NCBI RefSeq assembly: GCF_003790525.1
Contig: NZ_CP033635.1
DNA from: Escherichia coli
GTDB taxonomy: Bacteria; Pseudomonadota; Gammaproteobacteria; Enterobacterales; Enterobacteriaceae
Length of the DNA stretch: 64,000 bases
Strand: one strand, 5' to 3'
Part shown: positions 1-64,000 of the stretch, in pieces
Numbering within the stretch: the first letter of the stretch is position 1
Layout of the letters: each line of letters begins with the position of its first letter
Notes under the pieces: model-generated
What the model was told of the DNA's origin: nothing
The model's database searches: none
What the model saw: the letters and a program-made list of their open reading frames with translations, nothing else
Made by a program: the position numbers and the translations under genes

Positions 1-803
1 GTCTGGGCAATACCCGTTTCAAATCGTCAGTTAACCGTACACCACGGCAGAAAACTAACGGTACGCCGGGCGATAAGCGTGAGCTGCTGCTGGAGCTGAT
101 GCTGCTGGCTGACGTCGGTATGTTGGGGATGCCAAACGCGGGTAAATCGACCTTTATTCGTGCGGTATCGGCGGCTAAACCGAAAGTGGCGGATTATCCG
201 TTTACCACTCTGGTGCCAAGTCTTGGTGTGGTACGAATGGACAACGAAAAGAGCTTCGTTGTTGCCGATATTCCAGGACTGATTGAAGGCGCTGCGGAAG
301 GCGCTGGCCTGGGCATTCGCTTCCTGAAGCACCTGGAGCGTTGCCGCGTTCTGTTGCACCTCATCGATATCGATCCGATTGACGGCACCGATCCGGTTGA
401 AAACGCGCGTATTATTATCAGCGAGCTGGAAAAATACAGCCAGGATCTGGCGGCGAAACCGCGTTGGTTAGTCTTCAACAAGATCGATCTGCTGGATAAG
501 GCAGAAGCCGAAGAGAAAGCGAAAGCGATCGCTGAAGCGCTGGGCTGGGAAGATAAATATTATCTGATCTCTGCGGCGAGCGGACTGGGCGTGAAAGATC
601 TCTGCTGGGATGTGATGACCTTTATCATTGAAAACCCGGTCGTGCAGGCTGAAGAAGCGAAACAGCCAGAGAAAGTCGAATTCATGTGGGATGATTATCA
701 CCGTCAGCAGCTTGAAGAGATTGCTGAAGAGGATGATGAAGACTGGGATGACGACTGGGACGAAGACGACGAAGAAGGCGTTGAGTTCATTTACAAGCGT
801 TAA
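1..803 (+). CDS. obgE: GTPase ObgE/CgtA, 3' portion (5' end lies outside window; reading frame begins at nt 3)
   Basis: In-frame translation from window start gives [49 protein letters not shown] (Obg GTP-binding domain) and ends with acidic tail ...[25 protein letters not shown]; stop TAA 801-803. Confidence 0.9.
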
Positions 804-807
804 TCAG

Positions 808-840
808 CAAAACCCCGGCCATGCGCCGGGGTTTCTCTTT
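808..840. terminator. Bidirectional rho-independent terminator between convergent obgE and dacB
   Basis: GC hairpin aaaaCCCCGGCcatgcGCCGGGGtttct flanked by A-run on one side and T-run on the other. Confidence 0.6.
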
Positions 841-843
841 AGA

Positions 844-2277
844 CTAATTGTTCTGGTAAATATCTTTATACAAACGGCTTTCAAAACGTACCAACGGAAT
901 ACGGCGATTACGCTGATCCGCCGGTTCTACTGCATAGCCAGAAAGATATTGTACAAACGCCATTCGTTGCCCGCTCGCCGTGGTAATGAATCCCGCCAGG
1001 TTATATACCCCCTGCAACGAGCCGGTTTTCGCTGAGACTTTGCCATCCACGCCCGCCTGATGCAGACCTGCACGGTACTGCAAAGAGCCGTCATAGCCCG
1101 CCAGCGGCAGCATAGAGATAAAGTTAAGTTCATTGTCGTGTTGGGCTATGTATTGCAGCACCTGCATCATGGTGGCGGGGGCAATCAGGTTATGCCGCGA
1201 AAGCCCTGAACCATCGGCAATAATGGTGTTACCAATATCGACACCGGCTTGCTGGCGCAGGATCTGACGCACGGCGTCCGACCCGGCCCGCCATGTTCCA
1301 GGCACATTGAAGCGCGCATGGCCGATCATGCGGAAAACCGTATCGGCAATCATGTTGTCCGACTTTTTCAGCATAATCTTAAGCAGATCGTGCAGCGGGG
1401 CCGACTGTTTACTGGCAACTACCGTTCCAGGTTCGTTAACTTGAGTCTGGCGCAGCAGTGTTCCGCTCCAGGTGATACCCGCCTGTTTTAACTCATCTTT
1501 CAGAATTGCCCCGGCATAGCTGGCACCATCCTGCACGGCAAAAGCCAACGGGAGCGGCTCAGAACGTTGTGGCAGGCATCCGGTCAGCGTAAAGCGGTTC
1601 AGGTCGCCTGGCACCACATCCAGCTCGCAGTATTGCGCTTCGGCAGAACCACGGGGGAGGGTGCGTACCTGGCTGAACATCGTAACGGGGTAATAAGATG
1701 CCACGCGTATAAAAGCCATATCACCAGGTTTTGGGGCACTATAGAGCGAGACGGAGAAACAGTTGCGGTCAACTATGGCGGCGGCAGGCGGAGCGCTAAA
1801 GCATTGTGTCATGTCATTCCATGGCCAGCCGGGGGCTTTATCGTGGCTGGCGAAAATGGAGGTATCTATCAACACATTGCCATCGATTTGGTTGACGCCA
1901 GATTTTTTCAAAGTCGCGACCATATTGCGAATATCCTGACGTTTTAACGTCGGATCGGCACCAAATCGCGCTACTAAGTCACCCTTAAGTACACCGTTTT
2001 CCACATTACCTTTGGTTTCAAGCGTCGTGGTAAAACGAAAATCGGGGCCGAGTTGAATCAACGCCGCCAGCGCAGTAATCACTTTCTGCGTACTGGCGGG
2101 CAGCGCCATCTGCTGACTGTGGTAATCAATAGCGGGGGCCGACGCGCCGACTTTTTGCACCATCAGGGCAAGGTTGGCACCAGCGGGGAGTTGAGTAATG
2201 TACTCATCAACATTTGCGGCCTGAACACTGAACGCTATACAGCTGGTCAATCCGATGATAAATCTGGAAAATCGCAT
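844..2277 (-). CDS. dacB: D-alanyl-D-alanine carboxypeptidase/endopeptidase PBP4
   Basis: 477-aa ORF with signal peptide MRFSRFIIGLTSCIAFSVQA and PBP4-like sequence; synteny dacB next to greA/obgE. Confidence 0.93.
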   Translation of the reverse strand: MRFSRFIIGLTSCIAFSVQAANVDEYITQLPAGANLALMVQKVGASAPAIDYHSQQMALPASTQKVITALAALIQLGPDFRFTTTLETKGNVENGVLKGDLVARFGADPTLKRQDIRNMVATLKKSGVNQIDGNVLIDTSIFASHDKAPGWPWNDMTQCFSAPPAAAIVDRNCFSVSLYSAPKPGDMAFIRVASYYPVTMFSQVRTLPRGSAEAQYCELDVVPGDLNRFTLTGCLPQRSEPLPLAFAVQDGASYAGAILKDELKQAGITWSGTLLRQTQVNEPGTVVASKQSAPLHDLLKIMLKKSDNMIADTVFRMIGHARFNVPGTWRAGSDAVRQILRQQAGVDIGNTIIADGSGLSRHNLIAPATMMQVLQYIAQHDNELNFISMLPLAGYDGSLQYRAGLHQAGVDGKVSAKTGSLQGVYNLAGFITTASGQRMAFVQYLSGYAVEPADQRNRRIPLVRFESRLYKDIYQNN

Positions 2278-2396
2278 AATCTCGCGCTAACAACCTGGAA
2301 TCGAGCCGTCATACTACGGCGCAACGCCCTATAAAGTAAACGATGACCCTTCGGGAACTTCAGGGTAAAATGACTATCAAAATGTGAATTGTAGCT

Positions 2397-2431
2397 GACC
2401 TGGGACCTGTACCCGGGTCGGTATTTTTTTT
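2397..2431 (+). terminator. Intrinsic terminator/attenuator hairpin in greA leader (consistent with GraL leader RNA)
   Basis: GACCTGGG-acctgta-CCCGGGTC stem followed by a run of eight or more T, located about 95 nt upstream of greA ATG. Confidence 0.5.
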
Positions 2432-2525
2432 GCTTCTGGTCCCGGTGAGGAGTTATGCCGGGCAGGCCGAACAGCCGGGGTGGGTGAAGACTTGCCCCAT
2501 CAGGAATATTCAAGAGGTATAACAA

Positions 2526-3002
<477 letters not shown>

Positions 3003-3046
3003 GAATTACCCAATACTCAAGATGTTGATGTATTGTAAAGAAAGGA

Positions 3047-3072
3047 AAAAGGCCGCTATGCGGCCTTTTATC
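3047..3072. terminator. Bidirectional terminator between convergent greA and yhbY
   Basis: aaaaaGGCCGctatgCGGCCtttta hairpin with A/T runs on both sides. Confidence 0.6.
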
Positions 3073-3157
3073 AACGAACAGAGCGTGGCATTTTGCTCTC
3101 CTGCCTGCGGAAAAACCCTCGTTTTACACAGCGAATGTGTGTAACTTTAGGATAATC

Positions 3158-3451
3158 TTAGCGTGGCAGCGAGATTTTACGTTCTTTAGTTGGGCGATAA
3201 AGCACCAGCGTTTTACCGATGACCTGTACATTACAGGCGCCGGTTTCGCGCACGATAGCTTCCACGATCAAGGTTTTAGTTTCGCGATCTTCGGTGGCGA
3301 TTTTCACCTTGATGAGTTCATGGTGCTCTAACGCTTGTTCAATCTCGGCCAGCACCCCTTCGGTCAAACCATTACTGCCAAGCAGAACAACTGGCTTGAG
3401 CGGATGTGCCAGACCTTTCAGGTGCTGTTTTTGTTTAGTACTCAGATTCAT
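3158..3451 (-). CDS. yhbY: RNA-binding protein YhbY (CRM/CRS1-YhbY domain, ribosome assembly)
   Basis: 97-aa ORF MNLSTKQKQHLKGLAHPLKPVVLLGSNGLTEGVLAEIEQALEHHELIKVKIATEDRETK...; divergent from rlmE as in E. coli. Confidence 0.9.
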   Translation of the reverse strand: MNLSTKQKQHLKGLAHPLKPVVLLGSNGLTEGVLAEIEQALEHHELIKVKIATEDRETKTLIVEAIVRETGACNVQVIGKTLVLYRPTKERKISLPR

Positions 3452-3576
3452 CGTATTTTTTGCTTACGTTGGGATTGAAAACGGGTCATTCTACCGCCAT
3501 CTCCCATATATCACCAAATAGGCGCGTAAAAATTTACGCAATTGGTTACGATGAGTTATCCCCATGGGAAAGTTAA

Positions 3577-4206
3577 ATGACAGGTAAGAAGCGTTCTGCC
3601 AGCTCCAGCCGCTGGCTTCAGGAACACTTTAGCGATAAATATGTTCAACAGGCACAGAAAAAGGGGTTACGTTCCCGTGCCTGGTTTAAACTTGATGAAA
3701 TACAGCAAAGTGACAAACTCTTTAAACCGGGAATGACGGTTGTCGACCTTGGTGCTGCGCCAGGTGGTTGGTCACAATATGTGGTCACCCAAATTGGCGG
3801 CAAAGGCCGTATCATCGCTTGCGATCTTTTACCTATGGATCCTATCGTTGGTGTGGACTTTCTTCAGGGCGATTTTCGTGATGAACTGGTGATGAAAGCA
3901 CTGCTGGAGCGCGTAGGCGACAGCAAAGTCCAGGTTGTCATGTCCGATATGGCACCAAACATGAGCGGAACACCGGCGGTGGATATCCCCCGTGCCATGT
4001 ATCTGGTGGAACTGGCGCTAGAAATGTGTCGTGATGTATTAGCGCCAGGTGGCAGTTTTGTAGTGAAGGTGTTCCAGGGCGAAGGTTTCGATGAGTATCT
4101 AAGGGAAATTCGCTCCCTGTTTACGAAGGTCAAAGTTCGTAAGCCGGACTCTTCTCGTGCACGTTCACGGGAAGTGTATATTGTAGCGACCGGGCGTAAA
4201 CCCTAA
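3577..4206 (+). CDS. rlmE: 23S rRNA U2552 2'-O-ribose methyltransferase RlmE (FtsJ/RrmJ)
   Basis: 209-aa ORF with SAM-binding motif [15 protein letters not shown]; directly upstream of ftsH. Confidence 0.95.
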
Positions 4207-4305
4207 CCGGGAGATTTCAGACGAAAGTTTGAAAGATGCTGGATATAGAGTATCCTGACGCTGTTTTTAACACAGTTGTAATAAGAGGTTAATCCCTTGA
4301 GTGAC

Positions 4306-6240
4306 ATGGCGAAAAACCTAATACTCTGGCTGGTCATTGCCGTTGTGCTGATGTCAGTATTCCAGAGCTTTGGGCCCAGCGAGTCTAATGGCCGTAAGGT
4401 GGATTACTCTACCTTCCTACAAGAGGTCAATAACGACCAGGTTCGTGAAGCGCGTATCAACGGACGTGAAATCAACGTTACCAAGAAAGATAGTAACCGT
4501 TATACCACTTACATTCCGGTTCAGGATCCGAAATTACTGGATAACCTGTTGACCAAGAACGTCAAGGTTGTCGGTGAACCGCCTGAAGAACCAAGCCTGC
4601 TGGCTTCTATCTTCATCTCCTGGTTCCCGATGCTGTTGCTGATTGGTGTCTGGATCTTCTTCATGCGTCAAATGCAGGGCGGCGGTGGCAAAGGTGCCAT
4701 GTCGTTTGGTAAGAGCAAAGCGCGCATGCTGACGGAAGATCAGATCAAAACGACCTTTGCTGACGTTGCGGGCTGCGACGAAGCAAAAGAAGAAGTTGCT
4801 GAACTGGTTGAGTATCTGCGCGAGCCGAGCCGCTTCCAGAAACTCGGCGGTAAGATCCCGAAAGGCGTCCTGATGGTCGGTCCTCCGGGTACCGGTAAAA
4901 CGCTGCTGGCGAAAGCGATTGCAGGCGAAGCGAAAGTTCCGTTCTTTACTATCTCCGGTTCTGACTTCGTAGAAATGTTCGTCGGTGTGGGTGCATCCCG
5001 TGTTCGTGACATGTTCGAACAGGCGAAGAAAGCGGCACCGTGCATCATCTTTATCGATGAAATCGACGCCGTAGGCCGCCAGCGTGGCGCAGGTCTGGGC
5101 GGTGGTCACGATGAACGTGAACAGACTTTGAACCAGATGCTGGTTGAGATGGATGGCTTCGAAGGTAACGAAGGTATCATCGTTATCGCCGCGACTAACC
5201 GTCCGGACGTTCTTGACCCGGCCCTGCTGCGTCCTGGCCGTTTCGACCGTCAGGTTGTGGTTGGCTTGCCAGATGTTCGTGGTCGTGAGCAGATCCTGAA
5301 AGTTCACATGCGTCGCGTACCATTGGCACCCGATATCGACGCGGCAATCATTGCCCGTGGTACTCCTGGTTTCTCCGGTGCTGACCTGGCGAACCTGGTG
5401 AACGAAGCGGCACTGTTCGCTGCTCGTGGCAACAAACGCGTTGTGTCGATGGTTGAGTTCGAGAAAGCGAAAGACAAAATCATGATGGGTGCGGAACGTC
5501 GCTCCATGGTGATGACGGAAGCGCAGAAAGAATCGACGGCTTACCACGAAGCGGGTCACGCGATTATCGGTCGCCTGGTGCCGGAACACGATCCGGTGCA
5601 CAAAGTAACGATTATCCCGCGCGGTCGTGCGCTGGGTGTGACCTTCTTCTTGCCTGAGGGCGACGCAATCAGCGCCAGCCGTCAGAAACTGGAAAGCCAG
5701 ATTTCTACGCTGTACGGTGGTCGTCTGGCAGAAGAGATCATCTACGGGCCGGAACATGTTTCTACCGGTGCGTCCAACGATATTAAAGTTGCGACCAACC
5801 TGGCACGTAACATGGTGACTCAGTGGGGTTTCTCTGAGAAACTCGGTCCGCTGCTGTATGCGGAAGAAGAAGGTGAAGTGTTCCTCGGCCGTAGCGTAGC
5901 GAAAGCGAAACATATGTCCGATGAAACTGCACGTATCATCGACCAGGAAGTGAAAGCACTGATTGAGCGTAACTATAATCGTGCGCGTCAGCTTCTGACC
6001 GACAATATGGATATTCTGCATGCGATGAAAGATGCTCTCATGAAATATGAGACTATCGACGCACCGCAGATTGATGACCTGATGGCACGTCGCGATGTAC
6101 GTCCGCCAGCGGGCTGGGAAGAACCAGTCGCTTCTAACAATTCTGGCGACAATGGTAGTCCAAAGGCTCCACGTCCGGTTGATGAACCGCGTACGCCGAA
6201 CCCGGGTAACACCATGTCAGAGCAGTTAGGCGACAAGTAA
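4306..6240 (+). CDS. ftsH: ATP-dependent zinc metalloprotease FtsH (HflB)
   Basis: ORF contains [19 protein letters not shown] membrane anchor, Walker [14 protein letters not shown] zinc motif; 644 aa from ATG 4306. The ORF also extends in frame to TTG 4297, which has the better Shine-Dalgarno spacing (AAGAGG 4283-4288). Confidence 0.92.
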
Positions 6241-6271
6241 GTTCCCGCATCAGATGACTGTATTTGTACCG

Positions 6272-6302
6272 AAAACCCCGGGGCGTGCTCCGGGGTTTTT
6301 TC
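6272..6302 (+). terminator. Rho-independent terminator after ftsH
   Basis: aaaaCCCCGGggcgtgctCCGGGGtttttt. Confidence 0.6.
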
Positions 6303-6329
6303 TTATCAATTCATACCAGGGATAACACC

Positions 6330-7178
6330 ATGAAACTCTTTGCCCAGGGCACTTCACTGGACCTTAGCCATCCTCACGTAATGGGGATCCTCAACGTCAC
6401 GCCTGATTCCTTTTCGGATGGCGGCACGCATAACTCGCTGATAGATGCCGTGAAACATGCGAATCTGATGATCAACGCTGGCGCGACGATCATTGACGTT
6501 GGTGGCGAGTCCACGCGCCCAGGAGCGGCGGAAGTTAGCGTTGAAGAAGAGTTGCAACGTGTTATTCCTGTGGTTGAGGCAATTGCTCAACGCTTCGAAG
6601 TCTGGATCTCGGTAGATACATCCAAACCAGAAGTCATCCGTGAGTCAGCGAAAGTTGGCGCTCACATTATTAACGATATCCGCTCCCTTTCCGAACCTGG
6701 CGCTCTGGAGGCGGCTGCAGAAACCGGTTTACCGGTTTGTCTGATGCATATGCAGGGAAATCCAAAAACCATGCAGGAAGCGCCGAAGTATGACGATGTC
6801 TTTGCAGAAGTGAATCGCTACTTTATTGAGCAAATAGCACGTTGCGAGCAGGCGGGTATCGCAAAAGAGAAATTGTTGCTCGACCCCGGATTCGGTTTCG
6901 GTAAAAATCTCTCCCATAACTATTCATTACTGGCGCGCCTGGCTGAATTTCACCATTTCAACCTGCCGCTGTTGGTGGGTATGTCACGAAAATCGATGAT
7001 TGGGCAACTGCTGAACGTGGGGCCGTCCGAGCGCCTGAGCGGTAGTCTGGCCTGTGCGGTTATTGCCGCAATGCAAGGCGCGCACATCATTCGTGTTCAT
7101 GACGTCAAAGAAACCGTAGAAGCGATGCGGGTGGTGGAAGCCACTCTGTCTGCAAAGGAAAACAAACGCTATGAGTAA
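6330..7178 (+). CDS. folP: Dihydropteroate synthase
   Basis: ORF from ATG 6330: [32 protein letters not shown]..., 282 aa; ORF-track start at 6264 is an upstream in-frame extension. Confidence 0.93.
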
Positions 7179-8508
7179 TCGTAAATATTTCGGTACCGAT
7201 GGGATTCGTGGTCGTGTAGGGGATGCGCCGATCACACCTGATTTTGTGCTTAAGCTGGGTTGGGCAGCGGGTAAAGTGCTGGCGCGCCACGGCTCCCGTA
7301 AGATCATTATTGGTAAAGACACGCGTATTTCTGGCTATATGCTGGAGTCAGCACTGGAAGCGGGTCTGGCGGCTGCCGGTCTTTCCGCACTCTTCACTGG
7401 CCCGATGCCAACACCGGCCGTGGCTTATCTGACGCGTACCTTCCGCGCAGAGGCCGGAATTGTGATATCTGCATCGCATAACCCGTTCTACGATAATGGC
7501 ATTAAATTTTTCTCTATCGACGGCACCAAACTACCGGATGCAGTTGAAGAAGCCATCGAAGCGGAAATGGAAAAAGAGATCAGCTGTGTTGATTCGGCAG
7601 AACTGGGTAAAGCCAGCCGTATCGTTGATGCTGCGGGTCGCTATATCGAGTTTTGCAAAGCCACGTTCCCGAACGAACTTAGCCTCAGTGAACTGAAGAT
7701 TGTGGTGGATTGTGCAAACGGTGCGACTTACCACATCGCGCCGAACGTGCTGCGTGAACTGGGGGCGAACGTTATCGCTATCGGTTGTGAGCCGAACGGT
7801 GTAAATATCAATGCCGAAGTGGGGGCTACCGACGTTCGCGCGCTCCAGGCTCGTGTGCTGGCTGAAAAAGCGGATCTCGGTATTGCCTTCGACGGCGACG
7901 GCGATCGCGTGATTATGGTTGACCATGAAGGCAATAAAGTCGATGGCGATCAGATCATGTATATCATCGCGCGTGAAGGTCTTCGTCAGGGCCAGCTGCG
8001 TGGTGGCGCTGTGGGTACATTGATGAGCAACATGGGGCTTGAACTGGCGCTGAAACAGTTAGGAATTCCATTTGCGCGCGCGAAAGTGGGTGACCGCTAC
8101 GTACTGGAAAAAATGCAGGAGAAAGGCTGGCGTATCGGTGCAGAGAACTCCGGTCATGTGATCCTGCTGGATAAAACCACTACCGGTGACGGCATCGTTG
8201 CTGGCTTGCAGGTGCTGGCGGCGATGGCACGTAACCATATGAGCCTGCACGACCTTTGCAGCGGCATGAAAATGTTCCCGCAAATCCTGGTAAACGTGCG
8301 TTACACCGCAGGTAGCGGCGATCCGCTGGAGCATGAATCAGTCAAAGCTGTGACCGCAGAAGTTGAAGCGGCGCTGGGTAGCCGTGGACGTGTGCTGTTG
8401 CGTAAATCCGGCACCGAACCGTTAATTCGCGTGATGGTGGAAGGCGAAGACGAAGCGCAGGTGACTGAATTTGCACACCGCATCGCCGATGCAGTAAAAG
8501 CCGTTTAA
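7171..8508 (+). CDS. glmM: Phosphoglucosamine mutase
   Basis: 445-aa [21 protein letters not shown]... with phosphoserine loop SASHNP; overlaps folP stop by 8 nt. Confidence 0.95.
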
Positions 8509-8526
8509 AGCGTTAGATAACTGGCT

Positions 8527-8553
8527 AAAAAGGCGGCGATTGTCGCCTTTTTT
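8527..8553 (+). terminator. Terminator-like hairpin after glmM
   Basis: aaaaAGGCGGCGAttgTCGCCttttttct. Confidence 0.45.
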
Positions 8554-8735
8554 CTCAGCGAACACATCGGTTTTGCTGTTTTTTTCCGCAGTTGATACAA
8601 TGCGATAAAATTGCCCTTGCGAAGGTCATTCGCTTTGGTTAGTATTCACACCCGCTTCAGTGGGAAAGATTAAAAACTCCCGCTTTATTGGTTGAAGCAT
8701 TGGTACGCGGCAACTCCGCAAGGAACAGGTTGATT

Positions 8736-9068
8736 ATGTACGAAGCTCTTTTAGTAGTTTTCCTTATTGTGGCAATTGGCCTTGTTGGTCTGATCATGCT
8801 GCAGCAAGGTAAAGGCGCTGATATGGGAGCCTCCTTCGGAGCAGGCGCTTCCGCTACGCTGTTTGGTTCAAGTGGTTCTGGTAACTTCATGACCCGCATG
8901 ACGGCGCTGCTGGCAACGTTATTCTTCATCATCAGTCTGGTGCTGGGTAACATCAATAGCAATAAAACCAATAAAGGTAGCGAATGGGAAAACCTGAGTG
9001 CGCCGGCGAAAACCGAACAAACTCAGTCAGCTGCTCCGGCTAAGCCGACCAGCGATATCCCGAACTAA
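8736..9068 (+). CDS. secG: Protein-export membrane protein SecG
   Basis: ORF from ATG 8736: MYEALLVVFLIVAIGLVGLIMLQQGKGADMGASFGAGASATLFGSSGSGNF..., 110 aa; SD AGGA 8721-8724. Confidence 0.9.
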   Translation: MYEALLVVFLIVAIGLVGLIMLQQGKGADMGASFGAGASATLFGSSGSGNFMTRMTALLATLFFIISLVLGNINSNKTNKGSEWENLSAPAKTEQTQSAAPAKPTSDIPN

Positions 9069-9082
9069 AAAGTAGTATCCGT

Positions 9083-9169
9083 GCCGAGGTGGTGGAATTG
9101 GTAGACACGCTACCTTGAGGTGGTAGTGCCCAATAGGGCTTACGGGTTCAAGTCCCGTCCTCGGTACCA
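9083..9169 (+). tRNA. leuU: tRNA-Leu (long variable arm, CCA-encoded)
   Basis: GCCGAGGTGGTGGAATTGGTAGACACGCTACCTTGAGGTGGTAGTGCCCAATAGGGCTTACGGGTTCAAGTCCCGTCCTCGGTACCA; acceptor stem GCCGAGG/CCTCGGT, T-loop GGTTCAAGTCC; immediately downstream of secG. Confidence 0.9.
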
Positions 9170-9180
9170 AATTCCAGAAA

Positions 9181-9208
9181 AGAGACGCTGAAAAGCGTCT
9201 TTTTTCGT
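9181..9208 (+). terminator. Rho-independent terminator after leuU
   Basis: AGACGCTgaaaAGCGTCTtttttcgtttt. Confidence 0.7.
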
Positions 9209-9627
9209 TTTGGTCCTGGTCTGAGGAATGGTTGTCAGGTATCTGTATCTCGTCCAGTTGCTTTACTCGTAGCTGGTACCTTGAAACGATGGTGCCGGTA
9301 CGCCTTAGTTATAAACTTTTCCCTTCTGCTGACATAATTGGCACTTTATTGTGTCAACTCCAGTTCCGGTACGAATACGGATATGTTTACTTCTCGATAA
9401 ACCATCCTGCTCCTGTCAGTATAACTACTGATGGCTACGTTCTGCGTAATGTTTAGAGACGCATTGATAATGTTATTTAATTACTGAGAACGCAATGGTC
9501 GCATCATTTAAAAAGAAAAAACTAACAGTGTTTCGGTCTGATATGGATCAGAGTTGAAAAACATGTCTGATATAAAATTGAACATTGTTGATAATTGTTT
9601 ATATTGGTTGTGAACCTGGATTTCTGG

Positions 9628-11253
9628 ATGACAGTATTCAACAAATTTGCTAGAAGTTTTAAATCTCATTGGTTGTTGTATCTTTGTGTTATTGTTTTTG
9701 GTATTACGAACTTAGTCGCCTCTTCCGGAGCGCATATGGTTCAGCGATTGCTGTTCTTCGTCCTGACCATCCTGGTTGTTAAACGTATATCATCCCTTCC
9801 GCTTCGCCTGCTTGTTGCCGCACCATTTGTGTTACTGACTGCGGCAGACATGAGTATTAGCCTCTATTCATGGTGTACCTTTGGTACAACTTTCAATGAT
9901 GGATTTGCGATTAGTGTGCTGCAGAGTGATCCGGATGAAGTTGTGAAAATGTTGGGGATGTATATCCCTTATCTATGTGCTTTTGCTTTTTTATCCCTTC
10001 TTTTTTTGGCAGTAATAATAAAATATGATGTTTCCTTGCCGACAAAAAAAGTGACAGGAATATTATTGCTGATTGTCATTTCGGGCAGTTTATTTTCAGC
10101 TTGTCAATTTGCTTATAAAGATGCAAAAAATAAAAAAGCGTTCAGTCCATATATACTAGCGTCTCGATTTGCTACCTATACACCGTTTTTCAATCTCAAT
10201 TATTTTGCTTTAGCAGCGAAAGAGCATCAAAGATTACTCTCAATTGCAAACACGGTGCCGTATTTTCAATTATCAGTCAGGGATACAGGTATTGATACCT
10301 ACGTGTTGATTGTGGGGGAGTCTGTACGTGTCGACAATATGTCTTTGTATGGATACACACGCTCTACGACACCGCAAGTCGAAGCACAAAGAAAACAGAT
10401 CAAACTGTTTAATCAAGCAATAAGCGGTGCACCTTACACTGCGCTGTCGGTTCCCCTTTCTTTAACTGCTGATTCTGTTTTGAGTCATGACATTCATAAT
10501 TACCCGGACAACATTATTAATATGGCTAATCAAGCAGGATTTCAGACTTTCTGGCTAAGCTCGCAATCCGCTTTTCGGCAGAATGGTACAGCAGTTACCA
10601 GTATCGCCATGCGCGCCATGGAAACAGTCTATGTCAGAGGATTTGATGAATTGTTGTTGCCGCATTTATCGCAAGCGTTACAGCAAAAGACGCAGCAAAA
10701 GAAACTGATTGTTCTTCATTTAAATGGAAGCCATGAACCGGCTTGTAGCGCCTATCCGCAATCCAGCGCCGTGTTTCAACCGCAGGACGATCAGGATGCC
10801 TGCTATGACAACTCCATTCATTACACAGATAGTTTGCTAGGTCAGGTTTTTGAATTATTAAAAGATCGCCGCGCCTCGGTCATGTATTTTGCCGACCACG
10901 GCCTGGAACGCGACCCTACGAAGAAGAACGTCTATTTTCATGGAGGCAGGGAGGCCAGCCAGCAGGCATATCATGTCCCGATGTTTATCTGGTATAGCCC
11001 CGTTCTTGGGGATGGCGTGGATCGCACAACGGAAAACGATATCTTTTCCACTGCGTACAATAATTACCTTATTAATGCGTGGATGGGGGTAACAAAGCCG
11101 GAACAGCCGCAAACGCTGGAGGAAGTGATTGCACACTATAAAGGAGACTCACGGGTTGTAGATGCAAACCATGATGTTTTCGATTTTGTGATGCTAAGAA
11201 AGGAGTTTACTGAGGATAAGCAAGGTAACCCCACCCCTGAAGGGCAGGGTTGA
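9628..11253 (+). CDS. yhbX: Inner-membrane sulfatase-family protein, phosphoethanolamine-transferase (EptA/OpgE)-like paralogue
   Basis: 541-aa ORF from ATG 9628 (MTVFNKFARSFKSHWLLYLCVIVFG...), N-terminal hydrophobic segments followed by a soluble domain; gene is AT-rich relative to neighbours. Confidence 0.8.
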   Translation: MTVFNKFARSFKSHWLLYLCVIVFGITNLVASSGAHMVQRLLFFVLTILVVKRISSLPLRLLVAAPFVLLTAADMSISLYSWCTFGTTFNDGFAISVLQSDPDEVVKMLGMYIPYLCAFAFLSLLFLAVIIKYDVSLPTKKVTGILLLIVISGSLFSACQFAYKDAKNKKAFSPYILASRFATYTPFFNLNYFALAAKEHQRLLSIANTVPYFQLSVRDTGIDTYVLIVGESVRVDNMSLYGYTRSTTPQVEAQRKQIKLFNQAISGAPYTALSVPLSLTADSVLSHDIHNYPDNIINMANQAGFQTFWLSSQSAFRQNGTAVTSIAMRAMETVYVRGFDELLLPHLSQALQQKTQQKKLIVLHLNGSHEPACSAYPQSSAVFQPQDDQDACYDNSIHYTDSLLGQVFELLKDRRASVMYFADHGLERDPTKKNVYFHGGREASQQAYHVPMFIWYSPVLGDGVDRTTENDIFSTAYNNYLINAWMGVTKPEQPQTLEEVIAHYKGDSRVVDANHDVFDFVMLRKEFTEDKQGNPTPEGQG

Positions 11254-11260
11254 TGTCGAA

Positions 11261-12619
<1,359 letters not shown>

Positions 12620-12654
12620 TTAATTAACTGATGATGAGCCTGGATTTCCGCTCT

Positions 12655-12695
12655 CACTGAATTTTTATGCAAAATAAATGAGTTTTCATTTAATC
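12655..12695 (-). promoter_or_regulatory. Putative tandem ARG boxes (ArgR operator) in argG promoter region
   Basis: TGAATTTTTATGCA and ATGAGTTTTCATTT, two adjacent imperfect palindromes resembling TGAAT-N4-ATTCA, about 50-90 nt upstream of argG start. Confidence 0.4.
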
Positions 12696-12829
12696 ATCTT
12701 TTATCGGAGACAGGAAGAGTTTAGTGTGTTTTTTGTAAAATAATGCGCTTAAGGGAGAGCAGGAGAAGGCAAAAGTATTCAACAAATGAAAGTGAACTGG
12801 ATATTCATTCACGTGATTAGCAATAAACG

Positions 12830-12859
12830 TTGACAAAATGTGGCATGGATCACTATAAT
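12830..12859 (+). promoter_or_regulatory. Near-consensus sigma70 promoter upstream of metY (TTGACA-N18-TATAAT)
   Basis: TTGACA at 12830-12835 and TATAAT at 12854-12859 on + strand; a second weaker -10 TAGAAT at 12931-12936 lies closer to the tRNA. Confidence 0.5.
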
Positions 12860-12951
12860 GCCTGCAGATTTTACGTCCCGTCTCGGTACACCAAATCCCA
12901 GCAGTATTTGCATTTTTTACCCAAAACGAGTAGAATTTGCCACGTTTCAGG

Positions 12952-13028
<77 letters not shown>

Positions 13029-13152
13029 CTTTCCCTTAGAGTCCTTTTTCAAATATACTGTGAAGACTTCGGCCTTCGTAGTGGGATTTGAAAAAATCCT
13101 TCTGGAAAGTGCTCCAGACCGCAGTTGCGGTTATAGGGTTCAGTTATATAAA

Positions 13153-13177
13153 GCCCCGATTTATCGGGGTTTTTTGT
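13153..13177 (+). terminator. Rho-independent terminator/attenuator downstream of metY
   Basis: aaaGCCCCGATttATCGGGGttttttgtt; a second weaker hairpin GGGCtttaGGCCC+T7 at 13196-13217. Confidence 0.6.
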
Positions 13178-13234
13178 TATCTGACTACAGAATAACTGGG
13201 CTTTAGGCCCTTTTTTTATGTCTTGGGGGTGGGC

Positions 13235-13687
13235 TTGTCCACATTAGAGCAAAAATTAACAGAGATGATTACTGCGCCAGTTGAGGCCCTGGGTTTTGAA
13301 CTGGTTGGCATCGAATTTATTCGCGGTCGCACATCCACACTGCGCATCTATATTGATAGTGAAGATGGCATCAATGTTGATGATTGTGCTGATGTGAGCC
13401 ACCAGGTAAGTGCTGTGCTGGATGTTGAAGATCCCATCACCGTTGCTTATAACCTGGAAGTCTCCTCACCGGGTCTCGATCGCCCACTGTTCACGGCTGA
13501 ACACTACGCCCGTTTCGTCGGAGAAGAGGTGACTCTGGTTCTCCGCATGGCGGTACAAAACCGTCGTAAATGGCAGGGCGTTATCAAAGCGGTAGACGGT
13601 GAAATGATCACAGTTACCGTCGAAGGTAAAGATGAAGTGTTCGCGCTGAGTAATATCCAGAAGGCGAACCTGGTTCCCCACTTTTAA
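13235..13687 (+). CDS. rimP: Ribosome maturation factor RimP
   Basis: ORF (L/M)[31 protein letters not shown]...; no in-frame ATG, so a TTG (13235 or 13223) or GTG (13229) start is inferred; 150 aa from 13235. Confidence 0.8.
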
Positions 13688-13714
13688 TAGTCTGGATGAG
13701 GTGAAAAGCCCGCG

Positions 13715-15202
<1,488 letters not shown>

Positions 15203-15226
15203 TAAACTGTAGCAGGAAGGAACAGC

Positions 15227-17899
15227 ATGACAGATGTAACGATTAAAACGCTGGCCGCAGAGCGACAGACCTCCGTGGAACGCCTGGTACAGCAATTTGC
15301 TGATGCAGGTATCCGGAAGTCTGCTGACGACTCTGTGTCTGCACAAGAGAAACAGACTTTGATTGACCACCTGAATCAGAAAAATTCAGGCCCGGACAAA
15401 TTGACGCTGCAACGTAAAACACGCAGCACCCTTAACATTCCTGGTACCGGTGGAAAAAGCAAATCGGTACAAATCGAAGTCCGCAAGAAACGCACCTTTG
15501 TGAAACGCGATCCGCAAGAGGCTGAACGCCTTGCTGCGGAAGAGCAAGCGCAGCGTGAAGCGGAAGAGCAAGCCCGTCGTGAGGCAGAAGAATCGGCCAA
15601 ACGTGAGGCGCAACAAAAAGCTGAACGTGAGGCCGCAGAACAAGCTAAGCGTGAAGCTGCTGAACAAGCGAAACGTGAAGCTGCGGAAAAAGACAAAGTG
15701 AGCAATCAACAAGACGATATGACTAAAAACGCCCAGGCTGAAAAAGCCCGCCGTGAGCAGGAAGCTGCAGAGCTCAAGCGTAAAGCCGAAGAAGAAGCGC
15801 GTCGTAAACTCGAAGAAGAAGCACGTCGCGTTGCTGAAGAAGCACGTCGTATGGCGGAAGAAAACAAATGGACTGATAACGCGGAACCGACTGAAGATTC
15901 CAGCGATTATCACGTCACTACTTCTCAACATGCTCGCCAGGCAGAAGACGAAAGCGATCGTGAAGTCGAAGGCGGCCGTGGCCGTGGTCGTAACGCGAAA
16001 GCTGCGCGTCCGAAGAAAGGCAACAAACACGCTGAATCAAAAGCTGATCGTGAAGAAGCACGCGCAGCAGTACGTGGCGGTAAAGGCGGAAAACGTAAAG
16101 GTTCTTCGCTGCAGCAAGGCTTCCAGAAGCCTGCTCAGGCCGTTAACCGTGACGTTGTGATCGGTGAAACCATCACCGTTGGCGAACTGGCGAACAAGAT
16201 GGCGGTTAAAGGCTCTCAGGTCATCAAAGCGATGATGAAACTGGGCGCAATGGCAACCATCAACCAGGTTATCGATCAGGAAACCGCACAGCTGGTTGCT
16301 GAAGAGATGGGCCACAAAGTTATCCTGCGTCGTGAAAACGAGCTGGAAGAAGCGGTAATGAGCGACCGTGACACGGGTGCAGCGGCTGAACCGCGCGCGC
16401 CGGTTGTGACCATCATGGGTCACGTTGACCACGGTAAAACCTCTCTGCTGGACTACATTCGTTCAACGAAAGTGGCCTCTGGCGAAGCGGGCGGCATTAC
16501 CCAGCACATTGGTGCATACCACGTTGAAACTGAAAACGGCATGATCACCTTCCTGGACACCCCGGGGCACGCCGCGTTTACTTCAATGCGTGCTCGTGGT
16601 GCGCAGGCAACGGACATCGTAGTCCTGGTTGTTGCTGCCGACGACGGCGTAATGCCGCAGACCATCGAAGCAATCCAGCACGCGAAAGCGGCGCAGGTTC
16701 CGGTGGTCGTTGCAGTGAACAAGATCGATAAACCAGAAGCCGATCCGGATCGCGTTAAGAACGAACTCTCCCAGTACGGCATCCTGCCGGAAGAGTGGGG
16801 CGGTGAAAGCCAGTTCGTACATGTGTCTGCGAAAGCGGGTACTGGTATCGATGAGCTGCTGGACGCTATCCTGCTGCAGGCGGAAGTTCTGGAACTGAAA
16901 GCGGTACGTAAAGGCATGGCGAGCGGTGCGGTTATCGAATCCTTCCTCGATAAAGGTCGTGGTCCGGTTGCTACCGTTCTGGTACGTGAAGGTACTCTGC
17001 ACAAGGGCGATATCGTTCTGTGTGGCTTCGAATACGGTCGTGTTCGTGCTATGCGTAACGAACTGGGTCGGGAAGTGCTGGAAGCGGGTCCGTCCATTCC
17101 GGTGGAAATCCTCGGCCTGTCCGGCGTTCCGGCTGCGGGTGATGAAGTTACCGTTGTACGTGACGAGAAGAAAGCGCGTGAAGTTGCACTCTATCGTCAG
17201 GGTAAATTCCGCGAAGTTAAACTGGCGCGTCAGCAGAAATCTAAACTCGAGAACATGTTCGCCAACATGACCGAAGGCGAAGTTCACGAAGTGAATATCG
17301 TCCTGAAGGCAGACGTACAGGGTTCTGTGGAAGCTATCTCCGACTCCTTGCTGAAACTGTCTACTGACGAAGTTAAAGTGAAGATCATCGGTTCTGGCGT
17401 AGGTGGTATCACCGAAACCGACGCTACCCTGGCTGCGGCGTCCAACGCCATCCTGGTTGGCTTCAACGTACGTGCTGATGCCTCTGCACGTAAAGTAATT
17501 GAAGCGGAAAGCCTGGATCTGCGTTACTACTCCGTCATCTATAACCTGATCGACGAAGTGAAAGCGGCAATGAGCGGTATGCTGTCTCCGGAACTGAAAC
17601 AACAGATTATCGGTCTGGCGGAAGTTCGTGACGTATTCAAATCACCGAAATTTGGTGCCATCGCAGGTTGTATGGTTACCGAAGGTGTGGTTAAACGTCA
17701 CAACCCGATCCGCGTTCTGCGCGACAACGTGGTTATCTACGAAGGCGAGCTGGAGTCCCTGCGCCGCTTCAAAGATGACGTTAACGAAGTCCGTAACGGT
17801 ATGGAATGTGGTATCGGCGTTAAGAACTACAACGACGTCCGCACTGGCGATGTGATCGAAGTATTCGAAATCATCGAAATCCAACGTACCATCGCTTAA
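15227..17899 (+). CDS. infB: Translation initiation factor IF-2
   Basis: 890-aa [35 protein letters not shown]..., G-domain [12 protein letters not shown]; in-frame internal starts GTG 15698 (codon 158) and ATG 15719 (codon 165). Confidence 0.95.
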
Positions 17900-17914
17900 G
17901 GTTTTTAGGGTTCC

Positions 17915-17988
17915 ATGCGGGATAAGGCGTTTACGCCGCATCCGGCATGGATTGCCTGATGCGACGCTGGCGCGTCTTATCAGGCCAA
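17915..17988. repeat. REP/BIME element (two inverted REP palindromes) in infB-rbfA spacer
   Basis: GCGGGATAAGGCGTTTACGCCGCATCCGGC followed by GCCTGATGCGACGCTGGCGCGTCTTATCAGGCC. Confidence 0.7.
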
Positions 17989-18020
17989 CGTGAACAGCCC
18001 TTCCACCTGAAATTAATTTT

Positions 18021-18047
18021 AAAAAGGGGCTAACAGCCCCTTTTTTG
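18021..18047 (+). terminator. Hairpin plus T-run upstream of rbfA (partial terminator within operon)
   Basis: aaaaaGGGGCtaacaGCCCCttttttg. Confidence 0.5.
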
Positions 18048-18062
18048 TCAGGAGAATTTATT

Positions 18063-18464
18063 ATGGCGAAAGAATTTGGTCGCCCGCAGCGCGTAGCGCA
18101 GGAAATGCAAAAAGAGATCGCTCTCATCCTGCAGCGTGAAATTAAAGATCCTCGTCTGGGCATGATGACCACCGTTTCCGGTGTCGAAATGTCTCGTGAC
18201 CTGGCGTATGCCAAAGTATATGTGACGTTCCTCAACGACAAAGATGAAGACGCGGTTAAAGCGGGCATCAAAGCGTTGCAGGAAGCTTCTGGTTTCATCC
18301 GCAGCCTGCTGGGGAAAGCGATGCGCCTGCGTATCGTGCCGGAACTGACCTTCTTCTACGACAACTCGCTGGTTGAAGGGATGCGCATGTCAAACCTGGT
18401 GACCAGCGTGGTCAAACATGACGAAGAACGTCGTGTTAACCCGGACGACAGCAAGGAGGACTAA
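18063..18464 (+). CDS. rbfA: Ribosome-binding factor A
   Basis: ORF from ATG 18063 [33 protein letters not shown]..., 133 aa; SD AGGAG 18051-18055. Confidence 0.9.
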
Positions 18465-19408
18465 TGAGTCGTCCTCGTCGTCGCGGTCGCGACATTAACG
18501 GCGTTTTGTTGCTGGATAAACCGCAGGGGATGTCCAGCAACGATGCGCTGCAAAAAGTGAAACGGATTTATAACGCCAACCGTGCCGGGCATACCGGTGC
18601 GCTGGACCCGCTGGCGACCGGCATGTTGCCGATTTGCCTCGGGGAAGCGACGAAGTTTTCCCAGTATCTGCTGGACTCCGACAAACGCTATCGGGTCATT
18701 GCGCGTCTTGGACAGCGTACCGATACGTCTGATGCCGACGGACAAATCGTTGAAGAACGTCCGGTAACCTTTAGTGCAGAGCAACTGGCGGCGGCACTGG
18801 ATACTTTCCGTGGCGATATCGAACAGATCCCTTCGATGTATTCAGCACTGAAATACCAGGGCAAAAAACTGTACGAATATGCGCGTCAGGGCATTGAAGT
18901 TCCGCGTGAAGCGCGCCCGATTACCGTTTATGAATTGCTGTTTATTCGCCACGAAGGCAATGAGCTGGAGCTGGAAATTCACTGCTCAAAAGGCACTTAT
19001 ATCCGCACCATCATTGATGACCTGGGTGAAAAACTCGGTTGTGGCGCGCATGTTATTTACCTGCGTCGTCTGGCGGTAAGTAAATATCCGGTTGAACGGA
19101 TGGTGACCCTGGAACATCTGCGTGAACTGGTTGAACAAGCCGAACAGCAGGATATTCCAGCCGCGGAGTTACTTGATCCATTACTGATGCCAATGGACAG
19201 TCCAGCTTCGGACTACCCGGTGGTGAATCTTCCGTTAACGTCTTCTGTTTACTTCAAAAATGGTAACCCGGTTCGTACATCCGGTGCGCCGCTGGAAGGA
19301 CTGGTTCGCGTTACAGAAGGTGAGAACGGCAAGTTTATCGGTATGGGCGAAATTGACGATGAAGGCCGCGTCGCGCCTCGTCGCCTGGTGGTTGAATACC
19401 CGGCGTAA
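18464..19408 (+). CDS. truB: tRNA pseudouridine(55) synthase
   Basis: 314-aa [56 protein letters not shown]...; start overlaps rbfA stop (TAATG). Confidence 0.95.
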
Positions 19409-19419
19409 TGTTAACCGTC

Positions 19420-19448
19420 TTGCGATAACAGGTCGCTACGAGTAGAAT
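19420..19448 (+). promoter_or_regulatory. Candidate rpsO promoter
   Basis: TTGCGA-N17-TAGAAT on + strand about 110 nt upstream of rpsO ATG. Confidence 0.4.
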
Positions 19449-19460
19449 ACTGCCGCTTAA

Positions 19461-19826
<366 letters not shown>

Positions 19827-19842
19827 TTCTTGCGAGTTTCAG

Positions 19843-19872
19843 AAAAGGGGGCCTGAGTGGCCCCTTTTTTCA
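19843..19872 (+). terminator. rpsO rho-independent terminator
   Basis: aaaaGGGGGCCtgagtGGCCCCtttttt. Confidence 0.75.
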
Positions 19873-20072
19873 AGCTGACGGCAGCAATTCACTGGAAACT
19901 AATGTATTGTTGCTATGAATGATCTTCCGTTGCAGAGGTTCGCGCGGCTAATGAGAGGCTTTACCCACATTGGGCTGGGTTAGGGTTGTCATTAGTCGCG
20001 AGGATGCGCAGAAGATCGGGTATTAACACCAGTGCCGTAAGGTACTGTCTAAGAAAGAGAAAGGATATTACA
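19873..20072 (+). promoter_or_regulatory. pnp 5' leader/promoter region (site of RNase III-dependent autoregulation in E. coli)
   Basis: 200-nt untranslated spacer between rpsO terminator and pnp UUG start; assignment of function is from established knowledge, exact processing site not mapped here. Confidence 0.45.
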
Positions 20073-22208
20073 TTGCTTAATCCGATCGTTCGTAAATTCC
20101 AGTACGGCCAACACACCGTGACTCTGGAAACCGGCATGATGGCTCGTCAGGCTACTGCCGCTGTTATGGTTAGCATGGATGACACCGCGGTATTCGTTAC
20201 CGTTGTTGGCCAGAAAAAAGCCAAACCAGGTCAGGACTTCTTCCCACTGACCGTTAACTATCAGGAGCGTACCTACGCTGCTGGTCGTATCCCGGGTAGC
20301 TTCTTCCGTCGTGAAGGCCGCCCAAGCGAAGGCGAAACCCTGATCGCGCGTCTGATTGACCGCCCGATTCGCCCGCTGTTCCCGGAAGGCTTCGTCAACG
20401 AAGTTCAGGTTATCGCCACCGTGGTTTCTGTTAACCCGCAAGTTAACCCGGATATCGTCGCGATGATTGGTGCTTCCGCAGCACTGTCTCTGTCTGGTAT
20501 TCCGTTCAATGGTCCGATTGGTGCTGCCCGCGTAGGTTACATCAATGACCAGTACGTACTGAACCCGACTCAGGACGAGCTGAAAGAGAGCAAACTGGAT
20601 CTGGTTGTTGCGGGTACTGAAGCCGCTGTACTGATGGTTGAATCTGAAGCTGAACTGCTGAGCGAAGACCAGATGTTGGGCGCAGTAGTGTTTGGTCATG
20701 AACAACAGCAGGTTGTCATTCAGAACATCAATGAACTGGTGAAAGAAGCCGGTAAACCGCGTTGGGACTGGCAGCCGGAGCCGGTAAACGAAGCGCTGAA
20801 CGCGCGCGTTGCTGCACTGGCTGAAGCTCGTCTGAGCGATGCTTACCGCATCACCGACAAACAAGAGCGTTATGCGCAGGTTGATGTCATCAAATCTGAA
20901 ACCATCGCGACGCTGCTTGCTGAAGATGAAACCCTGGACGAAAACGAACTGGGTGAAATTCTGCACGCTATCGAGAAAAACGTTGTTCGTAGCCGCGTAC
21001 TGGCAGGCGAACCGCGTATCGACGGTCGTGAAAAAGATATGATTCGTGGTCTGGATGTGCGTACTGGCGTGCTGCCGCGTACTCACGGTTCTGCGCTGTT
21101 CACCCGTGGTGAAACTCAGGCGCTGGTTACCGCAACGCTGGGTACTGCACGTGACGCGCAGGTTCTTGATGAACTGATGGGCGAACGTACTGACACCTTC
21201 CTGTTCCACTACAACTTCCCTCCGTACTCCGTAGGCGAAACCGGCATGGTCGGTTCTCCGAAGCGTCGTGAAATTGGTCACGGTCGTCTGGCGAAGCGCG
21301 GCGTGCTGGCAGTCATGCCGGATATGGACAAATTCCCGTACACCGTACGTGTGGTGTCTGAAATCACCGAATCCAACGGTTCTTCTTCTATGGCTTCCGT
21401 GTGCGGCGCGTCTCTGGCGCTGATGGACGCAGGTGTGCCAATCAAAGCTGCCGTTGCGGGTATCGCAATGGGTCTGGTGAAAGAAGGCGACAACTACGTT
21501 GTACTGTCTGACATTTTGGGCGACGAAGATCACCTGGGCGATATGGACTTCAAAGTTGCGGGTTCCCGCGACGGTATCTCTGCATTGCAGATGGATATCA
21601 AAATTGAAGGTATCACCAAAGAGATCATGCAGGTTGCACTGAACCAAGCTAAAGGTGCGCGTCTGCATATCCTGGGCGTAATGGAACAGGCGATCAACGC
21701 GCCGCGCGGCGATATCTCTGAGTTCGCTCCGCGTATCCATACCATCAAGATCAACCCGGACAAGATCAAAGACGTTATCGGTAAAGGCGGTTCTGTTATC
21801 CGTGCTCTGACCGAAGAAACTGGCACCACCATCGAAATCGAAGATGACGGTACTGTGAAAATCGCAGCGACCGACGGCGAGAAAGCGAAACATGCTATTC
21901 GTCGTATCGAAGAGATCACAGCAGAAATCGAAGTGGGCCGCGTCTACAATGGTAAAGTGACCCGTATCGTTGACTTTGGCGCATTTGTTGCCATCGGCGG
22001 CGGTAAAGAAGGTCTGGTACACATCTCTCAGATCGCTGACAAACGCGTTGAGAAAGTGACCGATTACCTGCAGATGGGTCAGGAAGTACCGGTGAAAGTT
22101 CTGGAAGTTGATCGCCAGGGCCGTATCCGTCTGAGCATTAAAGAAGCGACTGAGCAGTCTCAACCTGCTGCAGCACCGGAAGCTCCGGCTGCTGAACAGG
22201 GCGAGTAA
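20073..22208 (+). CDS. pnp: Polynucleotide phosphorylase (PNPase)
   Basis: ORF (M)[30 protein letters not shown]..., C-terminal KH and S1 domains; 711 aa from TTG start at 20073 (SD AAGGA 8 nt upstream); ORF-track start 19986 is an upstream in-frame ATG. Confidence 0.9.
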
Positions 22209-22217
22209 GGTTGCCAT

Positions 22218-22246
22218 TTGCCCTCCGCTGCGGCGGGGGGCTTTTA
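22218..22246 (+). terminator. Terminator-like GC-rich hairpin after pnp
   Basis: GCCCTCCGCtgcGGCGGGGGGCtttt. Confidence 0.4.
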
Positions 22247-22316
22247 ACCGGGCAGGACGCCTTGTTAGCAACCGGGAACAGGACGTTCATTCAACCGTGG
22301 TCTTCGGGAGTGGGAA

Positions 22317-23201
22317 ATGAAGCCTTTTTTGCGCTGGTGTTTCGTTGCGACAGCACTTACGCTTGCAGGATGCAGTAATACTTCCTGGCGTAAAAGTGAA
22401 GTCCTCGCGGTACCATTGCAACCGACTTTACAGCAGGAAGTGATTCTGGCACGTATGGAACAAATCCTTGCCAGTCGGGCTTTAACCGATGACGAACGCG
22501 CACAGCTTTTATATGAGCGCGGAGTGTTGTATGATAGTCTCGGTCTGAGGGCATTAGCGCGTAACGATTTTTCGCAAGCGCTGGCAATCCGACCGGATAT
22601 GCCTGAAGTATTCAATTACTTAGGCATATATTTAACGCAGGCAGGCAATTTTGATGCTGCCTATGAAGCGTTTGATTCTGTACTTGAGCTTGATCCAACT
22701 TACAACTACGCGCACTTGAATCGCGGGATCGCATTATATTACGGCGGTCGTGACAAGTTAGCGCAAGATGATCTGCTGGCGTTTTATCAAGACGATCCTA
22801 ATGATCCTTTCCGTAGTCTGTGGCTTTATCTCGCCGAGCAGAAGCTCGATGAGAAGCAGGCTAAAGAAGTGTTGAAACAGCACTTCGAAAAATCGGATAA
22901 GGAACAGTGGGGATGGAACATTGTCGAGTTCTACCTGGGCAACATTAGCGAACAAACGTTAATGGAAAGGCTCAAGGCGGACGCAACGGATAACACCTCG
23001 CTCGCTGAGCATCTCAGTGAAACCAACTTCTATTTAGGTAAGTACTACCTAAGTCTGGGGGATTTGGACAGCGCCACGGCACTGTTCAAACTGGCGGTTG
23101 CCAACAACGTTCATAACTTTGTTGAGCACCGATACGCATTGTTGGAATTATCGCTCCTGGGCCAGGACCAAGATGACCTGGCAGAATCGGACCAGCAATA
23201 G
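22317..23201 (+). CDS. nlpI: Lipoprotein NlpI (TPR repeats)
   Basis: 294-aa ORF with lipobox LTLAGCSN and TPR-like repeats. Confidence 0.95.
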
Positions 23202-23307
23202 CTGACGTACACATCAGCCCGTAATCTTTTTTGATTGCCATCACCTTAACGGGTGAGGGCGTTGTTGTTCGTTAATACACCTACTTTGAGCCGGTTCACA
23301 CTTTTCA

Positions 23308-23388
23308 ATGAAAATTGCTGATCAATTTCATGATGAGTTATGTAGACTGGCCGCCATTAATTTTGAGGCACACGTACTACATGGCTGA
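23308..23388 (+). CDS. yrbN: Small protein YrbN (26 aa) in deaD leader
   Basis: ATG 23308 ... TGA 23386-23388 encodes [26 protein letters not shown]; its stop overlaps the deaD start (ATGGCTGA). Below the ORF-track size cutoff. Confidence 0.7.
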
Positions 23389-25270
23389 ATTCGAAACCAC
23401 TTTTGCAGATCTGGGCCTGAAGGCTCCTATCCTTGAAGCCCTTAACGATCTGGGTTACGAAAAACCATCTCCAATTCAGGCAGAGTGTATTCCACATCTG
23501 CTGAATGGCCGCGACGTTCTGGGTATGGCCCAGACGGGGAGCGGAAAAACTGCAGCATTCTCTTTACCTCTGCTGCAGAATCTTGATCCTGAGCTGAAAG
23601 CACCACAGATTCTGGTGCTGGCACCGACCCGCGAACTGGCGGTACAGGTTGCTGAGGCAATGACGGATTTCTCTAAACACATGCGCGGCGTAAACGTGGT
23701 TGCCCTGTACGGCGGCCAGCGTTATGACGTGCAATTACGTGCCCTGCGTCAGGGGCCGCAGATCGTTGTCGGTACTCCGGGCCGTCTGCTGGATCACCTG
23801 AAACGTGGCACTCTGGACCTTTCTAAACTGAGCGGTCTGGTTCTGGATGAAGCTGACGAAATGCTGCGCATGGGCTTCATCGAAGACGTTGAAACTATTA
23901 TGGCGCAGATCCCGGAAGGTCATCAGACCGCTCTGTTCTCTGCAACCATGCCGGAAGCGATTCGTCGCATTACCCGCCGCTTTATGAAAGAGCCGCAGGA
24001 AGTGCGCATTCAGTCCAGCGTGACTACCCGTCCTGACATCAGCCAGAGCTACTGGACTGTCTGGGGTATGCGTAAAAACGAAGCACTGGTACGTTTCCTG
24101 GAAGCGGAAGATTTTGATGCGGCGATTATCTTCGTTCGTACCAAAAACGCGACTCTGGAAGTGGCAGAAGCCCTTGAGCGTAACGGCTACAACAGCGCCG
24201 CGCTGAACGGTGACATGAACCAGGCGCTGCGTGAGCAGACACTGGAACGACTGAAAGATGGTCGTCTGGACATCCTGATTGCGACCGACGTTGCGGCCCG
24301 TGGCCTGGACGTTGAGCGTATCAGCCTGGTAGTTAACTACGATATCCCGATGGATTCTGAGTCTTACGTTCACCGTATCGGTCGTACTGGTCGTGCGGGC
24401 CGTGCTGGCCGTGCGCTGCTGTTCGTTGAGAACCGTGAGCGTCGTCTGCTGCGTAACATTGAACGCACCATGAAGCTGACCATTCCGGAAGTTGAACTGC
24501 CGAACGCAGAACTGCTGGGCAAACGTCGTCTGGAAAAATTCGCCGCTAAAGTACAGCAGCAGCTGGAAAGCAGCGATCTGGATCAATACCGTGCACTGCT
24601 GAGCAAAATTCAGCCGACGGCAGAAGGTGAAGAGCTGGATCTCGAAACTCTGGCCGCCGCACTGCTGAAAATGGCACAGGGTGAACGTACTCTGATTGTT
24701 CCGCCAGATGCGCCGATGCGTCCGAAACGTGAATTCCGTGACCGTGATGACCGTGGTCCGCGCGATCGTAACGACCGTGGCCCGCGTGGTGACCGTGAAG
24801 ATCGTCCGCGTCGTGAACGTCGTGATGTTGGCGATATGCAGCTGTACCGCATTGAAGTGGGCCGCGATGATGGTGTTGAAGTTCGTCATATCGTTGGTGC
24901 GATTGCTAACGAAGGCGACATCAGCAGCCGTTACATCGGTAACATCAAGCTGTTTGCTTCTCACTCCACCATCGAACTGCCGAAAGGTATGCCGGGTGAA
25001 GTGCTGCAACACTTTACGCGTACTCGCATTCTCAACAAGCCGATGAATATGCAGTTACTGGGCGATGCACAGCCGCATACTGGCGGTGAGCGTCGTGGCG
25101 GTGGTCGTGGTTTCGGTGGCGAACGTCGTGAAGGCGGTCGTAACTTCAGCGGTGAACGCCGTGAAGGTGGCCGTGGTGATGGTCGTCGTTTTAGCGGCGA
25201 ACGTCGTGAAGGCCGCGCACCGCGTCGTGATGACTCTACCGGTCGTCGTCGTTTCGGTGGCGATGCGTAA
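23381..25270 (+). CDS. deaD: DEAD-box ATP-dependent RNA helicase DeaD/CsdA
   Basis: ORF from ATG 23381 [33 protein letters not shown]..., motifs [24 protein letters not shown]-rich C-terminal tail; 629 aa. Confidence 0.95.
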
Positions 25271-25294
25271 TCATCGCTGAACAGCGAATACAGT

Positions 25295-25312
25295 CTGTAA
25301 AATAATATATAC
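25295..25312. promoter_or_regulatory. Putative TyrR box upstream of mtr
   Basis: TGTAAAataataTATACA matches TGTAAA-N6-TTTACA in 11 of 12 positions. Confidence 0.45.
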
Positions 25313-25345
25313 AGCCCCGATTTTAATAATCGGGGCTTTTTTTCT
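25312..25345 (+). terminator. deaD rho-independent terminator
   Basis: aGCCCCGAttttaataaTCGGGGCttttttt. Confidence 0.7.
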
Positions 25346-25351
25346 GTCTTT

Positions 25352-25373
25352 TGTACTCATGTACTGGTACAGT
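25352..25373. promoter_or_regulatory. Putative TrpR operator in mtr promoter
   Basis: TGTACTCATGTACTGGTACAGT contains three GTAC(T) repeats resembling trp operator half-sites, about 50 nt upstream of mtr ATG. Confidence 0.4.
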
Positions 25374-25423
25374 GCAATGCATAACAACGCAGTCGCACTA
25401 TTTTTCACTGGAGAGAAGCCCTC

Positions 25424-26668
25424 ATGGCAACACTAACCACCACCCAAACGTCACCGTCGCTGCTTGGCGGCGTGGTGATTATCGGCGGCACCATTATTGG
25501 CGCAGGGATGTTTTCTCTGCCAGTGGTCATGTCCGGGGCGTGGTTCTTCTGGTCAATGGCGGCGCTGATCTTTACCTGGTTCTGTATGCTGCATTCCGGC
25601 TTGATGATTCTGGAAGCTAACCTGAATTATCGAATCGGTTCGAGCTTTGACACCATCACCAAAGACCTGCTCGGCAAAGGCTGGAACGTAGTCAACGGCA
25701 TTTCCATTGCCTTTGTGCTCTATATCCTGACTTACGCCTATATTTCTGCCAGCGGTTCGATTCTGCATCACACCTTCGCGGAGATGTCGCTGAACGTCCC
25801 TGCACGGGCAGCTGGATTTGGTTTTGCACTACTGGTGGCGTTTGTGGTGTGGTTGAGCACCAAAGCGGTCAGCCGGATGACGGCGATTGTGCTGGGGGCG
25901 AAAGTCATTACGTTTTTCCTCACCTTCGGTAGCCTGCTGGGACATGTGCAGCCAACGACCTTGTTCAACGTTGCCGAAAGCAATGCGTCTTATGCGCCGT
26001 ATCTGCTGATGACACTGCCATTCTGTCTGGCATCTTTTGGTTATCACGGTAACGTGCCGAGCCTGATGAAGTATTACGGCAAAGATCCGAAAACCATCGT
26101 GAAATGCCTGGTGTACGGTACGCTGATGGCGCTGGCGCTGTATACCATCTGGTTGCTGGCGACGATGGGCAACATCCCTCGTCCGGAGTTTATCGGCATC
26201 GCCGAGAAGGGCGGTAATATTGATGTGCTGGTACAGGCGTTAAGCGGCGTGCTGAACAGCCGTAGCCTGGATCTGCTGCTGGTTGTGTTCTCAAACTTTG
26301 CGGTAGCGAGTTCGTTCCTCGGCGTTACGCTGGGTTTGTTTGACTATCTGGCAGATCTGTTTGGTTTCGATGACTCGGCTATGGGCCGCTTGAAAACAGC
26401 GTTGCTGACCTTTGCCCCGCCTGTTGTGGGTGGCCTGCTGTTTCCTAACGGATTCCTGTACGCCATTGGTTATGCTGGCTTAGCGGCTACCATCTGGGCG
26501 GCAATTGTTCCGGCGCTGTTGGCCCGCGCATCGCGTAAACGCTTTGGTAGCCCGAAATTCCGCGTCTGGGGCGGCAAGCCGATGATTATGCTGATTCTGG
26601 TATTTGGCGTTGGCAACGCACTGGTCCATATCTTATCGAGCTTTAATTTGCTGCCGGTGTATCAGTAA
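25424..26668 (+). CDS. mtr: Tryptophan-specific permease (HAAAP family)
   Basis: 414-aa polytopic [47 protein letters not shown]... Confidence 0.95.
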
Positions 26669-26675
26669 TCAGCGG

Positions 26676-26775
26676 TGCCTTATCCGACATTTCTGCTGCC
26701 TACACAATGCCTGATGCGCTTCGCTTATCAGGAATTGTGTAGGACAGCGTTGCCATCTCGGATAAGGCTTCCTAC
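26676..26775. repeat. Nested palindromic REP-like element between convergent mtr and yhbW
   Basis: GCCTTATCCGA ... TCGGATAAGGC and CCTACACAAT ... ATTGTGTAGG inverted repeats around GCCTGATGCGCTTCGCTTATCAGG. Confidence 0.6.
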
Positions 26776-26786
26776 GTTAAAACACA

Positions 26787-27794
26787 CTACCCCAATAATT
26801 CTTCCTTCACATCCATCACCAGCTCAAACGAATGCAGGCGCGCCTGGTGGTCGAAAATCTGCCCGTTAACCATAATTTCATCGGCGTCGGTTTCGCGCAG
26901 GATCGACTGCAAGCCATGACGCACTTTCGCTTTATCGCCCACCAGCGACATACTCAGCGCCTGCTGCACACCATACTGTTCGGACGGCGACCAGAACTGA
27001 TCCATATTTTGAATCGGTGGCGGCAGTTGCCCGGTTTCGCCGCGGCGCAGCTTCACAAAGGCTTGCTGCATTGAGGTAAACAGGAATTCGGCATCGCGGT
27101 TGCTGTCGGCGGCGATAATATTGATGCACACCATCGCATACGGTTTCTCCAACCGTGCCGACGGTTTGAAGTTGCTGCGATAAAGATGCAGCGCCTGGAA
27201 CAACATATCCGGCGCGAAGTGTGAGGCAAACGCAAACGGCAGACCAAGCTGCGCCGCCAGTTGCGCGCTGTAAAGGCTGGAGCCTAACAACCACACGGGG
27301 ATTTTCTCGCCATAGCCTGGTACCGGGCGCACATGCGGATTGGGATCGCGGGCGTCAAACCAGTCCACCAGTTCCGCGACATCGCGGGGGAAATTATCAA
27401 TATCGCCGCTCATATGACGACGCAGCGCCATCATGGTTCGCTGATCGCTACCCGGCGCGCGGCCCAGCCCCAAATCGATTCGCCCCGGATAGAGCGTATT
27501 GAGCGTGCCGAATTGTTCGGCGATCACCAACGGTGAGTGGTTAGGCAACATCACGCCGCCAGACCCCAGATGCAGCGTGGTGGTATTCGCCGCCAGATAG
27601 CCAATTAACACCGACGTTGCAGCACTGGCAATACCGGTCATATTGTGGTGTTCTGCCAGCCAGTAGCGATGATAGCCGTGCTTTTCAGCCAGACGGGCGA
27701 GATCGAGAGAGTGGGAGAACGCTTCTCGCGCTGAAGAGCCTTCGGGGATGGGGGCCAGATCGAGTAGCGAAAACGCAATGGTTTTATCAGTCAT
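26787..27794 (-). CDS. yhbW: Luciferase-like (flavin-dependent) monooxygenase family protein
   Basis: 335-aa [53 protein letters not shown]... Confidence 0.88.
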
Positions 27795-27874
27795 AACAGC
27801 TCACTTTGTTACCGATTAATCTTTAATACTGCATTAAAGAGTAGTTAAAGTTGTTAACAAAGTGAGCTATATAC

Positions 27875-28753
27875 TTACGCTTGCAGCTCCAGCCCGGCCA
27901 GCCGCCGCCAGTAGCCGTTACAATCGCTGTTTGCCGTCAACGGCAGTGGTGCAGCGCCATTTTCATTGGCGCGGAAGGCGTCGAGCATTGCGAAAGTGTC
28001 AGTACCCTGCGGTGACAGGCGGACCACATCGACCAGCCCCTGCATGGATGTCAGCTCGTTACCGAGGTTGTAAACGTAGCCGCTCATGGTCTGAATGCCA
28101 TTGAGTACAAACACTTGTTGGTTTTCCTGCGATAGCACGTTGCGCCCGTTCGGATACTTAATGCAGCAGGTTTCACACTCATCTTTCGGGCGGTCTTCCG
28201 AACGCGCGGTAAAGCAGCGGGCGGAGTAGGCCAGCGGCAGATGACCGTAGCTCAGGACTTCCACTTCAAACTGGTTGCGAATGCCCAGCTCATCGCACTG
28301 ATTAAGCAGATTCACCAACCAGTCGCGGGAAAGCTCCACCGGCATACACCAGCGCATCATGCCCTGTTTGAGCAATATTTTCAGCGTCACCGCGTTGTAG
28401 CAGTTCAGCGCGTGCCCGGCGACGAACGGCAGTTTGCGTTCAGCGCACATATTCACCACGCCGAGATCGCTGGCTTCAATCAGAAACTCACCGTTCTCAA
28501 CATAGCGTTTCAGTTCGCCCAGTTCGGAGGATGCCTGCACCAGTGCCAGCGTGGAGAGCACAATCTGCTTGCCACTTCCGGCGAGCGATTTTGCCATCTC
28601 CAGCCAGTCGCCAACTTTGGTTGCCCGGCGTTTGCTACAGACCGCTTCACCAAGATAAATCACGTCGGCGCTGCTGGCGGCGGCCTGCTGATAAAATTCT
28701 TCCAGCGTCTCTTTTGGCCAGTACCACAGCACTGGCCCTAAGGAATATTTCAT
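27875..28753 (-). CDS. ubiV: U32-family protein UbiV (YhbV), O2-independent ubiquinone biosynthesis
   Basis: ORF from ATG at 28753 (MKYSLGPVLWYWPKETLEEFYQQ...), 292 aa; ORF track start 28771 is an in-frame upstream ATG. Confidence 0.82.
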   Translation of the reverse strand: MKYSLGPVLWYWPKETLEEFYQQAAASSADVIYLGEAVCSKRRATKVGDWLEMAKSLAGSGKQIVLSTLALVQASSELGELKRYVENGEFLIEASDLGVVNMCAERKLPFVAGHALNCYNAVTLKILLKQGMMRWCMPVELSRDWLVNLLNQCDELGIRNQFEVEVLSYGHLPLAYSARCFTARSEDRPKDECETCCIKYPNGRNVLSQENQQVFVLNGIQTMSGYVYNLGNELTSMQGLVDVVRLSPQGTDTFAMLDAFRANENGAAPLPLTANSDCNGYWRRLAGLELQA

Positions 28754-28761
28754 TGCTTTTC

Positions 28762-29757
28762 TCACTGCCATTTACGGTGATACGCGCCAAGGGTGGTCTG
28801 CGTGCCTTCGGACATCGACCCGAGCGTCTCCATCCACGCGCTTTGCGGTATGAAGTTTTGCGGATCGGCCTTACAACGGTCGATAGCCTGACGCCAGACT
28901 TTCGCCACCTGGCTGACATACGCCGGGCTACGCTGGCGGCCTTCAATTTTCACCGAAGCAATATTCGCTGCCATTAACTCCGGCAGCAGTTCCAGGGTAT
29001 TGAGACTGGTGGGTTCTTCCAGCGCGTGATAGCGCTCGCCGTCCACCAGATAACGCCCTTTACACAGCGTCGGATAACCTGCGTTTTCGCCGTCCTGATA
29101 ACGGTCGATCAGCACTTCGTTCAGGCGGGATTCCAGCCCCTGCGGCGTTTGTTGCCAGCGCACGAAACGGGCCGGAGAACACGCACCCACAGTGTTGGGC
29201 GACTCACCCGTCAGATACGACGACAGATAGCAACGACCTTCCGACATAATGCACAGGCTGCCGAAAGCAAAGACTTCCAGTGGTACAGGTGTGACCCGTG
29301 CCAGTTGTTTCACCTGATGAATCGACAACACGCGCGGCAGCACCACGCGGGCAACGTCAAAATGGCGATGATAAAAGTTAATCGCCTCTTCATTGGTCGC
29401 CGAAGCCTGCACTGACACATGACGCTCAATATGCGGGTAACGCTCGGCGGCGTACTCCAGCATGGCGAGGTCGGCGAGGATCAGCGCGTCGGCACCCAGC
29501 TGCGCCGCCATATCCACGGCGCGCTGCCAGCGGGCGTAACCGTCCGGATGCGCAAAAGTGTTAATCGCGATGTGAAGTTTGCGGCGATGTTGATGGACAA
29601 AACTCACCGCTTCCTGCAATTTTTTCTCGGTAAAGTTAAGGCCGGCGAAGTGACGGGCATTGGTATCATCTTTTAGCCCGATATAAACAGCATCTGCGCC
29701 GTTTTCGATGGCCGCCTTAAGCGCCGGGAGATTTCCGGCAGGGCAGAGCAGCTCCAT
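28762..29757 (-). CDS. ubiU: U32-family protein UbiU (YhbU), O2-independent ubiquinone biosynthesis
   Basis: ORF from ATG at 29757 (MELLCPAGNLPALKAAIENGADAVYIGLKDD...), 331 aa; 8-nt gap to ubiV. Confidence 0.82.
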   Translation of the reverse strand: MELLCPAGNLPALKAAIENGADAVYIGLKDDTNARHFAGLNFTEKKLQEAVSFVHQHRRKLHIAINTFAHPDGYARWQRAVDMAAQLGADALILADLAMLEYAAERYPHIERHVSVQASATNEEAINFYHRHFDVARVVLPRVLSIHQVKQLARVTPVPLEVFAFGSLCIMSEGRCYLSSYLTGESPNTVGACSPARFVRWQQTPQGLESRLNEVLIDRYQDGENAGYPTLCKGRYLVDGERYHALEEPTSLNTLELLPELMAANIASVKIEGRQRSPAYVSQVAKVWRQAIDRCKADPQNFIPQSAWMETLGSMSEGTQTTLGAYHRKWQ

Positions 29758-29965
29758 AATTTTTCCTGAAGGTTGCGCTATCAAAGCGCAAAAATGTTAA
29801 CGAACTGGGATTTTAGTTAACCTTGCTGCGACAATTTTTGATTTAAGGCAGTTAAAGTTGTATTGGTGGTAGCAGCAATTTCATATGGAATTGTTGATTT
29901 ATACCGCTATGTTATTTTTCTGATATGGCAAAATAGGATGATTGTTGAAACAGGGAGTAAAACTC

Positions 29966-30490
29966 GTGTTGGATAAACTGCGTTCCCGTATTGTGCATTT
30001 GGGGCCATCTCTGTTGAGTGTACCGGTAAAACTGACGCCATTTGCGCTAAAACGCCAGGTTCTTGAGCAGGTCTTAAGCTGGCAATTCCGCCAGGCGTTG
30101 GATGATGGCGAGCTGGAGTTTCTTGAAGGCCGCTGGTTAAGTATTCATGTGCGTGATATTGACCTGCAATGGTTTACCTCGGTGGTGAATGGCAAACTGG
30201 TCGTTAGCCAGAACGCGCAAGCTGATGTGAGTTTTAGTGCCGACGCCAGCGATCTGCTGATGATTGCGGCGCGTAAACAAGATCCGGATACGCTCTTCTT
30301 CCAACGTCGGCTGGTGATTGAAGGCGATACGGAGCTGGGGTTATATGTGAAAAACCTGATGGACGCCATTGAACTGGAGCAAATGCCGAAAGCCTTACGC
30401 ATGATGCTGCTGCAACTGGCGGATTTTGTTGAGGCGGGAATGAAAACCGCGCCTGAAACCAAACAGACATCGGTAGGTGAACCATGCTAA
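29966..30490 (+). CDS. ubiT: SCP2-domain lipid-binding protein UbiT (YhbT)
   Basis: ORF (V/M)LDKLRSRIVHLGPSLLSVPVKLTPFALKRQVLEQVLSW...; GTG 29966 preceded by GGAG 7 nt upstream gives 174 aa; ORF also extends in frame to TTG 29942. Confidence 0.78.
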   Translation: MLDKLRSRIVHLGPSLLSVPVKLTPFALKRQVLEQVLSWQFRQALDDGELEFLEGRWLSIHVRDIDLQWFTSVVNGKLVVSQNAQADVSFSADASDLLMIAARKQDPDTLFFQRRLVIEGDTELGLYVKNLMDAIELEQMPKALRMMLLQLADFVEAGMKTAPETKQTSVGEPC

Positions 30491-30987
30491 TTCGAGTAGA
30501 AATTCCCATTGATGCGCCGGGTATTGATGCCCTGCTGCGTCGTTCATTCGAAAGTGATGCGGAAGCGAAGCTGGTTCACGATCTGCGTGAAGATGGCTTT
30601 CTGACGCTGGGGCTGGTGGCGACAGATGACGAAGGTCAGGTCATTGGCTATGTGGCATTTAGTCCGGTTGATGTGCAGGGCGAAGACCTGCAATGGGTCG
30701 GCATGGCACCGCTGGCGGTAGATGAAAAATACCGTGGACAGGGGCTGGCACGCCAACTGGTCTATGAAGGACTCGATTCGCTTAATGAGTTCGGCTATGC
30801 CGCAGTGGTGACGCTGGGCGATCCGGCGCTGTACAGCCGTTTCGGCTTTGAACTGGCGGCACATCACGATCTGCGTTGCCGCTGGCCGGGCACTGAAAGT
30901 GCCTTCCAGGTACATCGTTTAGCGGATGACGCGCTGAACGGTGTAACTGGTCTGGTTGAGTATCACGAGCACTTCAATCGCTTTTAA
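30484..30987 (+). CDS. yhbS: GNAT-family N-acetyltransferase
   Basis: 167-aa [44 protein letters not shown]...; overlaps ubiT stop by 7 nt. Confidence 0.88.
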
Positions 30988-31276
30988 TCTTTGGGGTTTG
31001 CAGGCTGCTCAACAGTTCTGCAAACCCTGCGCCTTCCGCTACCAGACGCTCTTTTTGCCGTTTGGTCAGTTGCTTAACGCGATATTCCGCCCGTAGTGCC
31101 AGCGAACGATCGCCCACTGGCGCGGAAAACGCCAGCGTCAGTTCTCCTTTCCCGCGCAGTGCTTTCGCCCCTTTGCCGCTTTGGTGCTGCTGATAGCGGC
31201 GTTCGACATCTGTGGTGATCCCGGTATAAAGCTTATTGTCGGCGGTACGGATCAAGTAAAGAAACCAGGGTGTCAT
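30974..31276 (-). CDS. yhbQ: GIY-YIG domain protein (putative endonuclease)
   Basis: 100-aa [47 protein letters not shown]...; 3' end overlaps yhbS 3' end by 14 nt (convergent). Confidence 0.88.
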
Positions 31277-31326
31277 CGTCTGCGTCGCATGTTAAGGTCA
31301 GGCCCACAGTATAAAAGAGAACAGCA

Positions 31327-31749
31327 ATGGAAACACTCACCGCCATCAGCCGTTGGCTGGCAAAACAACATGTTGTCACCTGGTGTGTGCAGCAGGAAGG
31401 GGAACTGTGGTGCGCTAATGCCTTTTATCTTTTTGATGCGCAGAAAGTCGCCTTCTACATTTTGACGGAAGAAAAAACGCGCCACGCGCAGATGAGTGGG
31501 CCGCAGGCGGCAGTTGCCGGAACGGTAAACGGTCAGCCGAAAACGGTAGCGTTAATTCGCGGCGTGCAATTTAAAGGCGAGATCCGCAGGCTTGAAGGTG
31601 AGGAAAGCGAGCGTGCGCGCCAGGCGTACAATCGTCGCTTTCCGGTTGCCAGAATGCTGTCGGCACCGGTGTGGGAAATCCGGCTTGATGAAATCAAATT
31701 CACCGACAACACGCTGGGCTTTGGTAAAAAAATGATCTGGCTACGTAAC

Positions 31750-31770
<21 letters not shown>
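31327..31770 (+). CDS. yhbP: PNPOx-like FMN-binding family protein
   Basis: 147-aa [53 protein letters not shown]... Confidence 0.88.
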
Positions 31771-32280
<510 letters not shown>

Positions 32281-32281
32281 A

Positions 32282-33031
<750 letters not shown>

Positions 33032-33103
33032 TTATTCCCAAGAAATGATAGTGAGCGTAATATTCACGCGCTCAATTATCATATCTTATTCCTGGGGAAT
33101 GCT

Positions 33104-34144
33104 ATGACTGGTCAGTCTTCATCTCAGGCGGCAACGCCCATTCAGTGGTGGAAACCCGCGCTTTTCTTTCTCGTTGTCATTGCTGGTCTCTGGTATGTGA
33201 AATGGCAACCTTACTACGGCAAAGCGTTTACTGCTGCCGAAACCCACAGTATCGGTAAATCTATCCTTGCGCAGGCGGATGCTAATCCGTGGCAGGCGGC
33301 GTTGGATTACGCGATGATCTATTTCCTCGCGGTATGGAAAGCGGCGGTGCTGGGCGTACTGCTCGGGTCGTTGATTCAGGTGCTGATCCCGCGTGACTGG
33401 TTATTGCGTACGCTTGGGCAATCGCGCTTTCGCGGCACGCTGCTGGGAACGCTGTTTTCGCTGCCGGGCATGATGTGTACCTGCTGTGCGGCTCCGGTCG
33501 CGGCGGGAATGCGTCGCCAACAGGTGTCGATGGGCGGTGCGCTGGCATTCTGGATGGGGAATCCGTTGTTAAACCCGGCGACGCTGGTGTTTATGGGGTT
33601 CGTCCTCGGCTGGGGTTTTGCGGCGATTCGTCTGGTGGCGGGGCTGGTGATGGTGTTGCTGATTGCGACGCTGGTGCAAAAATGGGTGCGTGAAACACCG
33701 CAAACGCAGGCACCGGTCGAAATTGACATACCGGAAGCACAGGGAGGATTTTTTAGCCGCTGGGGCAGGGCGCTATGGACGCTTTTCTGGAGTACAATCC
33801 CGGTTTACATCCTTGCAGTACTGGTGTTGGGTGCCGCTCGCGTCTGGCTATTCCCCCATGCCGATGGTGCTGTCGATAACAGCCTGATGTGGGTGGTGGC
33901 GATGGCGGTGGCAGGATGCTTGTTTGTCATTCCCACGGCAGCAGAAATTCCGATTGTACAAACGATGATACTGGCAGGCATGGGAACCGCTCCGGCGCTG
34001 GCATTGTTGATGACGCTCCCGGCGGTGAGTTTGCCGTCACTGATTATGTTGCGTAAAGCGTTCCCGGCGAAAGCCTTATGGCTGACGGGGGCGATGGTGG
34101 CAGTGTCTGGTGTGATTGTCGGCGGGTTGGCGCTGTTGGCTTGA
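33104..34144 (+). CDS. yraQ: Putative permease (multi-pass membrane protein)
   Basis: 346-aa hydrophobic ORF MTGQSSSQAATPIQWWKPALFFLVVIAGLWYVKW... Confidence 0.88.
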   Translation: MTGQSSSQAATPIQWWKPALFFLVVIAGLWYVKWQPYYGKAFTAAETHSIGKSILAQADANPWQAALDYAMIYFLAVWKAAVLGVLLGSLIQVLIPRDWLLRTLGQSRFRGTLLGTLFSLPGMMCTCCAAPVAAGMRRQQVSMGGALAFWMGNPLLNPATLVFMGFVLGWGFAAIRLVAGLVMVLLIATLVQKWVRETPQTQAPVEIDIPEAQGGFFSRWGRALWTLFWSTIPVYILAVLVLGAARVWLFPHADGAVDNSLMWVVAMAVAGCLFVIPTAAEIPIVQTMILAGMGTAPALALLMTLPAVSLPSLIMLRKAFPAKALWLTGAMVAVSGVIVGGLALLA

Positions 34145-34159
34145 TTTGAGGGAAAACAT

Positions 34160-34248
34160 GTCGGATGCGGCGTAAACGCCTTATCCGACCTACGGTTTGC
34201 ATCGTTGTAGGCCTGATAAGACGCTGCAAGCGTCGCATCAGGCATTAC
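34160..34248. repeat. REP/BIME element between convergent yraQ and dolP
   Basis: GTCGGATGCGGCGTAAACGCCTTATCCGACCTAC and inverted GTAGGCCTGATAAGACGCTGCAAGCGTCGCATCAGGC. Confidence 0.7.
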
Positions 34249-34256
34249 AAGGGCTG

Positions 34257-34832
34257 CTATTTAATAAACGTAAACGCCGTAGTTACACGCTTTACGCCGC
34301 TCACCCGGCTGGCAATATCTGCCGCCGCTTTCGCTTCACGTTCAGTCACCAGCCCCATCAGGAACACTTCACCGTTTTCGGTGGTCACTTTCACGTTGGA
34401 CGATTTCACCAGGTCGCTGGTTAACAGCTGCGAACGCACTTTGGTGGTGATCCACGTATCGTTAGACGCTTCGCCCAGACCAATCGGCTGGCCCTGACGA
34501 ATCTCGTTATACACTTCGTTGGCACCGTCTACGCCCATCGCAATTTGTTTAGCGCGAGCCGAAAGTTCAGCGTTTGGTGACTGCCCAACCAACAGCACTT
34601 TGCCCTGATACGCCGTGACATTAATACGGGTTTCTTTCTTAATCTGTTCGTCTTTCGACAATGCGCTGTTCACGCGCACTTCCAGGGTACCATCGTCCAC
34701 CTGGGTGCCGACACTGCGTGGGTCAGTTGCGGCTTTGGTACCTACAGCAGCGGTACCCACTACGGCAGCGGCAACACAACCTTGCAACAGCAGCGCGGAA
34801 AGAAGGACTGCGATTGGCGATAATGCCTTCAT
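34257..34832 (-). CDS. dolP: BON-domain outer-membrane lipoprotein DolP (YraP)
   Basis: 191-aa ORF MKALSPIAVLLSALLLQGCVAAAVVGTAAVGT... with lipobox and two BON-like repeats. Confidence 0.9.
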   Translation of the reverse strand: MKALSPIAVLLSALLLQGCVAAAVVGTAAVGTKAATDPRSVGTQVDDGTLEVRVNSALSKDEQIKKETRINVTAYQGKVLLVGQSPNAELSARAKQIAMGVDGANEVYNEIRQGQPIGLGEASNDTWITTKVRSQLLTSDLVKSSNVKVTTENGEVFLMGLVTEREAKAAADIASRVSGVKRVTTAFTFIK

Positions 34833-34841
34833 GTATTCTCC

Positions 34842-35432
34842 TTAAACATCCTGGTGAGGGAAAAGCGTGTTATCGATCAGATCGCACAGGCAATTTACCG
34901 TCAGCATATGCATTTCCTGAATGCGAGCACTACGATGCGAAGGAATGCGGATCTCCACATCCTGTGGCCCTAACAAACCTGCAAGTTCACCGCCGTCATA
35001 GCCGGTTAATGCCACAATGGTCATATCACGCGTAACGGCAGCTTCTACCGCTTTTACAATATCGCGGCTGTTGCCACGGGTGGAAATGGCTAACAATACA
35101 TCTCCCGCATGACCCAGCGCCCGCACCTGTTTTGCATACACTTCATCATGTAAGCGATCGTTGGCAATCGCCGTTAAGACAACATTATCAGTATTTAGTG
35201 CAATGGCAGGTAAGCTGGGCCGCTCCGTTTCGAAACGGTTGATCATGCTGGCAGCAAAATGCTGTGCATTGGCAGCGGAAGTTCCATTACCACAACAGAG
35301 GATTTTGTTGCCATTGAGCAGAGACTGAACCAGCGTCATAGCTGCACGCGAGATGGCATCCGGAAGCGCCTCTGCCGCCGCAATTTGAGTTTGAATGCTT
35401 TCAGTGAAGCAAGCTTTAATTCTTTCTTGCAC
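34842..35432 (-). CDS. diaA: DnaA initiator-associating protein DiaA (SIS domain)
   Basis: 196-aa [63 protein letters not shown]... Confidence 0.93.
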
Positions 35433-35451
35433 GCTAATCCTTAAACCTTAA

Positions 35452-35847
35452 TTATGAGTGGTCATTAAAGGCATCCTTAATCCACTCAACCTCATTCCCG
35501 GTGAAGGCTACCACATCGAACCGGCAATCCACAGTATCAAAACTCCCATTATGACGCGCGAGCCACAAGCGGGCAGTCTGTAATAATTTGTGTTGTTTGC
35601 TGCGGGTCACACTGGCTGCCGCGCCGCCATAAAGCGCAGAGCGGCGGTAACGCACCTCGACAAAAACGGTGGTCCTGCCTTCACGCATTATCAGATCGAT
35701 CTCGCCGCCACGCTCGTTCACGTTAGCGGCGATAAACCGCAGTCCTTTGCCTTCCAGCCAGCGACGCGCTTGTGCTTCCCACGCATCGCCGGTCTGTTTG
35801 GTGGTTAACTGGCGGGGACTACCTGACCTTGTTGGTACTGTAGCCAT
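35452..35847 (-). CDS. yraN: UPF0102 family protein YraN
   Basis: 131-aa [57 protein letters not shown]...; start lies 43 nt inside the 3' end of lpoA. Confidence 0.88.
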
Positions 35848-37841
35848 GATAACTTCCTGTTAATCACGCAATCCGGGTTAGCCGTCAGACTTCCGGTATT
35901 ACCGTTGATTTCAAAACCCTGAACCTGGCGCATTTGTGAGAAATGATTTGCCAACGACCAGGCATCGACGCCCATCGCATACATGCGAGCCAGCGAATAA
36001 TCGTTGTTCACCGCGCTGAGCGCCTGCTGCATTAACGGCAGATTACCGCCTGCCAGCATCGGGATTTCGCTGTACTGCAAGCCTTCCATCTCCAGGCGGA
36101 AATCCGGGCCAGCGGTCCCTTGCGCACTGCGGGAGCTGGCGTACAGCGTTGCACCGCTCTGGCTACCGTTACGCATGGCGATCATTGGTTTGATAAAAGC
36201 GATTTCACCCGGCGTTGCCACAATGTACACCGCATCGACACGACCGCCATTATTGGTGAACTGGTCATCGGTTGGCGTGGTTTGCAGCGTTGGATTGTTG
36301 GTCGTCATGCCGGAGTCGGTTGTTTCTCTGGGAGTAATCGGGCTACCCGTTAAAGCAATACCAGAACCGCCGTTAACACCCGCGCGTAATTCGCTGGTGG
36401 AACCAAATTTTTGTTGCAGAACGGTGCCGCCACCCAGTTTCTGCCACTCTTGCGCAAACGCATTGGCTACGCGATCGCCCAATGAACTGCGTGGGATCAG
36501 CACCAGCGGCGCTTGTTTACCCTGGTCACGAATATGACGCGCTGCATCGCGCGCTTCGTCTTCCGGTGAAAGCGCGAAGTAACAAATATTGACGCGGTTT
36601 TCGATATTCTCCGGCTGGTTCAGTGCCAGCACGTTCAGCGGGGTGTTGCTCTTCAGCAACTCTTCAACGTTATTTTTCAGCAACGGACCGACCACAATAC
36701 TCGCACCATCCTGCTGAACCTGGCTTAAGATCTGGCTAAGTGGTTGTGATGAGGTATCGTAGATTTTTAGCTCTGCGGATGGATTTGCGGGTGCGCTTAC
36801 CGCTGCGGTGCTTGTCGCCGGGGCGCTTACAGGCACCGGCTGGGCCGCAGGCTGCTCACCGGTCAGATCGCTAACCGAGGCTTGTGCCGGGCTGGCAACG
36901 CCATCCACGGTTTGCGGCTGAGGTTGTTCTGCTACGTCTGCGGCAGGTGCGGCAGCTACCTGGGCCGCCACTGGCTGAGTGCCGATATTTTTCGCCGCTT
37001 CAAAGCCTTGCTGAATAGTGCGACCAAATACCGCTGCCTGGCCATTCAGTGGCAACAGCAGGGCGATTTTGTTGGTCGATGCGGGTTTAAACGCTTTTAC
37101 GTTAACCAACTGCGTTGGCAGCATTTTCGCGCCCGGGTTGTTCGGATAACGTTTCTGCCAGTCGGCGATCCCGGCTTTCATCATGTCGGGATCGTTACGG
37201 TTATCAAACCAGATGCGCTGCAGATCCAACCAGCCTTGCAGAATATTTTCGTCGGCATTGATCACGAGCGTATTCGCCTGTTCCTGAGTCATGGAGGAGA
37301 GCGCCTGCCAGGTGGCGTCAATATTCTGCTGCTTTTCTTTCGCGCCGAGCAGCGGTTCCTGAGCAATTAACGCGCGCAGTAAATCAATGGAAGGACGCCC
37401 CTGGCTGGCATCGATTTTTGCCTGCCAGTAACGCGCTTGCTGGTTTTGTTCTAAATCGGCAGGTGTGATTTTCGCCAGCAAGTTTTGCGCGCCAGCAAAA
37501 TCTTTCTGCGCCAGTTTAATCTCTGCCGCCAGCAGTGTTTTCTCGCGACGCTGAGAATCGTTCAGTTCTTGCGGTAGTTGGTTAAACAACTCCACCGCCT
37601 GTCCGGTTTTACCTTCTTTCACCAGTGCATGAATGGCGAGTAATTGCCAGTTGATCCTGGTATCATCAGAACTTTGCTGCATCTGTTGCAGGTAAAAGGC
37701 AGAATCAGCCTGCGCCGTGCCCTGCATATAAGCAGTGGACTGATCGGGAGTATGGGTGCCACAACCGGCGAAAATCAGGGCTGCCAGAACAACAGGCAGA
37801 CAACGCGCGGCTTTCAAACGAGAAAATGTTGAGGGTACCAT
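35805..37841 (-). CDS. lpoA: Penicillin-binding protein activator LpoA (YraM)
   Basis: ORF from ATG at 37841 [35 protein letters not shown]..., 678 aa, lipobox FAGC, TPR-like N domain. Confidence 0.9.
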
Positions 37842-37905
37842 AATGTATCCAGTGATATTTTTTTTACGCAATGCTCAATATTAAATCGGCAATACGGACG
37901 ACACA

Positions 37906-47966: not shown

Positions 47967-49247
47967 TTATTGGCCTTCACAGGCTGTGTGGTACTGCGCC
48001 AGGATGTCCTGAATATGGTTGATAATGAGTTCCCGTGGTGTTGGCTGCAGCTCGCCGGAGCGAACTTTCACGTATTGCAGCGGCAAATACTGGCTGATCA
48101 GCGGTAGCGGAATTGGTGAATCCGCCAGATTACGAACCAGATGAGCGAAAGCGTCATCAATCTGGCTGTCCGGCCAGTAATAGCGCACGCGATCCGAGTA
48201 GCTATAACCACGCGCCAGACGACGCGCGTTGCCGTCACCGTGGTAGTGGCTTTGCCAGTATTCCGGGCGGTCGAGCATCACGTTTTCCAGCACCTGACGC
48301 AGACCAGAACAGGCTTTTGCTGGTACCAGTTCTTCTTCAATCGCCGCCAGAGAGAACAGAGCTTCACGCAGAGCAAAGGTCAGCGCCGGGCCAACTTTCA
48401 GAATGGCAAAGTGGTCAATCACCAGCTGGCGCAGCGATTGCGGCGTTTGGTAATCAGTAGAGTGCGCTTCGAAAATCAGCGTTTCGTAGTTTTCGACCAT
48501 CTGGCTTAAGGCGGTCGCTTTGACGGGCTGATAATCAATAACGTTGGTGTGATCGAATTCGACGCCGGGTTGAACCACCAGGGCAATAATGCGTGGCCAG
48601 ATGGCACTCAGACCTTGCTTTTCAAAGGCGTGACGATGGGCTTCCAGCGTGGCGCGGGCGGCATCCGGCGTGGTGACCGCCAGCTCGCTTAAGGTTTCAT
48701 GCGCGCCGCCAGGTACCGGTACTTCGGTACCAATGACATACTCCAGATCGGCCGCGCCAAAATGTTCACGGCAGGTTTCTTCCGCCACTTTCGCCAGACG
48801 AGCGGCGCGTTCGGCCACGATGTCATCAGTTAAGGGAATCGGATCGTCCTGACAGGACATGCTGCAATCAAGGTGAATTTTTTTGAATCCTGCCGCCACG
48901 TAGCTTTTAATCAAATCATCGGCATTGGCCATTGCCTGAGCGGCAGGCAGGTTTTGCCAGCGGTTTGGCCCCAGATGGTCGCCACCCAGAATCAACGCAT
49001 CCTGTGGGAAATTCAACGAGTCGGCGAGCTGACAAACAAAGCCGCGAAAATCGGCGGGCGTCATTCCGGTATAACCGCCGAACTGGTCCACCTGATTGGA
49101 GGTTGCTTCAATCAGTAACGGCGTTTGGTTTGCACTGGCGTAGCGGATTGCAGCTTCCAGCACCAGCGGATGTGCGGAACAAACGGCATAAATCCCATTT
49201 GTTTTGCCCTCTTTGTGCTGTCTCACCATTTCTGTCAGATGTTTCAC
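47967..49247 (-). CDS. kbaZ: Tagatose-bisphosphate aldolase non-catalytic subunit KbaZ (AgaZ)
   Basis: 426-aa ORF (GTG start) [55 protein letters not shown]... Confidence 0.9.
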
Positions 49248-49269
49248 TTTCCTCTCCAGTTCAGATTAC

Positions 49270-49490
49270 TGCGATATTAATCTTTCGTTTTGTTTCAGTT
49301 GATACTGCGCCATGGTGAGATAAAAATAAAACGAAAGATAATGGTTTTCTGATCTGATTCACAAAAGAAACATAATGAAAGCCACTGAAACGAGAGTAGC
49401 TTGCGCCAATGGGTAAGGTGGGCTTGCATTTGCTTAATAGAAAGGCGTTAATAGGCAAAACGAAATGAAACGAAAGTTTTACGAAAGGAC
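49270..49490. promoter_or_regulatory. kbaZ/agaR divergent control region with multiple AgaR-operator-like repeats
   Basis: TCTTTCGTTTTGTTTC, AAAACGAAAGATAATGG, CATAATGAAAGCC, AAAACGAAATGAAACGAAAGTTTTACGAAAGG, repeated CTTTC/GAAAG half-sites. Confidence 0.5.
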
Positions 49491-49495
49491 TTACT

Positions 49496-50305
49496 ATGAG
49501 TAATACCGACGCTTCAGGTGAGAAGCGAATGACAGGCACCAGCGAGCGACGAGAACAGATCATTCAGCGTCTGCGACAGCAAGGGAGTGTGCAGGTTAAC
49601 GATCTGTCGGCATTGTATGGCGTATCTACTGTGACGATCCGCAACGATCTGGCGTTTCTGGAAAAGCAGGGGATCGCTGTGCGTGCCTATGGTGGCGCGT
49701 TGATCTGCGATAGCACAACGCCGTCAGTCGAGCCATCAGTGGAAGATAAAAGCGCACTGAACACCGCGATGAAACGCAGCGTTGCGAAAGCTGCCGTTGA
49801 GTTGATTCAGCCTGGTCATCGGGTGATCCTCGACTCCGGGACCACCACTTTTGAGATTGCTCGTCTGATGCGCAAGCACACCGACGTAATTGCGATGACC
49901 AACGGTATGAACGTGGCTAATGCGTTGCTGGAAGCGGAAGGCGTTGAGCTGCTGATGACCGGGGGGCATTTGCGCCGTCAGTCGCAATCTTTTTACGGTG
50001 ATCAGGCTGAGCAATCGCTGCAAAATTACCACTTCGATATGCTGTTTCTTGGTGTAGATGCGATCGATCTGGAGCGCGGCGTCAGCACGCATAATGAAGA
50101 TGAAGCCCGTTTAAACCGTCGGATGTGCGAAGTTGCGGAACGGATCATCGTGGTCACCGATTCCAGTAAGTTCAACCGTTCCAGTTTACATAAGATCATT
50201 GATACTCAACGTATCGACATGATCATTGTTGATGAAGGCATTCCTGCGGATAGTCTGGAAGGACTGCGAAAGGCTGGGGTTGAAGTGATTCTGGTCGGGG
50301 AGTGA
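49496..50305 (+). CDS. agaR: DeoR-family repressor of the aga regulon
   Basis: 269-aa ORF with N-terminal HTH ([33 protein letters not shown]) and DeoR C-terminal sugar-phosphate domain. Confidence 0.93.
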
Positions 50306-50359
50306 GAAAGGGTGCCCGCTGGTCAACACGAATGCGTTCGGCGGGCATTGTGAACACCA

Positions 50360-50824
50360 TCAATGGGTTTCTTCTGTCTCTCGGGTGAGGGTTTCCCAGT
50401 CGGCAGGAGGATGTCCTCTTTTTAACATTTTGCTGAATACGGTATAGGCATCTGTTTTTTTACCGTAGGTGCGCAGCGTGTTTTCATCGTTCATCCATCC
50501 CAGAATGATGACTTTCTCTTTTTCACTATAACGAAAGAAGAGACGATAACGACCAGCACCAAATTTTACCCGTGACCAGTCTTTATTTTTCCCAGAGCCT
50601 AACGACTTGCCATGACGGAATGCCGGTGATGATGGATTGACCGTGATATGCTCCTCAATCACTTTATGGACTACCGCCAATAACTTTGTGGCGGCTTTTC
50701 TCTGATAATTTTCAGGATCTTTTCCCTTTAATGTCTCGACTTCGGCAACTAAAGCGTCGTAGGTTTCCTGAAAACAGGGATGAGCATATAGCGCCCAACC
50801 ATTAACCCTTTGTGGAAAATCCAT
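50360..50824 (-). CDS. yhaV: Type II toxin YhaV (ribonuclease)
   Basis: 154-aa ORF MDFPQRVNGWALYAHPCFQETYDALVAEVETLKGKDPENYQRKAATKLLAVVHK... Confidence 0.9.
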   Translation of the reverse strand: MDFPQRVNGWALYAHPCFQETYDALVAEVETLKGKDPENYQRKAATKLLAVVHKVIEEHITVNPSSPAFRHGKSLGSGKNKDWSRVKFGAGRYRLFFRYSEKEKVIILGWMNDENTLRTYGKKTDAYTVFSKMLKRGHPPADWETLTRETEETH

Positions 50825-51159
50825 TATTCGTCGTCGCCAATCTCATCGTCAATGTTGACGTCCATGCCAGCGACAAGTTTCTTTCCTTGTTGAGTGTCGA
50901 ATGGACGAGTTTTTTGCGGGTTGTTCTGGATATCTGCATCCAGAAAACGCAAAAATGCATTCATAGTATGATCCTCCTGTTCATCTCCCAGTCGGCACAT
51001 AAATACTTGCCCACCAGGCAGAATTTCGTAATGAATGCTGTCCAGGCCTGGCTTCAGTTTTAAGGCCTCACGCACTGGCGCGGGGATAGTTGTTTGTCCG
51101 CGTATCGTGACCTTTGATTCAGTGGTCAGTACAGCGTTAGAGCGAGCATTAGCGGGCAT
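50824..51159 (-). CDS. prlF: Type II antitoxin PrlF (SohA), AbrB-fold
   Basis: 111-aa ORF MPANARSNAVLTTESKVTIRGQTTIPAPVREALKLKPGLDSIHYEILPGGQVFMCRL... with acidic C-terminus; stop overlaps yhaV start by 1 nt. Confidence 0.9.
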   Translation of the reverse strand: MPANARSNAVLTTESKVTIRGQTTIPAPVREALKLKPGLDSIHYEILPGGQVFMCRLGDEQEDHTMNAFLRFLDADIQNNPQKTRPFDTQQGKKLVAGMDVNIDDEIGDDE

Positions 51160-51307
51160 TATTTACTGTCCTTTTACAGCCTGTTTTCTGCTCAAATTAT
51201 AAGCTTGAACTAAGGTAATGCAAATGCATTATTAATGGATGTGTGGACTTTAAACAATAAAAACATGGCACTAAGGCCATGTTTTGCGAGGGACGTTCCA
51301 AAAGAAA

Positions 51308-52879
51308 TCAGGTCACCGGTGCTGGGTTAAACACCGCCAGCTGGTTATGCAGTCCCCATTGATCCGAGAAAGTTTTCTTCTTCCCGCTGGCGACGTCGAG
51401 AATAAAGTGGAACAACTTCCAGCCCACTTCTTCAATGGTTTCTTCGCCGGTAGCGATAGTGCCCGCGTTAATATCCATTAAATCAAACCAGCGGTTCGCC
51501 AGCTCGGTGCGGGTCGCCATTTTAATGACCGGTACCGCCATCAGGCCGTACGGCGTACCACGACCGGTCGTAAACACTTGCACAGTGATACCCGAAGCCA
51601 CCTGTTGCGTGCCACAGACAAAATCGCTGGCTGGCGTCGCGGCGTAAATTAATCCGCGTTTAGTCGGGCGTTGGCCGGGCGACAGCACTTCAACAATTGC
51701 ACTTTTACCCGATTTAGCAATGGAGCCGAGCGCTTTCTCCACCACATTTGCCAGACCGCCTTTCTTGTTGCCCGGCGAAGGGTTGGCGCTGCGGTCGGTT
51801 TTTCCCATATTGAGATAGTTATCGTACCACTCCATCTCCTCCAGCAGCCGTTTGCCGACCTCTTCGTTCACTGCGCGTGGTGTCAGCAGATGGATCGCGT
51901 CACGCACTTCCGTGACTTCTGAAAACATCACCGTTGCGCCGCAGCGCACCAGTAGATCAGACGCATACCCAACCGCCGGGTTTGCCGTTACGCCAGAAAA
52001 CGCATCGCTGCCACCGCACTGCATGCCGACAACCAGTTCTGAAGCCGGACAGGTTTCTCGCTGTCGTTGATTCAGTTTGTGCAAATGGCGTTCGGCGACC
52101 TGCAAAATATCCTCGACCATGGACTGAAAGCCGACATGCTTTTCATCCTGCAAACTGACAATGCTGGCGCTTTCTACTGGAATAGCTTGCACATCATCCG
52201 TTCCAGTCAGCAGGCGCTCAGGCTGCAACTTTTCACAACCCAGACCAATCACCATTACTTCGCCGCCAAAGTTAGGGTTCAGCGAAATATTGTGGATGGT
52301 ACGAATAGGCACAACTGCCGCCGGTGCGTTAATCGCCACGCCACAGCCGTACAAATGATTCAGCCCCACCACGCCATCGACGTTCGGGTATTTCGGTAGC
52401 AGATCGCGTTCAATGATTTTTACTACATAGTCCACCACGCCTGCTACACAGTGGACGCTGGTGGTGATGCCGAGCAGGTTTTTAGTGCCCACGCTGCCAT
52501 CGGCATTGCGATAGCCCTCAAAGGTGTATCCTTCCAGCGGCGGTAAGGGTTCCGGGACTTTGGTTGCCAGTGGCAGCGTGTGTAACGGCGGCGCTTCCGG
52601 TAGTACAACCATTGATTCGTCGATCCAGCTTCCGCGTGGGATTGCGCGCACGGCGTAACCAATCACTTCGCCATAACGAATAATTTCACCATTAGCTGGA
52701 ATGTCCAGCAATGCGACTTTATGCCCCTGGGGAATATGTTCAATTAATTCCAGCCCATCCGGAAAACGCGTTCCTGCTTTCAGGCCATTATCATTAACAA
52801 TAATTGCCACATTATCTGTGTCGTGAACTTTTATATAAAACGCAGTTGGCGTTTCTTGTCTGATTTCGATGTTGGCCAT
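51308..52879 (-). CDS. garD: Galactarate dehydratase
   Basis: 523-aa [63 protein letters not shown]... Confidence 0.95.
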
Positions 52880-53253
52880 TGTGCAATATTCTCCAGCCAG
52901 GGGTTATTAAAATGAGGACCTGGTCTCATTTAAAAATAAATGACTTCATTGGGTGAAATAAGAATGTCAGGAGTTTAAACGCAGAAATGTGATCAATGTC
53001 AATCATTTCAGGGATTGCAGTGCCGCCCGGCAAGGTAAAGCGCAAATCTGTGCTTTAGCGCGCAACCTTATGTGCATATGCTCAAAATAATATTTAAATA
53101 GTATTAATTAAATTAGCATTTGCACAATGATTATTATTCTCGCGCTGATTATACTAATTCCCGAGTTCATTGCCGTAACGGCATAAATAAAACTCATAAA
53201 TAACACCTTCCCCATAATAATAAAAATCAGCATAAGTACCCGAGGTAAATAAA

Positions 53254-54588
53254 ATGATTCTGGACACCGTTGACGTAAAAAAGAAAGGCGTGCATACCCG
53301 CTATTTAATATTACTGATTATTTTTATTGTTACCGCCGTTAACTACGCCGATCGTGCAACGCTGTCTATTGCTGGTACCGAAGTGGCAAAAGAGTTGCAG
53401 TTAAGTGCGGTTTCGATGGGTTACATCTTCTCCGCTTTTGGCTGGGCCTACCTGCTGATGCAAATTCCCGGCGGCTGGCTGCTTGATAAGTTTGGCTCGA
53501 AAAAAGTTTACACCTACAGCCTCTTTTTCTGGTCGCTGTTCACCTTCCTGCAAGGCTTTGTTGATATGTTCCCGCTGGCCTGGGCAGGGATCTCCATGTT
53601 CTTTATGCGCTTTATGCTGGGGTTCTCGGAAGCGCCATCATTCCCGGCGAACGCCCGTATTGTCGCCGCCTGGTTCCCAACGAAAGAACGTGGTACTGCC
53701 TCCGCCATCTTTAACTCGGCGCAATATTTCTCGCTGGCGCTCTTTTCGCCGCTGCTTGGCTGGCTGACTTTCGCCTGGGGCTGGGAGCACGTCTTCACCG
53801 TTATGGGGGTGATTGGTTTTGTGCTGACGGCGCTGTGGATCAAGTTGATTCATAACCCGACAGATCACCCACGTATGTCTGCGGAAGAGCTGAAGTTTAT
53901 CTCAGAAAATGGCGCGGTGGTCGATATGGACCACAAAAAGCCGGGCAGTGCGGCAGCAAGCGGTCCCAAACTGCATTACATCAAGCAATTGCTCTCTAAC
54001 CGCATGATGCTGGGCGTATTTTTCGGACAATATTTTATCAACACCATCACCTGGTTCTTCCTCACCTGGTTCCCAATTTATCTGGTGCAGGAAAAAGGCA
54101 TGTCGATTCTGAAAGTGGGTCTGGTCGCCTCGATTCCGGCACTGTGTGGCTTTGCGGGCGGCGTACTGGGAGGTGTCTTCTCGGATTATCTGATCAAACG
54201 CGGTTTGTCCCTGACCCTGGCACGTAAGCTACCGATTGTGCTGGGAATGTTGCTGGCTTCCACCATTATCTTATGTAACTACACCAACAACACCACGCTA
54301 GTGGTCATGCTGATGGCGCTGGCTTTCTTTGGCAAAGGATTTGGTGCGCTGGGCTGGCCGGTAATTTCTGACACCGCGCCGAAAGAGATTGTTGGTCTCT
54401 GCGGCGGCGTCTTTAACGTCTTTGGCAATGTTGCCTCCATTGTCACTCCACTGGTGATTGGCTACCTGGTAAGTGAATTGCACTCCTTCAATGCAGCACT
54501 GGTTTTCGTGGGATGTTCAGCGCTGATGGCGATGGTCTGCTACCTCTTCGTAGTTGGCGACATTAAACGTATGGAATTGCAGAAATAA
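53254..54588 (+). CDS. garP: Galactarate/glucarate MFS transporter
   Basis: 444-aa polytopic ORF MILDTVDVKKKGVHTRYLILLIIFIVTAVNYADRATLSIAG... Confidence 0.93.
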   Translation: MILDTVDVKKKGVHTRYLILLIIFIVTAVNYADRATLSIAGTEVAKELQLSAVSMGYIFSAFGWAYLLMQIPGGWLLDKFGSKKVYTYSLFFWSLFTFLQGFVDMFPLAWAGISMFFMRFMLGFSEAPSFPANARIVAAWFPTKERGTASAIFNSAQYFSLALFSPLLGWLTFAWGWEHVFTVMGVIGFVLTALWIKLIHNPTDHPRMSAEELKFISENGAVVDMDHKKPGSAAASGPKLHYIKQLLSNRMMLGVFFGQYFINTITWFFLTWFPIYLVQEKGMSILKVGLVASIPALCGFAGGVLGGVFSDYLIKRGLSLTLARKLPIVLGMLLASTIILCNYTNNTTLVVMLMALAFFGKGFGALGWPVISDTAPKEIVGLCGGVFNVFGNVASIVTPLVIGYLVSELHSFNAALVFVGCSALMAMVCYLFVVGDIKRMELQK

Positions 54589-54603
54589 GCAAAGGTATAA
54601 GCG

Positions 54604-55374
54604 ATGAATAACGATGTTTTCCCGAATAAATTCAAAGCCGCACTGGCTGCGAAACAGGTACAAATTGGTTGCTGGTCAGCACTCTCTAACCCGATTAGCA
54701 CTGAAGTCCTTGGTTTGGCTGGGTTTGACTGGCTGGTGCTGGATGGCGAACATGCGCCAAACGATATATCCACGTTTATTCCGCAGTTAATGGCCCTGAA
54801 AGGCAGCGCCAGCGCGCCAGTAGTGCGAGTGCCGACCAACGAGCCGGTAATTATTAAGCGTCTTCTGGATATCGGTTTCTATAACTTCCTGATTCCTTTT
54901 GTAGAAACAAAAGAGGAAGCAGAGCAGGCGGTGGCATCAACCCGTTACCCACCGGAAGGCATTCGCGGCGTCTCCGTTTCTCACCGCGCCAATATGTTTG
55001 GCACCGTGGCGGATTATTTCGCTCAGTCGAACAAGAACATCACCATTCTGGTCCAGATAGAAAGTCAGCAGGGCGTAGATAACGTCGATGCCATTGCCGC
55101 TACCGAAGGCGTAGACGGTATCTTCGTCGGCCCCAGCGATCTGGCTGCGGCATTAGGCCATCTCGGCAATGCCTCGCACCCGGATGTACAAAAAGCAATC
55201 CAGCATATTTTTAACCGTGCCAGTGCGCACGGCAAACCCAGCGGTATCCTCGCACCGGTCGAAGCCGATGCGCGTCGTTATCTGGAATGGGGGGCGACGT
55301 TTGTGGCTGTCGGCAGCGATCTCGGCGTCTTCCGCTCTGCCACTCAGAAACTGGCTGATACCTTTAAAAAATAA
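54604..55374 (+). CDS. garL: 5-keto-4-deoxy-D-glucarate (2-dehydro-3-deoxyglucarate) aldolase
   Basis: 256-aa [57 protein letters not shown]... Confidence 0.93.
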
Positions 55375-55403
55375 CCACCACCGCAACAAGAGAGATGATT
55401 GAT

Positions 55404-56294
55404 ATGACTATGAAAGTTGGTTTTATTGGCCTGGGGATTATGGGTAAACCAATGAGTAAAAACCTTCTGAAAGCAGGTTACTCGCTGGTGGTTGCTGACC
55501 GTAACCCAGAAGCTATTGCTGACGTGATTGCTGCAGGTGCAGAAACAGCGTCTACGGCTAAAGCGATCGCTGAACAGTGCGACGTCATCATAACCATGCT
55601 GCCAAACTCCCCTCATGTGAAAGAGGTGGCGCTGGGTGAGAATGGCATTATTGAAGGCGCGAAGCCTGGTACGGTATTGATCGATATGAGTTCTATCGCA
55701 CCGCTGGCAAGCCGTGAAATCAGCGAAGCGCTGAAAGCGAAAGGCATTGATATGCTGGATGCTCCGGTGAGCGGCGGTGAACCGAAAGCTATCGACGGTA
55801 CGCTGTCAGTGATGGTGGGCGGCGACAAGGCTATTTTCGACAAATACTATGATTTGATGAAAGCAATGGCGGGTTCCGTGGTGCATACCGGGGAAATTGG
55901 TGCAGGTAACGTTACCAAACTGGCGAATCAGGTCATTGTGGCGCTGAATATTGCCGCGATGTCAGAAGCGTTAACGCTGGCAACCAAAGCGGGCGTTAAC
56001 CCGGATTTGGTGTATCAGGCAATTCGCGGTGGACTGGCGGGCAGTACCGTGCTGGATGCCAAAGCGCCGATGGTGATGGACCGCAACTTCAAGCCGGGCT
56101 TCCGTATTGATCTGCATATTAAGGATCTGGCAAATGCGCTGGATACTTCCCACGGCGTCGGCGCGCAACTGCCGCTCACAGCTGCGGTTATGGAGATGAT
56201 GCAGGCACTGCGAGCAGATGGTTTAGGAACGGCAGATCATAGCGCCCTGGCGTGCTACTACGAAAAACTGGCGAAAGTCGAAGTTACTCGTTAA
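55404..56294 (+). CDS. garR: Tartronate semialdehyde (2-hydroxy-3-oxopropionate) reductase
   Basis: ORF MTMKVGFIGLGIMGKPMSKNLLKAGYSLVV... (Rossmann GxGxxG); start chosen at ATG 55404 by SD spacing (AAGAGAG 55388-55394); in-frame ATGs also at 55395 and 55410. Confidence 0.85.
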   Translation: MTMKVGFIGLGIMGKPMSKNLLKAGYSLVVADRNPEAIADVIAAGAETASTAKAIAEQCDVIITMLPNSPHVKEVALGENGIIEGAKPGTVLIDMSSIAPLASREISEALKAKGIDMLDAPVSGGEPKAIDGTLSVMVGGDKAIFDKYYDLMKAMAGSVVHTGEIGAGNVTKLANQVIVALNIAAMSEALTLATKAGVNPDLVYQAIRGGLAGSTVLDAKAPMVMDRNFKPGFRIDLHIKDLANALDTSHGVGAQLPLTAAVMEMMQALRADGLGTADHSALACYYEKLAKVEVTR

Positions 56295-56390
56295 TGACGT
56301 CGTGCCCGGATGGCGTATTGCAATCCGGGCCTGGAATCCAGGCCGAAAAAGAGAAACGCCCTCCGGCGTCATGTGGTAACAGGCATAGGT

Positions 56391-57536
56391 ATGAAAATCG
56401 TAATCGCCCCAGACTCTTATAAAGAAAGTTTATCTGCCAGCGAGGTTGCGCAGGCGATAGAAAAAGGATTTCGGGAAATTTTTCCTGATGCACAGTACGT
56501 TTCTGTTCCTGTTGCCGATGGTGGCGAAGGAACGGTGGAAGCGATGATTGCAGCCACCCAGGGTTCCGAACGTCACGCCTGGGTTACAGGGCCGCTGGGC
56601 GAGAAGGTGAATGCCAGTTGGGGGATCTCCGGCGATGGCAAAACCGCGTTTATTGAAATGGCGGCGGCCAGTGGGCTGGAGCTGGTACCTGCGGAAAAAC
56701 GTGATCCACTCGTGACCACTTCACGCGGCACAGGCGAGTTAATTCTGCAGGCGCTGGAGAGCGGCGCGACAAACATTATTATCGGCATTGGCGGTAGCGC
56801 TACAAATGATGGCGGTGCAGGCATGGTACAGGCGCTGGGGGCGAAATTATGCGACGCCAACGGCAATGAAATTGGTTTTGGCGGCGGTAGTCTTAATACT
56901 CTGAATGATATTGATATTTCCGGCCTCGATCCGCGCTTAAAAGATTGCGTCATTCGCGTCGCTTGTGATGTCACCAATCCGCTGGTGGGCGATAACGGCG
57001 CATCGCGCATCTTTGGCCCACAAAAGGGAGCCAGTGAAGCGATGATTGTTGAGCTGGACAATAACCTTTCTCACTATGCCGATGTCATTAAAAAAGCGCT
57101 GCATGTTGATGTGAAAGATGTCCCCGGCGCAGGAGCTGCGGGTGGTATGGGCGCGGCGCTAATGGCGTTTCTTGGTGCGGAACTGAAAAGCGGTATTGAA
57201 ATCGTCACGACGGCGCTGAATCTGGAGGAACATATTCACGATTGTACGCTGGTGATCACCGGTGAAGGGCGTATTGACAGCCAGAGTATACACGGCAAGG
57301 TTCCGATTGGCGTCGCAAACGTGGCGAAAAAGTACCATAAACCGGTGATTGGCATTGCGGGTAGCCTGACCAATGATGTTGGCGTTGTACATCAGCATGG
57401 CATTGATGCGGTCTTCAGCGTATTGACCAGTATTGGTACGTTGGACGAAGCATTCCGCGGGGCTTATGACAATATTTACCGTGCTTCACGTAATATCGCC
57501 GCGACACTGGCGATTGGAATGCGCAACGCGGGGTGA
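56391..57536 (+). CDS. garK: Glycerate 2-kinase
   Basis: ORF from ATG 56391 MKIVIAPDSYKESLSASEVAQAIEKGFREIFPDAQYVSVPVADGGEGT..., 381 aa; ORF-track start 56310 is an upstream extension. Confidence 0.9.
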   Translation: MKIVIAPDSYKESLSASEVAQAIEKGFREIFPDAQYVSVPVADGGEGTVEAMIAATQGSERHAWVTGPLGEKVNASWGISGDGKTAFIEMAAASGLELVPAEKRDPLVTTSRGTGELILQALESGATNIIIGIGGSATNDGGAGMVQALGAKLCDANGNEIGFGGGSLNTLNDIDISGLDPRLKDCVIRVACDVTNPLVGDNGASRIFGPQKGASEAMIVELDNNLSHYADVIKKALHVDVKDVPGAGAAGGMGAALMAFLGAELKSGIEIVTTALNLEEHIHDCTLVITGEGRIDSQSIHGKVPIGVANVAKKYHKPVIGIAGSLTNDVGVVHQHGIDAVFSVLTSIGTLDEAFRGAYDNIYRASRNIAATLAIGMRNAG

Positions 57537-57561
57537 CAAGGGCGCGCAAACCCTCTATACT
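57533..57561 (+). promoter_or_regulatory. rnpB promoter
   Basis: GTGACA (57533-57538)-N17-TATACT (57556-57561), 7 nt upstream of the M1 RNA 5' end; -35 overlaps garK stop codon. Confidence 0.5.
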
Positions 57562-57568
57562 GCGCGCC

Positions 57569-57945
<377 letters not shown>

Positions 57946-57954
57946 GTTTTACGT

Positions 57955-57980
57955 AAAAACCCGCTTCGGCGGGTTTTTGC
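57955..57980 (+). terminator. rnpB terminator (repeat copy 1)
   Basis: aaaaaCCCGCttcgGCGGGtttttgc. Confidence 0.75.
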
Positions 57981-58069
57981 TTTTTGGAGGAGCGGAAAGA
58001 TGAATGACTGTCCACGACGCTATACCCAAAAGAAAGCGGCTTATCGGTCAGTTTCACCTGTTTTACGTA

Positions 58070-58096
58070 AAAAACCGCTTCGGCGGGTTTTTGCTT
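58070..58096 (+). terminator. Second terminator (repeat copy 2)
   Basis: aaaaaaCCGCttcgGCGGgtttttgc. Confidence 0.7.
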
Positions 58097-58166
58097 TTTG
58101 GAGCATAGTGTAAGATGAATAAATATCTACGGTATTAATAATAGACTTTGTAAGAAATTATTAAGT

Positions 58167-59354
58167 CTATATTGCATTTAAAAGGTCGTAATCATACGTA
58201 TAGTCCTCTCTGGTAAAATATTGCTTCTCTGAGTTATAAGCTTCATATGTGTTATATTTTACGACCTCAAAGCAATTGTCATGAGAATTTTCGTCTTTCT
58301 CTAGTGTATTATCTGAAAGGAATTCCTCTGAGCTAGAATCCTCTATGTTTAAATCTGTATTGTAATTAATTTTTGGAACGATTAGATAAGCATTTTCTTT
58401 GACGCTTTCATAATCTTTAATGATTATATCGATGTAATAATCTATTTTTTCTAATGAGAATGCTTTCATCTCTGGTAATTTAATTCTGTTCAAGTAATTG
58501 TTAATTTTCGATGAGCTTTTATATATTTCTTTTGTTAATTCATTTTCTAATTCATCTGTTAGAGTTGCTCTTGGTATAGATTCTATAATTGCAAGTCTCA
58601 TAATTTTTAATTGTTCTTCGGTAATATCTCCAAGCGCATTTAAACAACTTTCGACAAGCTTAATTTTTTCTTCAGAATACATATCGTTAATGCTTGTTAT
58701 AACAGGCGTTATTTTTAGTAAATAATCCCATGAGATTGTGGCGTTTTGTTTTGAACTAACGAAATTTACCTGAAACATGTTGGCATTAGTAAAATCTGTG
58801 TCATCCAATTTAAAAGGATTTAAAATTGTATTGGCCATATGTTTATCTGTAAAATCATAAAGTTCTAAATCGACATTCCGTAAGTCCAGAGAGGATAGAT
58901 CAACTATACCTCCAGTCCCACAACTAAAGATTACGTTCAACCTCCTGATTTCATTGTAAATGTCTTTCAATGGGCAATTAACATTGATATTGCCTGTGGA
59001 TATTTCCTGGTTTTTTAACGGTTCATTAATTGTAAGTTCACAGGTATTGTCTGATCGTTGGATAATTCGGGCGTTATAACCAAAAAAATCCATACGAAGA
59101 GACGAATCATTATAAAGAATTACATTTTGTAAGTACGCTAATTCTTTTTGAAAATCACCAGTGATAATGCATTTCCCACCTGGTTGTAACGCGTTAAGTA
59201 AAGTGACCATTTCAATAGAGGTCTGTTTTAGTTTTTCTATACCTGGTGCTAGTGCTTCGAGGTTATTAACTATGGGGCTTTCAGGAAGATCATTCATTTT
59301 TCGACGGACTAAATCACTACTAATATCATTACCAATTGATGAAACAGGGAACAT
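58167..59354 (-). CDS. yhaC: Protein of unknown function YhaC (AT-rich gene)
   Basis: 395-aa ORF MFPVSSIGNDISSDLVRRKMNDLPESPIVNNLEALAPGIEKLKQ...; N/K/I/E/Y-rich composition, low GC. Confidence 0.8.
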   Translation of the reverse strand: MFPVSSIGNDISSDLVRRKMNDLPESPIVNNLEALAPGIEKLKQTSIEMVTLLNALQPGGKCIITGDFQKELAYLQNVILYNDSSLRMDFFGYNARIIQRSDNTCELTINEPLKNQEISTGNINVNCPLKDIYNEIRRLNVIFSCGTGGIVDLSSLDLRNVDLELYDFTDKHMANTILNPFKLDDTDFTNANMFQVNFVSSKQNATISWDYLLKITPVITSINDMYSEEKIKLVESCLNALGDITEEQLKIMRLAIIESIPRATLTDELENELTKEIYKSSSKINNYLNRIKLPEMKAFSLEKIDYYIDIIIKDYESVKENAYLIVPKINYNTDLNIEDSSSEEFLSDNTLEKDENSHDNCFEVVKYNTYEAYNSEKQYFTREDYTYDYDLLNAI

Positions 59355-59375
59355 TATTTTATCCTTTATAAATAA

Positions 59376-64000: not shown

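Follow-up and report, generated by a model that had tools for sequence, protein, structure and literature searches.

The closest described case is ftsH of Escherichia coli K-12 itself, for which a UUG start codon was reported as early as 1998 (Wang et al. 1998, J Bacteriol 180:1929; Akiyama 1999, Biochemistry 38:11693) and found again in a genome-wide survey by tetracycline ribosome profiling, or TetRP (Nakahigashi et al. 2016, DNA Res 23:193, PMC4909307). Table S2 of that survey lists the gene, as ECK3167, with a new start at a shift of -9, a TTG, flagged both "new site" and "lacZ-fusion"; its K-12 position is given as 3,324,966 on the minus strand (U00096.2). In the three samples profiled, the TetRP signal reached 138.4, 156.5 and 143.5 at the UUG, against 1.15, 1.77 and 5.16 at the annotated AUG, and the UUG:AUG ratios drawn from the values of this paper are 129, 113 and 47 (mean 96). 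When both codons were present in lacZ fusions, loss of the UUG cut beta-galactosidase more than loss of the AUG did; the authors also remark that the two earlier reports were not adopted in the GenBank records of 2006 and 2014. Start-site ribosome profiling, which the preliminary description of this locus had called for, is thus already published, and its signal lies at the UUG. The annotated ATG lost out to a nearby in-frame UUG, by profiling and lacZ fusions alike, for potA, rfaQ and yedI as well (PMC4909307); ftsH differs from these three in being essential and structurally much studied, in having a UUG start that had already been reported, and in the conservation of this start across the 80 species described below. 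No N-terminal peptide for ftsH appears in the TetRP table (PMC4909307) or in the N-terminomics supplements that we searched; the gene is absent from the text of the Meydan 2019 preprint and, as far as text and supplements were searched, from TRAINSPOTTER 2026 and a study of Salmonella riboproteogenomics, and literature searches returned no direct N-terminal data on FtsH. The lack of such a peptide in these datasets is probably due to the protein itself, as the tryptic peptide SDMAK would be too short and the next one would be the segment of the first transmembrane helix (TM1).

We analyzed the ftsH start in a window of 64,000 nucleotides from another E. coli strain (RefSeq assembly GCF_003790525.1, contig NZ_CP033635.1), in which the gene order is greA, yhbY, rlmE, ftsH, folP. 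The gene, the codon (at -9) and the product are the same as in the published K-12 case, from which we found no biological difference: the strain is another one and the FtsH protein accession is not the K-12-type one, and the region upstream of ftsH does not differ from that of a K-12-type genome, O16:H48 (L002). Over 50 kb, the window shows 3 mismatches with E. coli SC516, and 5,424 of the 5,425 matching genomes have an ftsH region with at least 99% identity. The features to which we refer are the following.

3577..4206, + strand: rlmE (ftsJ/rrmJ), the upstream neighbor, from the RefSeq annotation
4207..4296, + strand: rlmE-ftsH intergenic leader, from alignment and promoter scan
4283..4289, + strand: Shine-Dalgarno (SD) sequence of ftsH, AAGAGGT, with the pairing core GAGGU at 4285-4289
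4297..6240, + strand: ftsH (hflB) coding sequence, 647 codons plus stop, from the open reading frame listing and translation
4297..4299, + strand: functional start codon TTG, fMet1 of the 647-aa protein, from SD spacing, conservation, TetRP and lacZ fusion
4300..4305, + strand: codons Ser2-Asp3 (AGT GAC), omitted by the current database annotation, from coding-type conservation
4306..4308, + strand: ATG, here Met4, the start in RefSeq, UniProt and PDB, from the PGAP coding sequence start

The product started at the TTG has 647 aa and begins MSDMAKNL. In this numbering, the Walker A motif GPPGTGKT of AAA+ proteins lies at residue 195 and the zinc-binding HEXXH motif expected of FtsH/HflB is present as HEAGH at 417-421. 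Over residues 4-145, the 142 residues used as a query, the protein matches E. coli FtsH of PDB entries 7wi4_A and 7vhp_A without a difference (E = 1e-90), and ftsH is the RefSeq gene name in 100%-identical DNA, which identifies the product as FtsH/HflB, the AAA+ zinc metalloprotease of the membrane. Immediately downstream, folP is another site where the longest open reading frame and the annotated start disagree, the former running from a TTG at 6264 (6264-7178, 304 aa) and the RefSeq gene, of 282 aa, from the ATG at 6330.

The local sequence of the ftsH start reads ...aatAAGAGGttaatcccTTGagtgacATGgcgaaaaac.... Read directly from the window, AAGAGG occupies 4283-4288, the TTG 4297-4299 and the ATG 4306-4308, so that the spacers are 8 nt to the TTG (4289-4296) and 17 nt to the ATG (4289-4305), exactly as first described; the two codons share one frame, which no intervening stop interrupts. 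By chance, a codon ATG, GTG or TTG is expected in frame within three codons upstream in about 13% of cases, and the presence of the TTG therefore carries little weight alone; the element that goes beyond chance is the placement of the SD, which discriminates between the two codons. The strongest duplex of the region forms between GAGGU (4285-4289) and the 16S rRNA 3′ tail ACCUCCUUA, at -6.5 kcal/mol, and the only pairing near the ATG involves GAG at 4299-4301, which stands 4 nt ahead of the AUG and yields -2.2 kcal/mol. We measured spacing with a single duplex-based metric, on which the values depend, applied in the same way to all 48 RefSeq-annotated genes of the region, and took as a comparison set the 37 others whose SD pairs at -4 kcal/mol or more strongly. 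Their spacings range from 2 to 11 with a mode of 6; on the same metric ftsH scores 6 from the TTG, at the mode, and 15 from the ATG, outside the entire range, which bears out the earlier claim that SD spacing favors the TTG. In terms of canonical SD-led initiation, for which the SD stands about 5-10 nt from the start, GAGGU is correctly placed for the TTG, which it precedes by 7-8 nt, and lies beyond functional spacing for the ATG (17 nt, counted from AAGAGG). Two further genes of the window, pnp (20073-22208) and rimP (13235-13687), have TTG starts with a normally spaced SD; they resemble ftsH in this respect and differ from it in that RefSeq already annotates their TTG. With ftsH counted, 3 of the 48 genes in the region are UUG-initiated.

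To see how far this arrangement extends, we scanned one genome per species and retained 80 gamma- and betaproteobacterial loci with an aligning FtsH N-terminus (L003-L082). The codon at -9, counted from the E. coli-type Met codon (locus position 1501), is TTG in 64 species, GTG in 8 and ATG in 5, and two more species have a GTG at -12 owing to a one-codon insertion, such whole-codon changes being the only changes of length seen. An upstream start codon is thus kept in 79 of the 80 species (TTG 64, GTG 10, ATG 5), and in 74 of 77 loci a GAGG-type SD precedes it at a distance of 3-8 nt (median 6). Codon 2 is AGT, AGC, AAC or AAT (Ser/Asn), with a pyrimidine in third position in 79 of 80 species, and codon 3 is GAC, GAT, AAC or AAT (Asp/Asn), with a third-position pyrimidine in 76 of 80; the two vary as two-fold degenerate coding positions do, and not as a spacer. 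The codon aligned with the E. coli ATG is ATG in 60 species and no start codon at all in the other 20 (CTG, CTC, CTA, CTT, TTA, ATC, ATA, ATT, GTT and others), where the upstream codon must therefore be the start. In the sole species without the extension, a Succinatimonas sp. (L038:1140-1170), ftsH begins at the ATG position, immediately preceded by an SD of its own, AAAAGGGGA, indicating that the three residues can be lost. As judged from this alignment, the ancestral N-terminus is M-(S/N)-(D/N)-(M/L/I)-x-K-N, retained by E. coli. These data, together with the TetRP and lacZ results, bear out the option raised in the preliminary description that FtsH carries three extra residues, MSD.

The case for the UUG thus rests on the geometry of the sequence, its conservation across species and published in vivo initiation data, and we consider it very probable that FtsH is initiated at UUG 4297 by SD-directed pairing, giving a protein of 647 aa in which AUG 4306 encodes an internal Met4. 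In the mechanism that we propose, pairing of GAGGU with the 16S rRNA 3′ end would position the 30S subunit on the ftsH mRNA and place its P site over the UUG, 7-8 nt downstream, where the initiator tRNA would begin FtsH as fMet-Ser-Asp-Met-Ala-Lys-Asn; AUG 4306 would serve as a start rarely, if ever. A serine at position 2 allows the removal of Met1, following the established rule for methionine aminopeptidase. Since residue 2 is Ser, the enzyme would be expected to remove Met1 from FtsH, leaving a mature N-terminus Ser-Asp-Met-Ala-Lys.

The UUG start stands against RefSeq/PGAP and every PDB entry, all of which use the ATG, and two alternatives give this codon a role in initiation. If the annotation were right, translation would begin at AUG 4306, either with a 17-nt SD spacing or independently of the SD, and the TTG would belong to an untranslated leader. 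Apart from RefSeq/PGAP, the UniProt-derived PDB sequences and the original description of a 644-aa protein, the weak GAG pairing just ahead of the AUG speaks for such a start. We regard it as highly improbable: the in vivo TetRP and lacZ results (PMC4909307) contradict it, the three upstream codons show coding-type conservation and the ATG position is occupied by a non-start codon in 20 species, and the spacing that it implies is an outlier (15 vs. 2-11). The same observations speak against the second option of the preliminary description, initiation at the ATG by non-canonical spacing. Alternatively, initiation could be dual, mostly at UUG 4297 with a functionally meaningful minority at AUG 4306, so that proteoforms of 647 and 644 aa would share the hexamer. 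The two codons are in frame and 9 nt apart, AUG is intrinsically the stronger, and the ATG is kept at the Met4 position in 60 of 80 species. Moreover, the TetRP signal at the AUG is low yet nonzero (1.1-5.2), which is compatible with a second proteoform at the percent level, and the lacZ effect of UUG loss is described as "greater", not as the sole one (PMC4909307). Yet the profiling favors the UUG by 47-129 to 1, far from two comparable signals, the SD lies 17 nt from the AUG, beyond local range, and the absence of a start codon in 20 of the 80 species argues that a second proteoform is no conserved requirement. The preference for Met, Leu or Ile at position 4 is explained equally well by a hydrophobic residue opening TM1, and an M4A substitution destabilizes FtsH (PMC13039401). 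Dual initiation hence appears very unlikely, if somewhat less so than an AUG start.

A different possibility is that TTGAGTGAC is conserved as a non-coding RNA signal, such as a structured or thermosensing leader or a standby site, and not as codons. Two observations point that way: the 45 nt ahead of it likewise hardly vary among Enterobacterales, and the minimum free energy fold of 4207-4345 pairs the SD with AACCU at 4315-4319 and covers both start codons (z = -2.6). We considered a hairpin that joins the SD to the AUG, as well as an RNA thermometer, and rejected both, as the z = -2.6 of the 139-nt fold is not matched by the 84-nt folds of 14 species, which are shuffle-like and unconserved. 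Centered on the start, these 84-nt folds do not exceed shuffled sequences in stability, either for E. coli (z = +0.75) or for 12 of the 13 relatives tested, their z values run from -2.1 to +1.7 over the 14 species, and the predicted structures differ between species, so that conserved and stable sequestration of the SD or start was not found. A scan of 3400-4600 against Rfam at E <= 1 returned no family match. Finally, variation within the 9 nt is limited to alternative start codons, pyrimidine wobble and whole-codon insertions or deletions, which is the signature of coding sequence. A non-coding signal is, in our estimate, scarcely credible as the explanation, and we retain initiation at the UUG, with codons 2 and 3 translated.

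UUG is an intrinsically weaker start codon than AUG, and its persistence in ftsH can be set against the start codons of rlmE, its upstream same-strand neighbor in 75 of the 80 loci. By a rough assignment, rlmE starts with ATG in 54 of 69 cases (about 78%), GTG in 8 and TTG in 7; for ftsH the corresponding figures are TTG 64, GTG 10 and ATG 5 of 79, and the Fisher p-value for this comparison is very small, although descriptive only, the species being related. The predominance of TTG in ftsH (64/79) over a neighbor that mostly uses ATG (54/69) hints at selection for a weak start codon. It is conceivable, and we offer this tentatively, that the rare UUG of ftsH is held by selection, in that a weak or initiation factor-sensitive codon would cap or tune the level of a protease harmful in excess, with the AUG of Met4 possibly acting as a fail-safe. 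The breadth of UUG conservation is the sole element of this work for which we know of no earlier report, and we consider it mildly new.

The databases still carry the shorter protein. In both the matching strain and the K-12-type genome, RefSeq/PGAP has ftsH begin at the ATG and encode 644 aa, and the full-length E. coli FtsH sequences in the PDB (7wi4, 7vhp, 7wi3, 9cz2) all have the 644-aa MAKNL form, whereas both forms coexist in public protein collections, where 875 contigs carry the exact 647-aa sequence (e.g., ACB18432.1 of E. coli SMS-3-5) and 969 the shorter one. The 644-aa MAKNL sequence of RefSeq, UniProt and PDB is an annotation convention that favors ATG. The first His of HEAGH is residue 417 of the 647-aa protein and 414 of the 644-aa one, and the Met before SEQLGDK is residue 640 in the longer numbering. 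Akiyama (1999) is reported to have placed the C-terminal self-cleavage of FtsH at Met-640/Ser-641, which would agree with a protein of 647 aa. In a 2026 Nature Communications paper on FtsH, the residue numbers follow Wang et al., with the +3 numbering (PMC13039401): the study mutates S2, M4, A5 and K6, finds that residues 2-6 affect stability, the destabilizing M4A among the changes made, uses H417Y as the catalytic mutant, and treats S2 as a residue through the suppressor S2K. Since H417Y fits the first His of HEAGH only in a protein of 647 aa, the standard name of this mutant presupposes the TTG start.

In consequence, RefSeq/PGAP, UniProt-derived and PDB sequences of FtsH are short of three N-terminal residues, the cytoplasmic tail ahead of TM1 is MSDMAKN and not MAKN, and the literature carries two numberings side by side, with H417 and H414 designating one zinc ligand. 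A corrected annotation of ftsH would take away a source of confusion, and the case shows the systematic bias of annotation pipelines toward ATG. The mismatch is an annotation lag and no discovery, as the UUG start has been in the literature since 1998, and the biological gain is small, with this start reported since then and confirmed genome-wide in 2016. On a separate note, the 90%-identity clusters of FtsH in the protein collection also contain RlmE, FolP and GlmM, encoded by genomic neighbors of ftsH, which looks like a clustering artifact, perhaps resulting from fused or mis-joined gene calls.

The leader between rlmE and ftsH shows features of its own. The 45 nt before the TTG (4252-4296, CTGACGCTGTTTTTAACACAGTTGTAATAAGAGGTTAATCCC) show almost no variation over a range that extends from E. 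coli to Yersinia, Photorhabdus and the reduced Pantoea symbionts, a degree of conservation close to that of the coding sequence, and have no significant predicted structure; an internal promoter, or else a site of processing or binding, could account for this conservation. The promoter scan gave a single sigma-70-like match in the region, at 4229-4256, with the promoter-like hexamers TTGAAA-16-TATCCT. In genera outside the clade of E. coli, Citrobacter and Enterobacter, rlmE has its TAG stop within the conserved block CTGTAGTACCCT, only about 40 nt from the ftsH start; we had considered this block as a promoter element and dismissed it, because the alignment places the rlmE stop codon inside it in most species. 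Within the clade of E. coli, Citrobacter and Enterobacter, some 50 inserted nt separate the rlmE stop from the conserved leader (window 4207-4256), and this insertion contains the sigma-70-like match as well as a predicted hairpin, UUUCAGAC-GAAA-GUUUGAAA.

Follow-up and report, generated by a model that had tools for sequence, protein, structure and literature searches.

The window analysed here is a 64,000-nt stretch of Escherichia coli DNA (RefSeq assembly GCF_003790525.1, contig NZ_CP033635.1), and all coordinates are positions within it. Its tRNA-Leu gene leuU (anticodon GAG; 9083..9169, + strand) was called by ARAGORN, by Rfam RF00005 and in the RefSeq annotation. The sole gene between leuU and the convergent argininosuccinate synthase gene argG (annotated at 11261-12604, - strand) is yhbX (b3173), an already known E. 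coli gene. Its CDS spans 9628-11253 on the + strand and encodes 541 aa plus stop; it rests on the RefSeq annotation, on an intact ORF in 5 diverse strains, and on Pfam, NCBIfam and PDB sequence and fold matches. An ORF list gives a longer alternative with a TTG start at 9595, against the RefSeq start at 9628. The gap from leuU to yhbX is 458 bp, while the two convergent stops are separated only by the 7-bp spacer TGTCGAA (11254..11260). An earlier note on this DNA had described yhbX as adjoining a tRNA-Leu gene and stopping 7 bp from the argG stop, and the coordinates and sequence agree.

The gap upstream of yhbX has two parts. First comes the leuU intrinsic terminator (9177..9211, + strand), a 13-bp hairpin followed by a T-run, recognized by terminator scan, by its fold (-23.9 kcal/mol, z -4.5) and by homology between haplotypes. 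Next is a 416-bp AT-rich spacer or leader of yhbX (9212..9627, + strand), delimited by its composition and by its absence from the alternative E. coli haplotype described below and from other genera. The earlier note had called the whole interval 9170-11260 AT-rich; this holds from 9212 on, the first 42 bases (9170-9211) being the leuU terminator that all haplotypes carry.

Composition and contents of the leuU-argG slot

The composition of yhbX differs from that of its neighbours; a uniform composition was one outcome that the earlier note had said would count against its reading. Compared with the 46 other annotated genes of the same 50 kb, yhbX has a GC content of 0.431 (mean 0.529, sd 0.029; z -3.4) and a GC3 of 0.423 (mean 0.564; z -2.5), both the lowest among the 47 genes. 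Its codon usage, which that note had proposed checking, is also the most atypical of the 47 (z +2.9), while its GC2 is unremarkable (z -0.7). The region 9170-9627 is lower still at 0.389, against 0.498 for secG and 0.532 for argG, so that the noted AT-richness of gene and upstream region relative to these neighbours stands. GC climbs from 5′ to 3′ along yhbX (0.385, 0.424, 0.484). A Buttiauxella homologue and an E. coli paralogue 64% identical to YhbX are likewise low in GC, and the bias could in part be a family trait instead of a donor signature.

Among 5426 complete E. coli genomes, yhbX is present at no less than 80% coverage in 5166 (about 95%). Other haplotypes, without yhbX, fill the slot in 238 (about 4.4%): 237 carry a helix-turn-helix (HTH) gene together with an argG terminator, and one a degenerate remnant of that HTH cassette. 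Two fragmentary matches that looked like divergent yhbX were rejected as noisy assemblies. Outside E. coli, yhbX is absent from the slot in Salmonella diarizonae, Citrobacter amalonaticus, Citrobacter MGH106, a Salmonella enterica contig, C. koseri and E. marmotae. In the first three, leuU and argG lie just 178-210 bp apart, with the leuU terminator, REP-like sequence and an argG terminator in the interval; in the other three an HTH gene occupies the slot. The gene is therefore not universal at this position in Enterobacterales; universal presence was the other observation that the earlier note had named as weighing against its reading. The searches differed in reach: an exact leuU pattern was limited to 16 loci, since even the E. 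marmotae tRNA has another sequence, a RimP-anchored context look-up yielded E. coli alone, and the first YhbX homologue search, crowded with almost identical E. coli proteins, was uninformative on relatives.

The E. coli HTH gene shares 91.7% DNA identity with that of E. marmotae, equal to the values for argG (92.3%) and glmM (90.8%), and so looks vertically inherited between these two species. Its identity to the Salmonella and Citrobacter counterparts is only 71-74%, against 85-86% for argG; since it is so much more diverged than argG, related HTH genes may have inserted here repeatedly. A search of the HTH protein against phages gave no match. The flanks of the HTH haplotype are no more diverged than those of two yhbX strains, save for about five additional mismatches within the initial 100 nt, and a divergent recombination tract around it was accordingly rejected. 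The ArgG C-terminal dipeptide, GQ or VK, was considered as an insertion scar and likewise rejected: GQ occurs with the HTH haplotype in E. marmotae, so the difference is ordinary polymorphism.

One explanation of this distribution is that yhbX is ancestral in enterobacteria and was lost repeatedly, its low GC reflecting the amino-acid usage of a membrane protein and low expression. The near-fixation of yhbX in E. coli, a synonymous divergence as large as that of argG, the GC2 that does not deviate and the low GC of homologues elsewhere would all suit it. However, no examined genome outside E. coli has yhbX between leuU and argG, and three genera hold a different, syntenic gene there. The next homologue clusters (Pectobacterium sp., Buttiauxella, Mixta gaviniae, Microvirgula, Proteus) are at most 48% identical to YhbX, whereas ArgG and GlmM are 94-96% identical among Escherichia, Salmonella and Citrobacter; the homologues are moreover at other loci, unrelated ones in the two contexts read (Buttiauxella and Mixta). 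GC3 and codon usage are outlying beyond what amino-acid composition accounts for. We regard repeated loss as very unlikely.

Cassette boundaries and the role of the tRNA gene

Comparison with genomes lacking yhbX, which the earlier note had proposed as the way to define the insertion boundaries, places the left boundary at 9211|9212: homology with the HTH and remnant haplotypes stops after base 42 of the interval (9211), and the leuU terminator is thus the last stretch common to every haplotype (yhbX, HTH and remnant). The right boundary lies within 11254-11260. Homology with the HTH haplotype restarts at 11260, and past the argG stop the window sequence departs within 0-7 nt from those of E. 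marmotae, the HTH-haplotype E. coli strain 1943 (NZ_CP023359.1) and E7-1N7. The variable unit would then be a low-GC cassette of about 2.05 kb, from 9212 to about 11257, made up of yhbX and its 416-bp AT-rich leader.

The adjoining tRNA gene raises the question of whether this is a classical tRNA-targeted island, in which an integrase-bearing element entered leuU and decayed to yhbX alone. The DNA combines the deviant GC and GC3 given above (z -3.4 and -2.5) with variable presence in close relatives, as an island should, and a tRNA gene is its immediate neighbour. The space downstream of leuU also varies in cargo between genera (Intestinirhabdus alba has a fimbrial operon there), while leuU itself, on the left of the variable slot, is conserved, with 0 variable sites in 5 E. 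coli strains. The 64% paralogue, which 454 E. coli genomes carry on island DNA and which also occurs on one plasmid, rides integrase-associated islands at other sites. Against such an origin, the 2 kb between leuU and argG contain no integrase, recombinase or remnant of one. A search for direct repeats recovered no copy of the tRNA 3′ end at the distal boundary, only a 20-nt match at 75% identity. The only tRNA-like repeat, at 9277-9307, was rejected as a leftover half-site when its local alignment score of 11 was reached in 91 of 500 shuffles. The left boundary falls beyond the leuU terminator, so leuU was not the crossover site; and as the right boundary directly adjoins the argG stop and an earlier gene has gone, replacement by recombination is a better fit than site-specific insertion. 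An island decayed in place is accordingly unlikely in our estimate. Of the landing site that the earlier note saw in the tRNA gene, adjacency to the cassette survives, and leuU as a demonstrated integration target does not.

Divergence dates the replacement as old. In the same E. coli strain pairs dS is 0.054-0.085 for yhbX and 0.046-0.129 for argG, dN/dS of yhbX is 0.04-0.24 among 5 diverse strains, and the gene is near-fixed; together these values place acquisition well in the past. By the same sequence measures yhbX is under purifying selection. The cassette would have arrived in the E. coli lineage before E. coli diversified and after the split from E. marmotae, a timing set by E. marmotae, the one other Escherichia species covered. 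It probably replaced an arrangement of HTH-regulator gene and argG terminator in the leuU-argG slot, as haplotype comparison indicates; today it is nearly fixed and selectively maintained, with the older HTH haplotype surviving in about 4% of genomes. The acquisition proposed in the earlier note is thus supported by foreign composition and absence in relatives, but a recent island and insertion into an empty site are not: the event is old and an older occupant was probably replaced. The evidence supports yhbX as old imported DNA and not a recent island.

The argG junction and the yhbX leader

A hairpin terminator of argG is present in the E. coli HTH haplotype (z -2.8), in the E7-1N7 remnant, and in E. 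marmotae, Salmonella and Citrobacter; it is missing in the yhbX haplotype. A consensus terminator scan found no terminator-like site between or around the yhbX and argG stops, in keeping with the earlier remark that the 7-bp gap leaves no room for separate terminators. The loss of the ancestral argG terminator would explain the 7-bp junction, and overlapping yhbX and argG transcripts are to be expected from it. Such overlap has been catalogued in MG1655, where argG-yhbX is among 165 convergent excludons (ExcludonFinder, PMC12288877). The pair resembles these other excludons in convergence, in its very short gap and in having no canonical terminator between the genes; it is unlike them in that the arrangement can be traced to the loss of an ancestral argG terminator when the cassette arrived.

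What may serve in place of that terminator is a GC-rich 11-bp hairpin in the last 8 codons of yhbX (11227..11251), foldable on both strands. It sits in a 13-residue C-terminal extension, EDKQGNPTPEGQG, that neither the paralogue nor any of 8 homologues has and whose model tail has pLDDT values of 51 and 36; positions 11222-11272 are invariant in 5 strains. The hairpin is not a canonical terminator, since it has no U-run, but it is a candidate for a transcript-end structure shared by yhbX and argG. We considered that it might be the old terminator of yhbX itself, absorbed into the frame after loss of a stop codon, and rejected this: neither the paralogue nor the Buttiauxella homologue has similar downstream sequence.

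The leader (9212..9627) presumably carries the yhbX promoter and 5′ UTR. A promoter scan found only weak sigma-70-like matches in it, at 9567-9605, and an RpoH SELEX peak has been reported in the yhbX-leuU spacer of K-12 (PMC5493296). The leader has no Rfam match and is homologous neither to the upstream sequence of the 64% paralogue nor to the small ORF that precedes that paralogue. Pairwise identities had suggested strong conservation of the leader; this was downgraded to moderate constraint on the basis of five strains, in which 4.6% of leader sites vary against 8.7% of yhbX third codon positions (p=0.014).

The YhbX protein and its significance

The earlier note gave YhbX the membrane-anchored, sulfatase-family architecture of phosphoethanolamine (pEtN) transferases, and each part of this is recovered. 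An N-terminal membrane domain (residues 1 to about 170; 9628..10137, + strand), delimited by hydropathy, AlphaFold helices and structural alignment, has five hydrophobic segments by Kyte-Doolittle (approximately 13-35, 41-59, 61-80, 108-132 and 141-163) and helices at 2-29, 34-52, 57-85, 102-132 and 140-169 in the AlphaFold model (pLDDT 91.5). The periplasmic sulfatase-fold catalytic domain (residues 224-466; 10297..11025, + strand), delimited by Pfam, Foldseek and residue alignment, matches Pfam Sulfatase PF00884 with an E-value of 2.3e-56. Foldseek with this domain gave EcEptC (6a82) at TM 0.75-0.78, and NmEptA and MCR at 0.69-0.76; full-length structural alignment to NmEptA (5fgn) and MCR-1 (9nww) gave TM 0.61 over about 540-560 columns. 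Residues E231, T271, H369, D423, H424 and H438 align with NmEptA E240, T280, H383, D452, H453 and H465, all identical, and are invariant or at least 90% conserved in an alignment of 45 subfamily sequences; E104, in a periplasmic loop, is also invariant there. In the published EptA and MCR-1 structures the Thr is the nucleophile, Glu, Asp and His are zinc ligands, and two further His contribute. The predicted nucleophile T271 is the codon 10438-10440.

YhbX thus has three structural features of the family: a five-helix inner-membrane domain, a periplasmic sulfatase/alkaline-phosphatase fold and the catalytic set. From this we infer that YhbX is an enzyme of the inner membrane whose active site faces the periplasm, and that it belongs to the pEtN-transferase branch of the alkaline-phosphatase superfamily. 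Homology to EptA, MCR-1 and EptC suggests that E231, T271, D423 and H424 form a Zn2+ site, aided by H369 and H438, and that the enzyme would move pEtN from phosphatidylethanolamine onto Thr271 and then to an envelope acceptor.

The best solved-structure match by both sequence (E 6e-24) and fold is EptC/CptA (PDB 5zzu, 6a82), which in E. coli and Salmonella modifies phosphorylated heptose I of the LPS core with pEtN. It shares with YhbX the membrane anchor, the sulfatase-fold domain and the catalytic residues, and CptA is the best specific NCBIfam model; identity is only about 23%, however, and a separate eptC is present elsewhere in E. coli. The lipid A pEtN transferases NmEptA and MCR-1 are like YhbX in full-length architecture and the six catalytic residues, but are 18-20% identical to it, and the Pfam EptA_B_N domain is not detected in YhbX at an E-value cutoff of 0.01. 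The NCBIfam models for EptA, EptB, CptA/EptC and MCR-1 to MCR-13 gave 94-156 bits against curated cutoffs of 404-1250, so that none was passed; with 143 bits against 404, YhbX is not a CptA orthologue. We know of no link of YhbX to polymyxin resistance. OpgE (YbiP), which adds pEtN to osmoregulated periplasmic glucans, is a member of the same superfamily, with about 29% identity across about 60% of the length, but it is encoded by another gene elsewhere in the genome, and the similarity is confined to the catalytic domain. Some sources label YhbX a ‘glucan phosphoethanolaminetransferase’; no evidence ties it to glucans.

True relatives of YhbX are the other members of its subfamily, in Proteus mirabilis (PMI3040), Buttiauxella, Mixta, Pectobacterium and Microvirgula that are 33-48% identical over the full length and share the invariant residues. 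The best E-value of 45 members to the EptA, EptB, CptA or MCR models is 1.5e-56 (CptA), which suggests that they score below threshold as YhbX does. As a separate paralogue, YhbX probably has an acceptor other than those of EptA, EptB, EptC/CptA and OpgE. The earlier note took its substrate not to be established, and published work indeed gives no established function for yhbX (PMC4013655); a literature search on b3173 found nothing relevant.

A gene of this kind might also be a silenced, dispensable passenger headed for loss, its protein having no real role. About 4.4% of complete E. coli genomes do without it at no obvious cost, the searchable literature gives no clear yhbX phenotype or substrate, and AT-rich leaders like this one are usually silenced by H-NS. 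Yet the 541-codon frame is unbroken in five divergent lineages with the low dN/dS given above, all catalytic residues are retained and are invariant through the subfamily, and yhbX has persisted since before E. coli diversification. We think a mere passenger quite improbable. A real function is likely instead, because this is lineage-specific imported DNA kept by selection.

The account that we prefer, and hold as a whole to be likely, is that yhbX encodes a pEtN-transferase-type enzyme, that it is an old import which replaced an HTH gene and the argG terminator, and that its transcripts should consequently overlap those of argG. The biology is ordinary, yet the history of yhbX is unusually clear. 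The gene is one of the remaining uncharacterized genes of K-12, and the last of its pEtN-transferase set without a known target. Enzymes of this class affect resistance to polymyxin and antimicrobial peptides, and envelope properties. The 237 HTH-haplotype genomes and E. marmotae are natural strains without yhbX, open to direct comparison.

The junction where the terminator was lost offers a specific case in which antisense coupling can be tested. Engineers already use the argG-yhbX gap as a landing pad (PMC12421378), and users of that site may find it helpful that the gap holds the sole candidate transcript-end signals of both genes. We offer as a long shot the further proposal that YhbX adds pEtN to an envelope acceptor unserved by the known E. 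coli enzymes, a glycan or a protein and not lipid A, core or periplasmic glucan, and that argG antisense transcription through yhbX, permitted by removal of the argG terminator with arrival of the cassette, switches this modification off under arginine limitation. If true, envelope chemistry would be coupled to arginine supply in E. coli, and not in HTH-haplotype strains or in E. marmotae.

Composition and boundaries of the yhbX segment

The gene order at this locus is folP, glmM, secG, leuU, yhbX, argG, metY, rimP and nusA, and the region matches E. coli SMS-3-5 (NC_010498.1) exactly, in reverse orientation. The tRNA-Leu gene leuU (anticodon GAG) occupies 9083-9169 (+), yhbX (541 aa) 9628-11253 (+) and argG 11261-12604 (-), with 7 bp between the yhbX and argG stop codons; the earlier note had described these features correctly. 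The yhbX start used is the annotated one; a mechanical ORF list places it at an upstream TTG (9595).

As compositional baseline we took the 46 annotated genes that share a 50-kb stretch of the chromosome with yhbX. Among the 47, yhbX is lowest in GC (0.431 versus a mean of 0.529, sd 0.029; z -3.4) and in third-position GC (0.423 versus 0.564; z -2.5). GC at second positions is normal (z -0.7), and the bias is therefore not merely that of membrane-protein amino acids. GC rises along the gene (0.385 in its first third, 0.484 in its last) and is 0.389 in the upstream interval 9170-9627. The AT-richness claimed for gene and upstream region is thus confirmed, and the codon-usage check proposed with it finds yhbX the most atypical of the 47 genes (z +2.9).

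Among 5426 complete E. coli genomes, the yhbX region is present at 80% length or more in 5166, is replaced in 237 by a 1.17-kb cassette of GC 0.37, and in one (E7-1N7) gives way to a ~190-bp degenerate remnant of that second cassette's gene, along with the terminator; these three classes account for all but about 20 of the genomes. The alternative cassette carries, on the argG strand, the gene for a 317-aa protein whose N-terminus holds an XRE-type helix-turn-helix (HTH); a good terminator for argG separates argG from the HTH gene. Comparison with these yhbX-less genomes, as the earlier note had proposed, yields boundaries: homology between haplotypes ends at 9211, directly past the T-run of the leuU terminator, and restarts at 11260, at the argG stop. 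That leaves ~2.05 kb specific to the yhbX haplotype, made up of a 416-bp leader and the gene and ending at most 7 nt past the yhbX stop codon. A Logan contig (SRR3359616; 8354 nt, 82.5% identity to the window, no gap) has broken genes and looks more like a substitution-laden assembly than a genuinely divergent lineage.

The frame of 541 codons is intact in all five strains compared, which come from different lineages (SMS-3-5, K-12, O157:H7, HS-01 and AVS0972). Synonymous divergence of yhbX is 0.054-0.085, one near-identical pair excluded, similar to argG in the same pairs (0.046-0.129), and dN/dS is 0.04-0.24. The cassette therefore predates E. coli diversification, and YhbX is under purifying selection. 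The AVS0972 protein has the most amino-acid changes of the five (12-17 nonsynonymous differences); the leuU-yhbX interval of that strain (1501-1956 of its locus) is 456 nt, 2 nt less than the 458 in the window.

Occupants of the space beyond leuU

A tRNA gene had been pointed to as a common landing site for acquired DNA. The segment does adjoin leuU, in a variable slot, but the ORF list and annotation of the locus hold no integrase, a repeat search found no flanking repeats, and the crossover lies beyond the leuU terminator rather than in the tRNA gene. There is no mark of site-specific integration, and leuU is a neighbour of the slot, not a demonstrated attachment site. A tRNA-like stretch at 9277-9307 is no better than chance (91 of 500 shuffles score as well).

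The exact leuU sequence was scanned in one genome per species, giving 16 loci that were then searched with the local proteins. Salmonella diarizonae, Citrobacter amalonaticus and Citrobacter sp. MGH106 have only 178-210 bp from leuU to argG, comprising the leuU terminator, REP-like sequence and an argG hairpin terminator. In Edwardsiella, Hafnia and Tenebrionibacter metY-rimP follows leuU directly and argG too is absent from the position; the place of argG here is therefore specific to the lineage of Escherichia, Salmonella and Citrobacter. At five loci (these genera and a MAG) rimP begins ~330-450 bp past leuU. In the window metY likewise precedes rimP, with a perfect sigma-70 consensus upstream of metY (TTGACA, 18 nt, TATAAT; 12830-12859) and the rimP leader downstream (Rfam RF01770, 72.7 bits, 13117-13200), both as expected for the metY-rimP-nusA-infB operon. 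In Intestinirhabdus alba argG or metY-rimP is replaced by a DUF4822 gene, a chaperone-usher fimbrial operon and a C39-peptidase ABC exporter (1396-10804 of its locus, downstream of leuU), so in other genera as well this space takes up cargo, and the differing contents make it variable across the family. Composition at the E. coli locus is not uniform, and yhbX is absent from the slot in the other genera examined as well as in the 237 HTH-haplotype genomes.

Three other taxa have relatives of the HTH protein in the identical slot (argG, HTH gene, leuU, secG). In Escherichia marmotae, a species assignment made from exactly matching ArgG, GlmM and SecG, identity is 89% for the protein and 91.7% for its gene, beside 92.3% for argG and 90.8% for glmM DNA; the corresponding values are 73, 74, 86 and 84% in Citrobacter koseri and 71, 71, 85 and 83% in a Salmonella enterica contig. 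The gene lies at 6075-7028 in the locus of E. coli 1943, at 1904-2857 in that of E. marmotae and at 4001-4960 in loci L043 and L045. The protein (~317 aa) is conserved, with a large uncharacterised C-terminal part, and is found in the leuU-argG slot in several genera; its widespread family reaches 52-57% identity in Pseudomonas, Photorhabdus and Serratia, and a search for a phage homologue found none.

The HTH genes of E. coli and E. marmotae differ to the same extent as the housekeeping genes, as expected under vertical descent. On the simplest reading of these comparisons, which among other Escherichia species cover E. marmotae, the HTH gene and argG terminator would be the older occupants, the HTH gene would have been lost in some Salmonella and Citrobacter lineages, and the yhbX cassette would have displaced both gene and terminator in the E. 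coli lineage. We hold this order with moderate confidence, because the Salmonella and Citrobacter copies are more distant, which gives repeated insertion some room. The C-terminal dipeptide of ArgG was rejected as an insertion scar, since GQ accompanies yhbX in E. coli and the HTH haplotype in E. marmotae alike; these two residues vary freely (GQ, VK, AK, GK, SK; window 11261-11269 and loci L001, L013, L016, L019, L043, L045 and L046).

The junction with argG

The gap had been read as leaving no room for separate terminators, and a terminator scan indeed found no canonical one for yhbX or argG. The last eight yhbX codons form an 11-bp GC-rich hairpin (11227-11251) possible in both transcripts, a candidate shared terminator; it has no U-run, so that role is one we infer. 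The hairpin falls within a 13-residue YhbX tail, EDKQGNPTPEGQG, which is disordered in the AlphaFold model and missing from a paralogue and eight homologues. Positions 11222-11272 show no variation among the five strains, in contrast to the last sixth of the gene as a whole (10983-11253), which is its most variable part. An RNA-seq survey places argG-yhbX among 165 convergent MG1655 gene pairs with overlapping transcripts (PMC12288877). The closeness of the two stops is best accounted for by the past of the locus, in which the arriving cassette removed the ancestral argG terminator.

The YhbX protein and its family

The only Pfam domain in YhbX is Sulfatase (residues 224-466). All NCBIfam phosphoethanolamine (pEtN) transferase models match far under their curated cutoffs, with 156 bits (generic domain) and 143 bits (CptA subfamily, cutoff 404) as the best scores, and 45 subfamily members match equally weakly (best E-value 1.5e-56). 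Among proteins of solved structure the best matches are E. coli EptC, N. meningitidis EptA and MCR-1. NmEptA residues E240, T280, H383, D452, H453 and H465 align with YhbX E231, T271, H369, D423, H424 and H438, and each of the six YhbX residues is invariant or almost invariant across the subfamily alignment. That alignment also gave an AlphaFold model (pLDDT 91.5) with five long helices at the N-terminus and two that bridge; the model's top Foldseek match is the EcEptC catalytic domain (TM 0.75-0.78), and NmEptA and MCR-1 align over their full length (TM 0.61). On these domain, residue and fold matches YhbX belongs to the pEtN transferase superfamily and would work like such an enzyme, in keeping with the membrane-anchored, sulfatase-family architecture first suggested for it, and is not an orthologue of EptA, EptB, CptA or MCR. 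Sequence does not point to its acceptor, and the literature that could be searched names none, in agreement with the earlier note.

A search of all 50%-identity cluster representatives found only 122 clusters at E<=1e-30. The closest beyond the E. coli cluster (42-48% identity) are from Pectobacterium sp., Buttiauxella, Mixta gaviniae and Microvirgula, those of Buttiauxella and Mixta at unrelated loci; a Proteus homologue has 34% identity, agreeing with the 33% reported in the literature for PMI3040. A paralogue with 64% protein identity is carried by plasmid pRHB40-C01_2 (438-2099 of its locus) and, full-length, by the chromosomes of 454 of the 5426 E. coli genomes, there in island DNA among integrase fragments and IS1; further paralogue loci are L031 (8001-9674) and L032 (4898-5128). 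About 1400 more genomes retain a ~100-nt remnant of it, for example beside the selC integrase in CFT073. A patchy family with some members in mobile DNA fits an imported origin for yhbX, and the interpretation as acquired DNA is supported, with corrections. yhbX was a known, annotated gene before this analysis, which contributes its history and strains that can serve as natural controls.

What the first reader, a model, noticed from the sequence alone, without database searches (positions are those of the whole stretch)
12830..12936. Near-consensus sigma70 promoter far upstream of initiator tRNA metY
TTGACA-N18-TATAAT at 12830-12859 is an almost perfect promoter lying about 90 nt upstream of the mature tRNA 5' end, in addition to a weaker TAGAAT -10 at 12931. 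This implies a long processed leader on the transcript that carries metY-rimP-nusA-infB.
Basis: seen in the sequence. Interest (0 to 1): 0.3.

Follow-up and report, generated by a model that had tools for sequence, protein, structure and literature searches.

The report
Known P-1 promoter of metY operon

Summary
The window is E. coli. TTGACA-N18-TATAAT sits exactly at 12830-12859. It is the only perfect match in 64 kb (0.05 expected by chance). The weaker TTTGCA-N18-TAGAAT is at 12907-12936, and metY is at 12952-13028.

The strong site is the published P-1 promoter (Granston 1990). Brandi et al. 2019 print its sequence, which equals window 12827-12870. They map its start by primer extension to the A after GCCTGC (12866) and find it the strongest of P-1, P0 and P2 in reporter fusions. 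A dRNA-seq table lists primary 5' ends that map to 12865 (P-1), 12943 (P0) and 13064 (P2). Genomic SELEX lists TTGACA-18-TATAAT for metY.

In 56 species with argG next to metY, the -35 is 99% conserved and the -10 is 90% conserved, while the spacer is only 57% conserved.

One thing I did not find in the literature: leader positions 12875-12896 are a remnant of the 3' end of tRNA-Leu gene leuU. In 19 species without argG there, intact leuU lies 59 nt upstream of metY and P-1 is absent. P-1 therefore sits at the edge of an old yhbX-argG insertion.

The parts
12830..12835 (+). P-1 -35 hexamer TTGACA
   Evidence: The commonest base averages 0.99 across 56 distinct sequences from the argG-adjacent species plus the window. 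Matches the published P-1 sequence.
12836..12853 (+). P-1 18-nt spacer. It contains a CRP-like core, TGTGGCATGGATCACT, at 12839-12854, and one difference from K-12 (A in the window, G in MG1655, at 12845).
   Evidence: The spacer length of 18 is constant across species, but its sequence is only 0.57 conserved. The CRP-like core scores 8/10, the best in the intergenic region, but is not above chance across the window. SNP versus MG1655.
12854..12859 (+). P-1 -10 hexamer TATAAT
   Evidence: Variants in other genera are TATACT, TACAAT, TAAACT and TACACT; mean conservation 0.90.
12860..12865 (+). Discriminator GCCTGC, 5 of 6 bases G/C
   Evidence: Sequence. PMC6511841 interprets it as a stringent-control signature. 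It is only 0.61 conserved across species.
12865..12866 (+). P-1 transcription start
   Evidence: Primer extension gives +1 = A after GCCTGC, which is 12866 (PMC6511841). dRNA-seq gives 3316398 in U00096.2, which maps to 12865 using an offset of 1978 to U00096.3. That offset is from my memory, with a sanity check on the rpsO promoter.
12866..12951 (+). 86-nt 5' leader of the P-1 transcript, removed to give mature tRNA-fMet
   Evidence: Follows from the mapped start and the tRNA coordinates. Leader length is 84-86 nt in 39 of 41 distinct leaders (81 and 90 in the other two), and its sequence is 0.91-0.95 conserved. No Rfam family matches it. No structure signal.
12875..12896 (+). Remnant of the leuU (tRNA-Leu GAG) 3' end plus the first trailer bases: GTCCCGTCTCGGTACACCAAAT
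   Evidence: It differs by 3 edits from leuU 9152-9172. The exact 21-mer is present in 30 of the 56 argG-adjacent species loci and differs by 1 edit in 22. Alignment to intact leuU-metY in species without argG.
12907..12936 (+). P0 promoter, TTTGCA-N18-TAGAAT
   Evidence: Published P0 sequence. dRNA-seq class I start at 3316320, which maps to 12943. A P0-like promoter is also present in the 59-nt leuU-metY spacer of species without argG.
12952..13028 (+). metY, initiator tRNA-Met(CAT)
   Evidence: ARAGORN, Rfam tRNA, RefSeq annotation.
13031..13064 (+). P2 promoter region and its start, just 3' of metY
   Evidence: The published P2 sequence ACTTTCCCTTAGAGTCCTTTTTCAAATATACTGTGAAGACTT equals window 13029-13070. 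dRNA-seq class I start at 3316199 maps to 13064.
12656..12694 (.). Tandem ARG boxes (12656-12673 at 15/16; 12677-12694 at 13/16) overlapping the divergent argG promoter (minus strand: -35 ATGAAA at 12689-12684, -10 AAAAAT at 12666-12661)
   Evidence: Consensus scan. Hexamers as listed for argG in PMC3946193.
12796..12813 (.). Third ARG-box-like sequence, 17 bp upstream of the P-1 -35
   Evidence: 13/16 to the ARG-box consensus. Only 8 + strand positions in the whole window reach 13 or more.
9083..9172 (+). Intact leuU (9083-9169). Its last 18 nt plus AAT (9152-9172) form the left copy of the direct repeat.
9173..12874 (.). About 3.7 kb lying between the two repeat copies: the leuU terminator, yhbX (9595-11253, +), argG (11261-12604, -), the argG control region and the P-1 core promoter
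   Evidence: Pfam Sulfatase and argininosuccinate synthase domains, ORFs, and absence of the segment in 19 species.

Best explanation
This is P-1, the distal sigma-70 promoter of the E. coli metY-rimP-nusA-infB(-rbfA-truB) operon.

Shown:
- RNA polymerase with sigma-70 recognises the perfect -35 and -10 hexamers, which are separated by 18 bp, and starts at 12865/12866.
- The primary transcript therefore has an 86-nt leader ahead of the initiator tRNA. It runs through the weaker P0 promoter (start at 12943), through metY, and on into the mRNA part of the operon.
- In isolation P-1 is the strongest of the three promoters and the most cold-inducible. In its native setting its output is reduced, which the authors attribute to competition with P0, 78 bp downstream.

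Inferred or taken from general knowledge:
- The leader is removed when RNase P cuts at the tRNA 5' end (general knowledge of tRNA maturation).
- The tRNA is separated from the downstream mRNA by RNase III and other nucleases (stated in PMC6511841).
- The G+C-rich discriminator suggests ppGpp sensitivity. This is the authors' inference and was not tested.
- My own inference on origin: P-1 is the outermost element of an old yhbX-argG insertion into the 3' end of leuU. It fires outward through the displaced leuU 3' end and the ancestral leuU-metY spacer. It may replace read-through from secG-leuU that the insertion interrupted.
For: Sequence and chance: (the only perfect match in 64 kb; 0.05 expected).

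Identity of the locus: the region is 100% identical to E. coli chromosomes annotated argG / tRNA-Met / rimP, and at least 80% of it is present in 5418 of 5426 complete genomes.

Published P-1 evidence from PMC6511841: the printed P-1 core equals window 12827-12870, with primer-extension start sites and cat fusions.

dRNA-seq: TAP-enriched 5' ends at 3316398, 3316320 and 3316199, the first flagged as overlapping RegulonDB.

Genomic SELEX with RpoD holoenzyme lists TTGACA-18-TATAAT for metY--pnp.

Comparative footprint in the argG-adjacent species: -35 0.99 and -10 0.90, with an 18-bp spacing in all 56 loci, against spacer 0.57 and upstream flank 0.45.

Origin: a perfect 56/0/0/19 association between argG adjacency and P-1 presence, intact leuU 59 nt upstream of metY where argG is absent, and the leuU 3'-end remnant in the leader.
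Against: - The founding paper (Granston 1990) and Krin 2003 are not in the library. P-1's attribution and its CRP/ArgR coupling therefore rest on citing papers and on my memory.
- The dRNA-seq site for P-1 is class II: TAP-enriched but without a clear leading edge of coverage. Primer-extension signals at 37 C were weak. Its share of operon transcription in vivo is therefore uncertain.
- The window strain differs from K-12 by one base in the P-1 spacer, and no start-site data exist for this exact allele other than the sequence printed in PMC6511841.
- The dRNA-seq position is 1 nt from the primer-extension position.
- The 56 versus 19 association most likely reflects a single evolutionary event, so it is not 75 independent observations.
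Confidence: 0.95

Rival explanations
1. The promoter is real, but in the chromosome it mainly serves as part of the divergent argG-metY control region. On this reading it acts as a polymerase-binding site coupled to CRP and ArgR regulation of argG, and contributes little to metY-nusA-infB expression, which would come mostly from P0 and P2.
For: With all three promoters present, cat mRNA was much lower than with P-1 alone. dRNA-seq classes P0 and P2 as class I but P-1 only as class II. The title of Krin 2003, cited, speaks of regulatory coupling of the divergent promoters. An ARG-box-like site lies 17 bp upstream of the -35, and a CRP-like core lies in the spacer. P-1 occurs only where argG is adjacent.
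Against: Primer extension detects P-1 transcripts reading through metY in vivo, and they rise after cold shock. The argG start (about 12654, minus strand) is about 210 bp away, which is far for direct polymerase interference. The leader downstream of P-1 is strongly conserved, which suggests the transcript or that DNA matters.
Confidence: 0.12
2. The 5' end near 12866 is a processing product of a longer upstream transcript, and the consensus hexamers are a coincidence.
For: tRNA precursors are heavily processed. The P-1 site lacked a leading edge of coverage in global RNA-seq (class II).
Against: The 5' end is TAP-enriched, meaning triphosphorylated. A fragment carrying only P-1 drives strong cat transcription from the same start. 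RpoD holoenzyme selects this site in vitro. The hexamers are conserved while the spacer is not. The upstream gene, argG, is on the opposite strand.
Confidence: 0.02

Closest known systems
P-1 promoter of the E. coli metY-nusA-infB operon (Granston, Thompson and Friedman 1990, J Bacteriol 172:2336; characterised further in PMC6511841)
   Same: It is the same element. The sequence is identical to the printed P-1 core, in the same position relative to P0 and metY, with the same start site.
   Different: Nothing of substance. The window strain has A rather than the K-12 G at 12845 in the spacer. That is the allele printed in PMC6511841, which reports a mid-spacer difference between strains K-12 and MRE600.
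Tandem promoters of stable-RNA operons (for example rrn P1/P2), with G+C-rich discriminators and growth-rate or stringent control
   Same: Two tandem sigma-70 promoters precede a stable RNA gene. In E. coli the distal one has a G+C-rich discriminator (GCCTGC).
   Different: Here the distal promoter has fully consensus hexamers with an 18-bp spacer. rrn P1 instead has a suboptimal 16-bp spacer and a non-consensus -35. The discriminator is not conserved across genera (0.61). ppGpp sensitivity of P-1 has been proposed but not shown.
Genomic islands integrated at the 3' end of tRNA genes, flanked by a duplicated tRNA 3' end (attL/attR)
   Same: A 21-nt repeat of the leuU 3' end plus trailer, extending to about 28 nt with 2 mismatches, flanks the 3.7-kb yhbX-argG segment. 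An 'empty site' with leuU directly next to metY exists in related genera.
   Different: No integrase or other mobility gene was seen in the segment. Its only large ORFs are yhbX and the housekeeping gene argG. The insert is fixed across many genera. The mechanism of insertion is therefore inferred from the scar alone.

Membership tests
Sigma-70 (RpoD) housekeeping promoter | -35 hexamer close to TTGACA and -10 hexamer close to TATAAT, 16-18 bp apart | tested here: met
   12/12 hexamer matches with an 18-bp spacer.
Sigma-70 (RpoD) housekeeping promoter | A primary (triphosphorylated) transcript 5' end 5-9 nt downstream of the -10 | tested here: met
   From published data, not my own experiment. 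Primer extension gives +1 at 12866. The TAP-enriched dRNA-seq end maps to 12865.
Sigma-70 (RpoD) housekeeping promoter | Bound by RpoD holoenzyme and active when isolated | tested here: met
   From published data. Genomic SELEX lists TTGACA-18-TATAAT for metY. The P-1-only cat fusion is strongly expressed.
Sigma-70 (RpoD) housekeeping promoter | Evolutionary conservation of the hexamers relative to the spacer and flanks | tested here: met
   -35 0.99 and -10 0.90, against spacer 0.57 and upstream flank 0.45, in the argG-adjacent species.
metY-nusA-infB P-1 promoter (Granston 1990) | Lies upstream of P0 and metY in the argG-metY intergenic region of E. coli, with the published core sequence | tested here: met
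   Window 12827-12870 equals the P-1 sequence printed in PMC6511841. Locus identity.
Stringently controlled stable-RNA promoter | G+C-rich discriminator between the -10 and +1 | tested here: inconclusive
   GCCTGC (5 of 6 G/C) in E. coli, but only 0.61 conserved, with A/T-rich variants in Klebsiella and Raoultella.
Stringently controlled stable-RNA promoter | Inhibition by ppGpp/DksA | not testable with these tools
   Only proposed in PMC6511841.
CRP-regulated promoter | A CRP site (TGTGA-N6-TCACA) at a position that explains the regulation | tested here: inconclusive
   The best core in the intergenic region is 12839-12854 (8/10), inside the P-1 spacer. Such matches are at chance frequency in the window: 29 found against 27.5 expected. 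The experimentally mapped site (Krin 2003) could not be read.
tRNA-targeted integrated element (att duplication) | Direct repeat of the tRNA 3' end at both borders of the insert | tested here: met
   9152-9172 and 12875-12896 are the only two matches in the window with 3 edits or fewer. The remnant is exact in 30 of the 56 argG-adjacent species loci.
tRNA-targeted integrated element (att duplication) | Uninterrupted (empty) site in related genomes | tested here: met
   leuU lies 59 nt upstream of metY in the 11 non-argG loci scanned with ARAGORN. The leuU 3' end sits at the matching position in 17 of the 19 loci without argG. Alignment.
tRNA-targeted integrated element (att duplication) | Integrase or other mobility gene inside the insert | tested here: not met
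   Only yhbX (Sulfatase domain) and argG were found as large ORFs. The 9173-9594 gap was not searched for gene fragments.

The most novel reading that the evidence does not exclude
P-1 is not an ancestral metY promoter. It arrived, or arose, at the outer edge of a roughly 3.7-kb yhbX-argG insertion into the 3' end of leuU. That insertion split an ancestral secG-leuU-metY tRNA arrangement in the common ancestor of the Escherichia, Salmonella, Citrobacter, Klebsiella and Enterobacter lineages. The P-1 leader is the displaced leuU 3' end plus the old leuU-metY spacer. Its near-invariance across genera (0.91-0.95, higher than the P0 spacer at 0.82) points to an unrecognised function. Candidates are an upstream element for P0 or a processing determinant inherited from the leuU trailer. 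I found no paper describing this, but the library is incomplete.
Probability: 0.6. Interest if true: 0.35.

Novelty: already known. Interest (0 to 1): 0.12.

Why it matters
For the finding as submitted, it matters little. It rediscovers from sequence alone a promoter mapped in 1990 and re-examined in 2019, which mainly shows that the first-stage reading was sound.

The comparative result adds a modest evolutionary point. The strongest promoter feeding the initiator tRNA, NusA and IF2 in E. coli sits on the scar of an old insertion into a tRNA gene, and it exists only in lineages that carry that insertion. This gives a concrete example of how a core translation operon acquired a new distal promoter, and it explains why metY became regulatorily coupled to arginine biosynthesis.

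The unexplained strong conservation of the tRNA remnant in the leader can be tested by a small deletion.

Tried and rejected
- **Founding papers.** Granston 1990 (PMC208867) and Krin 2003 (PMC154083) are not held. I used citing papers instead.
- **Start-site tables that gave nothing.** I looked in the supplements of Cappable-seq (PMC4782308), ROSE (PMC10301672) and Salmonella ChIP-exo (PMC10794520). The tables were either truncated or absent. The EDL933 Cappable-seq supplements are truncated when stored, so I did not search them.
- **RNA structure in the leader.** The single-sequence fold is not better than shuffles (z = -0.25). The consensus fold of 22 distinct leader 5' parts is weak (-3.6 kcal/mol) with no compensatory pair. 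Variation does fall in the predicted loop, but that is not evidence, so I rejected structure as a supported feature.
- **Rfam.** No family matches the leader.
- **CRP site in the P-1 spacer.** It is the best core match in the intergenic region, but matches of that quality occur at chance frequency in the window. I kept it only as a lead.
- **Short exact repeat.** AGTATTCAACAAAT occurs at 9633-9646 and 12774-12787. Aligning the surrounding regions showed no extended homology, so I did not pursue it.
- **Extent of the tRNA-derived region.** Similarity upstream of 12875 to the leuU T-arm is about 40-47% by eye and not convincing. I therefore place the border of the remnant between 12860 and 12875 only.

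Full report
**1. What is in the sequence**

- The window around the finding reads ...aacgTTGACAaaatgtggcatggatcacTATAATgcctgcAgatttt... The hexamers are at 12830-12835 and 12854-12859, 18 nt apart.
- The consensus scan scores this site 12/12. It scores the proximal site TTTGCA-N18-TAGAAT (12907-12936) at 9/12.
- A pattern search finds this as the only perfect TTGACA-N16-18-TATAAT in the 64-kb window on either strand. Shuffles give 0.05 expected.
- ARAGORN places tRNA-Met(CAT) at 12952-13028 and tRNA-Leu(GAG) at 9083-9169.

**2. Where the window comes from**

- Region 12600-13260 is 100% identical to many E. coli chromosomes. At least 80% of it is present in 5418 of 5426 complete genomes, annotated argG / tRNA-Met / rimP.
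- It differs from K-12 MG1655 at three positions:
  - 12816, upstream of the -35;
  - 12845, A in the window and G in K-12, in the middle of the P-1 spacer;
  - 12999, G in the window and A in K-12, inside the tRNA.
- The coordinate mapping is: window x = 3331241 minus the U00096.3 position.

**3. What it is**

- PMC6511841 (Brandi et al. 2019) states that the metY-nusA-infB operon has three known promoters. P-1 and P0 lie upstream of metY and P2 lies at its 3' side. It credits P-1 to Granston et al. 1990.
- The paper prints the P-1 core as ACGTTGACAAAATGTGGCATGGATCACTATAATGCCTGCAGATT, which is window 12827-12870 exactly. The printed P0 and P2 cores correspond to 12904-12945 (one base different, in the spacer) and to 13029-13070.
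- The paper describes '+1 Adenine' preceded by six bases of which five are G/C. That places the start at 12866.
- Primer extension detected P-1, P0 and P2 transcripts in vivo.
- In cat fusions, a fragment with P-1 alone gave the highest transcript level and the largest cold induction (about 4-fold). The fragment with all three promoters gave low expression at 37 C, which the authors attribute to competition between P-1 and P0.
- Independently, Shimada et al. 2014 list TTGACA-18-TATAAT for metY--pnp among RpoD holoenzyme SELEX sites, opposite argG's ATGAAA-17-AAAAAT.
- Romero et al. 2014 (dRNA-seq of BW25113, reference U00096.2) list reverse-strand starts at 3316398 (class II, overlaps RegulonDB), 3316320 (class I) and 3316199 (class I).
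- I converted these with an offset of 1978 between U00096.2 and U00096.3 at this position. The offset comes from my memory of the sequence revisions. As a sanity check, the rpsO start 3309807-3309809 lands 6-8 nt after a TAGAAT at 19443-19448.
- With that offset the three starts map to window 12865, 12943 and 13064. These are 6 nt after the P-1 -10, 7 nt after the P0 -10, and just after the P2 -10.
The leader is 86-87 nt long.

**4. How it works**

Shown by the cited data:
- sigma-70 recognition;
- start at 12865/12866;
- read-through across P0 and metY;
- high intrinsic strength, cold induction, and reduced output next to P0.

From general knowledge or the authors' inference:
- RNase P removes the leader.
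- RNase III and other nucleases separate the tRNA from the mRNA.
- ppGpp acts through the GCCTGC discriminator.
- Regulation is coupled to argG through CRP and ArgR. Krin 2003 was not readable here. PMC3105977 lists metY-argG as a divergent pair with one CRP site.

What I see in the sequence:
- A canonical pair of ARG boxes (12656-12673, 12677-12694) lies over the argG promoter.
- A third ARG-like box (12796-12813) lies 17 bp upstream of the P-1 -35.
- The best CRP-like core of the intergenic region (12839-12854, 8/10) lies inside the P-1 spacer.
- The CRP match is not statistically distinctive, so I treat it as a lead only.

**5. Related sequences**

- A genome scan with RimP returned 80 loci from distinct Enterobacterales species.
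- In all 56 usable loci where argG is the divergent upstream neighbour, a promoter scoring 10/12 or better lies with its -35 starting 117-126 nt (mostly 120-122) before the tRNA. The spacer is 18 bp in every case.
- In all 19 usable loci without argG there, no such promoter exists.
- Average frequency of the commonest base, over 56 distinct aligned sequences:

| Segment | Conservation |
|---|---|
| Upstream flank of the -35 | 0.45 |
| P-1 -35 | 0.99 |
| P-1 spacer | 0.57 |
| P-1 -10 | 0.90 |
| Discriminator | 0.61 |
| Transcribed leader | 0.91-0.95 |
| P0 spacer | 0.82 |

- This is the footprint expected of a working promoter.

**6. An unexpected detail**

- In the species without argG, intact leuU lies 59 nt upstream of metY. 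The P0-like promoter sits in that 59-nt spacer.
- The E. coli P-1 leader aligns to that arrangement. Positions 12875-12896 (GTCCCGTCTCGGTACACCAAAT) are the last 18 nt of leuU plus AAT, with three edits.
- Among the 56 argG-adjacent species loci, the exact 21-mer is present in 30 and differs by one edit in 22.
- In the window, the only other match is leuU itself at 9152-9172.
- The similarity continues a few bases beyond: AAATTCCAGAA after leuU against AAATCCCAGCA in the leader.
- The roughly 3.7 kb between the copies holds the leuU terminator, yhbX, argG, the argG control region and the P-1 core.
- This is the scar expected from an insertion into the 3' end of a tRNA gene, with the 'empty site' preserved in Erwiniaceae and several Enterobacteriaceae genera.
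- No mobility gene is left in the segment, so the mechanism is inferred.
- On this reading P-1 is the outermost element of the insert. It may compensate for lost read-through from secG-leuU, but that last step is speculation.
- I found no paper mentioning this.

**7. Why the leader is so conserved remains unexplained**

- There is no Rfam match.
- There is no folding signal.
- There is no covariation.
- Two candidates remain untested: a DNA element upstream of P0 (the region spans -77 to -37 of P0), and a processing determinant inherited from the leuU trailer.

**8. Verdict**

Interest is low.
- The leuU remnant and the link to the argG insertion are a modest, apparently unreported addition.

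Noticed in passing
window 12875-12896 and 9152-9172: The P-1 leader contains a remnant of the 3' end of leuU (tRNA-Leu GAG). It forms a direct repeat with the intact leuU 3.7 kb upstream, bracketing yhbX-argG. In 19 related species without argG here, leuU lies 59 nt upstream of metY and P-1 is absent.
   Followed up: yes
window 12866-12906: The first 40 nt of the P-1 leader are nearly invariant across genera (0.91-0.95), more so than the P0 spacer (0.82) or the P-1 spacer (0.57). No RNA structure, covariation or Rfam match explains this.
   Followed up: partly
window 12999: metY in this strain has G where K-12 has A, in the variable-loop region of the tRNA. From memory, this is the known tRNA-fMet1 (G46) versus tRNA-fMet2 (A46) difference, with K-12 metY being the unusual allele.
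   Followed up: no
window 12845: There is a single-base difference from K-12 (A versus G) in the middle of the P-1 spacer, inside the CRP-like core. The A allele is the one printed in PMC6511841, which reports a K-12/MRE600 difference at such a position and speculates that it alters promoter activity.
   Followed up: partly
window 12796-12813: An ARG-box-like sequence (13/16) lies 17 bp upstream of the P-1 -35, in addition to the canonical tandem ARG boxes at 12656-12694 over the argG promoter. This may relate to the reported ArgR effect on metY.
   Followed up: partly
window 13117-13217: There is an Rfam rimP leader (RF01770, 102 bits) between metY and rimP. Terminator-like hairpins lie at 13150-13173 and 13198-13210.
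   Followed up: no
window 9633-9646 and 12774-12787: An exact 14-nt direct repeat, AGTATTCAACAAAT, occurs near the 5' end of yhbX and in the argG-metY intergenic region. A 13/14 repeat (TGAACCTGGATTTC / TGAGCCTGGATTTC) occurs at 9611-9624 and 12635-12648. No extended homology surrounds either repeat.
   Followed up: partly
L017 and L029 (Escherichia sp. ESNIH1 and MAG UBA7338), about 117 nt upstream of metY: These two argG-adjacent genomes have a diverged P-1 (TTGCAA-N18-TATAAT), an 81-nt leader, and a leuU remnant too diverged to detect. They are the only outliers among the 56.
   Followed up: no

Follow-up and report, generated by a model that had tools for sequence, protein, structure and literature searches.

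The window, i.e. the whole stretch of 64,000 nucleotides analysed here, is collinear with the genome of E. coli SMS-3-5 (NC_010498.1, 3493997–3557996, reverse complement) and differs from it by 4 mismatches over the 64 kb. Around infB, the genes are arranged in the order argG / metY tRNA – rimP – nusA – infB – rbfA – truB – rpsO – pnp. SMS-3-5 and many other E. coli strains have an infB that is 100% identical to that of the window, and of 5426 complete E. coli genomes, 5425 gave a match to the gene. According to the open reading frame list and the translation, the full-length product IF2alpha starts with the ATG at 15227 and comprises 890 aa (97.4 kDa). Pfam matches were obtained for IF2_N (two stretches), IF2_assoc (residues 56–94), GTP_EFTU, EF-G_D2, IF-2 and GTP_EFTU_D2. 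With the architecture N1 IF2_N, IF2_assoc, linker, N2 IF2_N and G domain, the product is that of an infB orthologue with a long N-terminal region; the order IF2_N – IF2_assoc – IF2_N is present in infB orthologues in Pfam. In the PGAP annotation of SMS-3-5, infB is given as the full-length CDS only. The features discussed below are as follows.

15214..15222, plus strand: Shine-Dalgarno (SD) sequence AGGAAGGAA of the primary start ATG 15227, from the duplex with the 16S 3′ end.
15227..17899, plus strand: infB CDS (IF2alpha / IF2-1), stop codon included, from the open reading frame list, translation, Pfam and identity to other E. coli infB.
15227..15697, plus strand: segment found in IF2alpha only, codons 1–157 (Domain I: N1 sub-domain, IF2_assoc and repeat linker), from Pfam.
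15536..15679, plus strand: six imperfect tandem units of 24 nt (8 codons), consensus GCGGAAGAACAAGCGAAACGTGAA (A-E-E-Q-A-K-R-E), from Tandem Repeats Finder and in-register comparison.
15680..15702, plus strand: degenerate seventh unit of 23 nt, one base short relative to the repeat, from alignment to unit 6.
15683..15697, plus strand: putative internal ribosome-binding region GCGGAAAAAGACAAA, with a weak SD-like GGA at −13..−11 followed by an A-rich spacer.
15698..15700, plus strand: GTG, codon 158, start of IF2beta / IF2-2 (733 aa, 79.8 kDa), by direct reading and K-12 CDS YP_010283915.1.
15719..15721, plus strand: ATG, codon 165, start of IF2gamma / IF2beta′ / IF2-3 (726 aa, 79.0 kDa), as in K-12 CDS YP_010283916.1.

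The earlier note had placed two in-frame internal initiation codons in infB, and both coordinates proved exact to the base: codon arithmetic (15227 + 157 × 3 = 15698; 15227 + 164 × 3 = 15719) agrees with the letters read directly. Both short products lack residues 1–157, i.e. Domain I, and differ from each other by 7 residues. The 157-aa Domain I of IF2 binds NusA, and IF2 forms of 97.3, 79.9 and 78.8 kDa have been described (PMC12297416), values with which the predicted masses of 97.4, 79.8 and 79.0 kDa agree. The presence of GTG158 and ATG165 is by itself not beyond chance expectation, infB containing 43 in-frame ATG/GTG/TTG codons and 116 NTG triplets over all frames. What raises the two codons above chance is the identity to the characterised K-12 allele, together with the strict conservation of the GTG and a trough of synonymous variation at this position.

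In the RefSeq annotation of K-12 MG1655, infB is represented by three CDS of 2673, 2202 and 2181 nt, which have a common stop and begin at codons 1, 158 and 165. Comparison of the window with K-12 infB gave 38 differing nucleotides out of 2673, scattered over the gene, and one differing residue, 615, which is R in the window and Q in K-12. On either side of GTG158 (CDS nt 472), the closest differences are CDS nt 378 and CDS nt 561, and the two alleles are identical over CDS nt 379–560, that is from 94 nt upstream to 89 nt downstream of GTG158. It follows from this identity that internal initiation was demonstrated on the very sequence that the window has as its initiation region. The three-isoform arrangement that the earlier note had read from the window (codons 1, 158 and 165) was thus recovered with the same starts in K-12 RefSeq and with an identical initiation region.

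Internal initiation at these codons is documented in the literature. Expression of IF2-2 and IF2-3 was abolished by the exchanges gug>guc (g474c) and aug>acg (t494c) (Madison et al., PMC3334882), of which g474c affects the third base of codon 158 and is synonymous, and t494c affects the second base of codon 165. Meydan et al. (bioRxiv 10.1101/520783) reported well-defined Ribo-RET peaks at the internal start of infB that had been verified before. N-terminal peptides were detected for AUG1, GUG158 and AUG165, which places infB among the genes with evidence for a triplet of N-terminal proteoforms (PMC13245402), and a homologous infB proteoform pair was found in Salmonella (PMC11005335). Start-site profiling and N-terminal proteomics, on which the earlier note had let its reading depend, therefore bear it out in E. 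coli (10.1101/520783; PMC13245402). According to this literature, ribosomes initiate at codons 158 and 165 in K-12/BL21; by sequence identity, the same should hold for the window strain.

The system is that of E. coli K-12 infB tandem translation, with the same gene, operon position (metY-rimP-nusA-infB-rbfA-truB-rpsO-pnp) and codon numbers as in the window; citing papers credit its description in K-12 to Plumbridge 1985, Nyengaard 1991 and Sacerdot 1992. In the Ribo-RET set of Meydan et al., clpB and mrcB likewise give an N-terminally truncated proteoform from an in-frame internal start marked by a Ribo-RET peak. Unlike these two genes, infB of the window has two internal starts, which are 21 nt apart and located at the 3′ end of a 24-nt repeat array. 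The internal starts of infB are hence already known, being a textbook feature that is annotated in the K-12 reference.

Conservation was assessed within E. coli, among Enterobacteriaceae and beyond. The 42-nt core 15683–15724 occurs exactly in 5302 E. coli genomes and with the single synonymous exchange C15703T (AGC>AGT, codon 159) in 118 more, so that 5420 of the 5425 infB-carrying genomes have one of the two versions. The remaining 5 each deviate by a single mismatch towards the ends of the core, and in the one that was read, this corresponds to D163Y with both starts intact. ATG165 is accordingly fixed in at least 5420/5425 E. coli genomes carrying infB.

The Enterobacteriaceae set consisted of the window and 80 other species (81 sequences). 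Codon 158 is GTG in 81/81, and the stretches GCGGAAA (15683–15689) and GTGA (15698–15701) are likewise invariant in all 81. Use of one single codon throughout this set was observed in 2 of 21 conserved Val columns and in 8 of 160 conserved degenerate columns. The synonymous entropy at codons 153–160 is 0.09 bit, the minimum among the 8-codon bins of codons 1–392, where the other bins mostly range from 0.4 to 1.2 bit. These values point to a selective constraint at GTG158 and in the region upstream of it that would exceed the needs of the protein. ATG165 is kept in 71/81 sequences and replaced in Entomohabitans, Trabulsiella, Mangrovibacter, Shimwellia and a few others.

For comparison at the DNA level, 7 more distant relatives were picked from a protein search, whose hits were for the most part partial proteins. 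The sequence GCGGAAAAAGA[A/C/G]AAA-GTG was found exactly in Pantoea, Serratia, GCA_000406125, Proteus and Xenorhabdus, with diverging codons thereafter, and the motif GCGGAAAAAGAnAAA-GTG is kept in Pantoea, Serratia, Proteus and Xenorhabdus amid diverged flanking codons. At the position of codon 158, a relative with 54% identity has GTT and Plesiomonas has CGA. Among the Enterobacterales sampled outside Enterobacteriaceae, the beta start thus appears to be conserved in the five listed, and not in Plesiomonas. ATG165 is present in Pantoea, Serratia and GCA_000406125 and missing in Proteus and Xenorhabdus (Morganellaceae). Judged from these alignments, the gamma start is lineage-variable; its replacement in 10 of the 81 Enterobacteriaceae and its loss in Morganellaceae suggest that the third isoform is seemingly dispensable in some lineages. 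Intracistronic initiation in infB of other enterobacteria was reportedly described by Laursen et al. 2002 (Genes Cells 7:901). That system and the 80-species comparison are alike in the conserved GTG, the upstream block and the unstructured context, and differ in that the third start, ATG165, varies by lineage in the comparison based on the window.

Duplex energies with the 16S 3′ end were calculated for all 116 NTG triplets of infB. The primary start reached −6.5 kcal/mol (rank 4/116), GTG158 reached −3.5 kcal/mol with the trinucleotide GGA (rank 31/116), and the value of ATG165 was negligible (−1.9 kcal/mol, rank 84/116). The SD-like sequence that the earlier note had suggested looking for upstream of 15698 therefore exists in part, namely as the weak GGA 10–13 nt upstream of GTG158, with nothing comparable for ATG165. 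With ranks of only 31 and 84, a pure SD model would miss both internal codons, and SD-driven initiation was rejected as their main determinant. The 51 nt around the internal starts contain 51% A, compared with 27% across infB. Opening energies were predicted for a stretch of 30 nt (−15..+14). The two internal starts, each with 3.5 kcal/mol, occupy the first two ranks among the 116 triplets, as against 5.9 kcal/mol for the primary start and a mean of 11.1 kcal/mol for infB; this ranking is a thermodynamic prediction on naked RNA, which ignores ribosomes elongating from AUG1 across the site. In the same type of prediction, GTG158 was one of the three most open triplets in 70 of the 81 sequences, the window included. 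The minimum free energy fold of 15620–15800 is unpaired at 15687–15698 and 15719–15728, and no stable flanking RNA structure was found in this region, the fold having a z of −0.49 relative to shuffles. The internal site hence has less predicted structure than any other start context of infB. Its A-richness and openness agree with published work (PMC7043885), according to which E. coli starts are marked, independently of SD pairing, by contexts that are rich in A and unstructured, and A-rich sequences favour initiation in the absence of such pairing.

From these data, we consider it nearly certain that the window carries a standard E. coli infB, in which ribosomes initiate independently at three in-frame codons of one mRNA and thereby produce three forms of IF2. 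AUG1 (15227) would yield IF2alpha of 890 aa, GUG158 (15698) IF2beta of 733 aa and AUG165 (15719) IF2gamma/beta′ of 726 aa. For the two short forms, 30S subunits would load directly at the internal site within the coding region. The GGA, with a spacing of 10 nt, may be regarded as a vestigial SD; considering this together with about 50% A and the lowest predicted structure, initiation would proceed chiefly via accessibility and A-richness, with SD pairing being secondary. The mRNA footprint of an initiating ribosome is roughly 30 nt. Since the two starts are spaced by only 21 nt, GTG158 and ATG165 would be in competition for a single, common landing site, with mutual occlusion.

Three other explanations were weighed against this reading. 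If the short forms were proteolytic products of IF2alpha, GTG158 and ATG165 would be ordinary Val and Met codons, and the linker at about residues 96–215, being low-complexity, charged and plausibly protease-accessible, would offer a target. Proteolysis, however, makes no demand for a fixed GTG or for suppressed synonymous change at codons 153–160, and it is at odds with the initiation-complex peaks at the internal site (10.1101/520783) and with the initiation-indicative N-termini of all three forms (PMC13245402). In K-12 it is refuted by the g474c/t494c mutagenesis, in which a synonymous single-base exchange together with t494c sufficed to abolish the short forms (PMC3334882), so that its probability is practically negligible. 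A separate, shorter mRNA, arising upstream of 15698 from an internal promoter or through RNA processing and translated from a 5′-proximal start, is very improbable. Additional cold-responsive promoters do exist within the metY-nusA-infB operon (PMC6511841), but these are located in nusA and at the nusA-infB junction, outside infB. The title of a cited paper, which announces improved tandem IF2 expression in RNase E-deficient cells, hints at processing of infB mRNA. Against a separate mRNA, the conserved block resembles a ribosome-binding site (GCGGAAAAAGACAAA-GTG) and not a promoter, and a consensus search of 14900–16000 on either strand, which is a weak test, gave no sigma-70-like promoter match (mean of shuffles, 0.6).

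Another possibility is that GTG158 is the sole meaningful internal start and ATG165 minor or incidental, which would leave effectively two isoform classes. This would fit the absence of ATG165 from 10/81 Enterobacteriaceae as well as from Proteus and Xenorhabdus, compared with the universal GTG158 in Enterobacteriaceae, the lack of an SD match for ATG165 (−1.9 kcal/mol), and the fact that the short forms, only 7 residues apart, are usually pooled in papers as IF2-2/3. Opposed to this are the CDS from codon 165 annotated in K-12 RefSeq, the need to mutate both codons for elimination of the short forms (PMC3334882), the listing of infB with three start sites by N-terminomics (PMC13245402), and the fixation of ATG165 in at least 5420 of the 5425 infB-carrying E. 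coli genomes. We therefore regard it as unlikely and retain independent initiation at all three codons. Differences in function among the IF2 isoforms may concern DNA-damage tolerance and NusA binding by Domain I.

Beyond the known feature, the only mildly new results are of a quantitative kind. They concern the trough at synonymous sites, the rank of the internal starts in accessibility, the variability of the third start among lineages and the way in which GTG158 relates to the repeat. The infB internal start is a clean case that is missed by an SD-based predictor and caught by accessibility, A-richness and synonymous-site conservation; it is also a reminder that automatic annotation with PGAP gives the long infB CDS only.

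The repeat upstream of GTG158 was analysed with Tandem Repeats Finder, which returned a 24-nt period at 15599–15692 (3.9 copies, 77% matches) and an overlapping array at 15536–15591 (2.3 copies, 84% matches). Pairwise, the units have 15–20 of 24 bases in common; the two units encoding AAEQAKRE have 20/24 in common, and all four differences are synonymous. The tandem repeat of the N-domain, as asserted in the earlier note, is thus real at the nucleotide level, and the peptide quoted there is located within the six units, but the repeat does not surround the starts: the array is situated upstream and ends at GTG158. Its last base is 15679, or 15702 with the degenerate unit included, and the following stretch 15704–15775 matches the units at only 4–11 of 24 bases. 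Different repeats are located downstream of the internal starts at 15779–15862. Two minus-strand open reading frames over the repeat region, 15386–16030 (214 aa) and 15376–15705 (109 aa), gave no Pfam match; antisense genes were rejected here, the frames being read as by-products of GAA/GCN/CGT-rich sense codons.

Each of the six units contains an out-of-frame GTGA (15555, 15579, 15603, 15627, 15651 and 15675). The next GTGA follows after 23 nt instead of 24 and is that of GTG158 at 15698. The stretch 15680–15702 matches unit 6 in 18 of 24 columns with one gap, and its score of 15 versus the consensus was reached by 0.2% of shuffles and by 0.25% of other infB 23-mers. The unit match suggests an evolutionary reading, which we put forward tentatively and consider rather doubtful: GTG158 may go back to a degenerate unit at the end of the repeat, in which the loss of one base put the recurrent CGTGA in frame and the A-rich tail served as a landing pad. 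The repeat array is still dynamic, given that in E. coli strain E5 exactly one unit is deleted and IF2 has 882 aa. If this origin is true, changes in copy number such as that in E5 would be confined to the linker specific to alpha, with no effect on beta and gamma, and the ancestral state would be that of Plesiomonas, which has the regular repeat codons AAA-CGA-GAC at the corresponding position of the alignment.

Within infB of the window, GTGA was found out of frame at 24-nt spacing, at positions 15555, 15579, 15603, 15627, 15651 and 15675, and the in-frame GTGA, which is GTG158 at 15698, is located 23 nt past the preceding GTGA. Judged from the sequence, the GTG158 internal start of IF2 looks like a last repeat unit that was shifted in frame. 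In a single genome, E. coli strain E5 (NZ_CM172488.1), the infB linker was without exactly one 24-nt repeat unit, corresponding to window 15645-15668, giving an infB CDS of 2649 nt (882 aa). Because of this missing unit, the internal starts were renumbered to codons 150 and 157 in strain E5, with the surrounding context intact.

Across E. coli, the sole common polymorphism in the 42-nt core spanning both internal starts (15683-15724) was C>T at window 15703, a synonymous exchange (AGC>AGT, codon 159); of the 5425 infB-carrying genomes, exactly 118 had it. The window itself was compared with E. coli SMS-3-5 (NC_010498.1 3493997-3557996, reverse complement) and differed across 64 kb at four positions only:
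40152
54768
56348
59061

The part of IF2 upstream of the internal starts and the neighboring gene are located as follows:
13715-15202, nusA, 24 nt upstream of infB
15227-15697, Domain I, codons 1-157, contained in IF2alpha only

This IF2alpha-only Domain I is reported to bind the C-terminal domain of NusA (2025 paper, PMC12297416) and, with nusA lying 24 nt from infB, the coding sequences of the two interacting parts are thus neighbors. Use of the internal starts decides whether the NusA-binding part is present in IF2.

In the K-12 RefSeq record (NC_000913.3 3313342-3316014), the product name "IF-2beta'" was given to all three infB CDS, the full-length one included. In PGAP-annotated genomes, e.g. 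SMS-3-5, the full-length infB CDS alone was listed, so routine annotation does not show the IF2 isoforms. An Enterobacteriaceae-type infB with 84% identity was encoded on a contig (CACSKA010000008.1) that carries the label Chryseobacterium sp. 18061, and a partial IF2 labelled Vibrio parahaemolyticus gave a Proteus-like alignment; in both cases the record is probably contaminated or wrongly labelled. Of the 5426 E. coli genomes classed as "complete", one gave no infB match, even though infB is essential; within the same set, one match was located on a plasmid and one genome had up to 5 infB places, all of which are likely assembly or duplication oddities.

Long ORFs of 214 aa and 109 aa overlapped the infB repeat region on the minus strand (window 15376-16030). 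Neither had a Pfam match, and both probably arise as a by-product of GAA/GCN/CGT-rich codons being read stop-free in antisense.

The complete set of RNA features expected for this E. coli region, from the greA leader to the RNase P RNA, was found in the window:
2308-2429, greA leader
9083-9169, tRNA-Leu(GAG)
12952-13028, initiator tRNA metY
13117-13217, rimP leader
19499-19613, S15 leader
19843-20014, minus strand, SraG sRNA
57569-57945, RNase P RNA

In addition, the Rfam element naRNA4 (REP-type nucleoid-associated RNA element, 77 bits) was located at 17916-17986 in the infB-rbfA spacer, 17 nt past the infB stop codon.

Follow-up and report, generated by a model that had tools for sequence, protein, structure and literature searches.

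The 64-kb stretch of DNA analysed here (the window) carries units of the Escherichia coli REP (palindromic unit) family at four intergenic sites, an identity that can be assigned with high confidence, and at two of these, infB-rbfA (site 1) and yraQ/dolP (site 3), the units form BIME-2-type pairs. The four sites are ordinary and already described, and nothing about them departs from known biology; few bacterial repeats have been known for as long as REP and BIME sequences, and the finding matters little beyond correct annotation. That annotation is corrected here with respect to site 1, where the conserved regulator of the infB-to-rbfA step would be the terminator t3 and not the repeat that precedes it, and where the match to the Rfam family 'naRNA4' denotes a 'y-z2 REP pair' and not a small-RNA gene.

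The window belongs to the E. coli chromosome; a 1-kb query taken from it had an identity of 100% with strain SC516 and of ~98% with most of the other complete E. coli genomes, and the gene coordinates were transferred from the SC516 annotation. All four REP sites are extragenic and lie between annotated coding sequences. Convergent gene pairs flank site 2, placed between mtr (25424-26668, + strand) and yhbW (26787-27794, - strand), and site 3, placed between yraQ (33104-34144, + strand) and dolP (34257-34832, - strand). Co-directional genes flank site 1, located between infB (15227-17899, + strand) and rbfA (18063-18464, + strand), and site 4, located between agaA (annotated as nagA; 44231-45364, - strand) and agaS (42726-43880, - strand), so that site 4, with both of its genes on the minus strand, is not a convergent junction. 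A first-pass annotation made from the sequence had named these same four junctions as REP-bearing; on the SC516 annotation its gene labels were all correct, and it had placed the sites to within a few bases.

In order to verify the REP identity, published references for y, z1 and z2, as given in the Methods of PMC11208160, were fitted along both strands of the window and scored by edit distance. The references matched at all four sites, with distances of 4/35 (y, GTAG orientation, + strand) and 1/37 (z2) at site 1, 5/30 (z1) at site 2, 2/35 (y) and 3/37 (z2) at site 3, and a weak 7/37 at site 4. The outcome named as a refutation along with the first-pass annotation, a failure of the sequences to match the REP consensus, thus did not occur. 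No match to the y and z2 references with up to 8 edits was obtained elsewhere on either strand of the 64-kb window, and two further matches of the short z1 reference at 8/30, both in coding sequence, were dismissed as background. The head motif GCCKGATGCGRCG occurred seven times at up to one mismatch, against a mean of 0.37 and a maximum of 2 in 30 dinucleotide shuffles, and sites 1, 3 and 4 accounted for six of these seven matches. The remaining one, located at 44358 inside agaA and carrying one mismatch, is without a palindromic partner arm and was attributed to chance. By consensus fit and head-motif scan, no REP sites were found in the window beyond these four.

Folding supported the consensus analysis at sites 1-3, where z-scores relative to shuffles ranged from -4.7 to -9.5 (-5.5 to -9.5 for whole sites) and where the two-base stem mismatch of the REP family, an internal AA/GC-type bubble, was visible in the predicted structures. 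Megablast located the site-1 query at a median of 11-12 places per E. coli genome, the site-3 query at 5-6, the site-4 query at 2 and the site-2 query at 1, the z1 unit of site 2 being too short for this program. The RefSeq feature table of K-12 (NC_000913.3) contains no repeat features at the four loci. The term 'canonical', which the first-pass annotation had applied to all four sites, is appropriate for site 3 and for the stems of site 1 but not for site 4, which is degenerate and folds with a z-score of -0.94; with regard to the GTAG/CTAC feet it suits site 3 but neither site 1 nor the z1 unit of site 2.

The infB-rbfA spacer measures 163 nt and comprises, in this order, a y unit, a 5-nt linker, a z2 unit, a 31-nt A/U-rich stretch, a terminator hairpin, the sequence AGGAG and the rbfA start codon. 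The y-type unit, GCGGGATAAGGCGTTTACGCCGCATCCGGCA, lies at 17917-17947 on the + strand in GTAG orientation; it carries CCAT in place of the GTAG foot, and in this allele its hairpin (-23.8 kcal/mol, z -4.65) is lengthened to 17912-17951 by TCCATGC/GCATGGA. The z2-type unit, TGCCTGATGCGACGCTGGCGCGTCTTATCAGGCCAAC, at 17953-17989 on the + strand and in inverse orientation, has a CAAC and not a CTAC foot and folds at -21.4 kcal/mol (z -4.80). The two units thus stand head-to-head across the linker. The Rfam model naRNA4 (RF02564) matched positions 17916-17986 (+) over its full length with 77.2 bits, as compared with a gathering score of 59.5, and a score of 41 bits was obtained on the reverse strand.

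Site 1 was detected in 5422 of 5426 complete E. coli genomes, in which a 221-nt query, one third of it made up by the pair, was covered to at least 80%, and no multi-copy allele was seen among the E. coli genomes compared. Two sequence forms of the site were present among the strains and relatives compared. The GTAG form, GTAGGCCGGAT...CCGGCAGCCGT, was found in E. coli AHB5, S1-ISR-02-A and E69, in E. albertii, in Pseudocitrobacter and in Citrobacter, the last of which has z1 instead of z2; most of these sequences also keep CTAC, the z2 foot being mutated in AHB5 and E. albertii. The form of the window and of K-12, TCCATGCGGGAT...CCGGCATGGAT, is without GTAG, has CAAC for CTAC and carries 5 additional base pairs in the y stem. 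Judging from the identity classes of the genome matches, this extended-stem form appears to be the majority allele.

Downstream of the REP pair, at a distance of 31 nt, begins a hairpin that resembles an intrinsic terminator and carries a T6 tract (AAAAAGGGGCT AAC AGCCCCTTTTTT; 18021-18046, + strand), which folds at -15.2 kcal/mol (z -3.73) and is followed by the Shine-Dalgarno sequence AGGAG (18050-18054, + strand) and the rbfA ATG at 18063. The first-pass annotation had made no mention of this hairpin. From its position, and because it is the sole terminator-like structure there, we infer that it corresponds to the published terminator t3; a consensus terminator scanner did not report it, and the call rests on folding and on the literature. 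Brandi et al. (PMC6511841) placed t3 'just upstream of rbfA' in the metY-rimP-nusA-infB-rbfA-truB operon, explained a rimP-nusA-infB transcript of ~4.8 kb by termination at t3 and one of ~6.7 kb by read-through, and cited rbfA mRNA as about half as abundant as infB mRNA.

To compare this region across genera, the rbfA locus was taken from 80 species-representative enterobacterial genomes, and the spacer could be delimited in 79 of them, with lengths from 62 to 289 nt. The 3' block of the spacer, consisting of a G/C hairpin, a T-rich tail, GGAG and the ATG, was present in 79 of the 79 genomes, and its T tract was uninterrupted in 66. The repeats upstream of the hairpin differed by genus in type, orientation and presence. 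Spacers of at most 75 nt, 14 in number, had no REP upstream of the hairpin (for example Cedecea, Buttiauxella, Shimwellia, Atlantibacter and Franconibacter), 39 had a single different REP-like palindrome, GTAGGCCGGGTAAGCGAAGCGCCACCCGGCA or similar (for example Klebsiella, Enterobacter, many Citrobacter and Raoultella), 8 had the E. coli-type y+z pair, and z1-like units in the other orientation were seen in a few Salmonella and Citrobacter relatives. Nine spacers had acquired the core of an additional element, which we take to be ERIC-like from its resemblance to the ERIC core.

The terminator hairpin is thus the conserved, and hence probably selected, element of the infB-rbfA spacer, and the REP is a changeable occupant of a permissive site. 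As conservation in the 79 genomes extends to the t3 hairpin and to the Shine-Dalgarno sequence but not to the REP content, the BIME at this locus is at most an accessory modulator. The first-pass annotation had proposed that the repeat could modulate differential expression within the operon; the difference between infB and rbfA is better explained by the conserved t3 than by the repeat. Nor is such a role for the BIME a new idea, for it was published as a hypothesis by Naville and Gautheret in 2010 (PMC2965389), who listed the BIME upstream of rbfA, gatY and cvpA as a possible attenuator.

The y-type unit of site 3, TGTCGGATGCGGCGTAAACGCCTTATCCGACCTAC (34159-34193, + strand), begins 15 nt past the yraQ stop codon and has an intact CTAC foot, and its z2-type unit (34207-34244, - strand) has an intact GTAG/CTAC foot; the two are arranged tail-to-tail with a 13-nt linker at 34194-34206. 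The z2 unit contains the sole exact copy in the window of the natural IS621 target, ATCAGGCCTAC, located at 34207 on the minus strand. Both units match halves of the naRNA4 model, with 32-38 bits (38.4 for the y unit), and no convincing intrinsic terminator was found in the yraQ/dolP spacer. One pair is present at this site in most E. coli genomes, two tandem pairs in a 204-nt spacer occur in some strains (WCHEC025943, M24FEP), and 429 genomes have no REP here and carry instead a different dispersed repeat, which is found at a median of 6 places per genome.

At site 2, a single z1-type unit, TGCCTGATGCGCTTCGCTTATCAGGA (26708-26733, + strand), forms the centre of a longer inverted repeat, an imperfect palindrome of ~92 nt (26677-26768) centred on the z1 loop, so that this site is a lone z1 unit in a longer palindrome and not a REP pair. 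In this strain AATTGT replaces the CTAC foot of the unit. The outer arms of the palindrome are GCCTTATCCGA and TCGGATAAGGC and the middle arms CCTACACAAT and AATTGTGTAGG; the outer arms look like remnants of y arms. The palindrome takes up most of the 118-nt convergent mtr/yhbW spacer, with predicted fold energies of -52 and -55 kcal/mol for its two strands (z -9.2 and -9.45), and no match to the intrinsic-terminator consensus was found in this spacer. An assignment of site 2 to BIME-1 (RIB/RIP) was considered and rejected, as the site has neither a complete y unit nor an IHF consensus; no copy of the IHF consensus WATCAANNNNTTR was found within the four sites or close to them.

Among E. coli genomes, 4836 covered at least 80% of the site-2 query, and ~400 matched its left half only. 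In one genome of the latter group that was inspected, a copy of IS621 was present directly after ...ATCAGGTCT. IS621 is known to target REPs at ATCAGGCCTAC, with a CT core (PMC11208160; PMC1525189), and its insertion point at site 2 is this known target position. The z1 tail at site 2 reads GGCCTAC, GGTCTAC or, in K-12, GGTCTAT in other strains, which are also seen to read ...ATCAGGCCTAC here, and the window carries the minority allele GGAATTGT, by which the right arm becomes complementary to the left flank.

On the minus strand, which is the transcribed one, site 4 consists of a degenerate REP unit (44155-44119), 4 nt, and a remnant of a second unit (44114-44101). The degenerate unit, TGTCGGATGCGACGCTGACGCGTCTTCTTCGACCTAC (44119-44155, - strand), retains CTAC but has an eroded 3' arm, GTCTTCTTCGAC as compared with GTCTTATCCGAC in K-12, and it is better preserved in K-12 and O157 (...GTCTTATCCGACCTAC). 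The 14-nt remnant, TGCCGGATGCGGCG (44101-44114, + strand), is an exact head-motif match of y type; a full second y unit is present at this place in K-12, O157 and others, as seen in an alignment with K-12, ATCC 43889 and Z0117EC0054, and about half of the E. coli records have the allele of the window. The fold energy of the 71-nt region is -27.8 kcal/mol, that of its shuffles -25.0 kcal/mol (z -0.94), which does not distinguish it as a stable palindrome. Site 4 is a decaying REP relic with little or no structure left, and it is probably inert.

The comparison of orthologous junctions, which had been proposed along with the first-pass annotation, therefore shows a nearly fixed site 1 in E. coli and polymorphic sites 2-4. 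These junctions are hot spots of turnover for REPs, IS621, ERIC-like elements and other small repeats, and strain-to-strain differences in 3'UTR structure are therefore to be expected. The strain polymorphism of sites 2-4 is as compatible with weak or absent selection as with a tunable function.

The GTAG/CTAC foot, which is required for binding and cleavage by TnpA(REP) (PMC3333891), has been retained by the two site-3 units and by the unit of site 4, whereas in this strain site 1 and the z1 unit of site 2 lack it. At the positions of these lost feet, GTAG/CTAC is still found in other E. coli lineages and in outgroups. The clustered changes that replaced the feet also lengthen the hairpin, and might be the signature of palindrome-templated (template-switch) mutation. 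If this is true, such events would have immobilised the REPs and erased the IS621 target. The lost feet of site 1 and the eroded site 4 are also as would be expected under neutral decay.

With regard to function, we consider it likely that the REP copies in the window act locally and passively as RNA hairpins, and that at infB-rbfA they do so as an add-on to t3. According to this model, REPs would owe their dispersal and rearrangement to the REP-associated tyrosine transposase and would persist in the untranslated ends of transcription units, where their G+C-rich hairpins, once transcribed, would halt 3'-5' exonucleases (PNPase, RNase II) and thereby delimit the upstream message and stabilise its 3' end; some Rho-linked attenuation is also conceivable. 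REP hairpins have been described to block PNPase and RNase II, to shield upstream mRNA from such 3'-5' exonucleases and to determine where transcripts that Rho terminates further downstream have their steady-state 3' ends (PMC6061677). A 2026 preprint (Harris et al., 10.64898/2026.03.23.713779) reported that REP-containing convergent gene pairs are more highly expressed, that REP-containing tandem pairs have a higher upstream/downstream ratio, and that the element REP325 stabilises its upstream message and is also a partly Rho-dependent terminator. Stabiliser or attenuator action at the four loci studied here, which is deduced from this literature, is proposed with moderate confidence. As the mRNA half-lives of genes ending in a REP are not longer genome-wide according to the preprint, a stabiliser role at any single locus is not assured, and the preprint names none of six genes at the present sites.

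The first-pass annotation had assigned a probable role as mRNA 3' stabilisers to the repeats between convergent genes. The hairpins could there act on both strands, for mtr and yhbW at site 2 and for yraQ and dolP at site 3, and since neither of these spacers has a convincing intrinsic terminator, the two palindromes are natural candidates for the 3' ends of both gene pairs; within these two spacers, strong 3' structure is provided by the REPs alone. At site 1, t3 would set the drop from infB to rbfA-truB, and the REP pair upstream of it would be a lineage-specific add-on. This pair may at most form a second barrier to exonucleases behind t3, protect infB mRNA once it has been cut in the A/U-rich stretch, and slightly bias the ratio between upstream and downstream expression.

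Alternatively, the REPs at these loci may be functionless parasites or fossils, tolerated in non-essential spacers and without a measurable effect on their neighbours, a reading which is possible but which we do not favour. It would agree with the variable content of site 3, where one unit, two units or another dispersed repeat is found depending on the strain, with the breakage of site 2 by IS621 in some strains and with the truncation here of a site 4 that is full-length in K-12 and O157. The genus-dependent REP content of the infB-rbfA spacer, missing altogether from the 14 short spacers, the disappearance of the GTAG/CTAC feet from sites 1 and 2 and the lack of a genome-wide half-life effect in the 2026 preprint point in the same direction. 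However, 5422 of 5426 E. coli genomes retain site 1, most of the Enterobacteriaceae genera sampled have some REP-like palindrome just upstream of t3, exonucleases should, on physical grounds, be blocked by hairpins as stable as these (-21 to -55 kcal/mol) when they lie in a transcribed 3' region (PMC6061677), and REPs are associated with genome-wide expression biases in the same preprint. A role at the level of DNA, in which the y+z2 pairs of sites 1 and 3 would be preferred binding and cleavage sites of DNA gyrase and would help in managing supercoiling near transcribed genes, appears unlikely. The y+z2 composition of both sites is that of BIME-2, and a subset of BIME-2 elements is enriched in sites of gyrase cleavage, mostly in y units and independently of transcription (PMC6379681), but only this subset is cleaved, the strong examples are multi-copy arrays whereas the window has single pairs, and sites 2 and 4 are not BIME-2 at all.

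The infB-rbfA spacer might further be read as a translation-sensing attenuator, with the BIME as a structural spacer and the ribosome at the infB stop codon tuning read-through into rbfA-truB. In such a scheme, AGGGUU (17907-17912), located 8-13 nt past the infB stop codon, would pair with AGCCCUU (17996-18002), which could alternatively pair with the 5' arm of t3 (18024-18031) as an anti-terminator; AGGGUU, as the competitor for AGCCCUU, would be within reach of the terminating ribosome, whose occupancy would set the level of read-through. The minimum free energy structure of the full-length spacer does place both REP hairpins inside an AGGGU:GCCCU helix, folding of the nascent RNA up to the t3 loop yields a predicted AGCCCUU:AAGGGGCU hairpin, masking of the first 13 nt past the stop codon costs the terminator-containing state ~9 kcal/mol, BIME-bearing relatives keep the GGGT and AGCCC flanks, and possible anti-terminators for the rbfA BIME were drawn by Naville and Gautheret (PMC2965389). 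We nevertheless find this mechanism rather improbable, as it is a purely thermodynamic prediction for sequences whose divergence is too low for covariation, as the candidate anti-terminator is much weaker than t3, and as t3 is kept in genera without the BIME, so that the regulation is independent of the latter. Read-through of t3 in the cold, moreover, is attributed to proteins of the CspA family, which also counts against an attenuator of this kind. Lastly, the match of site 1 to RF02564 at 17916-17986, which at 77.2 bits is above the gathering score, could be taken to mean that the site encodes a naRNA4-type nucleoid-associated small RNA that condenses the chromosome together with HU. This identity was rejected and is highly improbable, since the Rfam family is simply the y-z2 pair of REP325, to which any such pair will match, and the score demonstrates REP-pair identity and not small-RNA function; the reverse strand of site 1 (41 bits) and the site-3 units (32-38 bits) score as well. 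In the 2026 preprint, which comes from the same laboratory line, REP325/naRNA4 had no measurable effect on nucleoid compaction and was regarded as a local 3'UTR element. Passive, local action of the REPs as RNA hairpins remains our preferred reading.

Among known systems, the closest is the REP family itself together with its BIME-2 class, as defined by Gilson, Bachellier and Hofnung and, with regard to family definition and mobility, by Ton-Hoang et al. in 2012 (PMC3333891). Sites 1-3 differ from the published y, z1 and z2 sequences by 1-5 edits and share with the family the imperfect palindrome of 30-40 nt, the two-base stem mismatch, the extragenic location and the multi-copy nature. They differ from it in this strain by the absence of the TnpA(REP) foot from both site-1 units and from the z1 unit of site 2, and site 4 differs in being degenerate and truncated. 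Like BIME-2, sites 1 and 3 combine a y unit with an inversely oriented z2 unit across a short linker, and the number of units at site 3 differs between strains, as described for this class, although the window holds only one pair per site; site 2 is neither BIME-1 nor BIME-2.

Site 1 resembles in particular REP325 of the yjdM-yjdN spacer, one y-z2 unit of which constitutes the naRNA4 model (Qian et al., 2015; PMC4550694). Both have the same head-to-head order of y, linker and z2, as reflected in the full-length Rfam match, and both are located between two co-directional genes of one operon; the stabiliser and partial terminator role proposed for REP325 is the model that matches the idea put forward for site 1 in the first-pass annotation. 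On the other hand, REP325 has six tandem units (12 palindromes) and site 1 has one, the linker of site 1 is 6 nt shorter, and site 1, unlike REP325, is followed by a separate conserved intrinsic terminator. The candidate attenuators of Naville and Gautheret concern the same locus and the same idea, namely that the BIME upstream of rbfA attenuates transcription; their argument was built on the conserved sequence and position of the repeat, whereas in the 79 genomes compared here it is the terminator that is conserved and the repeat that is not. The t3 terminator (PMC6511841), which unlike the units of site 1 is not a REP, fits the hairpin at 18021-18046 in its position and in its hairpin and U-tract, and it explains the ~4.8-kb transcript without rbfA.

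At the infB-rbfA spacer (site 1, a y and z2 REP pair) and the mtr/yhbW spacer (site 2, a z1 unit), a cluster of five to seven changes stands where other strains carry the GTAG/CTAC foot.

These foot-replacing clusters lengthen the hairpin at both places, in the tail of site 2 (window 26727-26743) and in the y unit of site 1 (17912-17951). Compared with other strains, GGCCTAC at site 2 has become GGAATTGT, which is complementary to the left flank CCTACACAAT, and in the y unit of site 1 GTAGGCC...GGCAGCCGT has become TCCATGC...GCATGGA. The clusters look like the product either of palindrome-templated (template-switch) mutation or of gene conversion. Replacement of the foot would abolish the motif recognized by TnpA(REP), the REP-associated tyrosine transposase, at both sites, and at site 2 it would abolish the target of IS621 as well.

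IS621 is an element of the IS110 family with a bridge-RNA recombinase. In E. coli Z0117EC0148 a copy interrupts the z1 unit between mtr and yhbW (L085 401-899, corresponding approximately to window position 26732), inserted directly after ...TTATCAGGTCT. A half-length match like that of Z0117EC0148 was found at mtr/yhbW in about 400 genomes, the insertion itself having been read in Z0117EC0148 alone. The exact natural target of IS621, ATCAGGCCTAC, has a single copy in the window, on the minus strand at 34207-34217, within the z2 unit of the REP pair between yraQ and dolP.

The yraQ/dolP junction varies among strains. Two BIME units stand there in tandem in the strains of L086 and L087, and in 429 E. 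coli genomes the BIME is replaced by another dispersed repeat, which in strain 500010 (L088 346-466) substitutes for window 34145-34256. This repeat, with the core CCCCTCTCCCCTTTGGGGAGAGGGTTAGGGTGAGGGG and a median of six places per genome, is presumably a Box C element. Nine of 79 infB-rbfA spacers, including those of S. enterica diarizonae (L009), Raoultella (L015), Intestinirhabdus (L023) and C. braakii (L053), contain an element core with the palindromic ...CACCCCGGTCACATAGTTATCTATGCTCCCGGGGAT..., which resembles the ERIC/IRU repeat. As several small-repeat families occur in the infB-rbfA spacers, this spacer is a repeated landing site. In the allele shared by the window and K-12, AACAGCCCTT (17996-18002), upstream of the intrinsic terminator t3, approximates a copy of the t3 loop and 3' arm, AACAGCCCCTT (18032-18044), and its predicted pairing partner in nascent RNA is the 5' arm of t3.

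The spacer from rnpB to the yhaC homologue (window ∼57946-58167) measures 221 nt versus 613 nt in K-12. Repeats are known downstream of rnpB, and this length difference suggests that their copy number differs.

Directly past the agaA stop codon, a weak minus-strand hairpin, GGGCCTT...AAGGCC (44189-44213), whose fold barely beats shuffled sequences (z −1.67), is followed by a long U/C-rich tract and then by the REP relic of the agaA-agaS spacer. The remainder of this spacer contains repeated TTTCGTTT/AAACGAAA motifs, which resemble operator sites of AgaR in the region of the agaS promoter. Unlike in K-12, the agaI/rsmI junction (∼38800-38900) is without the yraHIJK fimbrial operon, the agaI-rsmI gap being 49 bp. 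Within the aga cluster (44231-49000), the agaW-agaE-agaF-agaA segment is intact, whereas the known deletion in this segment of K-12 has left the pseudogenes agaW' and agaA'.

Follow-up and report, generated by a model that had tools for sequence, protein, structure and literature searches.

The architecture of the pnp leader of Escherichia coli and its regulation are already known and well studied. Both the autoregulation of pnp, which depends on RNase III and PNPase, and the antisense RNA SraG were characterised on K-12 DNA (Fontaine 2016, PMC5029454), and cleavage of the pnp leader RNA by RNase III has been demonstrated both in vitro and in vivo (PMC5029454, PMC5371410). In K-12 the enzyme cuts at +39 and +77 from the promoter P2 (Fontaine 2016, PMC5029454), and a cleavage peak was reported at MG1655 position 3311286 (Gordon 2017, PMC5371410). 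The PNPase-dependent destabilisation of the processed pnp mRNA is taken from the K-12 literature as summarised in Fontaine 2016 (PMC5029454). A similar system is the rnc leader, with which the pnp leader is grouped as a classic example (Gordon 2017, PMC5371410): there too, RNase III cuts a hairpin in the 5'UTR, so that the downstream message loses its protective 5' structure and decays faster. The pnp system differs from rnc in that the sensing is done by a second enzyme: PNPase has to clear away the small 5' strand that remains after the cut. In the pnp region, unlike the rnc leader, an antisense RNA and CsrA come on top. For the PNPase step the primary papers are Jarrige 2001, Carzaniga 2009, Carzaniga 2015 and Park 2015, all cited here via Fontaine 2016.

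A further autoregulatory 5' leader belongs to the same operon. The S15 translational operator (Rfam RF00114), situated directly upstream, was matched at 19499-19613 with 117.6 bits; it differs from the pnp leader in that it controls rpsO and not pnp, acts via binding of S15 to a pseudoknot and lies outside the interval 19843-20075. The value of the present analysis lies in the correct annotation of a textbook case, the self-control of an exoribonuclease through an RNase III cut, with additional layers of antisense RNA and CsrA.

The rpsO-pnp interval, its terminator and the P2 promoter

The window (the whole stretch of 64,000 nucleotides that was analysed) is chromosomal E. coli DNA and was compared with K-12 MG1655 over positions 19500-20200. 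The alignment was gap-free and 699 of 701 bases were identical. The terminator, the P2 region, the long hairpin, the Shine-Dalgarno (SD) sequence and the UUG start are all common to both, and the only two differing bases, 19971 (T for A) and 19973 (G for A), fall in the apical loop of the hairpin that RNase III removes. This stretch is carried, with the annotation truB-rpsO-pnp, by 5425 of the 5426 complete E. coli genomes. The locus is almost certainly the rpsO-pnp intercistronic control region of E. coli, with the mechanism already published for it, and none of the observations contradicts this. An initial reading made from the sequence alone had seen here the architecture of RNase III- and PNPase-dependent pnp autoregulation, and the near-identity to the very DNA on which that mechanism was worked out bears this out. 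The following features frame the interval:

19557..19826, plus strand: rpsO coding sequence (ribosomal protein S15, 89 aa; ORF and RefSeq annotation)
19842..19870, both strands: bidirectional intrinsic terminator, serving rpsO (T1, plus strand) as well as SraG (minus strand) (fold, scan, conservation, Fontaine 2016)
20073..22208, plus strand: pnp coding sequence (polynucleotide phosphorylase, 711 aa; ORF and RefSeq annotation)

The rpsO stop codon (TAA, 19824-19826) is followed by a spacer of 246 nt (19827-20072). The order rpsO, intrinsic terminator, pnp on one strand was found in the window and also in 80 other species of Enterobacterales, which together with the window constitute the comparative set of 81 genomes used throughout. 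Anatomy, K-12 identity, fold statistics, covariation, strand asymmetry and UUG conservation were all observed directly in this material. The comparative additions (the strand asymmetry, the universal UUG, a frozen hairpin core, a second hairpin and a patchy SraG promoter) are modest and will not surprise a specialist.

The rpsO terminator, which the sequence-only reading had placed at the head of the pnp leader, is present. Its stem GGGGCC/GGCCCC pairs 19848-19853 with 19859-19864 around a UGAGU loop (19854-19858), with a T-tract at 19865-19870 and an A-run at 19843-19846, and the region as a whole folds as a 12-pair stem. The consensus scan reported this terminator on the minus strand only (GGGGCCACTCAGGCCCC then CTTTTCTG); it was missed on the plus strand probably because the T-tract is taken up there in pairing with the A-run. 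The stem and the T-tract are kept in all 79 species where the terminator was found, the A-rich upstream side in 69 of these. T1 and the terminator of SraG are one bidirectional terminator (Fontaine 2016, PMC5029454).

Transcripts that read through from the rpsO promoter carry the entire 246-nt spacer, and those initiated at P2 start further downstream:

19880..19914, plus strand: small hairpin GCAGCAAU...AUUGUUGC, in read-through transcripts only (MFE folds)
19915..19918, plus strand: approximate transcription start of the pnp promoter P2 (deduced from literature and fold, not from the sequence itself)

Two routes lead to the P2 start. The pnp RNA 1-234 of Fontaine 2016, with a primer complementary to nt 62-79 of the ORF, places +1 at 19918; the alternative, 19914-19915, follows from the condition that the cuts at +39 and +77 must leave a 2-nt stagger on the fold. 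The two routes disagree by 3-4 nt (19914/19915 vs 19918), for the start as well as for the cut positions, and the exact P2 start site is a deduced one. The P2 leader (5'UTR) is thus about 155-158 nt long. A leader of 200 nt beginning at the rpsO terminator had been proposed from the sequence; that figure is correct for the stretch that separates T-tract and start codon and applies to read-through transcripts only, not to the P2 leader.

A conserved block, TGTATTGTTG (19903-19912), forms the 3' half of the 19880-19914 hairpin. The block occurs in 66 of 81 species, and 47 of 81 have the inverted repeat of the hairpin. As the block lies 7-8 nt before the deduced start, it probably holds the -10 element of P2. 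The consensus promoter scan did not find P2, and both P2 and the SraG promoter are weak matches to the sigma-70 consensus. An initial proposal for P2 (-35 CTGACG at 19875-19880, -10 ACTAAT at 19898-19903, start at 19911) was dropped, as the length of the Fontaine RNA puts +1 at about 19918. The split between P2 and read-through leaders and the two ends of SraG, 20058-19843, make the annotation of the window exact.

The SraG antisense RNA

SraG (PsrO) is reportedly to be credited to Argaman 2001. The sequence-only reading had named such a small RNA on the opposite strand of the rpsO-pnp interval, which proved correct:

19843..20058, minus strand: SraG primary transcript, 216 nt, 5' end 20058 and 3' end 19843 (K-12 b4449, Rfam RF00082, Fontaine 2016)
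20065..20096, minus strand: SraG promoter region (sequence reading and hexamer counts)

The K-12 ncRNA sraG (b4449, 3311183..3311398) maps through the gap-free alignment to 20058..19843 on the minus strand, so that position, strand and common terminator are those of K-12. The Rfam model RF00082 matched the minus strand over its full length (model positions 1-177 of 177; window positions 19843-20014) with 162.2 bits against a gathering score of 50, and it scored above the gathering score in each of 20 diverse species. RF00082 covers the older 174-177-nt form of the RNA; the 216-nt primary transcript reaches 42 nt further, to 20058. Both ends, which had not been placed in the initial reading, can now be given. 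The longer form was established by cRT-PCR, which showed a 216-nt SraG starting 42 nt upstream of the old annotation, and this 42-nt 5' extension is needed for repression of pnp (Fontaine 2016, PMC5029454). SraG was detected by Northern blots and cRT-PCR in K-12 derivatives only (same source). It is complementary to the P2 leader over approximately 19918-20058.

The DNA at 20058-20096 is identical to that of K-12, where the SraG start was mapped. Here a putative -10 element, TGTAAT/TAATAT, can be read in the stretch that separates the SD from the UUG (reverse complement of 20065-20072), and a -35-like TTTACG as the reverse complement of 20091-20096, within pnp codons 7-8. A -10 mutation eliminates the 216-nt SraG (Fontaine 2016, PMC5029454). 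The consensus promoter scan around 20058-20096 did not find the SraG promoter. Across the comparative set, a recognisable -10 (TAATAT or AATAAT) stands at this position in only about 25 of 81 species. Because the promoter is only patchily recognisable, SraG may be expressed in a subset of genera only, and many of the Rfam SraG matches may simply mirror the pnp leader. A short ORF in SraG (AUG and 13 further codons) was dismissed; it lacks an SD and sits in the apical region, which is variable.

The long leader hairpin and its conservation

The dominant structure of the leader is the hairpin in which the RNase III sites of K-12 fall:

~19921..20017, plus strand: long imperfect hairpin of ~97 nt, RNase III substrate (MFE folds, covariance model, covariation)
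~19953..19957, plus strand: RNase III cut in the 5' arm (RIII1, +39 from P2; Fontaine 2016 and Gordon 2017; approximate)
~19991..19995, plus strand: RNase III cut in the 3' arm (RIII2, +77 from P2), start of the processed pnp mRNA (Fontaine 2016 and pair table; approximate)

The interval 19873-20072, in which a long RNase III hairpin had been expected, folded with an MFE of -71.8 kcal/mol against -53.2 +/- 4.0 for its shuffles (z -4.63), and 0 of 200 shuffles were as stable; the hairpin was located at 19921-20017. A second leader fold gave z -4.66, again with 0 of 200 shuffles as stable. The apical loop spans 19968-19975 and the invariant core pairs 19939-19961 with 19982-20004. The MG1655 cleavage peak at 3311286 maps to window position 19955, inside the hairpin; the cut positions given above are approximate, deduced ones.

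Plain MAFFT alignment with RNAalifold recovered the invariant core only, because the variable helices were misaligned, and it was replaced by realignment to a covariance model. The first model alignment mixed plus-strand matches with weaker mirror matches on the minus strand, and the search was rerun at E <= 1e-10 on the plus strand only. Among 79 Enterobacterales sequences, 95.2% of the cells are paired, compared with 31-56% when the partners are slid, and in 19 of 37 pairs both bases have changed; among 500 shuffles, none attained any of these measures. The hairpin tolerates insertions of ~55-60 nt nowhere but in its apical part, the one taken off by RNase III (L060, L079).

These data describe an RNA structure of the pnp message, and several other readings of its conservation were weighed. 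The hairpin could be conserved mainly as a structure of SraG, with the pnp leader hairpin as a by-product: RF00082 does model the region on the minus strand, with the scores given above, and RNase III also cleaves SraG by itself, at the mirror positions (Fontaine 2016, PMC5029454). The comparison of the two strands, however, points to pnp. In every one of the 81 genomes the pnp-sense strand forms the more stable hairpin of the two, with a mean advantage of 18 kcal/mol over the minus strand, and the conserved G.U pairs, one of which (G19947.U19996) is invariant, become C-A mismatches in SraG. Moreover, the covariance model matches all 81 genomes on the plus strand with 60-107 bits, whereas the mirror strand reaches 22-41 bits, and the hairpin is universal while the SraG -10 is recognisable in the minority of species noted above. 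Conservation for the sake of SraG is already disfavoured and appears very improbable.

An asymmetry based on G.U pairs would be meaningless for double-stranded DNA, which also bears on the proposal that the conservation reflects a DNA-level element (a palindromic protein site or the architecture of the P2 and SraG promoters) rather than RNA structure. The central 20-bp core is nearly invariant in sequence, with 11 of 20 pairs that never vary, which exceeds the needs of pairing alone, and the region does sit between two promoters. The flanking helices nevertheless covary, with changes on both sides in 7 of 7 pairs of helix 1, 4 of 5 of helix 2 and 5 of 5 of helix 4, and cleavage by RNase III has been demonstrated on the leader RNA itself; we regard a DNA element as extremely improbable. 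As for a role in attenuating or terminating transcription between rpsO and pnp, in place of one in processing, a very stable intercistronic stem-loop (-47.6 kcal/mol over 109 nt) would fit such a role, but this one has no T-tract (the sequence past 20017 is GGGTATTAAC), the terminator scan reported none at the hairpin, and the real T-tract terminator stands 50 nt upstream, at 19848-19870. Hence this last possibility deserves practically no credence. The hairpin is best described as the RNase III processing site of the pnp leader.

The ribosome binding region and the proposed control circuit

Between the long hairpin and the coding sequence, the leader carries the elements through which processing would act on translation:

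20000..20007, plus strand: GAGGAUGC, near-invariant GGA motif in the 3' arm of the long hairpin, candidate upstream CsrA site (alignment columns)
20030..20047, plus strand: second small hairpin, downstream of the RNase III hairpin and upstream of the RBS, 7 bp with a GUAA loop (fold)
20061..20065, plus strand: Shine-Dalgarno AAGGA, also a GGA motif (SD-overlapping CsrA site; conservation, Fontaine 2016)
20073..20075, plus strand: pnp start codon TTG (UUG; RefSeq CDS start, conservation, toeprint)

That pnp starts with TTG at 20073, as originally read from the sequence, agrees with the RefSeq start in an identical strain and in K-12, and TTG is the start in 80 of 80 other Enterobacterales species. 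A toeprint was obtained 15 nt from the pnp UUG (Fontaine 2016, PMC5029454). We infer that this weak codon makes initiation sensitive to competition. The pnp ORF can be extended to a TTG at 19986; this is merely the first in-frame start after a stop and falls within the hairpin, and both the annotation and the toeprint place the start elsewhere.

The AAGGA columns and the columns G101 A102 G103 G104 A105 T106 G107 are invariant or nearly so in the 81 sequences. The near-invariance of the GGA motifs at 20002-20004 and 20063-20065 speaks to the presence of the motifs only. Binding of CsrA to the pnp leader is described in Park 2015 as cited in Fontaine 2016 (PMC5029454), and one CsrA site overlaps the SD (Fontaine 2016, PMC5029454). 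The GAGGAUGC motif would be the upstream CsrA site, presumably exposed only once the 5' strand of the duplex has been removed. In one later study the PNPase level was unchanged in csrA mutants under the conditions used (PMC8151843), and the CsrA step may therefore be conditional.

The cleavages, the PNPase dependence and the effects of CsrA and SraG are taken over for the window from the literature on identical sequence, and the published circuit would run here as follows. The pnp mRNA would come from two sources, read-through of T1 and the internal P2, and both transcripts would bear the ~97-nt hairpin. RNase III would cut both arms of this hairpin (~19953-19957 and ~19991-19995) and take off its top, leaving a duplex that would still shield the message. 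PNPase would then degrade the small fragment from the fragment's 3' end. The freed 5' end would become accessible to RNase E and the exposed GGA motifs (~20002-20004; 20063-20065 in the SD) to CsrA; UUG-initiated translation would drop and the mRNA would decay, so that PNPase would limit its own synthesis. On the other strand, SraG would be made from a promoter overlapping the translation start region of pnp and would end at the common terminator. Its pairing with the leader to within 3 nt of the SD would block 30S binding, create a new RNase III site and lower pnp expression.

The frozen core and the conserved second hairpin might also be places where a further factor, besides RNase III, recognises the RNA in a sequence-specific way (PNPase, S1, or CsrA on the processed duplex), with the second hairpin as a third element that sets the stability of the processed mRNA or access of the ribosome. 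This suggestion is a tentative one, and we think it rather unlikely.

As a separate observation, no description of the frozen core (with its G.U pair and covarying flanks across 81 genomes) or of the conserved second hairpin was found in the accessible literature. Of the 81 species, 79 have a hairpin at the 20030-20047 position; its sequence differs greatly among them, and the mean z is -2.7.

The terminator, leader and UUG start of the rpsO-pnp interval

Of 5426 complete E. coli genomes, 5425 carry the region 19400-20400, annotated truB, rpsO and pnp, with an identity of at least 99% in nearly every case. Between 19500 and 20200 it aligns without gaps to K-12 MG1655, with only two mismatches (19971, T for A; 19973, G for A), both inside the 8-nt loop at the tip of the RNase III hairpin; the window is thus not K-12 DNA. 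Because the alignment contains no gaps, K-12 coordinates could be converted exactly (window = 20073 + (3311168 - K-12 position)). The rpsO-pnp spacer spans 246 nt (19827-20072), and the following features lie in and next to it.

19557-19826: rpsO
19843-19846: four A, upstream flank of the rpsO terminator
19848-19853 with 19859-19864: rpsO terminator stem GGGGCC/GGCCCC, loop UGAGU
19865-19870: six T, downstream flank of the rpsO terminator
20030-20047 (+): small second hairpin, 7 bp with a GUAA loop, between the RNase III hairpin and the Shine-Dalgarno (SD) sequence

A consensus scan reported the terminator on the minus strand only. In a 284-nt fold its A-run and T-run are paired, giving a 12-pair stem, and this pairing probably accounts for the one-sided call. 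The rpsO terminator and that of SraG, a small RNA antisense to the interval, are one bidirectional terminator (Fontaine et al. 2016, PMC5029454). For comparison, one genome was scanned for each species, which gave 80 other loci (81 with the window) across the Enterobacterales, ranging from Escherichia albertii to Yersinia, Serratia, Xenorhabdus, Pantoea and Dickeya. All 79 species in which the terminator was located keep its stem and T-tract, and in 69 of the 79 the upstream flank is rich in A. In Erwiniaceae (pnp loci L023, L028, L033, L037, L039-L047 and other Erwinia, Pantoea and Tatumella loci) the terminator lies about 83-88 nt past the rpsO stop rather than about 20 nt, with some 65 nt of additional sequence in between. 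An S15 leader (Rfam RF00114, 117.6 bits, 19499-19613, plus strand) lies just upstream of and overlaps the rpsO start, and is also present in all 20 other species scanned. Through this leader, a translational operator, S15 represses its own mRNA.

The pnp start is the TTG at 20073-20075, seven bases past AAGGAT. The sequence-only reading had proposed this codon; it is the RefSeq start in an identical strain and in K-12 (CDS 3309033..3311168, 711 aa), and TTG is used in all 80 other loci.

Two classes of pnp leader

Two promoters feed pnp: P1, that of rpsO, by read-through of the rpsO terminator (T1), and an internal promoter, P2, downstream of T1 (Fontaine 2016, PMC5029454). The pnp RNA used in vitro covers positions 1 (the P2 start) to 234, and the primer that sets its end is complementary to nucleotides 62-79 of the ORF (PMC5029454); this places the P2 start at about 19918 with a 5'UTR of 155 nt. 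RNase III cuts 39 and 77 nt from the P2 start (Fontaine 2016, PMC5029454); if the cuts are taken to be staggered by 2 nt, the hairpin's pair table would place them after 19953 and 19991, and P2 would start at 19914-19915. The two placements differ by 3-4 nt. An independent RNA-seq study placed the RNase III site of pnp at position 3311286 of MG1655 (Gordon 2017, PMC5371410), equivalent to 19955. At the expected -10 position lies a highly conserved block, TGTATTGTTG (19903-19912), found in 66 of the 81 species; this region is the probable P2 -10 element.

Since leaders arise both by T1 read-through and from P2, the 200-nt leader beginning at the terminator, as originally described, holds for read-through transcripts, the T-tract ending at 19870, 202 nt ahead of the UUG. 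It does not hold for P2 transcripts, which start at about 19914-19918.

An inverted repeat, GCAGCAAT...ATTGTTGC (19880-19914, plus strand), present in 47/81 species, forms a hairpin in read-through transcripts only and overlaps the probable P2 -10; it could influence read-through RNA processing or P2 activity. In three pnp loci (L026, L056 and L080) the spacer is enlarged to 353-398 nt by extra sequence between terminator and hairpin, which replaces the conserved P2 block. The Yersinia pestis spacer carries an insertion element (Fontaine 2016, PMC5029454).

The RNase III hairpin and the strand it serves

The sequence-only reading had called for a long RNase III hairpin in 19873-20072. This segment folds at -71.8 kcal/mol versus -53.2 +/- 4.0 for 200 dinucleotide shuffles (z -4.63), none of which was as stable, and the fold is dominated by an imperfect hairpin (19921-20017, loop 19968-19975). 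The observation of terminator, leader and UUG is thus confirmed well beyond chance. A covariance model built from the hairpin matched every genome on the plus strand (60-107 bits), and its mirror image on the minus strand reached only 22-41 bits. In a model-guided alignment of 79 sequences, standard pairs occupied 95.2% of cells versus 31-56% with partners slid by 1-3 columns. Both sides had changed in 19 of 37 pairs and 0/500 shuffles reached any of five measures, a large margin even though an alignment fitted to the structure somewhat favours covariation. Covariation is free in the basal helices and the apical helix; of the 20 pairs in the central helix, 11 show no variation, among them an invariant G.U (G19947.U19996). 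Apical insertions of about 55-60 nt occur in Dickeya oryzae (L060:985-1148) and Xenorhabdus budapestensis (L079:984-1152); they lie in the part that RNase III removes, and the hairpin base and invariant core are intact.

Conservation of such a structure could reflect a DNA palindrome, but the covariation speaks against a palindrome, and so does the asymmetry of the G.U pairs of the mRNA strand, which in SraG become C-A mismatches. The hairpin could also exist for SraG; against this stands the strand asymmetry, the pnp-sense hairpin being the more stable in 81/81 species folded on both strands (mean -47.9 versus -29.8 kcal/mol; E. coli, -47.6 versus -34.9). An attenuator is likewise disfavoured, as no T-tract follows the hairpin. 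The uniform pnp-sense stability and the C-A mismatches therefore indicate that the structure is maintained for the pnp leader, and that SraG inherits a weaker mirror of it.

Farther along the leader, two stretches that contain GGA are invariant or nearly so, GAGGATGC (20000-20007, 3' arm) and the SD AAGGA. One CsrA site overlaps the SD (Fontaine 2016, PMC5029454), and GGA 20002-20004 is a candidate for the other. The second hairpin has a counterpart in 79/81 species, with unrelated sequences (mean z -2.7; 57/81 below -2); no stated function for it was found in the rpsO-pnp literature examined.

SraG and the autoregulatory circuit

SraG, which the sequence-only reading had put on the opposite strand without placing its ends, is indeed encoded there: RF00082 matches the minus strand at 19843-20014 (162.2 bits, gathering score 50, full model covered), and K-12 sraG (b4449, 3311183..3311398) maps to a 216-nt RNA with its 5' end at 20058 and 3' end at 19843. 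A 216-nt primary transcript was mapped by circular RT-PCR, with a start 42 nt upstream of the older annotation, and was lost when the -10 was mutated (Fontaine et al. 2016, PMC5029454). The older start corresponds to 20016, hence the end of the Rfam match at 20014. From the 5' end it is 3 nt to the SD and 15 nt to the UUG, in agreement with reported pairing near the SD without overlapping it (PMC5029454), and the SraG promoter thus coincides with the region where pnp translation starts. From its sequence, the putative -10 (TGTAAT/TAATAT) would be the reverse complement of 20065-20072, between SD and UUG, and the -35-like TTTACG that of 20091-20096, within pnp codons 7-8. A clear -10 (TAATAT or AATAAT) occurs at this position in only about 25 of the 81 species. 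Rfam SraG matches exceed the gathering score in 20/20 diverse species; they show the mirror image of the leader plus the terminator, not expression of the RNA.

The published mechanism best explains the locus. RNase III would cleave both hairpin arms and take off the top, and PNPase would degrade the small fragment left; RNase E would then attack near the 5' end of the coding sequence and CsrA could bind and block translation, so that PNPase would limit its own synthesis (Fontaine 2016, PMC5029454). Pairing of SraG with the leader would act on the same mRNA: 30S binding was prevented in toeprint assays, a new RNase III cut was induced and pnp mRNA was lowered (Fontaine 2016, PMC5029454). In csrA mutants, the PNPase level was unchanged under the conditions of one later report (PMC8151843). 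Fold and covariation directly support the RNA-structure part of the proposed autoregulatory architecture, and the enzymatic steps would carry over from literature on the identical sequence. The interpretation is thus supported with two refinements, namely two leader classes and a shared, bidirectional terminator. The rpsO-pnp system is already known in detail; the small additions made here are exact window coordinates for both SraG ends, a UUG start in every species, the hairpin strand bias, a core frozen in sequence, conservation of the second hairpin and the patchy occurrence of the SraG promoter.

Elsewhere in the window, upstream of truB, naRNA4 (RF02564), a REP-derived nucleoid-associated RNA family, matches at 17916-17986 (plus strand, 77.2 bits). 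The whole-window Rfam scan also returned 2308-2429, 9083-9166, 12952-13025, 13117-13217 and 57569-57945, all on the plus strand; the families, as listed, are a greA leader, two tRNAs, a rimP leader and RNase P RNA, as expected for this part of the E. coli chromosome.

Follow-up and report, generated by a model that had tools for sequence, protein, structure and literature searches.

In bacteria, stop codons that lie inside the translation initiation region (TIR) of the following gene usually give positive coupling. Such an arrangement is found in coupled overlapping genes with AUGA, UGAUG or AUGnnUGA junctions, among them trpB-trpA and trpE-trpD, and in the coat and replicase genes of MS2 translation of the upstream gene opens a masked start downstream. 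Leader-peptide attenuators (ermC, cat/cmlA, secM-secA) combine a short ORF with three RNA segments, in which 2:3 pairing masks the downstream ribosome-binding site. In a further group, the uORF-Rho attenuators (tnaC-tnaA, mgtL-mgtA, corL-corA), a uORF is combined with Rho-dependent termination, and cspA-type cold-shock genes carry long, conserved and structured leaders. Here we compare the leader of the E. coli deaD (csdA) gene with these systems.

DeaD is the main E. coli cold-shock RNA helicase, and control in its leader is known to act via Rho and mRNA decay. About 90% of deaD transcription begins 838 nt upstream of the ATG, and DeaD represses its own synthesis, both via decay of the mRNA and via Rho-dependent termination within this leader (Ojha & Jain 2020). 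That study explained the autoregulation fully at the mRNA level, with no need for a translational component, and yrbN is unmentioned in it. A 2025 review describes cold-induced antitermination at deaD with the 'exact mechanism undetermined' (PMC12360218), and inhibition of elongation induces CspA, DeaD and InfC by a mechanism given as unknown (PMC11890864).

We analyzed a window of 64,000 nt of E. coli DNA (contig NZ_CP033635.1), in which the genes are ordered pnp-nlpI-yrbN-deaD-mtr. The original prediction had named a 26-codon ORF at 23308-23388 as yrbN, had described its stop codon as interlocked with the deaD start, and had taken this geometry to suggest translational coupling or a regulatory uORF. 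The sequence and the RefSeq annotation bear out the coordinates, the peptide and the name, as well as the interlock itself: ATGGCTGA, at 23381-23388, is common to both genes, with the deaD ATG in the +1 frame relative to yrbN (Table 1). The gene is the yrbN of E. coli K-12, with identical sequence, position and annotation. YrbN matched the NCBIfam equivalog family NF033440 (small_YrbN) over positions 1-26 of 26 with a score of 76.3 bits (cutoff 33), and the variants from Yersinia, Photorhabdus and Edwardsiella scored 74, 47 and 40 bits, respectively. Precomputed annotations give PF28071:YrbN for an identical gene; the Pfam-A copy searched here, presumably older than PF28071, held no match to YrbN. 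A 351-nt stretch around yrbN was present in 5425 of 5426 complete E. coli genomes, and in all matches listed yrbN is annotated at identical coordinates (protein YrbN, WP_010723222.1).

yrbN is an already annotated gene, its overlap with deaD is already published, and the leader-peptide idea is likewise not new, since a preprint (bioRxiv 10.1101/2021.03.08.434349) described the 8-nt yrbN/deaD overlap, proposed a leader peptide and credited the discovery to Hemm et al. 2008. The name 'yrbN_PAIR_0' in VanOrsdel 2018 was also considered and set aside, as it appears to mean YnfR and not yrbN. What we add is comparative support for the regulatory reading of yrbN, together with a specific structural model predicted from aligned sequences. 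The comparison suggests that yrbN is mainly a leader that opens a folded deaD ribosome-binding site, not a free-standing protein.

Table 1. Features of the deaD leader and the yrbN-deaD junction, in window coordinates.
Feature	Position	Strand	Source
deaD promoter (TTTATA-16-TATGAT) and TSS at -838, inside nlpI	22508..22543	+	promoter scan, Ojha & Jain 2020
Near-invariant 31-nt block TTTGAGCCGGTTCACACTTTTCAATGAAAAT: 5' arm of helix B and yrbN start codon, no Shine-Dalgarno (SD)	23284..23314	+	
Segment 1, 5' arm of helix B, pairs with 23335-23351	23288..23303	+	RNAalifold, pair table
A/U-rich inner hairpin including the yrbN AUG (UGAAA:UUUCA); its loop is the variable codons 3-7	23305..23333	+	
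yrbN CDS: ATG 23308-23310, 26 sense codons, TGA 23386-23388	23308..23388	+	sequence/ORF reading, RefSeq WP_010723222.1, NF033440
Segment 2, shared anti-TIR segment GAGTTATGTAGACTGGCCGCCA, yrbN codons 10-17, pairs with segment 1 or the deaD TIR	23335..23356	+	
Segment 3, deaD TIR: SD GAGG 23365-23368, spacer, AUG 23381-23383; 3' arm of helix D	23364..23383	+	
ATGGCTGA, 8-nt overlap in which the start of deaD and the stop of yrbN interlock	23381..23388	+	
deaD (csdA) CDS, 629 aa	23381..25270	+	ORF reading and RefSeq annotation

By a rough estimate, a 26-codon ORF ending in a start region has a chance of roughly 10% in a single genome. yrbN stands beyond chance because it is conserved across species, not because of its presence in one genome. 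Species loci were obtained by a genome scan with the DeaD N-terminus, using the best 80 matches, all from Enterobacterales species and spanning Enterobacteriaceae, Erwiniaceae, Yersinia, Hafnia, Pectobacterium and Photorhabdus; leaders from insect endosymbionts, from Plesiomonas isolates and from the families Morganellaceae and Budviciaceae fall outside the best 80. A representative search clustered at 50% identity, in which the DeaD proteins of E. coli, Vibrio and Pasteurella form one entry, gave three useful loci. Conservation across enterobacteria, which had been put forward as a check on the ORF, was indeed found. The yrbN ATG with an open frame of at least 18 codons is present in 79/79 Enterobacterales species loci with enough upstream sequence among the best 80 matches, and also in 14 further metagenome loci. 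In E. coli, as annotated, yrbN lies between nlpI and deaD, directly upstream of deaD, and the same placement was seen in 93 other loci. In the 79 species loci the position of the ATG is constant and the core F-[HL]-D-E-L-C-R-L-A-A is kept. Only the yrbN frame, of the three, stays open: among distinct sequences, stops occur in 0/46 within its first 18 codons, in 32/53 in the deaD frame upstream of the deaD ATG, and in 53/53 in the third frame. The distance from the yrbN ATG to the deaD ATG is 73, 70 or 67 nt, so that indels in yrbN are multiples of three.

In species and metagenome loci alike, the yrbN stop codon always falls between -19 and +8 from the deaD ATG, lying at +5 in E. coli and most other species, at +8 in Yersiniaceae and Photorhabdus, at -15 in Dickeya and at -19 (TAA, 18 aa) in most Erwiniaceae. 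Because the stop position shifts between lineages, the ATGGCTGA overlap is not universal, and the conserved feature, as read from these sequences, is a yrbN stop within the deaD ribosome-binding region and not the ATGGCTGA interlock. The proposal of coupling or a regulatory uORF is supported in part. The ORF, its frame and a stop in the deaD ribosome-binding region are kept, and codons 10-16 are significantly complementary to the deaD SD-AUG region; the 8-nt overlap itself is not the conserved feature (stops at -19, -15 and +8 elsewhere), and the direction of any effect on deaD would be a matter of inference. As a separate observation, Buttiauxella noackiae and Cedecea sulfonylureivorans carry an in-frame tandem duplication within deaD codons 1-13 (MTDIIETTTIETT... 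versus MTDIIETT...), and their yrbN still ends at +5 despite this duplication of the DeaD N-terminus.

Conservation was then considered at the level of single nucleotides. Two blocks are near-invariant, synonymous positions included: TTTGAGCCGGTTCACACTTTTCAATGAAAAT, which is mostly non-coding, and GAGTTATGTAGACTGGCCGCC (23335-23355, codons 10-16). The near-invariance of the former reaches 25 nt 5' of the yrbN ATG. Third-position entropy is 0.39-0.63 in yrbN, compared to 1.1-1.3 in deaD. Codons 10-16 are nearly frozen among the 46 distinct sequences, with CTG kept in 46/46, GCC in 45-46/46 and the two rare codons TTA and AGA in 44/46 and 45/46, respectively. At codons 3-6 and 17-21 the encoded amino acids vary freely. 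The conserved C-terminal residues of YrbN correspond to the deaD SD (GAGGCA, read as E-A) and the deaD AUG (CAUGGC, read as H-G). Most Erwiniaceae lack the final 8 residues. Within the core we counted about 8 non-synonymous and about 6 synonymous changes, giving a dN/dS that a rough estimate places near 0.5; the non-synonymous changes were Cys to Arg or Ser, Asp to Val or Ile, Glu to Lys or Ala, and Leu to Val. The pattern points to a constraint that is largely on the nucleotides and mostly not on the peptide. Constraints on the RNA (helix arms, SD and AUG) would explain the conservation of the peptide. The free codons, the near-equal core changes and the missing C-terminus argue for an RNA element overlaid by a translated ORF, not for a strongly selected peptide.

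These data bear directly on the alternative that survives best, namely that YrbN is a small protein acting in trans, for instance as a partner or modulator of DeaD or of the ribosome, and that the overlap is ordinary operon-style coupling for co-expression. We regard this as unlikely. It accords with the existence of a curated equivalog family (NF033440, PF28071), with the order-wide conservation of the ORF, its frame and its core, and with Erwinia RNA-seq, in which yrbN is co-regulated with the helicase gene and the two are co-induced. However, the conserved residues fall exactly on synonymously frozen nucleotides of the helix arms, the SD or the AUG, and the roughly estimated dN/dS of the core, the variable residues 3-6 and 17-21 and the absence of the last 8 residues from most Erwiniaceae all speak against a protein function. 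In our searches YrbN also lacked a transmembrane segment, matched none of the solved structures and had no relative beyond Enterobacterales.

We turned to the RNA structures in which these nucleotides could take part. Segment 2 is complementary both to segment 1 and to the deaD TIR. Its pairing with segment 1, helix B (23290-23303 with 23335-23351), is predicted by RNAalifold to enclose the yrbN start. The yrbN AUG lies in the inner hairpin, which is predicted to be weak; the GAAA:UUUC pairs of this hairpin are invariant and the top of its stem is not conserved. A search for a yrbN SD found none, the best anti-SD duplex reaching -3.9 kcal/mol against a background mean of -2.6. Because the arms are nearly invariant in the 52-sequence alignment, shuffle and covariation statistics were uninformative for helix B and for the alternative helix D. 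In the most divergent members, six single changes in helix B preserve pairing (Plesiomonas, Photorhabdus, Dickeya, Yersinia) and three disrupt it; in addition, a Plesiomonas MAG has a compensatory replacement of C-G by G-C at 23301-23337.

In helix D, 23340-23356 is predicted to pair with 23364-23382, a stretch that takes in the spacer along with part of the deaD SD and the first two letters (AU) of the start codon. Helices B and D are mutually exclusive as predicted, having 23340-23352 in common. In E. coli the local MFE fold is helix D, at -25.6 kcal/mol compared to -23.3 for helix B. The duplex between segment 2 and the deaD TIR has an energy of -18.7 kcal/mol, compared to -8.9±2.6 for shuffled TIRs, and it lies at or below the 5% tail in 31/34 distinct combinations, which come from related sequences and are not 31 independent tests. 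The complementarity survives different spacers, as in Dickeya (-20.7 kcal/mol). Across 56 distinct sequences the mean predicted probability that the deaD AUG is unpaired was 0.05, and the deaD TIR was predicted to be the fourth most structured among 48 neighboring genes. The deaD SD itself scores -5.6 kcal/mol, with a spacing of 11-12 nt. Helix D is predicted to be weak in the Cedecea/Buttiauxella clade, which carries the Cys to Arg change, and to be a minor form in most Erwiniaceae. The folding energy of the region is unexceptional (z = -1.2 for 118 nt and -2.0 for 232 nt), and a search of the region against Rfam matched no family.

Taken together, we favor, with about even confidence, the reading that yrbN is an Enterobacterales-specific translated leader ORF that works mainly in cis, unmasking and feeding the deaD start. 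The co-induction of yrbN and the helicase gene in Erwinia RNA-seq is in line with this reading. yrbN occupies the 3' end of the deaD leader, which is 838 nt long. According to the model, segment 2 would pair either with segment 1, enclosing the yrbN AUG in helix B, or with the deaD SD-AUG, closing deaD in helix D. A ribosome on yrbN codons 6-16 would cover segment 2 and thereby, we propose, free the deaD SD and AUG. It would terminate in the deaD start region, between -19 and +8, and then either re-initiate or make way for a new 30S subunit, so that deaD translation would be tied to translation of yrbN and probably also to its speed. We infer that translation of yrbN opens helix D and acts positively on deaD, the peptide being largely dispensable. 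If so, a translational layer would be added to the control of deaD, and a simple candidate would be at hand for how slowed ribosomes switch on a cold-shock gene. Otherwise yrbN would stay a small annotated gene with no assigned function, and the conservation of the RNA arms would have to be accounted for differently.

The proposed arrangement resembles coupled overlapping genes in that the upstream stop lies inside the downstream start region, and the MS2 coat-replicase pair in that the deaD SD and AUG are predicted to be paired with a sequence inside the upstream gene. Unlike in those pairs, yrbN has only 26 codons, has no SD of its own and encodes a seemingly dispensable peptide. The likeness to ermC, cat/cmlA and secM-secA lies in a short ORF with three segments of which a predicted 2:3 pairing masks the downstream ribosome-binding site, and in that a ribosome on segment 2 would unmask the deaD site. 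In contrast to the ermC, cat and secM leaders, the yrbN start lies inside the 1:2 hairpin, yrbN runs through the masked site and ends there, and no arrest motif or inducer is known for it. By eye, we recognized no known arrest motif in YrbN.

A more specific version of the cis-acting model is that yrbN is a sensor of ribosome speed in the deaD leader, through dwelling of ribosomes on the conserved rare codons UUA-UGU-AGA of segment 2. We give this version a low probability. The conserved rare codons TTA and AGA in segment 2 are only suggestive of stalling. Under slow elongation, as in cold shock or with chloramphenicol-type inhibitors, ribosomes would dwell there and hold the anti-TIR segment off the deaD start; the end of the leader could also be shielded from Rho, and DeaD synthesis would be raised. 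Were this true, it would provide a mechanism for the induction of DeaD by inhibition of elongation (PMC11890864) and for the cold antitermination at deaD (PMC12360218).

The edge of the phylogenetic range was represented by the Plesiomonas MAG, a single contig. In it the yrbN frame begins with TTG and is interrupted by TAA at codon 11, the nucleotide motifs and helix B are kept, and complementarity to the TIR is lacking (-5.8 versus -6.3 for shuffles). As far as one contig can indicate, Plesiomonas would fit the cis-acting model, with the yrbN ORF and helix D lost together.

The persistence of helix B beside a broken ORF is also what would be seen if the region were an RNA-only element of the deaD leader, serving stability or control by RNase or Rho, with the yrbN ORF an untranslated by-product. 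This possibility, which we judge improbable, is in line with the invariance of 25 nt of non-coding sequence upstream of the yrbN ATG, with the lack of a yrbN SD and with the suppression of synonymous change through the whole leader, parts of nlpI included. In addition, the column compositions predict few yrbN-frame stops in any case: under a column-independence null, which is circular, only 4% of sequences would be expected to have one. Against an RNA-only element, the variable A/T-rich loop is stop-rich in the two other frames and stop-free in the yrbN frame, every indel in yrbN is a multiple of three, and the yrbN stop stays in the deaD TIR though its position moves. Moreover, a tagged yrbN product was reportedly obtained by Hemm et al. 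in 2008, and the gene is said to have been named on that basis.

A translated yrbN could also act with the opposite sign, as a repressive uORF whose initiation opens helix B so that segment 2 locks the deaD start, with relief in the cold through reduced initiation. We consider this doubtful, and somewhat less probable again than an RNA-only element. The topology of helices B and D is the same as in the cis-leader model, cold would stabilize the A/U hairpin that holds the yrbN AUG, and helix B is predicted to be dominant in Erwiniaceae with short ORFs. On the other hand, no energy shift toward helix B was predicted at 15 °C, an elongating ribosome must cross segment 2 and so would disrupt helix D, and stops within a downstream TIR, as noted above, usually mean positive coupling. 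The predicted energies also do not support an RNA thermometer: going from 37 to 15 °C left helix D ahead by about 2.3 kcal/mol, with no cold switch to helix B, and the predicted probability that the E. coli deaD AUG is unpaired fell from 0.06 to 0.03. Finally, the notion that DeaD itself extends N-terminally into this region, following an older annotation of 646 aa that starts at ATG 23330, has next to no probability and was rejected, because the upstream deaD frame has stops in 32/53 distinct sequences, although in E. coli it is open up to TTG 23315, and RefSeq annotates the 629-aa form.

Beyond the order, no YrbN-family ORF was found in non-Enterobacterales loci that have nlpI upstream and 68-72% DeaD identity, which by our own reading, made with no taxonomic label, are Pasteurellaceae-like bacteria and unidentified low-GC gammaproteobacteria. 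More distant DeaD loci had neither nlpI nor a yrbN-like ORF. Some non-Enterobacterales loci have unrelated uORFs of 25-37 codons ending at -15, -6 or +5, and in these no significant complementarity to the deaD TIR was detected. Two such lineages with retained nlpI-deaD synteny carry non-homologous ATG uORFs of 28 codons (L082, 2402-2488) and 25 codons (L216, about 1120-1197), with stops 15 nt and 6 nt, respectively, ahead of the deaD ATG. A different conserved hairpin, GAAAGC...GCUUUC with a variable loop, takes the place of the yrbN element about 30-60 nt upstream of deaD in three loci that we assigned as Pasteurellaceae-like; in two of these loci the start of deaD reads ATGACTGA, and non-homologous uORFs there also end at +5. 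The repeated occurrence of uORFs that stop near the deaD start could be a matter of chance or go beyond it.

We also placed yrbN within the longer leader. In our promoter scan, the TATGAT -10 element of Ojha & Jain lies at 22530-22535, with the TSS at window position 22543. When 720 nt of the leader (101-820 nt upstream) are deleted, Rho control is lost and yrbN stays in place (Ojha & Jain 2020); the main Rho determinants are therefore upstream of yrbN. GC skew near yrbN showed no C>G bias and no Rut-like C-rich tract. The deaD leader is like tnaC-tnaA, mgtL-mgtA and corL-corA in joining a conserved uORF with Rho-dependent termination, here relieved by cold, and differs from them in that its main Rho determinants precede the uORF. 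Within nlpI, two patches (22632-22720 and 22947-23080) have a third-position entropy of 0.38-0.52, compared to about 1.0-1.3 elsewhere and in deaD; both are located 3' of the deaD TSS and so may belong to the deaD leader as functional elements.

With cspA-type leaders the deaD leader has in common that it is the long, conserved, structured leader of a cold-induced gene with a cold-box-like motif. It differs in having no predicted temperature switch or Rfam match, and cspA for its part has no leader ORF. The cold-box-like motif, TGACGTACACA at 23203-23213 (and 23199-23208), directly follows the nlpI stop codon and is one base off the cold box TGACGTACAGA, which Jiang, Fang and Inouye are said to have found in 1996 to be common to the cspA, cspB and csdA leaders. 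Its AGCTGAC is invariant in 52/52 aligned species, and 0.71 such matches are expected by chance per 64-kb window. Toone et al. mapped a 5' end 173 nt upstream of deaD, which corresponds to 23208, inside this motif.

Further downstream, a hairpin at 23241-23256 (UCACC-UUAAC-GGGUGA) covaries in Enterobacterales, with A-U to G-C in 9 sequences and C-G to U-A in 8. It is followed by a G/U-rich tract, GGGCGUUGUUGUUCGUU, and sits inside a larger helix that also involves the cold-box-like region. The hairpin could be an nlpI terminator or attenuator, or a processing signal; a simple terminator scan does not call it. In Serratia grimesii (L046, about 1690-1815), an insertion of about 124 nt (GAATCCCTGGGAGCTTAG...CACTAAGTGACGAGGATGCGGG), which resembles an ERIC repeat, separates the cold-box-like motif from the covarying hairpin, and the yrbN block downstream of it is intact.

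Follow-up and report, generated by a model that had tools for sequence, protein, structure and literature searches.

The C-terminal tail of the DEAD-box helicase DeaD, encoded in the E. coli DNA analyzed here (a stretch of 64,000 nucleotides, referred to as the window), is best understood as a probably disordered, net-positive Arg/Gly tail that was built by duplication, that has in-frame length alleles presumably derived from slippage, and that likely serves as a flexible electrostatic arm. The probability of this reading as a whole is put at roughly 0.8.

The gene is deaD (csdA), which encodes the cold-shock DEAD-box helicase DeaD/CsdA; five Pfam domains are present, the nlpI/mtr context is found, and the 3' end matches an annotated deaD gene at 100%. 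The gene and the elements surrounding the tail are the following:

23381-25270, + strand: deaD (csdA) coding sequence, 629 aa plus stop codon, as given by its Pfam domains and by the annotated 1890-nt deaD in E. coli genomes
24716-24820, + strand: Arg/Asp-rich linker, residues 446-480, between the dimerization domain and the RNA-binding domain (RBD)
24845-25054, + strand: DbpA-type RNA-binding domain, residues 489-558 (PF03880, 73.6 bits), just upstream of the tail
25082-25267, + strand: Arg/Gly-rich C-terminal tail, residues 568-629, 62 aa (PF12343, DeaD_C)
25313-25345, + strand: intrinsic terminator hairpin, a 10-bp stem with 6 G-C pairs followed by a T-run, between deaD and mtr

A profile search of DeaD identified the DEAD core at residues 30-196 (PF00270, 177 bits), the Helicase_C core at residues 232-340 (PF00271, 111.8 bits), and the DeaD_dimer domain at residues 374-443 (PF25399, 64.7 bits). 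The protein is identical in sequence to the PDB chains 5gi4 and 5b88, both named DeaD, of which 5b88 spans residues 481-564 and ends in ...LLGDAQ. The Arg/Asp-rich linker is another region of low complexity, in which short repeats are spaced by 9/15/27 nt, and falls between these two solved pieces (5gi4 ends at residue 445, 5b88 starts at residue 481). At the DNA level, a segment of 471 nt (24880-25350) that comprises the 3' end of deaD and the downstream intergenic DNA was found to be 100% identical to the corresponding region of deaD in E. coli AR_0077 and to be matched in 5,425 of 5,426 complete E. coli genomes. The start in the list of open reading frames is an upstream TTG at 23315; the annotated DeaD protein starts with MAEFETTF.

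The upstream neighbor is an ORF for an NlpI-like TPR lipoprotein (294 aa, 22317-23201), and downstream lies an ORF for a permease (414 aa, 25424-26668) that is named mtr in related genomes. In four of the five E. coli records examined, mtr is annotated 3' of deaD; in the fifth, strain 98190, an IS200C transposase takes its place. The DeaD_C match at residues 568-629 and the nlpI/mtr neighbors bear out the preliminary description of this DNA, which had assigned the repeats to the C-terminal tail of deaD. The coordinates it gave, 25081-25260, are right as to location; the start is off the reading frame by one base, and the end lies 7 nt before the last codon.

The match of the tail to DeaD_C has a score of 45.6 bits (cutoff 23.3), and residues 568-629 cover profile positions 1-62 of 62. 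The 62 residues include 20 Gly, 19 Arg, 7 Glu, 4 Asp, and 4 Phe, and codon choice is strongly biased: 17 of the 19 Arg codons are CGT, Gly is encoded solely by GGT or GGC, and 6 of the 7 Glu codons are GAA. The tail is probably disordered, because none of the solved DeaD structures includes it (5gi4 ends at residue 445 and 5b88 at residue 564); in Pfam, PF12343 carries the name "disordered region" (DeaD helicase C-terminal). It can be divided into segments of 10, 11, 15, 13, and 13 residues, of which the last four are:

25112-25144, + strand: unit 1, 11 codons
25145-25189, + strand: unit 2, 15 codons
25190-25228, + strand: unit 3, 13 codons, third copy of a 42-nt family, 86% identical
25229-25267, + strand: terminal segment, 13 residues, not repeated

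Several searches detected repetition in this region. Tandem Repeats Finder (TRF) reported a core array whose period is divisible by three, without indels and with a score of 99, and a repeat search found a 42-nt unit in three copies with identities of 74-86%. The unit quoted in the preliminary description, GGCGAACGTCGTGAAGGCGGTCGT, is located exactly at 25118-25141, and the longest exact repeat in the tail is the 18-nt sequence GGCGAACGTCGTGAAGGC, the two copies of which are 78 nt apart:

25083-25177, + strand: core tandem array, period 33 nt, 2.9 copies, 70% matches (TRF)
25118-25135, + strand: 18-nt perfect direct repeat GGCGAACGTCGTGAAGGC, copy 1, left end-point of a natural 78-nt deletion
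25196-25213, + strand: 18-nt perfect direct repeat GGCGAACGTCGTGAAGGC, copy 2, right end-point of the same deletion

A repeat of this kind might be a mere by-product of the extreme Arg/Gly composition, without any history of duplication. The weak global autocorrelation speaks for this view, since the observed maxima were reached in 212 and 107 of 2000 shuffles; even by the latter figure this cruder test is marginal. Because Arg and Gly together make up 63% of the tail, global autocorrelation of nucleotides and amino acids is underpowered, and tests of k-mer recurrence were used in its place. Three occurrences of GERREG were matched by 53, and two occurrences of GERREGGR by 72, of 20,000 composition-preserving shuffles. 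These counts, the TRF score, the 18-nt perfect repeat, and the finding that the E. coli unit occurs in register in relatives, with matches of 86-92% and at least three copies, make an origin from composition alone very improbable. TRF, the 42-nt family, and the recurrence of GERREG thus uphold the proposal that the tail consists of degenerate GGERREGGR / FSGERREG units, and the tandem-repeat search that had been suggested as a check did detect a periodicity, of 33 nt.

The earlier wording "nucleotide-level tandem repeats" holds in that repeats are present in the DNA, but it fails as far as a periodicity independent of the protein is concerned. For this comparison, the protein was held fixed and synonymous codons were resampled, with the tail as the source in one case and the remainder of deaD in the other. 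At lags of 33, 45, 66, and 78, nucleotide autocorrelation was not above this codon null (observed maximum 0.537, null means 0.551 and 0.538), and at lag 33, 1980 of 2000 synonymous resamples equaled or exceeded the observed value. Codon resampling thus found no similarity between copies beyond that due to peptide and codon bias, which would have been a sign of recent duplication or concerted evolution. Since synonymous resampling yields equal or higher autocorrelation, the DNA periodicity is fully explained by the amino acid repeat in combination with the biased codons (CGT, GGT/GGC, and GAA), and the DNA repeat is not evidence of recent duplication. As a side observation, the synonymous codons of adjacent units are less alike than expected by chance (lag 33, approximately the 1% tail, uncorrected for four lags). 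This is a weak hint that adjacent units avoid identical codons, and the dissimilarity could reflect selection against identity that is prone to slippage.

The length of the tail was surveyed in 5,426 complete E. coli genomes, approximately 96% of which have the canonical length of 629 aa. The sequences at which the noncanonical alleles described below differ, in addition to the 18-nt repeats listed above, are:

25127-25138, + strand: CGTGAAGGCGGT (REGG), 12 nt present as a tandem duplication in the 633-aa allele
25090-25097, + strand: 8-nt repeat GCGTCGTG, copy 1, left end-point of a natural 132-nt deletion
25222-25229, + strand: 8-nt repeat GCGTCGTG, copy 2, right end-point of the same deletion

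In the first allele, deaD has 1902 nt and encodes 633 aa, with CGTGAAGGYGGT duplicated in tandem, which adds REGG. With this +12-nt allele as query, 161 of the 5,426 genomes were at least 99% identical and 22 more were 95-99% identical, and a query with the K-12 allele placed 165 genomes in the 90-95% band, in agreement with this number of carriers. Identity over 202 nt is 100% in at least 60 of the carriers, and the carriers include strains 042 and PCN033 as well as records named ST69 and ST70, which are members of phylogroup D. The allele looks like a single inherited event as opposed to ongoing instability. The two copies within it differ by one synonymous base; its origin is therefore not a simple clean duplication.

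The second allele lacks 78 nt, so that deaD has 1812 nt and encodes 603 aa (WP_005001325.1), and it was found in at least 21 of the 5,426 genomes. The deletion runs exactly between the two 18-nt perfect repeats. Three of its carriers differ from one another by 6-13 SNPs per 582 nt, located on both sides of the deletion, and at the synonymous sites flanking it they correspond to three distinct full-length haplotypes. Recurrent deletion would be expected to leave such a pattern, while a single old deletion followed by recombination could also account for these flanking sequences. The reciprocal 78-nt duplication was present in none of the complete E. coli genomes covered by a junction search. 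A third allele, with a 132-nt deletion between the 8-nt GCGTCGTG repeats, encodes 585 aa and was seen in two genomes of one study series. Finally, in a metagenome contig that carries SNPs of the K-12 type, one 33-nt unit is precisely deleted and a 15-nt deletion is present as well, at a coverage of only 2.5x. For the one-unit deletion, no full-identity match was found in complete genomes, where other crossover registers could hide among the matches at 97.6%.

Deletion alleles were counted with targeted junction queries. These require an exact seed of 28 nt and miss carriers with nearby SNPs (905 genomes had no seed match in the junction search for the 78-nt deletion), so that the genome counts are approximate; indels of 3-9 nt are below the detection limit of the survey. 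A 190-nt tail query evaluated in bands of coverage and identity, which indicated large deletions in only 9 genomes, was misleading because the similarity of the units extends the alignments and alleles with the 78-nt deletion still reach a coverage of at least 80%. Likewise, a 164-nt query representing the 132-nt deletion allele was uninformative, since normal alleles match it as two joined pieces and tie with the carriers.

All five indels observed (12, 15, 33, 78, and 132 nt) are multiples of three and in frame. The prediction that tail length varies between strains is thus confirmed by alleles of 633, 603, and 585 aa, all in frame and bounded by direct repeats, and a comparison of C-terminal lengths across E. 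coli reveals that the repeat number is not identical in all strains. The notion of a tail prone to slippage-driven variation needs to be qualified: indels do lie at repeats, but variation is rare, with about 96% of genomes canonical, and the 12-nt gain appears to be a single event. The junction sequences, which fall at direct repeats, suggest replication slippage or short-homology recombination as the origin of the indels.

Tandem repetition at the DNA level and the existence of length alleles could also be taken to mean that the repeat is a nucleotide-level element, either a contingency locus that switches deaD on and off by phase variation, an mRNA structure, or a regulatory site. Such a role is highly unlikely. 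The period of 33 nt at only 70% identity is not that of a short perfect repeat, none of the five indels shifts the frame, the DNA periodicity is no higher than the protein sequence predicts, no inverted repeats were found in 24550-25300, and differences from copy to copy and from strain to strain are mostly synonymous. The deaD tail shares with contingency loci the repeat-mediated change of length inside a coding sequence; it differs in that its 33-nt unit is long, degenerate (70%), and divisible by three, and in that changes are rare and in frame. The repeat of the deaD tail is not a phase-variable contingency locus.

Evidence for selection on the protein was obtained within E. coli. Ten tail variants were identified among nine alleles of canonical length, of which nine are synonymous and one is non-synonymous (Gly to Ser). 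As nine of ten variants are synonymous where 27%, the share of synonymous sites in the tail, is expected (P = 5.6e-5), the protein sequence of the tail is under purifying selection in this species. The allele of the window differs from that of K-12 by three synonymous changes in the tail. The same data bear on an ORF in the +1 frame (25065-25280, 71 aa, Val-rich), which might be considered a separate overlapping gene, as this frame contains no stop codon anywhere in the tail. A coding sequence rich in CGT and GGT codons is, however, expected to leave an alternative frame open, nine of the ten variants are synonymous in the deaD frame, and the sole proteins found in the +1 frame are deaD fragments that shift part-way and come from raw-read assemblies, which leaves a second gene with a negligible probability. 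An antisense ORF of 425 aa was rejected as a by-product of codon composition.

The comparison was extended to Enterobacterales by searching species-representative genomes with a degenerate DNA pattern for a 12-residue motif, which matched 120 species; among the resulting 121 species loci (these 120 and the window), 119 complete tails were measured. A protein search with the last 150 aa returned mostly gene fragments and was useful for a few named tails and one deletion variant. Counted from the residue after NMQL, the tails of the 119 species are between 50 and 95 aa long (median 76), that of E. coli being 70 aa. Arg and Gly each account for approximately 25% of residues on average, Asp and Glu together for 15.5%, and the net charge is between +4 and +10 in all 119 tails. 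The number of GERR motifs per tail varies from 0 to 5. RRR is found within the last ten residues in 103 of the 119 species, and 85 of the 119 tails end in -DA. Lineages differ in their best TRF period, which is always a multiple of three: Klebsiella and Kluyvera have 33, Citrobacter has 45, Rahnella has 63, and values of 69-75 are found elsewhere. Several species have tighter tails than E. coli, with matches of up to 93%, and in one Klebsiella-like relative the 33-nt array has a match of 90% and is accompanied by a 24-nt duplication. As mentioned above, the E. coli unit itself recurs in relatives. The tail has thus been rebuilt repeatedly by in-frame duplication and loss, composition and charge being kept while exact length and period are not.

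Given such variation, the tail could be seen as a functionless low-complexity appendage in which repeats expand and contract neutrally. Tail length does range from 50 to 95 aa between species, and the deletion alleles, in which 26 or 44 of the 62 residues are gone, occur in clinical isolates. In PMC11850223, which summarizes Xu et al. 2017, a DeaD construct without the C-terminal tail is reported to be still active in vitro, with ATPase and unwinding activities higher than those of the dimeric core. Since strains lacking 26 or 44 tail residues exist, a large part of the tail is not needed for viability. A complete lack of function is nevertheless unlikely, as nine of ten sampled E. coli variants are synonymous (P = 5.6e-5), about 96% of E. 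coli genomes keep the exact length, all 119 complete tails have at least 50 aa after NMQL with Arg and Gly at about 25% each and a charge of +4 to +10, and the terminal RRR is retained in 103 of 119 species.

The preferred reading, a duplication-built tail that acts as a flexible arm, would involve the following steps. The tail would have been built by in-frame duplications of a unit of approximately 11 codons, and the copies would have diverged since then, chiefly at synonymous sites. The exact identity left between them (18, 12, and 8 nt) may provide substrates for replication slippage or for short-homology deletion and duplication, and such events would now and then give rise to viable in-frame length alleles that circulate at low frequency. 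Selection holds the protein sequence within E. coli and, across genera, the composition and net positive charge. The tail would then most likely act as a flexible electrostatic arm making non-specific RNA contacts beside the folded RBD, and it would supply multivalent weak interactions for the salt-sensitive condensates or foci of DeaD.

For a possible role of the tail in RNA binding or condensate formation, published work provides evidence on the whole protein and on related helicases; it does not directly support the claim in the preliminary description that the tail mediates RNA binding. In cells, DeaD assembles into foci (PMC7414142), and in vitro the protein forms liquid droplets in a salt-dependent manner (PMC12758526). 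For the related RhlE helicases, RNA binding, unwinding, and phase separation were found to be modulated by their C-terminal disordered regions (PMC11260450). The main RNA anchor of DeaD is the folded DbpA-type RBD (residues 481-564), according to PMC11850223. A literature search retrieved no work that ties RNA binding or condensates to the DeaD tail specifically, no dissection of this tail comparable to that of the RhlE C-terminal regions, and no paper on length polymorphism of the deaD tail.

The tail can be compared with several disordered regions. The most direct counterpart is the DeaD_C family (PF12343) of E. coli DeaD/CsdA, which corresponds to the same region over the whole 62-position profile without any difference. 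The C-terminal disordered regions of P. aeruginosa RhlE1 and RhlE2 (PMC11260450) are likewise basic and fast-evolving extensions on a conserved helicase, and they are disordered, as the DeaD tail probably is; in contrast, they belong to a different sequence family, and in DeaD a folded dimerization domain and an RBD precede the tail. Another example is the disordered C-terminal half of RNase E (PMC1616957, PMC4435900), with Arg-rich microdomains that evolve by indels while composition is kept and that support access of a DEAD-box helicase to RNA. These segments differ from the DeaD tail in that they are part of a scaffold nuclease, not of a helicase, and are not tandem repeats of one unit.

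The DeaD tail also resembles the RGG/RG boxes of eukaryotes in being Arg/Gly-rich, probably disordered, and repeat-built. Such boxes, found for example in LAF-1 and Ded1/DDX3, are associated with RNA binding and condensates. Their definition, reportedly that of Thandapani et al. 2013, is tri- or di-RGG or tri-RG with spacers of 0-4 residues. By this definition (at least two RGG or three RG, each within 4 residues of the next), the tail contains no formal RGG/RG motif: it has one RGG (R5-G7), RG at positions 5, 9, and 31 only, two of them adjacent, and thus di-RG at most, along with six GR. A further difference is that the E. coli unit, GERREGGR, has interleaved Glu and mostly the order GR/GGR, and the tail is not known to carry arginine methylation.

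It is also conceivable, if rather improbable, that the length alleles tune the valency of the tail lineage by lineage and thereby affect condensate behavior, growth in the cold, or persistence. This idea is based on the apparent recurrence of the 78-nt deletion, on the lineage-wide gain of REGG, and on a charge that stays between +4 and +10 despite variation in length and period.

The gene, its domain layout, and the disordered tail with a Pfam family of its own are already known, and the length variation is real but ordinary. The allele survey, and especially the seemingly recurrent 603-aa deletion allele, may add a small new detail. The deaD alleles encoding 585, 603, and 633 aa represent natural variation and not annotation errors. 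As the 603-aa allele has its origin at an 18-nt perfect repeat and apparently recurs, these alleles offer a ready-made natural truncation series, which may be used to study the part played by the tail in RNA binding, in ribosome assembly in the cold, and in DeaD condensates.

Over 24880-25350 the window carries a minority haplotype of E. coli, which is matched at 99% identity or more over the 471 nt in just 169 of 5,425 genomes. K-12 is 97.7% identical to the window over this interval, and the three differences that fall inside the Arg/Gly-rich tail of DeaD are all synonymous. The sole non-synonymous tail variant seen is a GGT to AGT change at tail codon 12, present in the deaD loci of E. coli O157:H7 BB24-1 (L127) and E. 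coli E69 (L094), which converts FGGERRE of unit 1 into FSGERRE, the form found in units 2 and 3. Since the variant codon is AGT and the other units use AGC, this change is a point mutation and does not stem from copying between units. In the collection of 5,426 E. coli genomes, the 3' end of deaD had no match in a single genome, and one genome carried a second copy of this region on a plasmid record.

Codon choice was compared between adjacent units of the tail. At lag 33 in 25082-25189, 1,980 of 2,000 synonymous resamplings gave a nucleotide match equal to or above that observed (uncorrected, with four lags tested). Synonymous codons of adjacent units thus agree less than expected, which could be due either to chance or to an avoidance of slippage-prone identity.

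Two further open frames overlap deaD:

25065-25280, +1 frame relative to deaD: open alternative frame of 71 aa spanning the whole tail, Val-rich, ending in MRNHR
23735-25012, - strand: antisense ORF of 425 aa facing most of deaD, rich in Thr, Val and Phe

Several proteins that databases list from assemblies of raw reads, namely P0007, P0008, P0073, P0075, and P0085, are deaD fragments that switch to the +1 frame at some point within the tail. These switches are probably sequencing or assembly indels within the repeat, and possibly genuine frameshift mutants. The antisense ORF looks like a shadow ORF that results from codon bias.

The gene contains a second low-complexity stretch, and a terminator hairpin lies downstream of the gene:

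24716-24820: Arg/Asp-rich linker between the dimerization domain and the RNA-binding domain, [33 protein letters not shown]
25313-25337, both strands scoring as terminator: deaD terminator hairpin

The linker contains short direct repeats with spacings of 9, 15, and 27 nt, is absent from the solved structures, as is the tail, and differs from genus to genus among the fragments read. The T-run of the hairpin lies on its + side, and the tail on its - side is weaker and T/A-rich. In E. coli strain 98190 (L003), a gene for an IS200C-family transposase lies about 215 nt past the deaD stop codon, in the usual place of mtr, so that alignment to the intergenic DNA between deaD and mtr ends early, at query position 463.

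The same tail in other genera contains arrays that are tighter than in E. coli and of differing sizes:

Tail arrays at deaD loci of other genera
Citrobacter (L008, L045, L059, L089): 45-nt unit, 2.6-2.9 copies, 83-93% match
Rahnella (L043, L044): 63-nt unit, 2.1 copies, 87-88% match
Klebsiella and Kluyvera (L099, L110): 33-nt unit, 2.9-3.2 copies, 86-92% match

In addition, an APRRDD(A/S)x segment is duplicated near the tail end in many of these loci. The tighter arrays and the duplication of this segment point to independent duplications in these genera that would be more recent than those in E. coli.
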